A stretch of 64,000 bases of DNA, taken from Mizuhopecten yessoensis (taxonomy: Eukaryota). Shown here piece by piece: positions 1-64,000 of this stretch; the first letter of the stretch is position 1, and each line of letters opens with the position of its first letter. Location: positions 604,154-668,153 of the forward strand of contig NW_018405386.1 in assembly GCF_002113885.1 (NCBI RefSeq). The letters run 5' to 3'. The position numbers and the translations under genes are program-made. Below the pieces are notes generated by a model. The model saw only the letters and a program-made list of their open reading frames with translations, made no database searches and was not told the origin of the DNA.

Positions 1-720
1 ATCGAAACCCCCACCTAATCATTTCAGGTACGTAGCTGCCTTTACACTGGTAACCTCAATGTTTTTGTCTGTTCTCCTACTATTCCTCCACATCTTGACC
101 TTCCCCTTTGCTTCCGTAACTTTCTCATCTTTACTGTTCTGGAAAAAGAGCACCTATCTGACCGTAGTCGCCTAGAACTCCACGGTCAGTGACTTTACAG
201 GTAGCTGAGGCTTGGTACCTGCTCTATACAGTCCCAGGCTCATTTTCATGATTGTGCACCATTGCAGTATTTCAGCATGTATTACAGTTACTAAAATACT
301 AACATCTTCTCAATTTCTTAACATCTTTCTTAATTAACATAAGGCAAAAATGAAAACACCATCATAATGTTATTTTTTCTCTTTATTCTAAATCACTCAT
401 TTACCATCATTGAAACTTTGGGCAAGTAAAGTTATCTAGTCATCTGCCCAGCTTGGAGAATGACCAAAGTGTTAAAGCTCTAACACTTGACAAGTAATAG
501 GTCATACAGAATGGACAGTCCAGGAAAACATGTATTCTGAGAATTCAGGGGTTTTGGATAATTGGAGATAAGGCGTTTCCTTGCAGTTGGTGACCTCTAC
601 GATTTGACTGGGTTGGTTGCTCCGAGATGAATATCATCCTTGGAATTCCCTGTCGACACCATGGCAAGGTTTAAGTATGGGATAAGTTTTAGCCAAGAAA
701 TTCTCTGTGGTTGACTCCTA

Positions 721-3700
721 TTATCTGAACAGGTGATTGTCAGGGTCAGGCTGCACTAAGGTGGCCTCCTGAAGGGTGGTATCTGTGTCCCTCCAACAGC
801 TACCTCGACAACTGACCACAAGTACTGTCCCAAACTCTGTCGCTGGTTCTGTAAAGCAGCAAACATCACTCAATTGAAATTTATGTTAAAGGGAGACAAC
901 TCAGTATGTGTAATCATGAATAACCGTGCAAAATAGAGTTTATCTCATAGTCCTGGATGTTTCACCAAGCCCTTTCTCAGTTACCCTAGTAATAACCCTG
1001 TTATAAACCTAAGGGGGCTACCATGAAATGTGGGATCAAAATTTTGCGATGAGCTTCTTGGAGATATATAATATCTTGGAAAATGAATTTGACAGCCCTG
1101 AGAAGCGGACTTTTCAACAAAATGAGCTTAATGCCTAGAAAATTGTAATCCATTTCAAATTTGATCAAAAGGGCAACTACCAGGTAATTTTCCTGTACAC
1201 AAGTTATTGCCCACCTGCATTAATTCTGTTGAAGTAAAATCATTTTGCAGTTTTAACAATCATATTTGCCCAGTGTATCTCACCAGTTTGCTTTCTGAAT
1301 TCTTAGAAACATGATTCTCATCATTGTTAATTTCAATGAAAACTAACGTTATTGAGAGAGTTTTTTCTAAATCTAACAGCTACAAGAATATTCATGTTGT
1401 AAATTACTAGAAGTAGACAAGGAAAGAACTCCAGAAAATAATTCCCATTATGAAGAAAGTTGACTGCTCACCTGTCGTGTCTCGAATACGGAGGAAGTTG
1501 ACCAATGCTGGCAGCAGCTGTAATTCATACATGGCTTGACCTCCACACTGACCACATGTGAGTGCTGTGGCCATCTTAGGGTCAGGCCGAGAAATGTACA
1601 GAGGATTTCCATTCCACTGATACCTATAAATACAAGACACATTTTGGAGAAAAATATTTCATGACTAGCATTATGGATAACACAGGCTAGCTCATTGAGC
1701 AATGTATAAATTCTGACTCTACCACAGAGTGATGGTACCATGCCTATTAAAACATTACTAGGGTGATTGGGCTCACACATTCAATTTATAATGATAACTT
1801 GTTACTTCAACTTCTAATTGAAATTTTTAAAGAGGGAATTTGGCAGATATTTATAAATACATTACATTGTATTTAGTTGGATTTACATTCAAGTCAGAAC
1901 ACATCAATACAATTTTATAGAAAAAAAAATCTCGGATGACATTCAATTTCTAATACAATGAAAATAAAAGGAAGCATGGAAAAGATCTGCTATCAAAATA
2001 ATGATCAATCAATAATATTCAGGTATGATAAAGTCAATATCAACGTTTTACTTCATACACCAAAAGTTTATGTATTAAACATGTCACAACATTTCAAGAT
2101 TGACTGGCCAGGGTCCCTTTGTCAAGCTTTGGCTGAGTGAGCAGGTTTGGTTGTTTACCTGTACAACGATGTGATGAAAAATGTTGATTTCATGTCAATC
2201 GACACAGGACGTTTCGCCTTTTGACAGAAATGTGTGAACAGACTATATAGAAAAGGTTACTAATAAAGTCGAAATTTATAGTATTCGACAAATTGATCAT
2301 GTACACAGAGAAAGTATAATTACACCATTATCAGATCTTCTCCGTGCTTCCTGTTACATTATATTATGTGTTATAAACTATCTACCACATCACAGATTTG
2401 GTGACATCATGTACTGTATTCGTCTGTATACCAAGAATCTGTCGCTTAGTCAAATATTCGCCTTTCACTATTAAAATAAATATTCACCCATAGTTAATTT
2501 CCCCCTTACATGTGTAATTACAGTACTATATAGGCTATGCTGTGTACTTATATTTGTTATCATGATAAATTTGCCCCCCCCCCCCCCTTGCGGAAGGTGA
2601 AAATGACGAAAATTAAAGAGCGGCAAAAAATTCCTGGTATACAGTAATAGGATACTTCTGACAGAGCTATTTGAACAAATTCTGAAGAAGGATGTACATT
2701 GTATACATGTCCAAAACTCAAGAATATTCAGAGATTTTTATACAATTTTATCAATACATTAAAACTCCTGTAAACATTGATCAAAAAAATTAATTTCAAA
2801 TTCTGTTTTCTTCAGTCTTCTTATAAAGAGCAAGAGGCCGAACGCAGAAGAAAAATCCTGTTTCTGCACAGAGCCGTACATAAATGACCTCATATGATCA
2901 TGCAGTGGAGTACAGCAGGTCTATACTGGGACAAGCACAGGAAAGGGTGGGTGGACAGAGGATCACTGAAAAATGTTAAATGTAAAAAATATCTACTGAC
3001 TTACCGTATACATTGCTGTGGACAGGCGGCTATCCTCTTGGTGAATTTGTAGAAATATTTATCGCCATGGACGACATGATCCTCCTCGTATGTTTCACCC
3101 CCTCCCTTGGACCTGCAAATTAGAGCACTGATTACTTAAATGATGTTTAAATGAATACAAGAAGCAGATACAGAAAAAAAGGTTGCTAAAAGTAAAACTA
3201 CAGCAAATATTCCTATTTATGACTAACTTATGGAGAGTAATATAATCAAATGCTGAAACTGTAATTATTGAATCTTAAAAACAGGGAAGTGGTAGTTATA
3301 TTAGCTTCAAAGTGAAATGGCTTATCATTATCTCCCAGTTCCCAAATATGTAGCCGATAAAAACCAGAAAATTACAGACTGAGAATTTGATTGCCAGTTG
3401 GCCATGTTGTTTATCCGATCAGTCTCAAAAGTTGCTATGCACAACTAAGGACCAAGGGGAACCTACATATAAAATTTGAGAAAGATCCCTTTGGTGCTTC
3501 CTGAGAAATAGCGATAACAAGAATTGTTTAAGGACAGACGGAAAATGGACGCAGGGCGATTTGAATAGCCCATCATCTGATGGTGGGCTAAAAAGAAGCT
3601 TTTTGACAATTTAACACCTACCTTCCCTTCTCTGCAGGTAATGGATCAAAGTCCCCACGTTCCTTTTGCCGATAATTTCGGATAAGGTCCTGTATATGAC

Positions 3701-6700
3701 TAGTACTTTCCTCCACATTTTCTGGTTCGTAAAATACACTGATATAATAGGATTCAAATATTTGTCCTTCATTGCCATGGCAACTCTCTACAGCACTGGT
3801 TTGACCTTGACCTTTGCTATTTTGATTTGGTGCTTTCCTTACTAATAAGTTCATCATTTCTTTAACACCTTCTTCCGTAACTTTCAAAGTGACACTGTCT
3901 GTATCCATGACAATATTTGAATCAGATTTTTCGGAATCACTGTCATCAAAATCGTGAACATTTAATTGTGCCATTTCTCCTTGGAGATCATTAGATCCTC
4001 CTGTTGATAACAGCTCTTCCTGATCTTGACTGAGGCTAGAATTACAGGACATTTCCGATAAATTTACATTTCCTACTGCACTTGATCCTACCACCACATC
4101 TGTCCAACTTGTCCCAAGGTCATGCCCTGTATTGACATCTGACCTCTCACCCTTGACTTCAGTCTTACTCATGGTGTTCCCTGCCAGGAAATTATCACTC
4201 CCTGACCCAAAGTCATCAGTTCCAGTCTCCCAATCATCTGCATCCACTCCCCAGTCGTCAGCAGCCACACCCCAATCTTCCGACGTAGCACTTGGTTTTA
4301 CTTTCTCTGGCTTTTTCGCCTTGGTAACAAAACTCTCATCCAACTTCTGAGATCTTACAGTTGTCCAACTAAAATTTATAGAATTTAAAAGTTGCATAAA
4401 TTCCTTTGCTACCTTTGCATCATTATCACTTATACAACTACTGTACATCCGTATCTGTCTAATGAAGAAGTCCTTATATAAATACCTTTACAATATATAT
4501 CATTTATGTGTTAAAGGATCACTGTCTCTCTGCAGGCAAAACATCAGAGAATTCCAGTGTAGTTTTTCATACATACACTAACCTGTCTTTAAATTCATTT
4601 TGGCAGCAGTACCAGGATTCTTAAGTGAAAAAATGACCTTTTGAGCAAAATCAATACCTATGAAATATGTGCTTTGACATGATTTGTTTTAAGTAGAAGA
4701 TGTCATTTTGAGTTCAATTATCTTCTGTTGTAAGCTTCAGATGCCAGACTTTCACATGGTTATTGTCTGGCATACAAGTTCCATTAAAAATTAAATGGTT
4801 GAAAAGAAATAAAGATGGTAAAGTTTCTTTTCAAACATAGCATTGATTGCAGTAGATGAAATTTTGTTCTAAGCCGATGCTTCCTCGGTACACCTGCTAC
4901 CCCAGATTTAGAGTCAATGCCTACCTGTCTGGTTTTCCCCAGCATGTCTTGTAGTGACAGGAAAACAGATAGAGGGTTCGGTGGTATTGGGAACCCTCTA
5001 ATGGACAGTATAGTTGAACAGCAAGGGACATAAATCTCCCACAGCACCGACATGTTGGTATTTTACTTCCAGGAACAACCCAATCCTGTAACGAGAGACA
5101 TGGACAGTTTTAACAAAGTAAATGTTATAATTGAATAGAAATTTTCCTAGAAATATTAAAAACTTTGTCACAGGTCTGCAATTTTTTTAAATTACATATA
5201 AATTAACATTAAGACACAATTTGATATCAGGACATACAAATCAGTAGGAAGTACACTGGGGGTAGTTATCATGTCTGTAAAATTTCGCTGAAATCGTCCC
5301 AGTACTTGAGGAAGTGTTTCCTGATAAGGATTTTTCAACAAAGTGCAATAACTCCATGAAAAGAGTCTGAATGAAAAAATACTACCTAGATGCACAATGT
5401 CATGGTGGTTCCCTATCTGTAAACTTTCGTTCGGAATGGACCCAGTAGTTTAGGGGAAACTTCCAGACAAGGATTTTTCAACAAAGCGGCATAACTCCAT
5501 AGAAAGTGCCTAGCCTTGATTTGAGCTCTTATCAGACAGATCCATGGTCAGGTACCGGACAGGTATAACTATGAGTTTGATGTAAACCTGTCAAACGTTG
5601 TACCGCCCAACTCTCTCCAGCCATTCCTCTCCAGGTCTCAGGAGTCAGCACCTAGTTAATAGCTGTTGTTAATGATAGTTATAATAGTGACAGACCTGAC
5701 AGATCACAGGGATTTGACCACATGCAGGTGCTGGAGACCCTGATATAATGTGTATAAACACATCATAGCAGTGTGTCAAATACTATATGATTTATAGCTG
5801 CGATAAAGTAACTGTTTGACGACGAGAGAATTTTTGCGTCACACATCATCATCATCTTCCTGGACAGAAATTAACTTCATGTGGAGTNTCCTGATCGATT
5901 GGTTTAAATCTAACGGAATGCAAGCCAACCCAGATAAGTTTCAGGCAATTTATTTTGGAAAAAATCAAAATGATTTAACAAATTTTGAAATTGAAGGAGT
6001 AAAAATTGACTGTGAAGAAAATGTAAAGCTACTTGGAGTAAATATAGATTCAAAATTAAATTTTAACCAACACATCTCAGAGCTATGTAGAAAAGCCTCA
6101 AAACAGTTGGCGGTACTCAAGCGAATTGGAAACTCCTTACCAAAAAATGTAAAAATGTTAATTCTCAAATCCTTTGTAATGTCAAACTTTAATTTTTGTC
6201 CTGTTATTTGGCACTTTTGTAATAAATCTAGCACAAACAAGATGGAAAAAATCCAGGAGAGAGGACTACGTTTTGTACTAAATGATTATATCTCAGATTA
6301 CAAGGATATTTTATCGAGCACAGACTCATATTATTTACATATTACTCGCATGAAACTCATTGCTTGCAAAGTTTTTAAAATTGTTAATAAGTTATCTCCT
6401 GACTACCTACAAGAAATAATAAATATAAAATGTTCATCTTATTCATTTAGGAATGAAAATACAGCACAGCTTCCAAGGGTCAACACCACCAGGTATGGAA
6501 AGAGGTCCTCCCGCTATGAGGGCGCCCGCATATGGAACAGCCTGCCGAACGAATTGCGTAAAGTGGAGAACTACTCCGAGTTCGGCAGACTGATATGTAG
6601 GTGGGACGGGCTAGAGTGCGGATGCACTTTATGTGTTGGTTAGCGTTTCTGGCTACCTATTTTTCCTGCTTTGTATGTGTCCTGTGCTGGCTGAAGTGTA

Positions 6701-7366
6701 TTGTTTAAAATGTAACGTACAGCTTTACATATGGCTCTGTGCTTTTTGTCAGCTTTGTAGTTTACAATTTGATTCTTTTGTCATATGTTTATTTTCTGCA
6801 AATGTGCTGTACATGCTTTATATGCTTCATATTTTTACTGTTTAACGTTTCAATATGTATGTGTATTTTGTAAAAATTTCTTGTTATGTATTTTGTTCTT
6901 TACATGTGTTTGTCAAAATACAAGCTCTTCGTAGCTTATGTTGTATGTTTATAATATTCGACGTAAAATAAAGCTTCTGTATCTGTATCTGTGTGTTATT
7001 CCAGCGAATCATATCAGTGTGTCAAACACATGTGGATTTGACCACAGGTACTAACCTCGTCTGTCAATACAAGTTTATATTATGGGTATACTGACAGACG
7101 AGGCTAGTACCTGTGGTTCATGTGGGTTCGTTACAAATGTCTAATATGTCTAATTTATACACTTGTAACGAACCCCTGTGTGTGGTTCAAAGTTGTGGAT
7201 ATTGAAATGTCACGTCCTTATCTGGTCCTGCATTATTCGGGTTAAACACTAATTACATCAAAAACGTTTCATAAAAACTTACTGGGAGTCCTCCTATTTT
7301 GTTTGTGGTGAAATCTGATGATCTGTCACCAACTTTCTCGTCTGGAACACCAAGTAAAATTGACAT
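721..7366 (-). CDS. PDCD2L: Programmed cell death protein 2-like (PDCD2L/TSR4 family, 40S biogenesis factor), 6 coding exons, ~459 aa
   Basis: Exons 7283-7366 (MSILLGVPDEK...NKIGGLP), 4925-5085 (DW...CRCC...QLYCPLEGSQYHRTLYLFSC...CWG), 3622-4368 (SWTTVRSQ...DWGVAADDWG...), 3005-3112 (ETYEE...HGDKYFYKFTKRIAACPQQCIR), 1472-1623 (YQWNGNPL...CGQCGGQAMYELQLLPALV), 721-848 (EFGTVLVVSCRGSCW...QPDPD, TAA). All introns GT-AG with consistent phases; motifs match the PDCD2_C family. AATAAA on - strand at 382-387. Confidence 0.92.
5889..6991 (+). mobile_element. 5'-truncated non-LTR retrotransposon (CR1/L2-group LINE): end of reverse transcriptase ORF plus 3' UTR
   Basis: ORF with WF..NGMQANPDKFQ, VKLLGVNIDSKLNFNQHI, FCPVIWHFC, GARIWNSLP motifs to stop at 6643; 3' end AATAAA plus (CTGTAT)n tail. 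Lies in PDCD2L intron 1; N at 5888. Confidence 0.88.
7041..7175. repeat. Two adjacent hairpins (inverted repeats)
   Basis: ACCACAGGTACTAACCTCGTCTGTCAATAC...GTATACTGACAGACGAGGCTAGTACCTGTGGT (7041-7117) and GGGTTCGTTACAA...TTGTAACGAACCC (~7124-7175). Confidence 0.75.
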
Positions 7367-7557
7367 CCTTACATCCCACGTGAGTTTTAGAGACGTGCCA
7401 GATTATTATCCAATCAGAAAACAAACACATATGTTCGTCTTCTATATTGACCAATCATTGATCACGATATATTCATTCCGGCGAATTTATTATTTACTTC
7501 CGCAAGGTGCACGTTCGGTGAAGATGTGAGATGTAAATGAAAAAAGAACTTCGAAGT
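7367..7557. promoter_or_regulatory. Compact bidirectional promoter shared by PDCD2L and MLST8
   Basis: Divergent start codons 191 bp apart; CCAAT boxes at 7410 and 7451, E-box CACGTG at 7377-7382, ETS-like ACTTCCG at 7496; no obvious TATA box. Confidence 0.75.
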
Positions 7558-10500
7558 ATGAGTGGGTCTAACGGTAACACTGATCCTGTGATCTTGGCCA
7601 CTGCTGGATATGATCACACGATTAGGTTCTGGCAGGCCCACAGTGGGATCTGCTACCGAACTGTACAGCATCCAGACTCTGTATCCTTTTAGTTTTAGTG
7701 TTGATGAAATTACTTCATATCAAGTTGACCAGTCATAGTTAATTTTTCAGTCAGTATAGTCTAGCTGTGTTTTAACGAAATTTACAAAGTAACTTTTCTG
7801 TTTTAAAAGGTGTTATCATGAAGAATAATGTGCATTTCATAGTACATAATAAGCTTCAATCATTAGATACTTAAAATGTGGTTATAAATTGACCCCAAAA
7901 TGACAGATATGTGAACTTGTGTATGTTTTGACCTTTCAATTTTCAGGGAGTGTGTTATTTGACTCATGCAATTGCTAAATGACAAGTGTTAACTGAAAAC
8001 CCTGTATGCATAATACATGCAACGTAACTGAATGATGATATTAGGGAAACAATCATCTTCTTTTTACAAATAAGATTGTGTTCTGACTACGATAAGATTA
8101 CAACACAATTAATCATATATTTGTTATTAACTGAAACAAAGTTTAAATAGACTTAACTGACCTTATGAATATTGCTAGAACAAATAAGACAATTATTCCT
8201 GTGCTTGATAAATTTTCTATGTAAAATTATAAGCTTTAACAGTTTCCAGCAGGTCAATGCATTGGCAATAACACCAGATAAACAGCTAATAGCTGCTGCA
8301 GGTAAATAACATTTTGTTGTAAAGCTATTAAAATGTGTTACTTATATTTAACTTGTATATATATAATTTTAAAATGAAAATACTGGTAAAAACATATTTT
8401 TTAACATGTGTAGTTCCATTTCATTTTGTTATCATCACAGTAAGTGTCCTGTATATATGAGATAAATATATAATGCATGTCATGCATACAAAGTAAGTAC
8501 TGTAAGTTATATTTTAGTGAAATAATATTTTTTTGCATTACAGGATATCAGCACATACGTATGTATGATCTTAACTCTAACAATCCAAATCCTGTCATCA
8601 ACTACGAGGGTATTTCCAAAAACATCACAGGTGTGGGATTTCAGGAGGAGGGCAAGTGGATGTACACTGGCGGAGAGGATAATAACGTCCGAATCTGGGA
8701 CCTCAGGTAAAACATTGATCATACCTGTAAAGGTAATATTATTCCATTCAATATACCCGGTAAACATCAATACCTGTCAGTGTCTCTTATGGACCAGCGT
8801 TAGATGTATCCTTTTAAACTGGTGATTTAATTGCTTTCAATATGAAAAGAAGACAAAATTTTCATATTTTTGGGGTCTTCTGCATTTTTTCATTTCTGCT
8901 TCAAAAAAGCTATAGATAGTATTTTTTATTAACCCCCATATTTATAACTTTTTAAAGCATAGAACTTTGGAAGGGATCCCACTAAATCCATTTTGACTTT
9001 ACAAACACCCTGTTTAATTTGAAAAGGACTCCATTTATGACACAACCAGCGCTAATACTGATATGATTAGAAATGGTGTAACTGCAAACAGTGTAAACAT
9101 TTACACCTGGAAATTACCTTTTATAACATCAGGTGAATATTGGCACCTGTCATTACACCAGGTATCAAACATATAATGTGCAAACCCTTCCAATATAGTG
9201 TGTCTGGGTGCGACGAATCACCGAAACGGACCGAATCGGAACCGAAACGGACNGCCACAAGTATTTTTTATGCTGTGATAAGTATGGATTGCTCATTTAA
9301 ATGGACAACTTTATCAATATTTTAAGCATTTAATAAATTGAAAATAATATCAAAATGAGCCAAGAAATCCAACGGAGAAAAAATTAATAAAAGGGGGAAA
9401 TTAACGTAACGTATAAAAAAATGCGATGTCTCGTCACTGCATTATGATATAATTGCCTTTCTAATGTATGAAGATCTAGTCATGTGCTTGTATTTATATA
9501 ACATAGATACATGCATTATTGTATGTATTTGGCATATATAATATACACAATATATAGGCCTACACGACAAATAAAGAAACACAGCTCAAATTTACCAAAA
9601 AAAAACACATTTACAATTTCGTTTCGGTTCCGATCGGGGTCCGTTTTGTTCACACACAATCTAAACTGTATTGAATTCCCTTAAAATAGCTTATGGTTTC
9701 CATTTCGACTCCGTTTCGTTTTAGTTTCGGTCCGTTTCGGTTCCGTTTCGGTGATTCGTCGCACCGGTGTATATCAGGACATTTTACTACAGTTTAACTC
9801 TTTCCTTTACACACTCCATAATGAGGGCAAGTCTACTTACCTTGACAGTAAATGTAAATACACACCATATTATCCATTGTCATTACTTATGAAAGGCAAA
9901 AAAATCATTCAGGGCAACTTTGGAATTTACCAGTTAGGGTGGAAGTTTGACTGGGCAAAAGTTGGCCGGTATACAATATCAGTTGAATATTTATCTATGT
10001 TAATATCTCAGGTATACATTTTACAACCACTAGTACCAGGTAAAAAGAAAATCGTTGATACCTGTCACTACCTGAGAAAATCATTGATACCTGTCACTAC
10101 AAAAATCATTCACATCAAATGGTACTTAAGGTAAAACATTTCAGTTCCTTGCAGTCGGGTAAAGTTTAATACCAGTCAGCATTAATTAAACCAATATCTT
10201 AGGAAAACATTTATACGTGACAATACTATTACTACAGATATCTCTGATTTTGTATTCTGTTCAGATCCAGAAATCAACAATGCCAAAGACTGTTCCAAGT
10301 GAATGCCCCAATCAACTGTGTCTGTCTCCACCCCAATCAGGTAAGTATAAGATAGATAATGAAAACCAAGAAATGATATTTTATCAGAGATAGGTACCGA
10401 TGTACAAAATTGACAGAATACAATGATGTATACAGTTAGTAAATTGTTTTGGAACATTGAAAAATCGTTTATAGATTTGATTAAAAACATTCATTTTATT

Positions 10501-13500
10501 TACTACAGTAATTTGCATAAATATTTTATCATTGACCGATTCTTTGGAGTTCATGAAATGTAGGTCAGTTCGAAATATATTTTTGCTTGACTGACTTTTA
10601 TAAGACTTTGCTTTAAGCTTCATTTCTTTGGTTAGATTTGCTTTAAGCTCTATTTCCAGCAAAAGAGGGGAGTGGGGCATTTGTGTATTACAGACATCTT
10701 CTAGTGGCAGAATCAAATTTTAGCTTTGAAAATGGCTCAGAACACTAACCAGTTTTAGTCTGATTCTCTCGTCAATCCAATGTTAAATACTGTCCAAAAA
10801 GTTTAATTACGCTATGCTTACTTTCTATTGCACTCTAAAACTTTTATGTAGATATGGAGTAATAAAAATACCTAGAAGTAGTTCAATTACTGATGTGCTC
10901 CTTGATTAACTAGCCTAGTCCTAACAATTGCATATTGTTTTTAAGGGAGAACTTTTCATCGGAGACCAGAGTGGATCCATCCATATATGGGATTTGAAGA
11001 CAAACAACAATGAACAGCTGGTAAGTAGTCAGTGAGGTGTATTGCAATGGATTAGTCCTTTGTGACTGTCAATGTAAAGCTCTTATGTTATCTCAAAAGA
11101 TAACCATTGCCCTGTATTCCTCATCATCGGTAACCCTCGATAGTCTCGTTCTGTACCCTCACTTATTCGAGCTTGGTTTGGTTTGGTTTTATTGCGTTTA
11201 GCATCCTATTAACAGCTAAGGGCTTTTAAGGATGTATCTCCATTTATGTGTTTGTGCTGGAGGGGTATGATGGTGTAGTTCCTCCTTTCGTACTTAATTT
11301 ATGAGTGCATGCCGGAGGAAAGGTACGTTGATGAATTTTCCTCAATGCAATAGCGCGGTTTTTATGCTGACTTCAGGGACTACCTCACTGAAATACCATA
11401 CCGAAGGCACCTTGCACAGTTTTCCACCCATTCACATTACACTGCCAACAAGTCAACTCAGATGTTGTAACTACCCTAAATGCTGAAGGTTTAGTGGAGA
11501 TTAACAACTTCCAGTTTTAAGGACTTGGTATGTCTCAGCCTGGACGCTGGACTCGCTGCCTCCCCCTCCTCGGTAAACACTCAACACCTTGGCCAAAAAT
11601 GAGGTTTTTGCCAAGCAAGGCACTAGGAAACAAAAGGTTGTTAGAATGTGAAAAGAAAATGTAAAGATCCCAAAAGTTGCAGTGGGTACAGCAGATTTAT
11701 TTTGGTCGCTTTTGTTATAGAGGTCACAAAAGCATATTCCAGATCTTGTGGGGGTCCCACCTTAGTCGCCTCTTACAACATGCAGTGGGCAACAGCAGGT
11801 ATATTCTTTTCTCGCACCTCAGACAGAGATATCCCACGTCATACTTCATGCTAGATTTTTCTATCGGACTACGTTTTTACACGGAAGCATTCAAATGTAG
11901 CTTAAGTAGTGAAAAGGTCATCGTCATTTGAGGCTCAAGGTGGGATGCTTTTAGTTTTTTGCAAATCTGAATAGTTTTTTTCGAAATAAAAGTTGCGAGA
12001 ATATAAATCTATTACCTGTAACTTAGCGAGATCGGGTTATCTCAGTCTCGGGCTAAGATTCTTCAACATCCCAACCTTGGCGTCTTAACCCTCGACAGAG
12101 ATAACCCGATCTCGCTCAGTTACAGGTCATAGATTTTATTATTCTCAGTCCCTGACTTACTCAAGCTATAGATAATCAAACATTGGAAACCAACAAAGTT
12201 TATTCCCGGCTATTTGTTGTAACAGATACCAGAACCAGACGCCTCCATCCAGTCTATCAGTATTGACCCAATGGGAACGATGATGGCTGCTGTCAATAAC
12301 AAGGTGAGGCTAAATTCTATAAAAAAAAAAAAGTTGTATAGAAATTCAAAAGTCATACATCTTACATGGCAAGTTTAGTAATTTTATGCTGTCCTCAATA
12401 ACATCTGTATCTGTATCTGTATATATACTGGAAATTAGCTCACTCCAGGGTTAGTGAGTTTGCTATATCAATCTTAGTCAATTTTGGTCACAATAGTGGC
12501 CTTAAATTGTTCCGTTGTTTTACAGTTGATTATGTGCGATGGTAGTGCATTCCAGTCTTTTATGGTAGAAGGTACAAATGAGTTTTTATATACATGTATG
12601 TCGGTGTTACAACTAAGCACTTTGATGGATTTACTGTGCTGTTTTCTGGTATTAAACCTGATTAGCAAGTCGGCGGGTATGGCCAGGAGGCCGTGAACTA
12701 TTTTGTAGAGTAACACTAAACGCTGGTCTTGCCATTTAAGTTCCTCCATCATTTTGGATACGCTTCTGTATCTGCTGTAATCATTGCACACAAAGCGGCA
12801 GCACGTCGCTGTATCCCTTCTAGACGGTCTATGTCCTTTTTCTGGTAAGAATCCCATACAACAGAAGCATAGTCGAATATAGATCTGACCAGTGAGATAT
12901 AATGATGATATTTGGGCAAAGGTTTTCATTTGAGTTTATAGAGAAGCAGAAAAAAAGTACTTTAGTTCATCACAATTTACTGAAAAAGTGTAGTATAAGT
13001 AGCGGATCTGGATTCGGGATCAAGACCATATATCATTTAATAAGTATAATTTGAATGGCAGATCCGACCCAAGTTGATCGTAAACGTGTAATTCTATAGC
13101 AAATTTTGGCTATTTAGTGAGTGGCGGTTTGGTGAGATGGATGGATAAGTTTGTTTAAATATGACATATTATAAAAAAAAAATCAAAATTCTTCATGCTA
13201 ATAATTGTTGAGATACTTAATTTTGAAAATTTCTACAGTGTAAAGTTCGTCTCTGATATTGTGTTGGTCTTATTGCATCATTGTGGGAGAATCGTGTTGT
13301 TTTTTTTGGATGAAGAAATGTTAAACTAAATAAGTATAGTATTTCATTATCAACTTAAAAAAATAAATTTAGAAACATCACCTCACAGCAGTGATTTCCA
13401 AACCCATACATTTTCCCTTCTTTTCTTTTGTTACAATAAACTAAAACTAAGACAAGAAATCAGGGCTAAACTAAAAATAGGACAGGGAGAGAGGATTATG

Positions 13501-16155
13501 TTGAGATCTGTTGATAATAACTAGAATTTACCTTTCACAGTGCTGTTGTTACATTTGGACACTGACAGGAGGGCGGGGAACAGATCCCACCCAACTCCAC
13601 CCAAAAACCAAGTTTGAGGCTCACGGTCGATACGCTCTCAAATGTTTGTTCAGCCCAGATTCTACGTAAGTAATTGTGGAAGTAATTCAGCTCTGGAATA
13701 AGAAATTGCAATATACATTTATAAATCATTTTCTTTCTAATTTAAATACATTCTGTATGAAATATACATGTACAGTGTGGGTTAAGTTTGTGAAGTTTTA
13801 AACCAATGTCAGATGTGCATAAATGATCTTTTTATACCCCCGTCGAAGACGGGGACGTATTATGTTATCACGTGAGCGGGCGGGCGGGCGGGCGGGCGGG
13901 CGGGTGGGCGAACGATGTCCGCTCGATATCTCGAGTAATTATGAACGGATTAACTTCAAACTTCACAACAAGGTTAATTACCATGAAACCTTGGACGAGT
14001 TCGATAACCGCCATTATCCGACCATAATTTGTGGAGTTATGGTCCTTTATGGACTTGCTGAAACAGTGTCCGCTCGATATCTCGAGTAATTATTAACGGA
14101 TTAACTTCAAACTTCACAACAAGGTTAATTACCATGAAACCTTGGACGAGTTCGATAACCGCCATTATCCGATCATAATTTGTGGAGTTATTCCCCTTGG
14201 TTTCATTAATGCGATGCATGCGTTCCATGATGTTGTATTGCACTCATTGATCTACAAGTTATGTTGAATGATTTCTCTTAATATCAATTACTCACAAATA
14301 CTTCATATATTTCAATCATACAAACAACTGCTCATTCAATGTGTGGCGGGCGTATTATATACCGCCCGCGGTAACCTTGTTACAGAAAGGAATACAGTTA
14401 AACCTCGTTATACTGTCACCATTTGTGAAGAAAAAAAATTGGTGATGAATTATAAAGGAAAAAACATATACAGGTCAACAAAAAGAGCATAAGAGACTCT
14501 CAGATATGTTAGCAGTGAGGAAGGTAGCAAATGGAACAAGGATATCATATTGAGGTTTTACACTACACACAACATCAATTCTGTGGAAATTGAAAGGTAA
14601 AGTACAGGCTGTATTATGAACTGGATGAGTTTTCTTCTCTAGGTTGCTGGCTACCACCTCTGCCGATCACACAGCCAAGATCTGGCGGACGGCAGACCGC
14701 ACCTTGATGACCGAACTCAGGGACAACACTCAGCGATGGGTGTGGGACTGTGCCTTCAGGGCGACTCACAAAACCTCATAACAGGTAACACACTGGGAAC
14801 TCAGGGACAACACTCAGCGATGGGTGGGGGACTGTGCCTTCAGTGGCGACTCACAATACATCATAACAGGTAAAACACTGTAAACTTGGGGACAACACTC
14901 AGAGATGGGTGTGGGACTGTGCCTTCAGTGGCGACTCACAATACATCATAACAGGTAATACACTGTGAACTTAGGGACAACACTCAGCGATGGGTGTGGG
15001 ACTGTGCCTTCAGTGGTGACTCACAATACATCATAACAGGTAACACACTGAACTCGGGGACAACACTCAGCGATGGGTGTGGGACTGTGCCTTCAGTGGC
15101 GACTCACAATACATCATAACAGGTAACACACTGTGAACTCCGGGACAACACTCAGGGATGGGTGTGGGACTGTGCCTTCAGTGGTGACTCGCAATACATC
15201 ATAACAGGTAACACACTGAACTCGGGGACAACACTCAGAGATGGGTGGTATAGTGTGCTTTTTAAAAATTGCAACTCTTATCACATCATATGAGTAAATG
15301 AACAGAAACATCCCTGTTATGCCTTTTCAAAGAATTTTCAATTAACTTTTACATGCTAGATTTCATCAGTCATCATTCTCTGATAGGTAAGAGAATCATT
15401 TACGTAGTTTTTATTTTTGAAATATTTGGAAGAGAGATAGTTTGATAGGACTATTACCTGTCAGTTGTGTTGTACATAATTCAAATCCTTCAAAGATCCA
15501 GAAAAACTCTGAAATTTGGATTCCACAAGATGTTCTGAAGAAAATAATTCCTTTCATTAAATTCTCAACATTCTATTTGTTGATAGTCAGTATCAAAGTG
15601 TCACCTTCTTTCCTCGCAGTTGACATTTGATGTCCTTGTGTGAAACTGCCTTACAACCTCCCACTCCTCGCCTTTCATCATTTATTGAACAGTTCTTATA
15701 CATTTCTTTGTCTCTACTGGCCAATGTCGACTGAGATCTAGAGACTTAAATAAGTTTGAAATTTATCGTGCTTGTGGGCTAGGTGTCAAATTCATTCTTG
15801 GGCACAACTGACTTTGGACCTTTTAACAGGGTCTTCTCAATTGTATCCATTAGAGGCTGATAGATCTCTTGTTTACGTGTCGATTTGTTTAAAAAATGTT
15901 TTAAGGTGAACTTTAAGAGGTATAAGAGACACCTTTGGGAAGTTGCCACTACTCTCTAATAAATCAATTTGTAGTTCTCACTTATCATAAAGCTAATATT
16001 TTTATGGATTTCTTTTTTATTTCTCTTCCACAGCATCTTCAGACAACACTGCTCGACTCTGGAGTGTAGATACTGGCGAGGTAAAGAAGGAATACAGCGG
16101 TCACCAAAAGGCTGTGGTTGCCATGGCGTTCCGGGACGAAATTGTTGTTCATTGA
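7558..16155 (+). CDS. MLST8: Target of rapamycin complex subunit LST8 (WD40), 9 coding exons; exon 8 has a 1-nt frameshift as assembled
   Basis: Exons 7558-7680 ([30 protein letters not shown]...), 8250-8301, 8544-8706 ([17 protein letters not shown]...), 10265-10340, 10946-11020, 12226-12303, 13541-13665, 14643-14784, 16034-16155 ([10 protein letters not shown]...[14 protein letters not shown]). Closely matches human mLST8 as recalled. Summed length 956 nt, one short of an intact 957-nt frame. Confidence 0.93.
7681..8249 (+). other. U12-type (minor spliceosome) GT-AG intron 1 of MLST8
   Basis: Donor GTATCCTTT matches the U12 consensus; branch-like GCTTTAAC at ~8233-8240, about 10 nt before the CAG acceptor, with no polypyrimidine tract. 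Confidence 0.85.
9207..9765. mobile_element. Non-autonomous DNA transposon (MITE) with 24-bp perfect TIRs and subterminal CCGAAAC repeats
   Basis: GGTGCGACGAATCACCGAAACGGA at left and TCCGTTTCGGTGATTCGTCGCACC at right; only an imperfect flanking duplication. Confidence 0.8.
11175..11820 (-). mobile_element. Degenerate SINE-like element
   Basis: (AAACC)n tail and CTGTTAATAGGA 3' motif shared with the SINE at 58856; GTAAGAGGCGACT core shared with 27330-27590. Confidence 0.6.
12004..12137. repeat. ~135-bp near-perfect inverted repeat (foldback/MITE-like)
   Basis: AAATCTATTACCTGTAACTTAGCGAGATCGGGTTATCTC... pairs with ...GAGATAACCCGATCTCGCTCAGTTACAGGTCATAGATTT. Confidence 0.8.
12402..12810 (-). 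mobile_element. Degenerate CR1-like LINE 3' fragment
   Basis: [22 protein letters not shown]...LLYKIVHGL...[17 protein letters not shown], typical LINE ORF2 C-terminus; (TACAGA)n tail at 12402-12422. Confidence 0.8.
13829..14381 (+). mobile_element. Helentron/DINE-1-like non-autonomous element
   Basis: Starts TTTTTATACCCC with a small hairpin, then (GCGG)n microsatellite, ~150-bp internal tandem duplication, and a 3' palindrome GCGGGCGTATTATATACCGCCCGC followed by CTTGTT. Confidence 0.75.
14713..15247 (+). repeat. 83-85-bp tandem array made of the 3' end of MLST8 exon 8 plus its donor site (6 full copies and 1 partial)
   Basis: Unit GAACTCAGGGACAACACTCAGCGATGGGTGTGGGACTGTGCCTTCAGTGGCGACTCACAATACATCATAACAG|GTAACACACTGT; copies start at 14713, 14797, 14882, 14967, 15050, 15135, 15218. 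Confidence 0.95.
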
Positions 16156-16311
16156 TTCACTTCTATGCATGTTAATTCTTGAGGAGCTTTGTGTTGGACT
16201 GTGAAAGCTTGACAAGTTGGATGTTCATTCCAACTATTTTTCAATGAAATGCAAGATACTGGTCATCTTAAGGCTGAGTGTTACAGCTTTTTATGATGTG
16301 AACAACCTCCT

Positions 16312-16402
16312 TTAACTCATTCACCCCTGAAGACACATTTGAACTCTTCCAATTTAAAGGTTGGAATAGTTCATTATGAAATTTCAGGGGTGTATAAGTT
16401 AA
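16312..16402. mobile_element. ~90-bp TTAA-flanked MITE in the putative MLST8 3' UTR
   Basis: TTAA CTCATTCACCCCTGAA...TTCAGGGGTGTATAAG TTAA; second copy inverted at 23786-23876. Confidence 0.75.
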
Positions 16403-16902
16403 ACCCTGCACGTATTTAAACATTAGTATTAAAGGACTTCTCACTTTTAATACTTATTGAAGGGCAGGATGTTGTTTTAATATATTAGGAACATTTACAT
16501 TGGTTGAAGTAATGTACAGGTCATGACCTTTTATGATATTGGACTAAACAATGATGTCACACAAAGTGTAGTTGTTATTGTGATGCCATTACTCTCTACA
16601 AATTTCAAGTTAAGTCAAGTCAAAGAAAAGTTGTGAGTATTGTAGATTCTTTTTCTGAGATAATATAGATGCTAGGTGAGAAAATGTGTTCCTTTAATAT
16701 CTGATATTATTTGGTTATCATATTTATTGTAATTGTTGTTGAATTATTTTAATATTCTAAAATCTTTGAAATTACCTGTATTACTCAAGTAAGGTAAACA
16801 AAACAATCAACATTACTCAAAGCTTAACTTGAACAATTGTTCAACATGCATCTGATACCACAAGCCAGGGTCACCGTCTTTTATCACGATCCAAACGGTT
16901 AG

Positions 16903-16992
16903 ACCAGAGTTGTTCGTTTATGAAATAAGGTCGGACCTAGTAATCTGATGCTGCTTTCAGGCAAGCCTTGACAAAGCCTTGCAAGACCTGCA
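16903..16992 (+). repeat. Dispersed repeat family (other copies, inverted, at ~42525-42615 and ~48385-48475)
   Basis: ACCAGAGTT...TTTATGAAATAAGGTCGGACCTAGTAATCTGATGCTGCTTTCAGGCAAGCCTTGACAAAGCCTTGCAAG occurs three times. Confidence 0.75.
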
Positions 16993-17542
16993 TTAACATT
17001 TGCATGTCCGCAAGGATTTTTATATCTAAAAACTTTTGTTTGCTGAAATGCTAGTCATTAAATACATGTAGGAAAATTTTCAAAATTACATCATTAATTT
17101 TCTTTCATTTTGGCCATTTTTATCCAAATTAACCAATATTCCTTGTGATAACAAACCCCACTAATCTACCATGTGACTGCCAAATCATGTGATATTTGTT
17201 TCGAGAATTTGCATCTCAGAGACACGATTAAGCTTGGGTATCCACTTCCGGCAGTCCTGATGTTTGAATTTTTGAAATGTACTGGTTATTTGTTTTTTGT
17301 AATGAATGTGTTACATGATCTGACCAAGCAGATATCACAACTGCATTTCTATAAATAATGGAAACAGCAAATATGTATAACAAGTGAATACCATGTTATA
17401 ATGACGATACATGTATGACCATGTGAGAGTATGTGAAAATGAAAGTGGGTGTTTATTTCAAGGTCAAGGTGTGAGTGATGGCTGATAATTTTTTATTATA
17501 ACAAAATATTAATCAAGTACTATTATAGTGATTCTAATCACA

Positions 17543-17738
17543 GGGGCCTGGCACAAATCCTAAACCCCACAGTCTGTATATATGTGTATTATATCATGTC
17601 CCTGATCCCACACCCATGGTCCATATATGTGTATTACGTGACACAGATCCCAAACCCCAGGCGGTATATGTGTCCATTATGTATTTCAAGTTACACATAT
17701 ATATGGACCGTGAGGTTAGGGATCTGTACCATGCCCCC
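17543..17738. repeat. Foldback-like element with ~45-bp imperfect TIRs and internal direct repeats
   Basis: GGGGCCTGGCACAAATCCTAAACCCCACAGTCTGTATATATGTGT versus inverted ACACATATATATGGACCGTGAGGTTAGGGATCTGTACCATGCCCC. Confidence 0.6.
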
Positions 17739-18089
17739 AATGATTCTAGCTATAATAGTCGATCTTTTCTTCAGGACTGAAACATTTACATATTAAATAC
17801 ATTTGTAGAAGATTGCTAACTAATATCCTCTTATAAAATATTGAATGATTTTTCTGGGTTACAAAATATTTTGAAATTAAAAAATTTCAGTACATTGTAT
17901 AGATAATCCTTTAAACAATATCAGACTTATTTCCATAAATGGACTGATAAAGCTTGTTTTCATCAAAACTCTGTAATATAAAAAAAAATCTCGATAGAAG
18001 AAATGATGATAAAATGTGTATGAAAATCAACATATATTAATCAATAAATGAAATCATTAAAATGATAAAGTTCTGAATATTTTTGTTGT

Positions 18090-20166
18090 TTTTATTCCGA
18101 TCACTTTTCATCCGTCGGTGTCCGTCGTGCGTAAACTTTTTACATTATCAACTAATCTTCTCAATAACCATTGGATGGAATTTTTTCAAACTTGATCAGA
18201 ATCATCCTTTGTAGAAGAGGCTACAAAATTGAAAAATTGGGATTCCTACCCAAACCCTAGGGGCCAGGGCGAGGCCCCAAAGGGAAAATTAACCAATATT
18301 TCAAAAATCTTCTTCTCCAGACTCAGAGGTACTACAGTCATTTTCTCTGCATGGATGGAAAGATCATCAGGGGCTTTATTTAAATTGTAAATTTTAGGAC
18401 CCCTGGGCCATCCGTTCCCCCTTGGGGAGGAGGTAAAATAAACTATAGTTTATATAGGTAAACAACACTTTTGGGTATATTTTGACATTTTTCTGTAGGA
18501 AATTATTCTTACTTTGTGAGAATTTTCCTTGGAGGAAGATGGTTTTAAAATGTAAAATTGGGATTCCCACTCCAACCCTAGGGGCCAGGACGGCCCCCAA
18601 AGGAAAATTAACCAATTTTTCAAAAATCTTCTCCGCAGACTTGGAGGTACCACAGCCAATTTCTCTGCATGGATGGAAAGATCATCAGGGACTTTATTTA
18701 AATTGTAAATTTCAGGACCCCCAAGCTATCCATTCTCCCTTGGGGAGAGGGTTAAGTTTAGTTTATATAGGGAAACAACACTTTTGGGTATATTTTTGGC
18801 AATTTTCTGTAGGAAATTATTCTTACTTGGTGAGAATTTTCCTTGGAGGAAGATGGTTTTAAAATGTAAAATTGGGATTCCTACCCCAACCCTAGGGGCC
18901 AGGACGGGCCCTAAAGGGAAAGTTCACCAATATTTCAAAAATCTTCTTCTCCAGTCAATTTCAGTGCATGGATAGAAAGATTATCAGGAGCTTTATTGAA
19001 ATTGTCAATTTCAGGACCCCTGAGCCATCTGTTGCCCCTTGGGGAGGGGTAAAGTTTACTATAGTTTATATAGGGAAATAAGACTTTTGAGTATATTTTA
19101 TCCATTTTCAGCAGAAATTGTTTAAATGGTTGAGCTGACCCCCCGGGCTTAGGGGTGGGGCCAAAAATAGTTTATTACTTAGAAATGGTTAAGATCCCCA
19201 CCATATAACCATATATACAATTGCCGAGTATAAAGAGAAGAATGCACATTTGCTTCCAGGATGGCCCTAGGGTCTGGCCCCAGCCTTGGAGACATACCGT
19301 AGTCCCTGGGCCATAATTTTAAAACGGTTGAGATCCCAACCCCAAAACTATATATGCAAATGCTGGGCATAAAGAGACGAATGCAGTCATGATATTAGAA
19401 TAGACCCTGGGGTCTGACCGGACCCCTTGGGACCTAGTTTCTTAGTCACAGCTTGTAAACAGTTGAGATCCCCCCCCCTATAACCATATATACAATTGCT
19501 AAGTATAAAGAGATGAATGCACATATGCTTCCCGGATGGCTTTGGGGACTGCCCTACCCTTGGAGACTTAACCCCTTGGTCATAACTTTGAAATGGTTAA
19601 GATCCCCACCCCAAAACTATATATACAATTGTTGGGCATACAGAGACGAATGCAGTCATGATATTATAATTGACCCCAGGGTCTGGCCACAACCCTAGGG
19701 ACCTAGTTTCTGAGTCACAGCTTGGAAACAGTTGAGATACCCACTCCATAACCATACATAAAAATTGCTGGACATGAAAAATCTAATACAGATATGCTAC
19801 AAGAGTTGGCCTTTGGGTCTGGAATATTCCCTTGGATCTCATTTTGAGAATATTTTGCCATGATAACTTAAGATATCCAGGTGAGCGATACAGGCCCTCT
19901 GGGCCTCTTGTTCAAACTTGGTCAGAATCATCTTTGGTGCATGAGGGTATTACATTGTAAAATTAGAATTCCTGCCCAATCCCCAGGGGCTAGGGCAGGG
20001 CCCCAAAGGGAACATTTATCAATATTTTAAAATTCTTATCCTTTGATGACACGACGAGTATTGTATTTCACTTAGTTTACATGCTGATTTCCACATCACA
20101 TCTAAACAATGAAATTAAGCTACCAGTACCTATGATATAACTCGGGTGACGGCTAAGGCCCTTGTT
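18090..20166 (+). mobile_element. Nested Helentron-associated (HINE-like) elements with internal tandem repeats
   Basis: CCGTC microsatellite at 5' end, ~310-bp and ~290-bp internal repeats, 3' signature CAGGTGAGCGATACAGGCCCTCTGGGCCTCTTGTT at 19878-19912, second 3' end at ~20145-20166. Confidence 0.75.
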
Positions 20167-20649
20167 GTCCCACTGCTCTTTTAATAGTAAAGTGCAAAAT
20201 CTGTGGAATGTTAAAACATGACTTACTCAATAGGGCTACAGAAAATCAGGAAAGTTTACAGCCGATGTAGGTTAGAGAGAATTATATATCTGCTACAGGT
20301 TCTATTCTTATCCGATGATGTATTAGCCAATATGTATATTTGCTGGTTTTGCATATATATATATATATATTCATGCAATTAAAAAGTCAAGAAATGGAAT
20401 ATCACAGTACCCTATAACAGTTTAAAAGTTTTAAAAGTAACCACTGAAAATTTGCACTTATTTGACCTTTGACCTAAGATCAAGGTCACAGTGACCTGAT
20501 GATGGTGCATCGCACATCATCTATGGGCGATATAGTTATACTGTAAGACAGAGATATCTTTTCATGGTTTAAAAGTTATTGTCTTGACATGAAAATTAGA
20601 AGAAGAACCAGAACTATTACAATATGTCTCCCTTCATATGATTGGGAGA

Positions 20650-21095
20650 CATAAAACCAGGAAGCTACCAGCCAAATATGAAGATTATATACCTTTCAGT
20701 TGTTCAAAAGAAGTCATTTGAAGCGGTTCACACATTTGACCCCTATGACTTTGAAAGTAGGTCAGGGTCATTTTCATTCTCAAACATTGTCTGGCTCTAT
20801 CCCAGGAAGCTACCAGCCAAATATGAAGATTATATACCTTTCAGTTCTTCTTCAGAAGTCATTTGAAGCGTTTCACATATTTGACCCCTGTGACCTTGAA
20901 AGTAGGTCAAGGTCATTTTCATTCTCAAACTTTGTCAGGCTCCTACCAATGAAGCTTTCAGCCAAATATCATGACTCTAAGCATGTTCATTCTTCAGAAG
21001 AAGTTGTTTAAAGGAAAAGTTGACGGACGACGGAAGGACGACAGACGCCACACCACGACATAAGCTCACTTGCCCTTTGGACAGGTGAGCTAAAA
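20650..21095 (-). mobile_element. HINE-like element (5' part), same family as 60326-61152
   Basis: TAAGCTCACTTGCCCTTTGGACAGGTGAGCTAAAA terminus, GACG microsatellite, GACCTTGAAAGTAGGTCAAGGTCA internal repeats. Confidence 0.75.
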
Positions 21096-21244
21096 ACAAA
21101 CACGTCTTATAATGGTATGGTTTATTTCAACAAGTTTAAATTTGAATCGTGTAATATCTTATGTGATTATGTAAACAATGACAAATTACAATTAATGAAA
21201 GGGGTGAATACTGATAATTCTTTTAATGAAAAACATGTTTAATA

Positions 21245-21422
21245 CAGTGAAACCTGTCCTATATGACCCCTATTGTTTGGACTTGTCCGATTTTATTTTG
21301 TAGCTAATGTAAAGAAATCTGATTATTGGATTAGCCATGTCATATATGATGTCAGAATACTCAGGGGTCAGAATAGACAAGATATCGGTTAACTCAGGGT
21401 TTTTTCTAAACAGGTTTCACTG
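21245..21422. mobile_element. Tc1/mariner-type MITE
   Basis: TA|CAGTGAAACCTGT...ACAGGTTTCACTG|TA: 13-bp TIR and TA target duplication. Confidence 0.75.
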
Positions 21423-23785
21423 TATTATAGTCACTGATGATAATTTTATGAATTTGAAATTTCCTCTTTACTGCTAATTATAACAAGTGCTGTATTAGGG
21501 AATTTTCTTTTGCATAAATATTACCATATCATACTCAAAAATCTTCTATACTGATATGATTGATTTTTTTCCCTTTTTTCCTTTTTCAACTCCAAAGCAA
21601 CTGATCCTGGTTCACAACCATTTCCCTTTAATACAGCACAATGTACACATCCGTACATGAAAATCATTTTTTGAAAAATTGGAAACGTCATTCTTACAGA
21701 ATAACCTTACTTGATAATTCATGTTGGTATATCATGGTTATACTGGTGACGCAACATGGAGCAGAGCCAGTAAAACAGATACTTGTGACAGTACGTTCAC
21801 ATTAAACAGACGCAAATCTCAAAACGCAGTAGGATTATCCGCATTCTTATTCATTTCAGCTAAAACCATCGATAGAACACCAATTTGAAGATATATTTGT
21901 TTATTTTTTTTTTAAATCTTTGTGATGACACTCTGCTGTGGATGGTGACATCAGTTACATTCAAAGTGACTCAGGGAAGTGAAATAACATTGACCTTTCG
22001 TGGTCACGTTATTGTTCATGATATCATTAATAATCAATTTGATGGCGTGTCAGGGTCAGTTGGGGTCACTGACATTAACAATTGGCATCCGGGTTTCATA
22101 TGCAAAAGAGAAATATGCGGATGGTATATCATGGCTATACTGTTACAAATTATTACAACTGACCAATCAAATACCGCGTTACATCTCAAATGAAACAGAA
22201 TAAGACATTGGATGATAAAGATTATACTGAACTTGTTTATATATTTATATCTTCCTTAAGAAGAATATAAAAAAAATTGCAAAGTTTCGAATTTTGAACT
22301 TCGTTCATCTGGTCTTACTTCTTATAATGTGATAATACTGGTTTACAATTAAATACACTGAACTCTGTTGTGGCACACCTCCATTACCTTATTATATAAG
22401 AAGAAGGATGAGAAGTTCTTTCTGGCTGATTAATGCTATAAACCAAAGAGCATTCTTAAAATCGTTATTCGTAATTGTCTTTCAATACTACACCATCCTG
22501 AATGCAAATAGATTTACAGTTATATGGACATGAATATTAATAATTTATATAAATTCTAAACTAAATACATGTAGTAATATGGAACAGACTTTATTGCACT
22601 AAAAGCTATAAATAGAAATCAACTCATTCTTTCTTAGAAGAAAAGCCGATAGGAGTTAATACATTTAGTAGGATATTAGTGGACACAATTATTGCTGCCT
22701 CTATATCCACATCAATATAGTTTGAAATTCATTGTGGTAAACATAAAATAAGCCTATATATAAAACACTGTATGATCGTATTTCAACTCAAGATCTTTCC
22801 AAAATTTGTCCCAAATTTTTCTCAAAGTCACATGTATAAATGTTGAGTTGATATGAAATCTTAGGGTAACTTTGACAGTATATTTTAACAGTAAACATGT
22901 ACCAAGTGCACCTGTAGAATGTGAATGTGTTTTATATACATGTACATTACTTCAACAAAAAATGTGTCAAAAGTCTCTTTTCCCCCCTTATTTATAACAT
23001 GTGCTTTTTGTGAATTTTGAAAATTCATTTAAAGTTGAAGAAATTCTAATGTAATTTATGTGATGAAAAATTAAGTACCAATTAAGAATGAAGTTTCAAA
23101 CCCAAACTACCAAACCGTTATACCCACAAAATTAAACTACGATAGAGTAATAACTATAACAGCACTAGGCATTAGGTAAGCATATGAAATCGTGTCACTT
23201 AAAAAGAAGGGTAGCAAGGCTTTAAGCATGTTTAAATAATTTCAAAAAATTTGGTTGGGAAAATTGTAAATGGATGATAAAAATCTTACAACTAGCAATA
23301 TCGCATCCTGCTGTCTGTGAGTACAAAAAAGTTCATTGAACCTCCATTTGTATACCTATGGAAATTTTTTCACTTTCTTTTTAACATAAATACCGACCTC
23401 CCCCACCCCCCTTATAAACCATCTTTTGAAGAAAATATCCATTTTTCAATTTAAAATAAAATCTGCCATCTTTCACATTTTTTTTTCAATCTTGATGATG
23501 AATATTCTCATTTTTAAATACAATTCATACAAAGAGAAAACATATATACAGTTAACAAAACATTGGTTAACCCCTCAAAGCCCTTAAGGGAATAAGCTAC
23601 CCAGTACAATATACTGACCAAGAATGACCTCCCTCGACACAAATTTAGTAATTGAATTCTGATCATTCTAAGTGTGTCATCAATTAATCAGGTCAAACTT
23701 ACCCTTTGTTAAAGATAACTAACAGGTTTCTTTCGAAGATACCAGTCATCATAAGGTAGCATATATCCTTTCATGTGTATTTTGG

Positions 23786-23876
23786 TTAACTCATTCACCC
23801 CTGAAATTTCGTAATGAACTATTCCCACCTTTGAATTGGAAGAGGTCAAATGTGTCTTCAGGGGTGAAGGAGTTAA
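23786..23876. mobile_element. ~90-bp TTAA-flanked MITE in the putative BRI3 3' UTR
   Basis: Reverse-complement homologue of 16312-16402, with TIRs and TTAA flanks. Confidence 0.75.
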
Positions 23877-24312
23877 AAAGATTAATTTAATATTTCAAAA
23901 GAAAGAAGAAATCTGTTATTAATTTCTGTTACAAAAAAATTGAAGTACCTTAAAATGTTACTTGGATGTTGTCCATTAATTCTGTTACAAAAATGTACAT
24001 ACCTTAAAATGGAATTGGGATGTTGTCTATGTCAAATTACTTTTCAATAATTGTCAAATTTGACTTAAACATTTTCCATACTGTTGATACAATACCCAGA
24101 AACAAGAGTAGCAGTGTATAGCACACTTTACATGTTCAATACATGTATAAAACTGTGGATTTTTAGCTCTGCTTATAGAACGGTCCAAGTGTGTTCGTTT
24201 ATCATGGAAAATTTCTCTACAAAACCTAGAGACACAAACAAATGTTTCGTTATCATTTCTTTAGGCTGAACAGGCTAGGAACATGAGAGCCCCACTAGAA
24301 TGTTTGGGCACC

Positions 24313-27300
24313 TCAGTCGAACACAGCTCCACAGTTTGGACACCGTCTTTGTCTCATAGCTAGGCAACACAGAACTCCGAGGGGGAAGAAGAGAATGGCA
24401 CACAGTACCCCGAGACAAGTGTAATCTTCTTCCAACACTCCAACCTGTCAACACAAAGGAATATCTTTGGTCAAAAATATGGTTTACAGTGTCCAATTTT
24501 TATTATTTATTAATTGGTTCATTTCTGCCAACACCCAAATTATGTACACATATTGATTAATTTAAGTTTATCTGCAATATGAAACATAACATTTAAGTAT
24601 CATATATATTTATAAAACAATCTACTACCACTTTCGGTAAGCTGTGGTATTTGGAACCAAAATGGGGTACCACAATGACCAGTCTACGACTGGTAAAACA
24701 CAGCCTCATATCCGGTGATAAGCCCACCCCCACTTCAGACATTTTTTCATGTACAGTCCCCCTGGGCTTATCACCAGTAAAATAGTTCGGTAAGAAAAGA
24801 AAGTACATTTGGTAATTATGACCAATAGATACACAAAGAATATTGAAGAGATTAAAAGTTTTATTTTGTTAGGCAATAAATGATGAGGACAATAAGTAAC
24901 AAAATTGAATAAGCAACAGTACGTCAAAATCATGGCAATTATTCATATCATGTTATATTTGTGTACATTGGTCAACATTATTGTGTAATTTTCTTATAAA
25001 ATGCCCAGCAATGACACTCGCCTAAACAACAGATACATTTCAGACTATGCCAGTCAAATCTTATCAGTTATAAGTGCCTTGATCCCTAACACCCCATACA
25101 ATTATCTCTGGAAAAGCCCATTTTTTGACGATGTTGTACCTTAAGCTGGAAAATAATCATGATACCTGTGTATACTTTCACTTCTTTTACTACAATCACC
25201 CAGGGGTGTAACAATTTCATATTAAGATTACTAGTCCAGAGGCATTTTTTGAAAAATTCTAACACCACCTATATTTTTACAATAATTTCACAAGCCCAGA
25301 ATTTATACACCCTTGATCTGACACCAGTTACCAAAACTATAACAACATGAAAGATATGAAATTATTATGATACACAATAAAGTCTAATGACTTACCCTAC
25401 AGGCTGGACAGCCTCCCACAATGACCACATTAGGAGCTCTGTCCCCACCTCTACAACTTGACCAATAACTAATCACATACCCTACCGGCTGGACAGCCTC
25501 CCATAATGCCCACCTGTGTCACACGGTCCCCACCTCTACAACTTCACCAATAACTAATCACATAACCTACAGGCTGAACAGCCACCAACAATGCCCACCT
25601 GAGGGGGGCCGTCCCCACCTCTACAACTTCACCAATAACTAATCACATACCCTACCGGCTGGACAGCCTCCCACCATGCCCACCTGTGTCACCCTGTCCC
25701 CACCTCTACAACTTGACCAATAGCTAATCACATACCCTACAGGCTGAACAGCCTCCAACAATGACCACCTGAGGCACACTGTTCCCACCTCTATAACTTG
25801 ACCAATAACTAATCTCATACCCTACAGGCTGGACCGCCTCCCACAATGCCCAACTGTGTCACACTGTCCCCACCCCTACAACTTGATCAATGACGTACCC
25901 TACAGACTGGACAGCCCGCCACAATGCCCACCTGTATTAAACTGTAGTAGCAGTGTATAGCCCACTTTACATGTTCAATACATGTATAAAACTGTGGATT
26001 TTTAGCTCTGCTTATAGAACGGTCCAAGTGTGTTGGTTTATCGTGGACAGCCTCCCACAATTCCCACCTGTGTCACACTGCCCCCCCCTCTACAACTTGA
26101 CCAATAGCTAATCACATACCCTACAGGCTGGACCGCCTCCCACAATGCCCACATTAGGAGCTCTGTCGCCACCTCTACAACTTGATCTATTACTTACCCT
26201 ACAGACTTGACAGCCTCCCACAATGACCACCTGTGTCACACTGCCCCCACCTCTACAACTTCACCAATAACTAATCACATACCCTACAGGCTGGACAACC
26301 TTCCACAATGCCCACCTGTGGCACACTGTCCCCACCTCTATAACTTGACCAATAACTAATCACATACCCTACAGGCTGAACAGCCTCCAACAATGACCAC
26401 CTGAGGCACACTGTCCCCCCCTCTACAACATGACCAATGACTTACCCAACAGGCTGGACAGCCTCCCAAAATGACCACATTAGGAGCTCTGTCCCCACCT
26501 CTGCAACTTGACCAATAACTAATCACATACCCTACAGGCTAGACAGCCTCCCACAATGACCACCTGTGTCACACTGCCCCCACCTCTACAACTTGATCAA
26601 TGATTTACCCTACAGACTGGAAAGCCTCCCACAATGCCCACCTTTGACACACTGTCCCCTCCTCAACAACTTGATCAATGACTTACCCTACAGGCTGGAC
26701 AGCCTCCCACGATGACCACCTGTTGAGCAGGCTGTTGTTGGACAACTACATTGCTAGTATTACTGTAGCTTTGATACCCCTGGTTGTACCCAGCCTGCTG
26801 TGGGTTGTTGTAGGGGGCGCCAGTGTTATTGGTGTATGGGTTGCCAGTGTAGGCTCCTGCAGGAGGTCCTGCAGGGTTGGTATAACCTCCCTGGGGCTGC
26901 TGTGGTCCCCCAGGATACTTCCCTTGTTGGGGGTATTGAGGAGCTGCTCCAGGGGCTGTTCCATAACCTGTTTACGAAAAAACGAAAAAAAAATCATTTG
27001 TTGAATTATCTTTAAGTCAGATAGCTACTGAAATTATGACCTTATGAGTCATCAGATGTATAATTAAACAGTTTAAAAGTAACTGCAAATTTGAGATTTA
27101 ATGATCTAGAGCAGTATAGAACCATATATCAGGTTTTACAGTGGCTTATTACAATGTGTGAATGAAGTACACCATAAGTTATATAAGTGTAGTCATATAC
27201 AGAAAGGAAAGCTATCATCAAGTGAAGAGTACTGGTACATGTAGTCAGTTCCTGATACTGGAGAAGGAATGTGGAGGATGAGGATAACAACCTAACTTCT

Positions 27301-28263
27301 AAACCTGTGCAGGTTCTGGGGAAAACAGGCCTGCTGTATCCCACTGCATGATTGTAAGAGGCGACTTATGTGGGGGCTCCGTCAAAATCAGGGGGTTTCT
27401 TCTGTCTTCCTACGAAGGAGACATGGAAGAGACCAAAATTGTTCTGCTGCCCATCATGCAACATTTGGGATCTTATTTAATTTCTTTCTTTCCTGTTGTC
27501 TTTCTTTTTGTTTCTTGTGCTGTCTCCATAGGCACCCGTCTGCATATGACCCTGGCTGTTGCGAGGACATTTAACCCCAAACAAACAAACCTAACTGCTA
27601 ATTGTATCAATACTTTCTACTGCCGGTGAAAACTTCATCGCAGCCATCTAAAGGGCCGCTTCCCTGCCACTATACACCTAGTGATCAATCTACATACAAC
27701 TCCAGAGTCCTATACTCATAGAATTTTGATGGGACTCAAAGAATTTCTGGAAATACTGACATTTAACATTGTGGGACCCATTGTTTTTGGCAATACAGTT
27801 GTTAGCAATACAGTTAAAGGACAGATGAAAATAAATTGTTGATTGATCACTGTTCAGTGTACACCATGTGAAAAATCTTGCTAAATATGTATACCCTAAA
27901 TCTCATAAACAGAGATGGCGATCCTCAGTGAAGGCCTTATGTGCTTCCAAGCACGAACAGGATTAAGTAAGTAAGTAAATCTCATAAACACAGAGATATA
28001 TTAATAAATTACACCAAAATAAAATACATTTGCCCCTTAACAATAAACTTATTAATATATTGACATATAGGAACTGTGTATGCTATATTAAAGCAGTACT
28101 GACTACATGTACATTACAAGGACATATTTCCTGGTTTAAAATTACACTTGAGTCACCACATTAACAAAATAAACATGTATTGCTTTAATTGTTTGTAATC
28201 GGTTAAATTACCTTGCTGACTCCCTTGAACTTCCTGGTATGGTGGAGGTGCACCTGAGGACAT
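24313..28263 (-). CDS. BRI3: Brain protein I3 (BRI3/DUF2367) homologue, 3 coding exons, ~154 aa
   Basis: Exons 28212-28263 ([17 protein letters not shown]), 26687-26967 (G/Y/P/Q-rich...[11 protein letters not shown]), 24313-24444 ([43 protein letters not shown]). C-terminus matches human BRI3 (VVVGGCPVCRVGVLED...[10 protein letters not shown]) as recalled. Phases consistent; probable upstream non-coding exon(s) at ~28700-28930. Confidence 0.9.
25386..26722 (-). repeat. 78/85-bp tandem array made of the 3' end of BRI3 coding exon 2 plus its donor (~15 extra copies)
   Basis: Minus-strand unit ...ACACAG GTGGGCATTGTGGGAGGCTGTCCAGCCTGTAGG GTATG/GTAAGT...; CCTAC anchors at 25396, 25481, 25566, 25651, 25736, 25821, 25899, 26120, 26198, 26283, 26368, 26446, 26531, 26609 and the true exon end at 26687. 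Confidence 0.95.
27328..27591 (+). mobile_element. SINE 3' fragment
   Basis: GTAAGAGGCGACT core, ATATGACCCTGGCTGTT 3' motif and (CAAA)n tail, related to the elements at 11175 and 58856. Confidence 0.6.
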
Positions 28264-28929
28264 CTTTGATTTAAATTTAAATCTGAAAATGCAAATGTTT
28301 CTTTTATTAAAACAGAGACACTTTAAACAGTTACAGGTAACAATTGATTTCAGTAATTTTGCTCAAACACATGATACATACATTATTCTGTTAAAAATCT
28401 AATCACATGCATGTAACACATCAGGCGACTTAATCTCAAAACATATAAAAGGTGACTGGGCGTCTGTTTAATTATTTTCGTTCCAAGAAATTGTTTTGTG
28501 AAATATTTCTTACAATAACATATAAAAGATATCACTCAATCTACCTTCATATATATCTGCATTATGTTTAAGATGATTAACTGATGTAGAAATTAATAAC
28601 ATAACGTAAATATTGATTGATAAACATATTGATAGTGTTCGAACACTGACTCAGGATCACATGTGTTGTGTTCCACTTTCTGTTGACAGGTCACTTACCA
28701 GACTATACTGTACACTATATTGGGTTATTACAAATAAACAAGAGAGTAATACTTACCAAATTTGAGATCAAACGACACTTCTAGTGTGTATGAATCGCCC
28801 TATATATAGATGTTACATGTCAAAGAAACGTGCTGTTTATTTCAGAGAATACCTACCTGCCACTTTGCACAGCTTTCAGTTTATTTCTGTCACAAGACTC
28901 AGCTCATTCGGATTTCTTGTGGGTTTACC

Positions 28930-29050
28930 TGACCACAGTTATTGAAATTGAAAAGGTCCGATGCTTCCCGAATGTATATTATTTACATTTTGAAACCTCG
29001 ACTTTGATTGGATGATTCGAAACAGCGGCATTTCTGAAGTGGAGAAAGGT
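28930..29050. promoter_or_regulatory. Probable shared BRI3/CDK1 promoter with cell-cycle (CHR/NF-Y) motifs
   Basis: CHR TTTGAA at 28989-28994, reverse CCAAT at 29007-29011, CHR variant TTCGAA at 29016-29021; + strand donor AAG|GTTTGT at ~29049 and - strand donors at ~28693-28927 point away from this interval. Confidence 0.55.
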
Positions 29051-29610
29051 TTGTAACTCACATGTGAATTAGTTTTCTCGTCTAATTAATTGTTAATGAC
29101 CAGCTAAAAGTTAGTTGTTCATATTGAAATTACGCAAATGTATCCCGTTATCAATATGTTATCATTTCTGTTATTTGAATTGATGAAGAAGCAAGAAACG
29201 ATCAAAACATTAGAAATCCTGAGTTCACACGGCATGCGAGTAAATGGCGATTTTATTTTTGAAATATTAGAAAATTTAGATTTAAAATATAAGCAGTTGT
29301 GCGTCGCATATGCGCGTCTAATCTTCGTACATGTTCATATCATGCTGAATATGTCTACTATAGAAGCTGTGTTGCCATCCAATGAACTCGAATCAAAGTT
29401 CGTTATTTCAACATGTTCAAACTTGAGCGGACTTCCGCTCTGAAGACACCATCAATAACAAATACATAGTCACAGTCGCATGTTTATCAGTGTATGTGGA
29501 TATTTACATTAATCATATAGGTAATGGGACTCTTGTTATTTCAGAAACAGTTTTTGAAGAGAACTGAAAAGGAATAACCTCTTTTTCACACCAAACCGAG
29601 AAAAGAAACA

Positions 29611-32600
29611 ATGGAGGATTACATCAAAATTGAGAAAATTGGTGAAGGTGCGGTATTGCTAAGAACTATTAAACAAAATAATCAGTAATAAGGGGAAAAT
29701 ATAAACGTCATATTTAAAACTGAGATCAGTTATCAACAGTTCATAAAATTAATAATTTAAGATTAATAATTTACGTAGTCCTGTATTCGGTGTCGGGTCG
29801 TTTCGGGACATGTCAAAAGTCGTTTCGTTTTTTTTTTGTTTTTTTTTAAATTTGAACAATCGATTGGATAAAAGTTATTGCAACTTATCATAACCTTCTC
29901 CCGTCATACATTTATACATTTACCATGATTTTAATAAAACATGAATAGATAATGCACAACATTGGATTTGATAAATTGATTCACATGTCTAAAATATAGT
30001 CTATGTGTCTCACGTTTTTACTTTCGTGAAATTTGATTTCAATATAGCAAAAACAAAATGTTTAAAACATTGTTAGAATCGTCTTAATGTCAATAATGGA
30101 GAATATAGGCTACATTCACTATCCGGTTGAAACGGTTGAACCTGTAAAGAAAACGACAGGTACAGGTTTGGACCAAGGCTGACCTCACGAAAATTTGGTA
30201 CGTGTAGATTGAGGGGTCCAGACGTACATGACTGAAACTAAAATGCTGACTATTGCCAAATTGCGTTATTTCTTTCTAAAACAATGTCAAGCCACATGTA
30301 GTTTTTAAGATACATTATGTAATTCAGTGGACGCATGAAAGAAGGGCATAATATTCTTGATACATTGTTTTTTTATTCTCCGAAAGTGTGGATTTTTAGC
30401 TCTGCTTATGGAACGGTCCAAGTGTGTTGGTTTATCGTGGAAATTTTTTGTGCCACACGTAACATTTCAACCTGGATACGCGAATGTAGCCATAGTGAAT
30501 TGAAAACATATTACATGTATTACAATATCAACCTATTAATAACGAAAGAAATTGAATTTTGAATTTTATAAGTTCCTCTAGATCTGTATTTAAAAATGAG
30601 ATTAGTTTCACCAGGTAACAATTAACACACTGTTAATCAGGTAAATGTTGGTAGGTATCCCCTCAAGCTCTAGCAGTCACGTAACACTAATCAACCCAGG
30701 CACGGGTAGGTTGTGACGCAGGTCATAGACTGAATCCATATTTGTGTACAGGACTTTTTATGAAATGGGAGGGAAATGTAATTTAAAAGTTATGAAAATT
30801 TTATATGTCCCGAAACCACTTGTTACCGAAACAACCTGTTACTGAAACGACTAGCATTCCTGTATTTGAAAGACAGTCATCTAGCTGTCATTAACTACCA
30901 TGGTGTCTTGTTTATATTTAAAGAAGTGTTCAGAGTATGGTTGCATTTGTACAGTCTATCCCACATTATGAAGTTGATCGGATTTTAGGATACTGACGTA
31001 TATGTCTATCTATCTATCTATATGTTACACTCCACAGAGACCCAAAATGGTTTTAATGTATGTAGACATATTCCACCACAGCCAGGTTCATTATAATTTT
31101 GTCATTTGCAATTAACCAAAATATTGCAAATGTATAAGCTGACAGTGTACAGTACATGAAAAGATAAAACCATGCAGCAAATCAAAACATGGTGTTAAAG
31201 GAATTATTATATTAATACCATTTTAAAAATATGTTCCTGGGTGGATTTAAGCAAACACATTTTATTATAGAGCTGTCGCGATATTCCTCGCACTTAAGCA
31301 CTTAAATTTTCAAATTTTGTGTTTGAGCGTTTTCATTTATTGTTTGGCTTGCCAAATCTATAAAAAAAAGAGTTTGCTTTTTAACAAATAACCTGAACAT
31401 GAGATACTTATAACACACTGGTAGAAAAAGAAATGATACAATGAAATCATCGTTTATGTTAACAGGAACTTATGGAGTTGTATATAAAGGCCGACACAAA
31501 AAGTCAAACAGAACTGTTGCATTGAAGAAAATCCGTCTGGAGAGCGAAGAGGAAGGCGTGCCATCCACCGCAATCCGAGAAATATCGTTGTTAAAAGAAT
31601 TGCAGCATCCCAATATTGTAGGGTATGTTTTTGTGTGGTGCTTGATGCAAGATACCATCAACCTGTATATGACAGGAGAAAATTATTATTCATTTATCAT
31701 TGTCATTTGACCATTGACATCCTGAGTCATATGACAGCACTGATAAAATGACGTCACAAATTAAATATTACTCAATTATTTGATTACTTTTATTCCTTAT
31801 ATACTTCTTTTTTATCTGCTTCAAAACGTTCTGTTACAGATTTTAAAATGATAAAAAAAATGAATGACCGACATCAGCTTGTGAATTACCTCATTGTATT
31901 CAAAATTCAATGACTGTTGCTTGAACAATCCTCTTATCTCTTGTATATGGATGAAACATCTGTTCATTCTTGGCTCTCTCAGTTAAAGACATTGGTTCTC
32001 AATGCAGCCAATGAAAACAAAATGCAGATGTTTAGAATTTAATCATTAAAAGCAATAAACAAGTCATGCCAGATATCACCTCTGTATGTTTCGGCTTATA
32101 TGGGATTCCTAAAGAATCAGGGCCTTTCTTCTCTATCTTCTGTTCACAGAACATTGCAAAAAACTAAAAATGATCTGTTGTACTTATTTCAACAATTTGT
32201 GAACCTTTCATTTCAATGCATCTTGTAACAGCTGTTATGTGTTGTGAAACATCAACCCTCTCCTAAAGAGTACCACTGGTTTTAATTGATATTTTTTGTA
32301 ATAATGAATGTTTCGAAAAAGAGATTCAGAAATATTTGCCAAATCTTTATGAAACCTTGAAAAAAACCTCAGAAAAGTTTAATCAGTTGAATACCATTGG
32401 TCAATTGTAATTGTAAAACCAAGTACATGGAACAAAACATGGAGAAAGGAGGGTAAAAACACACATCTTTTATATTTGATTCATTATTTCAAATTGATAA
32501 ATGGTTTCAGACTTGAAGATGTTCTCATGCAAGAAAACAAACTGTTTCTGGTGTTTGAGTTTTTGTCGATGGATCTGAAACGTTACATGGACTCAATACC

Positions 32601-35032
32601 GTCCGGTCAGTTCATGGACAAAATGCTAGTCAAGGTAAGTGTCCCAAGGACAATATTTTTGGCAGAGCTTCTGTAACATCCCAACCTGGACTGAATCAAT
32701 GGCAACAAAGAGTTGTAAACAACTTCCATTTTACACCCCGTTTCATGTGAATGGCATTACCTAGTACCTTTGGATAAAAATGATGTGATGTCATAAAATT
32801 TGAAAATTCAAAAGCCATATTTGGGAAACTGCAGATACTGGGGTATGTTAAATTTGAAAAAAAAGATGATGTTTTAACTGTGTAAGACAGTAGGATCAGA
32901 TTTATTGATTTGTGTGCAAAAGTTTGCAAAATTGGGTTTGGTTAATCTTGTAAGACCACTTTGTTTATTGTGAAGTGGGGTAGTTATGCATTAATAGTAA
33001 TTACCCTTAGCTCAGCTTTAGGTATTACTTGTCTAAATTTCATATCTGGCTCAAGTTAAATTTCCTTATCTTCAACCCACATACGAAGGAGCTTATTATT
33101 CGACCAGCAGCTGAGTAGTTAATACCTGATTTCCTGTTCGTGTTCACAGAGTTACCTGTACCAGATCATGCAGGGTATCCTGTTCTGTCACCAGCGACGA
33201 GTGTTGCACCGTGACCTCAAACCTCAGAACCTTCTCATTGACAATAAGGGGATCATCAAACTGGCTGACTTTGGTCTGGCCAGGGCATTTGGTATCCCTG
33301 TTAGGGTCTACACACACGAGGTAGGTTATAAAAGAATTCACTTTCACATCATAGACATCTCTTTTTTGCTGCAGTCATGATGTAGATAATTTTTGAAAGA
33401 CAGATCTTATTCAAATCAAATCATTCAACCTGTTATTTGTTGATACACTTATATTGTGTCTAATAAGACTGCCTCAGACATCATGTTTTGGGGGCCTTTC
33501 TCTCAATACCTGGATTTTTATGCATGTTCAATTTAAAACAATTCAAATATGGAAAGCAGAATTTCAGGAAAAGAAACCATTCCACAAAGTGTCTGACAGA
33601 TTTAAATTTTACACTCAGAAAATAATGGCTCGCTTTTTTATATAAACTTTACTGATACTAAGTCATGTTGTTTTAAATGCCCATTGTTTACATGGCGAAT
33701 GTTATCCTTGTCTAGGTTGTGACGCTGTGGTATCGTGCCCCAGAGATTCTGCTTGGATGTCAGAGATATTCAACACCTGTTGACATCTGGAGTATAGGTT
33801 GTATATTCGCCGAAATGATCACAAAGCGGCCACTGTTCCATGGAGATTCTGAAATTGATCAACTATTCCGAATATTCAGGTGACCATTTTTGTGCTAACA
33901 TATAAACAGTATTTACTAAAAAATAAAATAAAAAAATATGGAAATCAAGTTTAGACAAAAAATACCTTTACCTACACTTCCTACCAAATCTTTTACATCC
34001 TTGATACTCTAGTGGTTATGCTCTCTGCACCTGTAAAATGTGTCATAGCAAAAAAAAAAGACCTGACCAATTGCTAAGCTGATACAGCTTCATCCTATGA
34101 AGATTACAGAGGAACAACACCTGACTTCAAAATCAGTCAATTTTACTGTTATGCTTGGGTGCGATTCTTTTGATTTACATCAAACTAGTCAATGTCAAAT
34201 TACAATAGGGATTTTCATATTTGGGAATGTATTTTAGTACTATAATGGAAAATTCTACTAGTACTTCTTGGATTTTGCAAGTGCCTGAATGTTTACATTT
34301 GTGATTATCAGGACGCTGACCACACCCACTGAGGAAGACTGGCCTGGAGTGACAAACATGCCAGACTACAAACCAACCTTCCCTAACTGGAGGACAAACC
34401 AGCTGGCCTCTGCGGTCAAACAGCTGGACAACACTGGTCTCGACATCTTACAGGTAAATATTACGACAAAGCTTTAGCACAAGGTACATTTCAGTAAAGC
34501 AATTCTCAAAAGATGTTTTTTTAACTTTGACCTATTCAGCCTTAATTTCATTGGCATGTGAAATATTTCATAACTGTTCTATCATCTGTTGGTAGAACAT
34601 TTTTTAATTGAATTGATTTAAAAACATATATCCCATCCCAGGACTGCAGGGTGTGTTTAGATGTAACACCTTTTGAATTTGAATAATAAAATCAACCGTG
34701 GATAAGAGTCCTGGGCCCGTATTCCTGAATTCGTTCTCGTGCTCAAGCATGGATACTGTGCTCAAACCAACCTTCTTGTAACTCACTTAAATCATGGGCC
34801 GAGGTCTGGAAGATCTTTTATAGGAATAGCCTTTAGCGTTATGACTTGGTAAACTTGTATATTGGAAAAAAATAAATATTTTAAGTTGTTGCAATTTTCA
34901 TTTTTTTTCCAGCAAATGTTGATTTACGACCCTGCATATAGAATCTCTGCCAAGAGGGCGCTGAACCATACCTACTTTGCCAACTTGGACAAGTCCGGGC
35001 TTCCAGCAAACCTCACGGCGCCAACATTTTGA
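29611..35032 (+). CDS. CDK1: Cyclin-dependent kinase 1 (cdc2), 7 coding exons, 304 aa
   Basis: Exons 29611-29647 ([12 protein letters not shown]), 31466-31622 (GTYGVVYK...[19 protein letters not shown]), 32511-32634, 33150-33320 ([25 protein letters not shown]), 33716-33879 ([19 protein letters not shown]), 34312-34453, 34913-35032. Sum 915 nt, frame intact. Confidence 0.97.
29789..30860. mobile_element. Non-autonomous DNA element in the first coding intron of CDK1
   Basis: Inverted subterminal motifs GTTTCGGGACAT (~29800) and ATGTCCCGAAAC (~30806), repeated CCGAAAC units, GG...CC ends flanked by TGTATT direct repeats. Confidence 0.6.
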
Positions 35033-38000
35033 TCTCTAGTCACAAAAGATAACAAATATGGAACTTGGACCTCATGAATACACACATGTAGTTGTCCGCC
35101 AGATGAACAAAAAACAGGCACAGGGTTCCTATTCATGTGCTTATGATTGCAGGAAGAAGTTTTATGCAAATATTGACTTTCCTGCGATATGGGAAAAAAA
35201 TAATCAACAGGAAGAATGTTTGATAGTAAGTCAAAACTGTTCAGAAGCAAGATGGTTCAACTTCAGGATGTGCTTTTGTGCATGTTGAGTGCCTATTGAC
35301 ATTTATGTACTTATGGAATGTTTTATGCATGACAGTGCTGTATGGAACAGTGAAGTGATAAAGTCATTTATAGCATTTCCATTGGAGACCATGGATAATA
35401 TGTATATAGTGTGAAGAAAGGTGACCTCATGGATTTTATCATATCTTGGATCATTCCTCAGTTGTAGGAGGTGTTGTGTAAAATCGGCAAATTAGGCCAA
35501 AATCTAAAAGTTGTGTGTTACATGTTTGTCAGTCTGAAACAACATACACACTTCCGTAAGGTTTTATAAAGCCAGTTATTAATAGGCAATATAAAAAGCA
35601 AGATCCTTGATTTTTCTTTGTTTTTTTTAATTGTGTGTAAACTCTACTGTAAAACATATTACACGTACCTGCAGATATTGATTATTAAAAGGCAAAATTT
35701 GTCACCATTTGTCCGATTTGGCCTTTTTGAGTGATGGGGAATACTATTGTTTAGTCTGGTAAATGACTGCACCAAAACTGAAACTTTTCTATCTTTGATA
35801 AATATTCTGTGATTTTAGTAAGTTAGTGCTTTCATCATGTTCAGAGGCAACATTAAGACCATTTTGAGGATTAATATACTTATTGTATTAATACCACCAA
35901 TTGAAAATTTCAAGCAGAAGGCAAAGTGTTCAAAAATTGTTCCATGCTACCTTTTTTTTTCCCTCTTTATATTTTTGCATTTTACTATAAACTGGTTTTC
36001 CCACCATCCATCTAGTTCTAGACAAAATTTTCCTACAAGTAATCCTGCCAACTTTTACTGTCAGAATGAAGGTGCCTTGATTATCAAAGTGTTTAAACAG
36101 TTTTAATCAAATATTTAATAATCCATGCACCCTTTTCATTTGTTCTTCTATCAAGATAATGGGACTATGGTATTGAAATGCCTTGTAACACATGTTTTGT
36201 TCTGAAACCCAGTAGTAATCTATAATATCAAGTTCCCCACAGAATAACAATCATATCAGCCTGCACATGGAGGATGTTTTAGGATTTTTTTACAGACTAT
36301 GACTCCCATACCCCATCTACATTTTCCCTTGATCTCTCTATATAAGTCTCATTGATGTTAAGGAATTGTATATAGATTATAGAAAGGAAACACCTACTTG
36401 TGCATTATAATTGGTGAAAAAAATCTCTTTGCTTCTTTTGTACTTTTTTAGTCTATGTAAAAGTCATTTTCATACTGAAGTTTGCCATTCTACATATTAA
36501 ACCAAAAATTGAGAATTTTATTTTACCATACAAATTTAAAAAAATAATTCTGTGTTTTACCTATTTCATTTTTTAGCAAAAAAAATAATTCAGTGCTAAA
36601 GATCCATATCCTTCAACACTTTCTGTCTTTTTCTGTCTTTCTCTGTCTTTTTCTCCTCCCTATCTCTTCTATTGCTCCTTCTTTTTTTCTTCTTCTTGTC
36701 TATCCTAAGATCTAAACTTCAATATTTACGTGTTCTCACAAATTTCTTAGTGTGCAAGTTCATGAACCTGAGTGGAGTTTTTGTATGCATGTTCAAAGTG
36801 AGTTGTACCTTATATTATTGTGTTGTTAATTGTACCAACATAAATCTGATGTTTTTATGCTAAAAATATTTAAAGGGACATTCAAGCCTAAGTGTAAAAA
36901 TATGCCTCTGTTCTAGAAGTTTATTAAATCTTGAACCTTTCAGATGCATTGTTGTCGCTGTGATTAATTAGCATACTGTTTGCTGTTAGATACATAAAAA
37001 AAAACACTTGTCAATTACACTGTGATCAAAGGCTTACTGTAATTGTTCAGTGTTTAATTTCCGGTTGTAATGGAATTCTCCTTTCTTTTGAAAATCAAGC
37101 CATAAAACGTCTGTTCGTGTGAATGTCCCATTAAATATTGGTATGACCGAATGTTGAGAATTTCCAGCACAGGACGAGATTACAGATCCTTCCACCAATG
37201 TGTTCAAGGTGTGAATATTAGTTTTATTAATGTTTAGTTCAGACTTTTAATACTTTGCATGTGGTAAAATTTGTAAAAAAAAAAGATCACTAACCATTAT
37301 CATACTTCTTGGAAAATCAAGAAATAAAGTGTGCATTCCATTCAATGTGTATTGAGAGTGTGACTGAATACTAACTCATGGGTAGCTATCAACTGGGTTG
37401 CTAATTAACTCATGGGTATCGAGGCTCGTCAAGCGTTGTGAAATCTATGTGTAAAATGCATTGCTGGCATTTAACAAGAGTTTCATATTATATATAATCA
37501 TTGGTGAATTAATTATGGACGGTATGTGGGGCATCATTATAATGTCTTGTATGTTGATTGTGTTTGAATGGCACAGTGTGTTTGTGTATGGAAAAGAATG
37601 TATCATGCAATATTTCAATTTGTGATCACTTAATTGTGTATTTATACTGGTAATTAGATCACTTGTGATGAAAAATAAATAAATTAAAAAAAACACCTTT
37701 TTTCTTTTATTGTTCAATGTGATAGTTTTATAGATGAGTTGAATCCAAGAAAGAATGAACAGAGAAGACATCTTACCAAACCCTAGTCCCACCACCAAAA
37801 ATCAGGCAGAACTACTATATACTGTCTGCAAATTTCTCATTTACATATGAAGCCTGGATCGCAATTCTTTATGATGTCAAATCGATTATCAATGAAGTCA
37901 CCAACAATAGAGATGACCCCAATGACTTTGAATGTTCCCCGACGTCACCAACCGACAGCAGGCCAAGATTTTGAAGAAAATGCACAAAACAGAATGGGGG

Positions 38001-38699
38001 TAATTTGAAATTTGTGTTGGTATAGCATGATTTTACTGTGGCAAACATCCATTTTACTGGTTTCTCTCTCAATTTTTGACAAAATAATCACAATATACCT
38101 GGGCTCACCCTGGACCTTAAACATCAGTATCCAAGTGTCAATTTCAGTGGCCAATATATTTTTAAACGGTGGCCATACTTTCTTGACATGATGTGAAAAG
38201 TGAAAATTGAAATTTTGCTATATATTATGTTTGTTATTTAATCTATAACGGGATATATTTCTTTAATATATGTACAGCAGAAAAATCTCAAAATATAGGA
38301 GGATTATCCATTAATTATGAAGGTCACCAACCATCTAAGCCAGTGAAGAAGTCTGGAATCATGATGTCAGGACTAGATTTCTAATCGGGTCATGTGATGC
38401 AGGAATTGATACTCTTCTGTATCACCTCCTTTTGGCTCCTACTTTATGTAGGTTTTCTGCATGAGTTATCTTGACTGCTAGTTGTATTAAATGCAAGTTA
38501 ATCAATTCCTGCACAACCAGATTCCGTGTCATGGTGAGACACACCCACAGAAGACATGTCTTGAACAATGATGTGTCCAGGATCGTGCACAAATAAAATT
38601 AACCCTAATTCCAATTTCATGCAAGAAGAACTAAATTTGAAAATAACATGAGCCTGTTACTCACCTGCTTTTAATCTCCCTGTAACCAAAGTCTGGCAT

Positions 38700-39153
38700 T
38701 TCTTAATGAACTAAATGAAGCTACAGGACAAATGTCATTACCTAGGACTCTTGCTTATTCAGAAGATTCTGTAAGAAGGTTTTTAACCTATTTGACCCCT
38801 GTGACCTTTAAAGTGTGTCAAGGTCATTAACTTGAAAACCCTTTATCCCAGCATGCTACAGGCCAAATATCACCATAGCCTTTTTGGTAATTGAGAAGTC
38901 ACTTAAAAGATTTTGACACAAGTGACACTAAAAGTGGGTCAAGGTCGTTTATTTGAACACAATTGGTAGTCCTTCATTGCAGCATGCTATTTACAAAAAG
39001 CATCCCCTTTTATCAACAGGTAATTAAGAAGTCATTTAAAGACTTTTAACACATTTGACCTCGGTGACCTTGAAAGTAGATTAAGGTCATTCATTTAAAT
39101 TAACTTAAATCTATTCATAGGTTTAATTTCATCACTTTAGGTCTGGTGAGCTA
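38700..39153 (-). mobile_element. Degenerate HINE-like element
   Basis: TTTGACCCCTGTGACCTT...GTCAAGGTCA repeats and GGTGAGCTA terminus as in 60326-61152. Confidence 0.6.
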
Positions 39154-41271
39154 GCAAGGAATAAACAAAACAAAACAAGTTTTCTTATTATCTTTTCAAT
39201 GATACCATCATTTACATCAAAATTCAATTGACAAGATTACATGACACAATTTAAAGGACACAAATTGCATACTGTGCTTTAATGTTAAAAGGGTGGTTTG
39301 TAATCCGATAGATTAACGCTCTACAAACTCAAGTCCTAACGAAACCCTGAAATAAAACATTGGTTTCATAAACATTTAATATAACAGAGATAATGAAATA
39401 CAAATCTAACGTTCATCTTTATCCTCTCGCACACACTCGCACATTCTCCATTCATTTCCTGGATCCTCTTTCAACTCAACATTATGTCTTATTTCATATT
39501 GTGTGCAAGCAGAAATTGTCCTTATATACTTGGGTATAATCTATGGTAGACAAATAATAGAAAAAGAAGGGAACTGAATTATGGAAGCACTTAATTGAAT
39601 AAAAATTTGTAATTATTATTGTTCATATATTATACTATATGATCAATTACGTAAAAAATTACTTGCATAACAGCACCACAAATGTATATTGGTTTTAATA
39701 ATTTCATAGTATGATTTCAGGATCAATCTTTTTCATTTCATTGAGATACACTTCCCAATGTGTTACTTTTTAAAGAGATTTGTTTAAGAATCATCTCCCT
39801 TTGAATACGCTTTTTGATAGGAGATGCATATGATGGTAGGTACCATATTCCCCTAATGTCTGACACCATGATTGAGAAAATCATAAGTAATCAATTTTCA
39901 ATAATTACATACATGTTCCCATCTTGAATTTCAGATTTGTCAAATCAAATTCAATGGGGTTATTTATCTTGTAGGCATGCACAAGTAGTTCAATGGAAAT
40001 CAAAACATTCCTTTAAGAATTATTATACGGAAAACAAGCATCTGTTTTAAAAATTAAAGATGGCCACTGGAAGCCATGCTGATTTCCGGTTTTGTTTCAA
40101 AATCAAACTTGAGAAACCATGCATCTATTTTGCAAATTAAAGATGGCCACTGGCAGCCATGTTGAATTTCAGTTTTGGTTCAAAATCAAACTTGAGCTAA
40201 CAATTGATGCTTAGGATATTTGTAGAAAGCTTTATGAAAAATATTCCTTCAAAAGTGATCACAAGGGAAGCATTTGTGCGGACAACAACAAAGGAGTGAT
40301 CATTATAACGCACTCTTTGTTTCACAGACAACACAATAAAACAAACTTTTATCCTTGGATAAATCAACGACAGAGAAGATAATGAAAGACTGTTTGAATA
40401 TCTATAATACTAACAATAATTTGTCATTTGAGAAATACATATGTAGTGTCATTTCATGCGCAGATACATGTATACAGCTCGTTCATGGAGAAGAGAGTGT
40501 AAAGCTAGGATATGAAATAACGCTGATTATTAAAACAGAAAAAAACCCAATGGACAATCTATTTGAAAGTACATTATATACATAAATGAATTAGCATTTA
40601 AACTCAGCAGGAAATTATATGAAATAAATATTTTAACTTAAACGAGTGCGGTAAAATGTATATTGGTACCATAAATATCTCAACAAATGCAAATGAAATT
40701 AAAAACAAATTTACCGACATAGACTTTTAATAGATTTTTCCTAGTTTTACTTTTGCATGTCTTACATAGAAATGGTTGCATAATTATCAATTAACTGTCT
40801 AAAGAGTTCCCTTTAGACACTAGAGAAAGGGTTACTTCTGTGCAGAAAATCAGAAGAGCTTACACAGAATTTTAATACACACATGCACATGTACGCAGCA
40901 TACATAAAAGGGACATAACAATTAATACAGCACAAATTTAAAACAAAGGAAAAATAACTAGCACAACTACTGACGAAGTCTGCCACCTCTGCAGTAAGTA
41001 CTTGTAATGTGAAGATACAGATGACTCATAATTTATCATTTAAATAACTCAGTTTCCATATTTCATTATTTCCCTATGTGTAATACCTCTGCTATAAACA
41101 ATAGCAGTTAAATATTCACATCAAGTTTTTACTTACACAAAGTTTTTACAGAATAATCAACAAAAGCATAATAAACATTTCCACTTTCATGTGTGTTTTA
41201 TAACACAACTGCGACAAGAAACTGTTTCAGGAACAAATTCACAGAATTTAAATTTAGCACAACACTTTTCT

Positions 41272-41900
41272 AGTCAGATGTCCTATTAGAGACATTACGA
41301 CTCAACAGTCCTATTAGACTTAAGTTACTTGTCGAGTCCTACTGGACTGGCACTATCAATTAACAGTCCTATAAGACTTAAGTTACTTGTCGAGTCCTAC
41401 TGGACTGGCACTATCAATTAACAGTCCTATTAGACTTAAGTTACTTGTCGAGTCCTACTGGACTGGCACTATCAATTAACAGTCCTATAAGACTTAAGTT
41501 ACTTGTCGAGTCCTACTGGACTGGCACTATCAATTAACAGTCCTATTAGACTTAAGTTACTTGTCGAGTCCTACTGGACTGGCACTATCAATTAACAGTC
41601 CTATAAGACTTAAGTTACTTGTCGAGTCCTACTGGACTGGCACTATCAATTAACAGTCCTATTAGACTTAAGTTACTTGTCAAGTCCTACTGGACAGGCA
41701 CTATCAATTAACAGTCCGATTAGACAGACATTACTTTTCAAGTCTTACTAGAATGATACAACTACTTAACAGTCATGCTAGACAGACATAGCTAGCTTGC
41801 AGTCCTACCTACACTAATGCTACTAGTCACCAGTCCTACCTAGACTAATGCTACTAGTCACCAGTCCTTTTTGACTAATGCTACTAGACCTATCAGACTA
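41272..41900. repeat. Minisatellite with 29/58/116-bp hierarchical periodicity
   Basis: 58-bp unit CAGTCCTATTAGACTTAAGTTACTTGTCGAGTCCTACTGGACTGGCACTATCAATTAA at 41306, 41364, 41422, 41480, 41538, 41596, 41654; degenerate flanks. Confidence 0.92.
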
Positions 41901-41905
41901 ATGCT

Positions 41906-41996
41906 TTAACCCTTTCACCCCTATGTAACTTTTGTAGACTCTACCATGTATTGATATGGATGAGTCCATTATGGTCTACAGTGGTGAAAGGGTTAA
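41906..41996. mobile_element. piggyBac-like MITE
   Basis: TTAA CCCTTTCACC...GGTGAAAGGG TTAA. Confidence 0.75.
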
Positions 41997-44902
41997 GTCA
42001 AAAGTTTTTTAAGATTTACATTACTGATGAACTGTCCTAAAAGACTTGGAACTCCTAGTCAACTCTCCTATTAAACTAATGCCCTCTTGTCCACAGTCTT
42101 ATTGCACTAGGACAACTACTCACGGTCTTATTAGACGAACACTTACAAAGGCAAAAACAATTGTGGACTTTGTATTCAAAATACCCCAGTATATTTCAAG
42201 ATGTAAAAATAAATTAAATAAAACCATTTGTAAAATATAAGCATTACCTAGTTTAGTTCTGGTAAAATTTCACCAAGTTTTTATATTCAAAGCAATTCAA
42301 AGTTGAAATAAATTTTAGACATTTTGATGGCAGTGTAAAAAAAAATGTAATTGCAGTTTCCAATGTTTTCTGATAAATAAAGTGCCGCTATTATAGAGTA
42401 ATCCACATTTTCAACAAATGTAATGGTATTATCATGGGTCTGTTCGTTTATACAGAACCACCGGTACATCCCTTTTTAAATGTAAAATTTTCAGGTAAAA
42501 TCATGGCAGACCTGCAATAGTTTATGCAGGCCTTGCAAGGCTTGGTGAAGGTTCGTCTGAAAGCAGCATCAGATTAATAGGTCTGACCTTATTTCATAAA
42601 CAAACAACTCTGGTTGGACCGCTATAAACGAAAACGGCCTATACCACACATTTTTGGGGTTAAAAACAGATTATTAGTTCCATTTGTAGCCCTGAATCTA
42701 CCAAACTCTCTTGAAGCTCTACGTTTTGTAGAGATATGTTTATTAGGCCGAACAGAGTAGAATAGATAAACAAGTATTCCCCTTCCTGGAGTGATAATTA
42801 GGCTAAAACATTTATCTATTTAGTTAACCATTACACAATTTCTAAAATTTATTTAAAACAAGGAAGGTGCAATGATTCATTGGACAATCCTATTTTCTTA
42901 CAACCACTAAAAAACAATGGATTAAAACATGTTTCACACTTAACACTCTTATTATGAATACCCTGGTACATACTCATAGCCAAGTCACTGGCAAGTTATC
43001 ATCTTGTGAAGATCAAATTTTACCTGAACATATTTCATTAGTCCTGGGCTTTGTTAAATAATGTTTTTACTGTGAATTTTATAGATACCCGTAAGATGTT
43101 TTTTTTATTTGACCAGTAAATAAATACATGTATAAACATGGATGAAAAAAACCCATCAAAACATAAGAAACAATTTCAAAATCCATTTTGGTTTTGTTTC
43201 AATTATATATTTTTTTTCCTGAACTATATAATTCAATATATAAAGTAAAGGATAATGTATTTTTTCATTTGGCCTAAAAAGCAAAGATATCAACACATTT
43301 AACTCAGAATGCAAAAAAAAATCATTTTGAAGTAAAACGATTGACAGCAGTTCGTCTCTTTATGTAAGTCGTGATCTGCAAGGTATTCATATTTTTGTAT
43401 TAACTTTTCAGCGAGCTTAATTCACACAAACATATGCAAAGTAAATTATCTAAGCATGATCAATAAAATGTTCGTCACCAGTAGTTGTATTCCACTGGGC
43501 TGCCATCTACGTTTTCTTTGGTTTGGGTATACTGTCACATTGTCAAAATAAAACCCATAAACATAATAAGCTGGCATTTCAAAATATATCAAAGAAACTT
43601 TTTTTTCAATTTCTGAAAAAAACCAAATGCAACTTAGAAACAATATCAGCATTATTATGAAGCTTATTCCTATTTCTATGAGAGAAGCTGCAAATATTAA
43701 CATAAAAACATAACAATATCGGAGGTAAAAATAAAAATACTTCAACAGGACTTCAGACCTCTGTAACCCCTGCAAAAAAATCTGTATCCATGGAAACAAT
43801 TCCCACTCAATCATGACCTTGGCCCCTCATGGTCAAACTTTGAACCATACTGCAAACCTTGGCTAAAATGTTCCAACTTTGTCCAATCTTTCCAACTTTG
43901 GTATAATTGTTCCAAAATAGGTCTGACCATTTCACCTTTGTCAGAACCATTTTAGCTGTGGGGCAATAGTTTAGATATTGGCTGAGTTTTTCCGGGCTGT
44001 TTCAATGTTAGTACTATACTGATACCCAGCCGTCTCAAATTCAGCCAGGACTTCCGATGTGATCCAATCACTCCACCAGTCTTCAGCCAACTGTAGCCTC
44101 ATTGTTCCATATTTTACTAAACTAAGTCAACTGTTTAATTTGGCCCTTAACCATGCAGTGTCCGCTTATTCCAATCAAATCATTTTAATATTTGATCCAA
44201 CAAATCAAAGAACTCTTGAGCCCAGTAATTTAAACCACACTTAGCAACAACAACAACAAAAAAATCCAAAATAGAATTTTCATACATGATGTATTCAATA
44301 TTAAAAAAACCCACTTCAAATCTTTACTTCTTTGTTTGGGTATTGAAAATTTTCACCTGTACGGTCTAAAATCTCATTTTTAAAACTTAACATATTAACT
44401 TCAAGCTAACATTGGTTTTGGCTTGAGGCTTGGTTGTTTAAAATCTGAGCATTTTGAGAAAATTTAATTTAAATTGTTCAAGTTTTATTATTTTCCAAAG
44501 TGTTAAAAACCACTAAAACCCCAGAGATTAATGGATTTGAATAATACTTGTATTTGCCACAGTAAGCATCCTTTAGACACTAAAATGAGAGATGGGTAGC
44601 CAAACTTTTTTCTACAAGAATAAAATTAAGACGGGGCACTTACTGAGGGAGAGGGGGCACAAATTATGGCAAATAGGAAAACACGTTAGAACATTTCATA
44701 AAAGTTTCCATTTGAAAATATTCAGTTTAATTGAGTTATTTAACTGACAAAAGTTTAAACTACTGAATGTTGGCTATTTAAAAAATAAAATGGAAAGCGG
44801 CAGCAGGGTAGTCACTAGATACACAACACTTCCACCTGTTTACATGGTAGAAAATCCTCGAATAACACACACAGCTGTAGAAATACCTAGGGGGAGCCGC
44901 TA

Positions 44903-47900
44903 TCAGCTACGCTTCATAGACGTGGAATACACAGAGATGAAAGAATCGGAACCTCCAGCAGCCAGCTTGACCTGGAAACAGAAAAATGATGAACAGTACA
45001 AAACACAAACATAATATCAGAAGATACTCTGACAGTATATTGTAATCAAGATGATTTTTTTTTTTTGTCATTGTTCCTTTTTCATCATCTTTCCAATATT
45101 TTAGGTGCTCATGTGGCGCACAGTTGATAATGTAATCACCGTTCACTATGATGACCTGGGTTGACTTCCCCATCAGACGTGAAAATGTATGGGGTCATCT
45201 GCCTGACCATGTGGGTTTTTGGGTACTCAGGGTTTCCTCCCACATTAAATCCCTCTGACCATTTCCATCTTTGCCAACAAGGGTGACCAATATAAGTTGA
45301 AAAAACGTTTTTCAGAACTGCTGTAAAATATGTTTATATGTAATATTTCTGGTTAAGAAATGTACCGCTGAGCTTAAATAATCGTACTTGACATTTTGGT
45401 TTCTGGAGAAATTGTCCAGATTATAAAATTTAAGGGTATTATTGTCATCCAAGTTGAATAGCTATCCTACGGTTAGATATTTTTGTTTTGAAGGACTTTA
45501 GGAACAGACGAAGTCCAAAGTCAGGTGGGAGTTTGTGCCTTATAGGGACAGTTCTACTCTGGTACTTCCCTACATACAATCCTACCTTATAAGGATGGAA
45601 GGCCAGACAGCTGATGGCGCCGATTCTCTGTCCAAGGAAGCCCTCGTGGTATTTAATGGTACTCAGACTGTCCCCTGACTGGTTATAGACGCCAATGTAC
45701 TGGTTCATAGAGCCACTGAAATGTAAACGACACTTTATAGAGTTCTGATTTAAGATTGTGTCAAACCGGCATCAAGCAGGAAACAAGAGGGAAAAGCTCT
45801 CATCCCAAGGAGATCTCACAGCTGACTAGGGCAGGTACTGAAAAGTAAAGGTTTTTTTTCGCAGTCCTAATTTTTGAAGATTTGCCAAAATGCGGGATCT
45901 TATTTCTTACAGTCCTTCTCACTAATGATGAATTAACTTGTTTTTAATAATAAGAGGAAATTTTCTCCCGGAAAAATTGTTACAGCCAAATAAGGCAAAA
46001 ATTAGAACACATCAACTTTTGTTTTTTATAAATTAGTGTAACTACCTTGGAAGTTATAATGTATCTCAAGATGTTCTAAGTTTTAACTCTATTTTCCAGC
46101 AGAAACTTACCAGGCTATGACATCAGCTAAGTTATGCATATCAACAGCAGTAAGTCCTTGTTGCAGATTTAACACGCGGACTGACTCTGTAAACCTCGGA
46201 TCCCAGAACCTCACGTCACCACCATTGCTGAAACAGACTTGGAATGTTAGTTTTACACAAAGACTGGGTGCAAATTGTCAAAAAGAAGTCTTTGGCATGA
46301 ACTAGTGGTGCTGTAGAAAGTTCTTTCCCTTTATTTTTGTTTTTTGATTTTATTAAATTTTAGTTATTACTGTGCTTTTACAAGTATCTCATTTTTAAAT
46401 GTGGATATGAATATCAGAAAAAAATAAACACGACAACAAAACAATTTTTGGAGTAAGAAACAGTTTTAGACTGATAAAAGGTTTTTTGTTACCGATGACC
46501 CTTGACCTATTGACCCTTACCTTGTGCTGACAATCTTGCCCTCTGACCCCTTCTGTAGGTGAACATTGAGGACTCTGTGGTTGTGCTCCCTGAGGGTCAT
46601 CACTCGACTGTCAAACAAAACCAGAGAAAATAGTTTTATCTACTTAATGGTCAATACAGCCTAAGTTTATTCAGGGTCTGGTTGTTTTAAACCTCCTTAA
46701 TGTCATAATGTTGGATCATAAAAGTCATCAAAATATTTTTTTAAGCAATTAAATTAATCAATAAAGACTTGGTTACACCAATGTCTGGTTACCATTCTGT
46801 TGGGCCCAGCCTCCTGTCAAACAGGCGTACAGTTCCGTCCCCACAGCCAGCTATGAGGAGAGAGCGGCCGACAGAGTCCGACGCGAGGCTCGTAACACAA
46901 CTGTCTGCGCCAGTAGGTATGTCCTACAATAAAACCAAATACACGGAATCAAGGACTTGAGAATGTTTTGTCAAATCATGACAACTTTGGTTTTTACAAG
47001 AAAGAAAGTATGGGAAAAAATAACTTTGAGGGAAACATGATTCTAGTAAACAAAACACTTTTGATAAACATATAAACAACAATTCTTGTACAATATATAA
47101 ATATTCTATTTATTTCTCAGGACTAGATAGGACTGTTACTGTCAACAACATGAAGGTTATAGCAACATTGACCTTGACATTGCTATTTATAGCAACTGTG
47201 ACCTTGACCTTTAATGTAACAACCTCTGACTTACAAGGGGAGATAATTAATGATATACAGACCTGAAGTTTCATTTCTGACCGCGAGTCCCAGATTTTTA
47301 TGGTCCTGACGTCCCCTGATGCCAGTAACATGCCCGACTCCTGTTCCCAATCAATCACCAGCCCAGAGCCTGTAAATCCATAATCAAAATATCACTTTCA
47401 GGCCAAGATCGATTGAATTTATTCATAACTAATTTTGAAAAAATATGTTTTGTCATTAATAGGAATAATTTTCCCCCTGATTTTAAATTTAATAGAATGT
47501 TTTCAACAATGTGGATATCCCTTATATCAAATTAAGAAAAAGCTATTAAAATCCCTTTGAATATGGCAGATGAATTTTATTCCATTGTTGCAAGCTAAAT
47601 CTAAGACCTAATGTATTGATCTTGGAGTATACCTCTAGAAAGTGGGATCATGTCGGACAGAGCCTGGAAAGCAGACACTATTTCCACATCCTCTAGGCAG
47701 TCCCTCCATATCCGCACCGCTCCGTCATCTGAGAAACAAAACGTTGAGACAAATACATGTAAAGCAACACAAAATATTGATCTGCACCTAGACTGCTCCA
47801 AACAATTATCTAATTGTATTTCTCTTCGCTGAGTCAATATACGAGAAAATAAGAGATTTGCTTTCATAAACTAAAACATGTGTCTCCCCTTGTTAGCCAA

Positions 47901-50900
47901 CAATATGCATATTTACTGTTCTCTGATTGTGCCTGATGTGCAAGAACAGAAAGGCCCCAGGCAAACCTTTAATCATTAATTTTTCACTTTGCACCTTTTG
48001 TGGTTAATCTATTTGTGGTTGATGTAGGTATACTTCAAGTTTTACAAAGATGTCTTAAATGTCTTAAAAGTCACACAGCTTGGACAAGATGTTATTACAA
48101 AATGCAGGAATAGTACTTCTAAATTGTCGCCCTTTTATTTGAAGGTGAGACTGTCAGACATAATAAGCAATGTTTAGCAATTGAAAATTCTGACTTTTCG
48201 CTAGTTGGAAGTAGAGTGTTACTGTATATAACAGCAAAAATAAATAACAAAATCAAACAATTTATCCTACCTACATATCTGTGGATGCTTACTCATTTTT
48301 AAGGATATGATAAACAACTTCTTTCTTAACCTGGGGCCTGTTTGTTTATGCGAAACAACCAGTGTGTCTGTTTTTAAATGTTCAGACTTTGCAAGGCTTT
48401 GTCAAGGTTTGCCTGAAAGCAACATCAGATTACTAGGTCCGACCTTAGTTCATAAACGGAAAACTCTGGTCAAACCAGGCGGATAACAATAAACAATAGC
48501 GGCCTTGGGATGAGCAAGTTATACTGTATACCGCTGTAGCCTAATTTTATAGGATTTATCGTTACAGCGAACATTTGTTAACAACAACATAATATACAAA
48601 GTTATTAAATGTGAAGAGCAATTTAACATAGAACGAAAATGGATTTTACAGCAAAGGACAAAAGTTGAATGGGCAAAAATTTCCCATCAGTATTTGAATT
48701 GACAGAGATAGGTCCAAGAACCATTATTCTGTTTTGTACATACCTGAGCCAGTCAGCATTAATGTATCGTCGTGAGCATTGAGGAACTCTATGGAAGTGA
48801 TCTTGGTGTGTTTTGGATTTTCGTTATATATACTCCCGAGTTTGGTTCCTTGTTCCCAGTTCCAAAAACTACAACAAATTATAATAGTTATCATCATAAG
48901 TTAGTTGTTATCAATGAACTTAGGTTGCTTGAGTGTAAAAATTACCAGAAGTGTGTTTGCATGGAACACAATTTACTGTTTATATACCCTTGCAAAGATA
49001 TGTTTGAATACATATTTACCAGATGTTCAAATCAGTGACGTCATGTTCTTGCAAGTTAATGTGAAAACTATTATTTTCCTGAAATAAATCAGTTTGTTTA
49101 CCATATGTATATGGCACAGTTACCAGTGACGGCGGTACCACAATCTCTCCTCTTACCTAACGTTATCCTTGTCAGCGACGGCCATGAAGGACTCGTAAGG
49201 GTGAAACTTTATCACAGAGGGTATGCCTGGATTTCTATTTACAAATACCTGGTCATCAAGTCGATTAAAACCTGCGAAGAATAGCTCAAAATCAAAAGTG
49301 GGAAAATGTAAATTCTTAAAAGCCGAGGTAATATATGTAGTACTTAGACTTACACACCTAAACTTAACCTAGTGCTGAATGCCTAAGTAACAGCCAAGTA
49401 ATCCTGCAGCTAAGTACATACCACGATTTCTCTTCGGTGGATATTTGTGCTAGTTTTGTGTTTACTTTATCATATTCCAACATATAGACACACAATCAAA
49501 ATATATACTGCTGTAGCATTGAAAAAGCATTTTTCTTCTTAAAGTGTTCTGAAAAGTGGGCCCTGCCACTATATAACTGTAATATGTGCGTGGGAGGTTG
49601 TACATTTATTCAGCTCCTTTTGGGTCTGTGTTATGAACTGTTCAATAACAGTGCCATATACCTTAATAAAGCACACCTACAGCTCTATTTACCCTACAGA
49701 CAGCAATACCTAAACCAAGCAGGTGGGATTCAGCAAACACAGAGATACATAAGGCCAAATAAAATTAATTACTTGGTTCTCAGGCCAATTTTTTTCAAAA
49801 TAGATGCGGTAGGGCGGTATTAATTTTCCCCATTTTACATGGCAAAAACGAGACGACCGTGATTTTTTTTCATTGTGTAGTTTGTAAAACGTTCATTGTG
49901 GACATTACCTTTCCTTTTTATAGTTGTGTAGAGACTCGTCATAGAGCAAGCCTCCGAAAACCCCCCCACAATGTCCCAGACGAGAATCACGACCCCGCCA
50001 TTCCTTATTTGTACCGAAATGAGCGCCATTTGTACACAAGACTAATAAGTCATAATAATTTTAACGCTTGCCTGTATCTCAATCCTTACCTTTATTCAAA
50101 CGTTTTGGGACTTCGGTGACTAACGAGTAAAACCGACATGCGGACCAATTTTCCAGATTTTTTTTAAGATGGTGGCTGGCGCATTCACGATTTTTTTTTA
50201 TTATTACTTTCACGATAAAATCGACAATGCGCACGTTGCCATGAAATGCGCGCGGGCCTGAGAACCAAGCTATCAATTTTTTTTGGCCTTAATGCCTACT
50301 CGGAGGTTTACACATCGTACCTGCACGCAGCTGCTCTTCCTTAGCCTCATTTCTAACATGAGCATTGCGTGTGAAGTGGTACTCTCGTTCATGGTGTGGG
50401 AAGCTCTCCGGATCCTGCTCGTCTGAAAGTCGCATTAGCGGCTGAGCAAAATGTTTACAACACCAGGGGAAATAATCGGTAGAAACCACAGATGGATGCT
50501 TCACACGACTAGCCGATCCGTCTTCCTTCTCCTCGACCTGTAGGGAGTGATGTAAAGTGGGTCACATTTAAATCAGTATTTTCAAAAAACAGTCAAGTCC
50601 TGATTATCCAATCACCACTATCACCACTGTCTACGACCTACAGGAGCTAATATCCTCTGATCAATATATAATAATATGCGTCATGTGAAAATCCTGCAAT
50701 CTAATTGGTCCAGACATTTTGTTTATTTCTCACTGATACATTTTATTTAAAATTGAGTCAATGAAAGGCTGCAGAACAATGCCGTAGTTACTATGTTGGC
50801 TGCTGTACCAGATGATCGTACAATTGGATTTTCCAGAGTGACAATTGGATTTTCCAGAGTGACCAAGTCAAAATGATTGCAGCAGTCAAGACTCATAGAT

Positions 50901-53900
50901 TAATTTATTTTTTGAGTTTGAATTGTTCACTGTTATTTTCTGAAAAATTTACGTGAATACAACATTTGTTACCCAATTCAAACCTTTGTTTGTTATTGAC
51001 TTTCTGTATAATAAAATAAATACTTCATGCATTAAAGGATGATAGTGTCTAATGTCACCCTGACTGTATCACCGACCCCTGAGGCAAATGTAATAAGTTT
51101 AATTTTACCTGAGTAGGACCTTTATCGAATATCTTCCGATTGCGACTGAATTGTGTGGAATATGTGTAAGGACTAGATGTAGTGCTTGGTAATCGTGGTG
51201 ACGAGAAGTCACGCTTGATGCCACCAGTGACAGGCCGCCCTGACTCGTCAAACAAGTAGTTCTGAGGAGGTGTTCTGTAAACAAAGGAAGGTTACACACT
51301 GTAGTTTGTTGAGAAGAGCGTTCTTGTGATGTATCTGAAGGCAAATGGATCAATAATTAAATGTTACACTGAGCAACCTCAATAGATAATAAAATCTTCC
51401 CCTACTTTGAGGGTGTGACAGAGAAATCTCCAATCCGAGGGGTGATGTTTTTTGGTTGTCTAATAAAAAAACATCACCCTTGGGGTTGGAGATTTCTCTG
51501 TTACACCCTCAAGGTAGGGGATGATTGTTTTTCTCCCATCCTGTTATTTCAGTCAAAACTCCACCGACAGTAGTCTGCCAAAAACACATGTGGGGTATGA
51601 ATATCTCCATTCACTTTTGATGATGTCACAATAACCGGCGACACATTTTGATGACGGCACAATTGAACACATGGGTGACAAGCTGATCTTTCCCGGCTAA
51701 ATCGGGAGACACACCTGTGAAAGGTGGGAGAAACCCCCATCAAAAGTTCTGTTATTTCTCCGATATCTTTTACAGGAGATCATAAAAACATCCTTCAGCA
51801 TTCACTGGTGAGAATGAACATGGTCAATATGCATATTTTGTGATCTTTGTACTGACTTACCCCTGTGCTGGGTTGACAGGTCTATTTGAGGGGCTGGCGG
51901 GGGCTGAATGAGTCATAGCTGGGTTGGGTATCATTTGTGAGGGTTTTGAGGTGGTGGTAGCCTGTTGAACACAAAAACTTATTTATCACATTCACATACA
52001 ACTTTGGTTAATGTTCATATTAATACCACAATCCATGAAAAACATGCAAAAAGGATGTCTTGTTTGAAGTTATCCGATACTAGGCCAAAGTCCAAAAATT
52101 GGTACTTCAAAATGGTGTTTCATTAGAGACGTTTTCTTTCTAAATACAGCATATCTGACATATGTATTCATGCTTGCCATGATACAAATGTTATAAAATA
52201 GGTAAATGATGACCATGTACACAAAAATCGGTATCTAGAACTTGTACATTTTTCGAACAAAGTGATCTGATAGGCTAATTAGGAAAATTACTATTTGTGT
52301 GTGAAACCCCATGTGAAACCTAACTAACTTGATGCCACGGCCAATCAATGCAACACCAATGATATCATCCACTGTGGTCTAAAACTCACAATAATTGTCT
52401 TGACAAGTTAGACAAAAACCAATGGTTTGTAGCTGTACAGCTTACACTTACCTGTGACAACCCTGATTGTTTATACACAGATGGTGTCAGCCACAATACA
52501 CAAAGGATTAGATAGACCATTTTTTTCTGGATGCTTTTATATTGTTTATTTTTCATATATAGTAGCCAATCTAGTGGCCACATCCTATTTTTAGTAGCTA
52601 AGGTAAACTTCAATTTGGCTACTGTCACTGTGAGCCCTGTACAGGTGCTGGCAGCTGTGGGTATGTTCCAAGAATGACTCCAGAATGTCATAAAATTAGT
52701 TATACATGTAATGGTAATAATGTATTTCAAATATTTACCTCCATGCACCTACTGTATATTTTTTTCATTTTTACTTTTTTAATGAAACTAGAATTGTGTC
52801 TGTATGACACCAATTCCCAACTCCCCCTCCTAAGAACTTAGAAGCAACTTTTTTGAGAAACAATTCTTAAATAAACTAACTGTAGCTTGACCTAGCTCAG
52901 GTTTATAGACTACCCTTTCTATAGAAACGATATAAGCTATCAAACTACGCATTTTAAAAGTGTATCATACCTTGAGTTTGATGGTATTGACGATGTATTT
53001 AGCCATGTCTGCGACCTCGTGGACCGGGTCAACGGCGAGTTGTATAAGAGTCTTCCACACCATGATGTATATGTTGCTGAAACTGAGGCCGGGGATGGAG
53101 GGGTTGGATCCTGCCCGTTTGCCCCGCGTGTCCGGAACATTGGACATGCTTTCAACACTTGAGGTACTGTCCATGGAACTAATACTGCTGCAGAAACTTG
53201 TGTTGCCTGGTGACGGCTGCAAACCTGAAGCTGAACACATCGAAAGTTTGTGTCACATTAAATCATCTCTGGATTTATAACAATAAGAATGGGATGATGT
53301 ATTTCAAACCAAGGCCTATCTCTTAGATACAGGTGAGCCTCATCTATCCAGCCACCTCTAATAAATCCACTTGCCCAATTATCCAGCTAGTGTTTCGGGG
53401 GACATATTGACCTTTTTCTATATCCAGTCAGTGTTTCGGGGGACAGATAGGCCTTTTTCTATATCCAGCCAGTGTTTCGGGGGACAGATTAACCTTTTTC
53501 TATATCCAGCCAGTGTTTCGGAGGACAGATAAGCCTTTTTCTATATCCAGTCAGTGTTTCGGGGGACAGATAAGCCTTTTTCTATATCCAGCCAGTGTTT
53601 CGGGGGACAGATAAGCCTTTTTCTATATCCAGTCAGTGTTTCGGGGGACAGATAAGCCTTTTTCTACTCTCCCTGTAATCCAAGCCATCTCACAGGCTTA
53701 GCTTCTTTGGCTAAAACTGAAGGTGGAAGGATGATACTGAGGCTCCTGTGTGGATTGAAGCTTGGATAACTATCATGCTATAGTACTTAAGTATAATGGC
53801 TTACATGCATGATTACCAAACAGGAACAGCATACAGATTTTTCAAACCGTCTATTCAGTTCCTTACTTATCCTCTATCCTGTTGTCATCATAATGGTTCT

Positions 53901-56900
53901 ACAGGATCACAAAACAAATTTACAAATCATTTCCAAAAGAACATTTTATGTTTTTGCTATACGAAAGTTTTGGTACTATTAACACTATTTTTAAAGATTG
54001 GAAGAAAATCTTCCAAGATGCAAATATGTTGAATCTAAGTTTCTTTTATCTTTTCCTATAATCTCACTAATGGCTGTAAATGTACACAATATATATATAA
54101 AGATTGTCCTTATTGTAAAGGACATATTTGGACATTGTAAGCCGATATAAAGGGATCGTTGCTTTGAGAGCAGATTGGAGGGAGTGTGTGTATGGGTGTG
54201 TACGGGAGGATCATGGGGGGATGTGTTGGGCTTACACGTGCTGGGTAACAAGCTCTTCACACTGGTGCGCGAGGAACTACGCTTCATTCCGCTGGTCATG
54301 ACAGACGCGAAGTTCTCTGTAATTACAAATGGTAAACAGGTAAAAGGTTTCTGTAATTACAAATAGTATATATCTAAATGTAAAAGGTCTATGTAATTAC
54401 AAACTACAAACAGGCGAAAGGTCTCTGTATATACAAACTACAATCAGGTAAAAGATCTCTGTAATGACAAACTACAAACAGGTAAAAAAATCTGTAATTA
54501 CAAACTACAATCAGGTTAGAGTTTTCTGTAATTACAAACTACAAACAGGCAAATATTTTCTGTAATTATAAACTACAAGCAGGTAAAAGGACTCTGTTAT
54601 TACAAACTACAAACAGGTAAGAGTTTTCTGTAATTACAAACTACAAACAGGTAAGAGTTTTCTGTAATTACAAACTACAATCACAAAAGAGTTTTCTGTA
54701 ATTACAAACTACAAACTGGTAAGAGTTTTCTGTCACATATACTTAAGGGAGCAACATCCTTTTAACAGTATTTACACCTCATTCTTTACTACAGGCAAAG
54801 GACTACTGGTAGTAGGCAGGATGACACAGACATCTACGGTAAATAAATCTGACTCCAGGACAGAGATTATATCAGATTCACATAAAAAATATATTTTAAC
54901 TGAAAGTGATTTTCTATTGTTTAGGAAGATATCAAAGATGATAAAACACCTGAATATGCAAATACACCTACAAACAATAATATTCTGTAGTATTTCAATT
55001 ACAAACTCAGCCCAAACATTACAACTATTCCAGCTTTACAGAAAACAACAAGCATTTCAGAAATAAGTTTATTTTTATTTTTAGTAGAGGCTGTGATAGG
55101 CACAGTGTTTAAAACAGTTTTAAAATACAGAACAAAAAAATGTTAAATATATTTTTTACTTAACATACAAAAAATATTTTTTCTAGCTTTCAGCCCCTAG
55201 CCATTTCATGACATGGGCAGAAAGGCCCTAGCTATTTTGTGATAGGGCGGGGGGCAAGGTATATGTTGATACTACAGGGCACAAACCCTTGGTATTTTGC
55301 GATAGGTGGGGGACGGGGTCTGGGGGAAGGGGACGGGGGACACAACATACTTTTTATAGCAATTACATGGATTTTACTTGAGGAGGGGCAAATGTTTGAC
55401 TGAAATCAAGTTTGCTGGTACAGTGTATACAGTTTTTCGTGATACTGGGGTCATCATCCTTGCTGTTTTTGTGATATGGGGACAGGCCCTAGCAATACAC
55501 TGACTCTGGGGTCATCATCCTTGCTTTTTTTGTGATATGGGGACATGCCCTAGCAATACACTGACACTGGGGACATCATCCTTGCTGTTTTTGTGATATG
55601 GGGACAGGCCCTAGCAATACACTGACACTAAAGTTCAGAAACAAATACAATTTAAGATGATAAACAATTCATCGGTAGTAAAGATTTTTGTAGGAAAGGA
55701 GTTCTTATTGATTTAAACCTGTGGTAATAGCTATGTAGGTTTGTGATATATTTAGAATCTCTTTTAAGTTCTGAAGCTGCATGCATCCTCCAATTTAAAG
55801 GTGATTGTGAAATTGCAACCAGAAACCCATGGAAAGAAAGAATGATATATCTGAAGGAAAAAGGGAAGGACAAAGGACAAATGACAAATGATTTCACACA
55901 CAAATGTTATTGAATTGGAGCCGGATTCAGCTGCATTGCTCATATTTGAAAATCAATTATTTTTTAAAGAAATATGCAAAAATGTATTTTGATTTTGTTT
56001 TCTGATGCCAATCCTTATGAATCTAGAGGTCAATTCTCTTTAAGATTAAAAACAACACCAGAGATCAATTCTCTTAGAGATTAAAGCAAACATTTGAGTG
56101 TTTATATTTATGAAATTGATACATCTGGATTCCAAAATTCATTAAAGCACAAATACAATATTGATAAACAATACCACACAATATTGATACACAATACATC
56201 ACAATATTGATAAATAATACATCAAAATATGATACACAATACCACACAATATTGATAAACAATACATCACAATATTTATAAACAATACCACACAATATTG
56301 ATACACAATACCACACAATATTGATACACAATACCACACAATATTGATAAACAATACCACACAATATATTTATAAACAATACCACACATAACTGATGTAA
56401 TAGCACATGGTCTGTCAATATGTCAATCACCTGACTGGAAACATTGTTTCCATCGTCTGAAATGTATTACAATTCAAAAACTCGATAATTTGTTTTAGAC
56501 AACCAGAATGAATCAATCTAAATTGAAACGATTTCATATTTATTTGTAGCTAAATATTAATTATTCATCAGGTAATTAAATATTAATTACTCATTATGTA
56601 GTTAAATATTGATTAATCAACCAAGGAAAATATGATGTTTAATGATGTTTTAAAGTTGAAATTGGATATTTTAATTTTAGATAAATTTTTAGATTCTGCT
56701 GTATTCTCTACAATTGAAGTGATAGAGAAAAGTACATCTTTGGTATCAAACTATACAAGGAACTCTATATTTAGAAGAATTCCGATCAAATAACATTTAA
56801 AATCACTGCTACAGTCCTTGGAACTTTAAATTCTATGAATATGCAAAAATAACCAAGTGCTATTTTACAACTATATACAGTAAACTAGCCTAGTGCTTGT

Positions 56901-59900
56901 GGAGAGATAGGGCCTGATCTGAAGTGTGTAAAACAAGTATCAATGCCTTGGGATTATAAAAACCAAATTGACAAATTTTTAATGTAAATCCCAAGTAAAT
57001 CTTACAAATGTATCTTACGAGTCAAATTCAAACAGAATTAGTAATTCTTTTGTATTTTTAATGCAAAAGACAAATTTGGAGTACACGATGAATCTAAAAT
57101 AAACTTTCCATCCCCCCCCCTCCAATTTTATTTTTCACATTTTCCAGCTTTTCCACAACAGAGCAGGCCCTGGGAGGGTAGTGATACAGTCATGCAGGTG
57201 TGTGTTAGTTACCAGGGATAACTGAGGATGCTACAACATTCCACCCACCCGGGGCCTCCGCAGCCACGATAGGCACCGCCTTGTCCTTCTGTCGCTCCTC
57301 CTCTATCAGCTGGGTTGCCACGGTAGCAAACTGTGACTCAAACTGGGTCACCAGGTATCTAAACGCCACCACAAGCTCCTATAGACAGACACACAACTCA
57401 GGTTAGCAAAGGAAATGTAAAATGTGCGTCAAAGTTATACAACAAATCGTTATGGTCACTTGCATTTCAATATTCTTTTGCTAAAAAAAATCAATTAAAA
57501 ATTGACTTTCATGACAGGAGGAATCCTCTGTTCATGTACATTAAAAAGTTACCCCATAAAAATAGTTCTAGAAAGTATGTTGTTTAGAATTTGACATCTT
57601 TAGAGATGTTAGAAGATAATTCTGCATACTAATTTGATAAAAATATCTGAAATATAAAGTCCAGTTTATGGAACTGTCAACCAGTGATGACTGCAAAAAA
57701 ACAGAATTCTTTGCCTTCAAAAACATTTCAACCAAAGCCTCTGATCGACAACATTGCAAGAACATAAGACACTCTAATATAAAGTACTGAACATCAAAGA
57801 TGAAACTAGAAAATGTCTGTAAGACATGAATGCCCGCCCCCGCCATGTGAAATTAGTTGATGTTCTATAAATAGTTACAACCACTTTGATCTTGATACCC
57901 TGAAATATGTTGGCCCTGACCTTAGAACCATTCAACACATAAACTTGTTAAGAAATGAAGTAGCTAGAGTGATGACACTGAATTGGTTGATGATTTTCTA
58001 TATATAGCAACCGTGACATTGGACTTGACTTTGGAACCCTGAAACAACGATGTCCGAGGATATACTCACAAATGACCTTTGCATAAAGTTTGACGAATAT
58101 CCGTGAAAGAATGAAGTTGCTAGGCGTTTACACCGAATCGGACGGGACGCGATTGGACATGACGGGACGGGACGGACATGGGCAACATTATATGCCTCCC
58201 TCATTTTATGGCGGGGGCATAAAAAAGAGATTGAATGAATTCTATTGGTGTCTATTGTAGAATGCTTATTTTCAGTCACCCTCACCCTGAAAACAACGTC
58301 AATGGTCAAATAGAATAATTTGTTTCTATGACAATTTTTTTCTTGGGAGAGGTACAAAAGTGTTTTATGGTTCTTACACAGTATCATGACAAACCTTTCT
58401 CACGAGAGGGTTACCATCTTGTCCGACCGATGCCAGAGTCATGGCAACTCCAAGGTCAATGTTATTAGCGTGGTCACTTCTCTCCGCTGAATTGTTGTTG
58501 ATGAATGCCCCGAGTGCGTACACCGTAGCAGCCCGCACCTGTACAAGTAAAGACACATCCGCTCATCTCAGTTTTTTGCCTATTTTGACAACATGCATCT
58601 TTCCTCATCTATATATGAAGGCAATCTAATCAAGATTCTTAAGACACTATTAAATAGCAGGCACCTTGAATACTAAACATTCTTTGATAAAAGTCAAAAT
58701 TTCAAATTTGATGAAATACTTCAGCATTTTTCTTGTAAATGTTAGTTTCCTGCGAACTCAAAACCTAAGAAGAACCTATGTGAATTTTTTTTTACCTTAA
58801 AAAACATGTTTAACAGACATTTCACACCAAAGCTGTAAACAGACTCCTGTTGAACTTTGGTTTGGTTTCTTTGTGTTTTACGTCCTATTAACAGCCATGG
58901 TCATTTAAGGACGTGTCAGGTTTTGGTGGTGGAGAATAGTCAGTTCCCAGAGAAAAAACAACGACCTACGGCCAGTACCTGGCGACTGCCAAACGTAGGT
59001 CTCTAGCCCGCGACCAAGTGGTGGAGGGATAGTGGTAGTAGAATGTCAGATGCCTTAACCACTTGGCCACCGCCGCCCCTCTTCTGTTGAACACTGATAA
59101 TTCTGGCTGTAACTCTGCTGTAAACCAATAGATATTACAGCACCTACCTCTGGTGTGGAGTCAGTCAGCATCTTGGCTAGCTTCTCATGGGCACTGTCCC
59201 TCACTCCGCACCAGCGTGCATTGTCAAAGCTGGTCCAGACCTGCGGAGGAAATAGTTAACTCATGTCAGGTATAGTAATAACGTTTAATTAACACAACCA
59301 AGATAAATTTTGCTTGTGATGTTTCAAGGACCAGTGTGATGTCATTTCTGACTTATTCCTCGAATGAATGATAAGGCTGGCACAATGTTTCCCAACCATA
59401 TTGGCTAAGTAGAATCAGGGTGGGAGACGTCATGAATTGATGAAGGCGTTAAATTCAATATACATATGCTTTTTATGTTAGTACATGTTCATGCACATTT
59501 CAAAAGTAAGTACAAACCTGTTTCTTAAAACAGAATATTTTAAGCGGAAGGAAAACCATAGTTGTTATGCAGTTCAACTTTATCAATTATCAAATCTGGT
59601 GTTGATTTATTGAATACCGTGAAAGTATAAATAAAACCTATGGATTTCAAAACAAACAGAAACAAACAGAAAATGCGAACATTTTTACATCCAAACATTT
59701 CAACTTTTACAATAACTGAGGTCCATTAATGAAAAGGCTTTAGTCCTAGGGACCTCTGCCTACCTTGCCAAGACACAGGGCCAGCCATTGACGTAGAGAG
59801 GCATTGCTGTCAGCCAACTGTTCCAGACACACAGATATCACATTGCCTTGTAATGCAGCTTCCTGTTACAATGTACATAAAATATCAGCTACAACGAGTA

Positions 59901-62900
59901 AAACTCAACCGTTGTTATTTTCATAACAAATGTTTTAAAGAACTTCAGATTTAATACTGTCTGGCCTTATTAAACCAGCTGATTTCATTTCCATCTAGAT
60001 TGTGAAACATCTTCATTTCTAAGACACTGTAAAGTACAATTCAAGCAAACATGATTCATTTTCGCAGACTTTTAAAGCAACAAAAAGATTTTTTTCTCTA
60101 TGAAAAACGAATATGATTATTGAAATACACATCACCTAATATGGATGTCACTTCTCCTTGAACAAAAATTAATATTCTATAAATAGAACTTACCTGTCCC
60201 TGCCTGTAGTCATTCACAATCATGGACAGGACAAAAGCTGCCATCGTCCTGTGTTCCGCCTGAGGAAAATTAAGTCAATTGTTAATTGGTGCCAGAAACA
60301 TAGAGAAACTTCCATTACACAAAGCAACAAGAGGCCCAGAGGGCCTGTATCGCTCACCTGAATATTTAAGCAGTCATAGCAAAATATTCTCATTAAATAT
60401 TATATTGCACTACACATATTTCCCTCGCAAACTTTGTCGGCTCCATCTGTTGAAACTACCAGCCAAATATTATAAGATTCTGTGCTTTTTGGTTCTTCTT
60501 CAGAAGTTGTTTGACATATTTTCCCCTGTGACCTTGTAAGTAAGTCAAGGTCATTTTTCCTTCTCAAACTTTGTTAGCACTATCCCAAGAAGCTACCAGC
60601 TAAATCTTATGAATCCATTCCTTTTGGTTCTTCAGAACAAATCCTTTGAAATGTTGTTGACCTCTGTGACCTTTAAAGTAGGTTGGGGTCTTTTTCATTT
60701 GCAAACTTTAGTGAGCTCTATCCTAGGAAGCCACCAGCCAAATATTATGAATCTATGCCTTTCGATTATTCTTCAGAAGTCGTTTGAAGACTTTGACATA
60801 TTTGACCCCTGTGACCTTGAAAGTAGGTCAAGGTCATTTATATTCTCAAACTTTGTCGGGGTCTATCCCAGGAAGCCAACAGGCAAAGATAAGATTCTAT
60901 ACCTTTCAGTTCTTCAGAAGAAGTTGTTTGAAGTATTTGACACATTTTAACCCTGTGACCTTGAAAGTAGGTCAAGGTCATTTTCGTTCTCACACTTTGT
61001 CCGGCTCCTACCAACGAAGCTTTCAGTCAAATATCATGGATCTATGCCTGGTCGTTTTTCAATAGAAGTTGTTTTAAGGAAAAGTTGACGGACGACGACG
61101 GACACTGCACCAAGACATTAGCTCACTTGCCCTTCGGGCAGGTGAGCTAAAAATGAAAAGACTGTACTTCTGGTCCAAATATTTCAAAATAATATCTTAA
61201 AATCAATGATTAAGTTGATATATTCTATCAAATGGTTATTTCATAGCTAGTTGATATTATTTTCCCTTAAAATCTTTTCTTAACAATTTTTTTCTTTCTG
61301 TATTCAGTTCCTTTAAAATACAAAATCAAAGCTGCATATGTATTATAATTACTGTGATTAAAACAGTTCCTCCAGGCTTGTTATGAACACAAACAGGATT
61401 TTTGAAAAAGTCTGTTTCCTTTGTCACGCAAAAAGTAAATGACGAGTTAAGAGTCAAGACACCAATCATCTACACTCTTTGCTTGAAAAAGGAAACAGAC
61501 GTCTTAAAAAATTGCAAAATAAGTTTTCAATTCCTGTTGGTGTTCAAAGTAAGCTTAGCCTTTATTTTTCATACCAAACTGATGGATACTATTCCAAAGT
61601 TTCTCCAATATACTCATTATACAAACACTTTAGAGTTCATTTCAGTGGACCTACAGCAGCCTTAAGAAGTCTGGGTCAAGCTCTCCTGAACCAGGTCTGT
61701 CCCTACTCCTTAATCAGACAACCGTGGCCCAACACTTCTGTCTGCTGGAAATACTTACCGGCATGTAGGGGTCAGCAAGTACGGCCAGAAAGTACTTATG
61801 ACCGTTGTCCTTCACCAAGTCTGCCTGGCATGACTATGGATACAAAAAACAAAACTGTCACACATGATTGCAGAGACTCTTTGAAGAGATCTTCAGCTTT
61901 TAAAACTCTCCAAAGATGGTTAATTATAAACATTTCTTCCATTCCCATCAAAGGCACCCTAAGATTCGAACCAAGGACTACTGGTTTAAGTAAAATGTTT
62001 TAGCAGTTGAATTTGAGGGAAGTTCTCTTTAGCTATGTCTACTCACACTGTCCACTGACAGGATCTTAGCCCAGATAAACACCAGCAGTGGCCGTAGCTC
62101 TCGAGCAGAGCTCTGTAGAAGCTTTAGTACATATGGAAAGATACCAACGGATAATGCCTGAAAAATACAGCAATGAATAACATGATTATAGAGAATGTCA
62201 TTAAATGTATCTATACACATTTTGTTCTAACATAAGTGACCTGGGAAATTATGGAAATTGTAACCCCAAACAAAATGATTGCCCTACCAACTAAAAGTTT
62301 GTAAAACTATTAATTATAAGTGATGTTGCTTGAAGTTTTACCCACAAAAGTAAACCACTGTGCAGAGGGGGGCATCTCATATCTTAAGTTATTTATAAAT
62401 AATAGGTTCCCTTGTTCGTCAAGTTAGTATCCCAATTTTTGTATCAGCTCTTCTTCCTTATAGTCAAGCGGTGTTAAATCTGGCTATCTTTTTCGGAGTA
62501 ATTTTTTAAAGAAAATATCTATTTCTATTTACTTTTTTTTTTTCCAAAGTCAGTAATTATATGTATTTTCTTTTTTGTTCCAACTTACTATGACTAGGAG
62601 GCCCAAGTTAGCATTAACACACTAGTTTTTCCCCAATTACATGAACCTGACCGAGTAAATATCCACCAGGGTTTCACACGTACATACCAGCTTAATTAGT
62701 CGTATTGTAGAAACCTACCAGACTGACCGCCCAGGGTCCGAGGTCCAGAAACCGACCCAGCAGGTCCAAAGCTCGCAGTCTGTGTACCTGACTTAGGAGA
62801 ACCTTAAATGTAAAACAATGTATTTGCTATATTCATGATCTGAAAACAATTGTGAAATACAAACCGCCCTCTTATAGTTTAGAGGACTATGCAAAAATTT

Positions 62901-63997
62901 CAAACAGTGTAAAATATTTCTAGGAACAAGTTTGACTCCACAAAACAAAACTTCTATACAATATTACTATAATTGGAGAGTACACACCTCGTAGAGAACT
63001 TCTTACCTGTAATGCTATAAGGAGTTGCTCCGGAGGGTACACACCTAGAAGAGAACTTCTTACCTGTAATACTATAAGGAGTTGCTCCGGAGGGTACCCC
63101 CCTCGCTGTAATGCTATAAGGAGTTGCTCAGGAGGGCACACCTCTCGTAGAGAGCTTCTTACCTGTAATGCTATAAGGAGTTGCTCCGGAGGGTACACCT
63201 CCCGTAGAGAACTTCTTGCCTGTAATTCTATAAGGAGTTGCTCTGGAGGGTACACCTCTCGTAGAGAACTTCTTACCTGTAATACTATAAAGATTTGCTC
63301 CAGAGGGTACACACCTTGTAGAGAACTTCTTACCTGTAATACTATAAGGAGTTGCTCCGGAGGGTACAACTCTCGAAGAGAACTTCTTACCTGTAATACT
63401 ATAAGGAGTTGCTTTAGAGGGTACACCCCTCGTAGAGAACTTCTTACCTGTAATACTATAAGGATTTGCTCCAGAGGGTACACACCTAGCTAGTAGAAGA
63501 ACTTCTTACCTGTAATACTATAAGGAATTGCTCCGGAGGGTACACACCTAGCTAGTAGAAGAACTCCTTACCTGTTATACTATAAGGAGTTGCTCCAGAG
63601 GGTACACCCCTCGTAGAGAACTTCCTACCTGTAATACTATAAGGAGTTGCTCAGGAGGGTACACCCCTCGTAGAGAACTTCTTACCTGTAATACTTTAAG
63701 GAGTTGCTCCGGAGGTTACACACCTCGTAGAGGACTACTTACCTGTTATACTATAAGGATTTTCTGCGGAGGGTAATTTAATGATCATTTAATACTTTGA
63801 TGATTTAATGACTAACCTGTAATACAATAGGAAGTTGCTCTGGAGGGTTGCGTGCCTCTGAGCCATACGTAAGCCAGACCTGGAAGGCAGTGAGCTGCTC
63901 TGTAAAGAAGGGACTATGTTGGAATGTTGGGCCATCGTCTTCCAGCAGACGAGGTAGCTGTCTCAGGCACAAATCCAAGGCCAAGTCCCATGCTTGC
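44903..63997 (-). CDS. RPTOR: Regulatory-associated protein of mTOR (Raptor); 5'-partial, gene continues beyond the window
   Basis: 23 exons: 63817-63997, 62719-62802, 62047-62157, 61759-61833, 60194-60259, 59764-59862, 59148-59240, 58395-58538, 57213-57378, 54236-54316, 52971-53230, 51861-51961, 51109-51274, 50321-50537, 49157-49271, 48744-48868, 47633-47728, 47263-47369, 46793-46923, 46521-46607, 46111-46227, 45586-45715, 44903-44971. Peptides [86 protein letters not shown] match Raptor; all GT-AG with consistent phases. Confidence 0.96.
45103..45330 (+). mobile_element. Degenerate tRNA-derived V-type SINE
   Basis: A-box-like TGGCGCACAGTTG, B-box-like GGGTTGACTTCCC and V-domain-like GTGGGTTTTT GGGTACTCAGGGTTTCCTCCCACA. 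Confidence 0.6.
49753..50288. mobile_element. Non-autonomous DNA transposon, Kolobok-like (GG..CC ends, (T/A)TAA flanks)
   Basis: ~34-bp TIR GGCCAAATAAAATTAATTACTTGGTTCTCAGGCC / GGCCTGAGAACCAAGCTATCAATTTTTTTTGGCC. Confidence 0.7.
51393..51526. repeat. ~135-bp near-perfect inverted repeat
   Basis: AATCTTCCCCTACTTTGAGGGTGTGACAGAGAAATCTCCAATCCGAGGGGTGATGTTTTTT...AAAAAACATCACCCTTGGGGTTGGAGATTTCTCTGTTACACCCTCAAGGTAGGGGATGATT. Confidence 0.85.
53380..53666. repeat. 41-bp minisatellite, ~7 copies
   Basis: Unit TATCCAGCCAGTGTTTCGGGGGACAGATAAGCCTTTTTCTA. Confidence 0.9.
54313..54733 (-). repeat. 34-bp tandem array made of the acceptor site of the 81-nt RPTOR exon (~13 copies)
   Basis: Minus-strand unit CTCTTACCTGTTTGTAGTTTGTAATTACAG|AAAA; the last copy is the true acceptor TTGTAATTACAG|AGAAC at 54317. 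Confidence 0.9.
55440..55630. repeat. ~60-bp minisatellite, 3 copies
   Basis: GGGTCATCATCCTTGCTGTTTTTGTGATATGGGGACAGGCCCTAGCAATACACTGAC repeated. Confidence 0.85.
56150..56390. repeat. 23-bp AT-rich minisatellite, ~10 copies
   Basis: Unit ACAATACCACACAATATTGATA(A/C). Confidence 0.85.
57804..58226 (-). mobile_element. Helentron/pearl-like non-autonomous element
   Basis: Minus-strand start TTTTTTATGCCCCCGCC...GGCATATAATGTTGCCC, (CCGT)n microsatellite, 3' end GGGCATTCATGTC...TTTTCTAGTT. Confidence 0.7.
58856..59080 (-). mobile_element. Full-length tRNA-derived SINE with target-site duplication
   Basis: Minus strand GGGGCGGCGGTGGCCAAGTGGTTAAGG (A box), V-domain-like core, (AAACC)n tail; TSD CT(C/T)CTGTTGAAC at 58844-58855 and 59081-59092. 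Confidence 0.85.
60326..61152 (-). mobile_element. Complete HINE-like (Helentron-associated) element
   Basis: 5' TTTTAGCTCACCTGCCCGAAGGGCAAGTGAGCTAA hairpin, (CGT)n, ~140-bp internal repeats, 3' CAGGTGAGCGATACAGGCCCTCTGGGCCTCTTGTT. Confidence 0.8.
62975..63776 (-). repeat. 57-bp tandem array made of the 3' end of an RPTOR exon plus donor (~14 copies)
   Basis: Unit GTGTACCCTCCGGAGCAACTCCTTATAGTATTACAG|GTAAGAAGTTCTCTACGAGAG versus the real exon end AACCCTCCAGAGCAACTTCCTATTGTATTACAG|GTTAGT at 63817. Confidence 0.95.
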
Positions 63998-64000
63998 CTG

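What the first reader, a model, noticed from the sequence alone, without database searches (positions are those of the whole stretch)
14643..15247. MLST8 exon 8 is frameshifted while five intronic copies keep the correct coding sequence
Seen: the in-exon copy reads TTC AG- GGC GAC TCA CAA AAC CTC ATA (1-nt deletion at ~14760, TAA at 14779-14781). Downstream copies read TTC AGT GGC GAC TCA CAA TAC ATC ATA ACA G|GT ([10 protein letters not shown]), matching the conserved mLST8 sequence. Six CAG|GTAA donors lie at 14785, 14870, 14955, 15040, 15123 and 15208. Inference: either a consensus error within a repeat (quite likely, as mismatches cluster in copies 1-2) or a real null allele that could be repaired by gene conversion or unequal crossover from the array.
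Basis: partly seen in the sequence, partly recalled or inferred. Interest (0 to 1): 0.7.

Follow-up and report, generated by a model that had tools for sequence, protein, structure and literature searches.

The report
Assembly error in scallop mLST8 repeat
The apparently broken growth-control gene mLST8 in this scallop genome is very likely a sequencing error inside a short tandem repeat that straddles an exon end; transcripts from other animals read the gene intact, and the repeat is an ordinary kind already known from human genes.

Summary
The window does lack one T in mLST8 exon 8, and an 85-bp array (6.4 copies) repeats the exon's last 72 bases plus its splice donor. The break is very likely not biological. 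Spliced contigs from 4 of 4 RNA-type runs (four studies) carry the T and continue into exon 9. In 4 of 4 DNA-type runs no contig crosses the site without the T; three show it directly. The deletion lies in a 116-bp patch with five private substitutions, each copying the preceding base, a known Illumina error pattern. No GT-AG or GC-AG splice into a downstream copy gives the observed mRNA. Two public models (246 and 338 aa) are by-products of the error. The array is real in other animals, and contig depth suggests about 1 to 9 units. It is a donor-spanning minisatellite like those of human F7, LMNB2 and PDGF; a second one sits in a BRI3-family gene 10 kb away. Reads of the assembled animal were not identified, so a private allele is not fully excluded. 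Weak lead: intronic variants are mostly synonymous (5 of 8), hinting at exchange with the exon.

The parts
7558..7680 (+). mLST8 coding exon 1; followed by a U12-type donor (GTATCCTT)
8250..8301 (+). mLST8 exon 2
8544..8706 (+). mLST8 exon 3
10265..10340 (+). mLST8 exon 4
10946..11020 (+). mLST8 exon 5
12226..12303 (+). mLST8 exon 6
13541..13665 (+). mLST8 exon 7; its end is joined to exon 8 in RNA contigs
   Evidence: loose ends before 14638
14643..14784 (+). mLST8 exon 8: 142 nt as assembled, 143 nt in RNA contigs
14759..14760 (+). Site of the missing T; likely consensus error
   Evidence: T present in 4 of 4 RNA-type runs and shown directly in 3 of 4 DNA-type runs
14759..14874 (+). Patch of six private differences: one deletion and five substitutions (14772, 14775, 14796, 14827, 14874), each equal to the preceding base
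   Evidence: 14772 read as T at full depth in X7 and X10
14779..14781 (+). TAA that is in frame only because of the missing T
14713..15247 (+). 85-bp minisatellite, six full units and a partial seventh; unit = last 72 nt of exon 8, donor and 13 nt of intron
   Evidence: present in DNA runs X1, X2, X7, X10
14785..14790 (+). Authentic donor of intron 8 (first in the array), used in the RNA contigs
14870..15213 (+). Five pseudo-donors at 14870, 14955, 15040, 15123, 15208
   Evidence: minor use not testable with contigs
16034..16155 (+). mLST8 exon 9 (last coding exon, single copy in the genome)

Best explanation
The missing T in mLST8 exon 8 is very likely an assembly consensus error, while the 85-bp repeat across the exon end is real and likely varies in copy number between animals. 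Shown: spliced contigs from four studies run exon 7, exon 8 with the T, one repeat unit, then the first letters of exon 9, which fits the normal 318-aa protein made from the first donor. Inferred: a short-read assembler could not resolve the array and filled the patch 14759-14874 from the poor end of one or a few reads. Inferred: the array arose by tandem duplication of the exon end and changes length by slippage or unequal crossover; the extra donors are mostly silent because the first donor wins, as shown for human F7, and use of a later donor would meet a stop five codons into the intron, 71-409 nt before the last junction, and so likely trigger nonsense-mediated decay.
For: RNA-type runs X13, X15, X12, X16, studies P5, P6, P4, P7: each has one contig matching 14643-14759, then the T, the consensus Y-I codons, the exon end and four letters of exon 9. 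DNA-type runs at 14759: X1 74.1 of 134.4 depth with T, the rest in two contigs that stop there; X10 86.8 of 156.1, rest stops there; X7 9.82 of 9.82; X2 85.4, all stops there; none crosses without T. 14772 reads T at 138.8 of 138.8 (X10) and 9.82 of 9.82 (X7). 5 of 5 private substitutions in copies 1-2 equal the preceding base (P=0.004 at 1/3) against 3 of 9 in copies 3-7; this bias is a described Illumina error (PMC8002175). Read through with X, the model is 318 aa, the length of other scallop proteins. 0 of 126 in-register excisions giving the RNA sequence have GT-AG or GC-AG ends. Core/flank depth: 6.9, 7.1, 8.6, 1.1.
Against: No run is known to come from the assembled animal, and contigs drop rare variants, so a private allele is not excluded. 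DNA contigs anchored in unique sequence stop at 14742, so except in low-copy X7 they cannot assign the T to copy 1; X2 shows no contig with the T. Only four letters of exon 9 are visible. 8 of 17 holding runs were laid. Four of the five substitutions also equal the next base, and the patch limits were chosen after looking. The sequencing platform is inferred. Copy numbers rest on contig mean depth, which the tool warns is no copy number; X7's library type is not on record. Lst8-null flies are viable (PMC10670727), so lethality cannot exclude a real allele.
Confidence: 0.93

Rival explanations
1. A real, rare truncating allele of the assembled animal, probably heterozygous, was written into the haploid consensus; it would give a 276-aa protein lacking the last 42 residues and could revert by conversion from the array.
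For: The animal appears heterozygous in this gene: a second contig repeats 7557-10741 at 99.5-99.7% identity without a 565-bp insertion. Lst8-null flies are viable. Reads of that animal were not identified.
Against: Absent from 8 of 8 runs laid. It needs a deletion and five transversions within 116 bp, all private and all equal to the preceding base. 0 of 11 differences between window and second contig fall in exons 1-4.
Confidence: 0.04
2. The genomic break is real and is bypassed in RNA by splicing from inside copy 1 into an intact downstream copy, as the public 338-aa model P0135 implies.
For: P0135 is reproduced exactly by an extra intron 14740-14869 plus copy 3; 17 GT-AG choices give some open frame.
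Against: Those 17 models use donors at 14740 or 14742, but RNA contigs of four studies match on to 14759. No GT-AG or GC-AG excision gives the RNA sequence; one AT-AG does. Candidate acceptors have 5-8 pyrimidines in 14 against 9-12 for the gene's eight real ones. DNA runs lack the deletion.
Confidence: 0.01
3. The array itself is a mis-assembly, one exon end stacked several times.
For: The assembly is fragmented (82,659 contigs) and has errors here; X7 shows near single-copy depth.
Against: X1, X2 and X10 show 7-9 times flank depth on the unit, unit-to-unit contigs and the array's right junction; X7 too has a unit-to-unit contig and the partial last unit.
Confidence: 0.02

Closest known systems
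Minisatellites whose first unit spans an exon-intron boundary: human F7 intron 7 (37 bp, 5-9 units), LMNB2 (100 bp), PDGF intron 4 (81 bp), CBS intron 13, 6-16 (PMC1557585; abstract, Introduction and Discussion read)
   Same: First unit holds the authentic donor, so the donor is repeated in the intron; polymorphic unit number; the most upstream donor is the one used.
   Different: Invertebrate example; 72 of 85 bases are coding-derived (4 of 37 in F7). Minor use of pseudo-donors, reported for CBS and 6-16, was not testable here.
CBS c.844_845ins68 (PMC2630376; abstract start and passages read)
   Different: The paper calls the chromosome with mutation plus insertion non-pathogenic; recalled, not from a call: a duplicated acceptor lets splicing skip the mutation. 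Here the donor side is duplicated, the copies lack a good acceptor, and the mutation was not found outside the assembly.
mLST8/LST8, WD40 subunit of TOR complexes
   Same: P0001 (318 aa) differs from the X read-through at 9 positions, three in the error patch, and matches solved human mLST8 at E 3.8e-162. Bay scallop LST8 has a 957-bp ORF (PMC11591371, passages), the length of the read-through model.
   Different: Nothing unusual once the error is set aside. Public models P0002 (246 aa, ends in the shifted frame) and P0135 (338 aa, 13 extra residues in this region) follow the error.
Illumina preceding-base substitution errors (PMC8002175; passages read)
   Same: Substituted base equals the preceding base in 5 of 5 private changes; one lies in a GGT context.
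   Different: The paper concerns read errors and says the bias varies by instrument; that such a read set the consensus here is inferred.

Membership tests
mLST8 orthologue | Full-length similarity to LST8 proteins and solved mLST8 | tested here: met
mLST8 orthologue | No other intact copy in the genome | tested here: met
   Exon 9 and the unique part of exon 8 match once; the second exon-3 match is a 2,616-bp near-identical contig holding exons 1-4 only
Real frameshift allele or pseudogene | Lesion present in independent DNA or RNA data | tested here: not met
   0 of 8 runs laid carry it
Real frameshift allele or pseudogene | Lesion present in raw reads of the assembled animal | not testable with these tools
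   All runs listed are coded contig sets
Donor-spanning minisatellite (F7 type) | First unit spans the exon-intron boundary and repeats the donor | tested here: met
Donor-spanning minisatellite (F7 type) | Array exists in independent genomic data | tested here: met
   X1, X2, X7, X10
Donor-spanning minisatellite (F7 type) | Variable unit number between individuals | tested here: inconclusive
   Depth ratios 6.9, 7.1, 8.6, 1.1 point to it, but contig depth is a rough proxy and the low value rests on one run
Donor-spanning minisatellite (F7 type) | Most upstream donor used in the main mRNA | tested here: met
   One unit between unique exon 8 and exon 9 letters in 4 of 4 RNA-type runs
Donor-spanning minisatellite (F7 type) | Pseudo-donors silent or used at low level | not testable with these tools
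   Contigs drop rare isoforms; no raw-read run was listed
Splice-rescued mutation (CBS ins68 type) | Canonical splice that skips the lesion and gives the observed mRNA | tested here: not met
   0 of 126 in-register excisions with GT-AG or GC-AG ends

The most novel reading that the evidence does not exclude
The intronic copies are a live sequence pool for the exon: unequal crossover and conversion keep swapping the last 72 coding bases of mLST8 with the array, so purifying selection on the exon shapes non-coding copies. Signs: a synonymous C/T is shared between expressed alleles (T in 3 of 4 RNA-type runs, C in 1) and intronic copies; 5 of 8 variants in copies 3-7 are synonymous (expected about 0.2; P 0.009-0.024); unit number seems to run from about 1 to 9, giving natural alleles with zero to eight extra donors for testing donor choice in an invertebrate. 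Against: the shared site is a CpG, n is small and post hoc, two of the eight may be errors, and the BRI3 array nearby shows no such excess (5 of 22).
Probability: 0.3. Interest if true: 0.4.

Novelty: not a real feature. Interest (0 to 1): 0.14.

Why it matters
The headline, a broken TOR-complex gene with intronic backups, does not survive. What remains is practical: two public protein models for this gene follow the error, one truncated and one with an invented exon, and studies that draw scallop TOR subunits from public databases could inherit them. The array is a new invertebrate member of a known class; with apparently very different unit numbers between animals it could serve as a marker or as a natural test of first-donor choice.

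Tried and rejected
Splice rescue: enumerated; no canonical excision gives the RNA sequence. Use of donor 2 in the assembled sequence restores frame length, but the TAA comes first. Skipping exon 8 shifts the frame. An intact paralogue: none found. Read-through into the array: RNA-type runs show no cover at 14772-14800, but lack of cover in contigs is not evidence. The Cys at the start of exon 7, where most relatives have Gly, was suspected as a second error; other scallop proteins have it too. Synonymous excess as a general trait of such arrays: not seen in the BRI3 array, 5 of 22. Literature: mLST8 + yessoensis gave 0 papers; searches listed none on this array by title or abstract start; the library lacks most subscription journals and no supplements were read. 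Earlier scan notes: none. No structure was predicted, as it would not bear on the question.

Full report
Observation. The sequence is as described. Exon 8 starts at 14643; an 85-bp array of 6.4 copies runs 14713-15247. Each unit is the last 72 bases of the exon, the donor and 13 intron bases. Copy 1 lacks the T after 14759, which brings TAA 14779-14781 into frame; six donors lie at the stated places. The unit matches nowhere else in the genome (7 of 7 matches are in the array).

The gene. Nine coding exons span 7558-16155. With X at the break they give 318 aa, the length of three scallop-like relatives, which differ at 9-11 positions, three of them in the suspect patch (X/S270, N/Y275, L/I276). 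P0001 matches solved human mLST8 at E 3.8e-162. Of 104 fetched proteins of 280 aa or more, 70 matched the motif pattern and none has Asn at the Tyr position; 34 did not match the pattern. Exon 9 is single copy. A second exon-3 match is a 2,616-bp contig 99.5-99.7% identical to 7557-10741 without a 565-bp insertion, likely the other haplotype. Protein names label the species Mizuhopecten yessoensis.

RNA. 17 of 21 listed runs hold the stretch; I laid 8, on stretches covering copy 1 and at most half of copy 2. Four are RNA-type (X13 on record as RNA; X12, X15, X16 guessed, but their contigs join exon 7 to exon 8). In 4 of 4, from four studies, one contig matches 14643-14759 and its loose end reads T, the rest of the consensus unit up to the donor, then CATC, the first letters of exon 9, where the intron would read GTAA. 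The mRNA therefore has the T, the conserved Y-I codons and one unit, spliced at the first donor. Only four letters of exon 9 are visible, and contigs hide rare isoforms. The Gly codon is GGT in three runs and GGC in one.

DNA. At 14759 all depth is accounted for: X1 74.1 with T plus 60.3 in contigs that stop there; X10 86.8 plus 69.3; X7 9.82 of 9.82 with T; X2 85.4, all stopping there, so X2 shows no T directly. None crosses without the T. 14772 reads T at full depth in X7 and X10. Unique-flank contigs stop at 14742, so only X7, with near single-copy depth, ties the T to copy 1. No run is known to be the assembled animal.

Error signature. Six differences private to copies 1-2 fall within 14759-14874, against five private ones in the other 419 array bases (Fisher P=0.016, limits chosen after looking). 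All five substitutions are transversions equal to the preceding base (P=0.004 at 1/3), against 3 of 9 in copies 3-7; four of the five also equal the next base. Preceding-base bias is a described Illumina error (PMC8002175, passages). I infer that the patch was filled from one or a few poor read ends; the platform is inferred from this pattern and from the fragmentation (82,659 contigs).

Rescue by splicing. Of 126 in-register excisions that give the RNA sequence, none has GT-AG or GC-AG ends and one has AT-AG. Public model P0135 (338 aa) is reproduced exactly by an extra intron 14740-14869 plus copy 3, and P0002 (246 aa) ends in the shifted frame; the RNA contigs contradict both as main isoform. 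As written, the stop would lie 3 nt before the last junction and give 276 aa. Lst8-null flies are viable (PMC10670727, passages), so lethality is no argument against a real allele.

The array. It is real: unit depth over flank depth is 6.9 (X1), 7.1 (X2), 8.6 (X10) and 1.1 (X7), with unit-to-unit contigs and the right junction seen. In X7 entry 8.6, core 9.8, loop 3.6 and exit 7.0 fit one or two full units per haplotype. Contig depth is a rough proxy and X7's library is not on record, so variation is likely, not shown. In an intact exon, later donors would meet a stop five codons into the intron, 71-409 nt before the last junction, which by the usual 50-55 nt rule (established knowledge, recalled) predicts decay.

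Known kind. Human F7, LMNB2, PDGF, CBS and 6-16 have minisatellites whose first unit spans the donor; F7, LMNB2 and PDGF use only the authentic donor, CBS and 6-16 also two pseudo-sites (PMC1557585, abstract, Introduction and Discussion). The same layout recurs in this window: a BRI3-family exon ending at 26687 on the minus strand is followed by 14 copies of its last 36 bases, 13 with a GT donor. I found no paper on this array, within a library that lacks most subscription journals.

Open lead. 5 of 8 distinct variants in the coding-derived part of copies 3-7 are synonymous (expected 0.19-0.24, P 0.009-0.024; 5 of 9 with copy 2, P 0.017-0.044), and the GGC/GGT difference is shared by expressed alleles and intronic copies. 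This fits exchange between exon and array. But the shared site is a CpG, two variants of copy 6 show the error-like pattern, the test is post hoc, and the BRI3 array shows no excess (5 of 22, P 0.71-0.83).

Verdict. The frameshift is an artefact with probability about 0.93; the real remainder is a new member of a known kind of repeat. Interest 0.14.

Noticed in passing
window 25396-26722 (-), exon about 26687-26966, next exon near 24447: A second donor-spanning minisatellite: a BRI3-family exon (PF10164, E 6.5e-6, above cut-off) is followed by 14 copies of its last 36 bases in 78/85-bp units, 13 with a GT donor, interrupted by a short unrelated insert near 25940-26040. The exon end is intact and variants look neutral (5 of 22 synonymous).
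   Followed up: partly
window 7681-8249 (+): Intron 1 of mLST8 has a U12-type donor (GTATCCTT) and a branch-like CTTTAAC at 8234-8240 (consensus recalled). Mouse Mlst8 also has a minor intron (PMC8034651, passages); same position not checked. Public models P0002 and P0003 go wrong around it.
   Followed up: partly
window 9202-9766; L008 (G000:C80515): A 565-bp insertion with terminal inverted repeats in intron 3 is absent from a near-identical 2,616-bp contig: likely a heterozygous MITE-like insertion and a leftover haplotype contig that carries its own 123-aa public model, P0003.
   Followed up: partly
window 13541-13543 (+): Exon 7 starts with Cys where the non-scallop relatives printed have Gly; other scallop proteins share the Cys.
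   Followed up: yes
window 5807-6643 (+) and 12474-12935 (-): Open frames that look like C-terminal fragments of LINE-type reverse transcriptase proteins (recalled resemblance); no Pfam match at E 0.001.
   Followed up: partly
window 31414-35032 (+): Exons of a CDK1-like kinase (PSTAIRE motif, recalled; Pkinase E 8.5e-14 for the first exon).
   Followed up: no
window 3618-5109 (-): Exons of a gene head to head with mLST8; the text resembles PDCD2-like proteins (recalled); no Pfam match for the two frames scanned.
   Followed up: no
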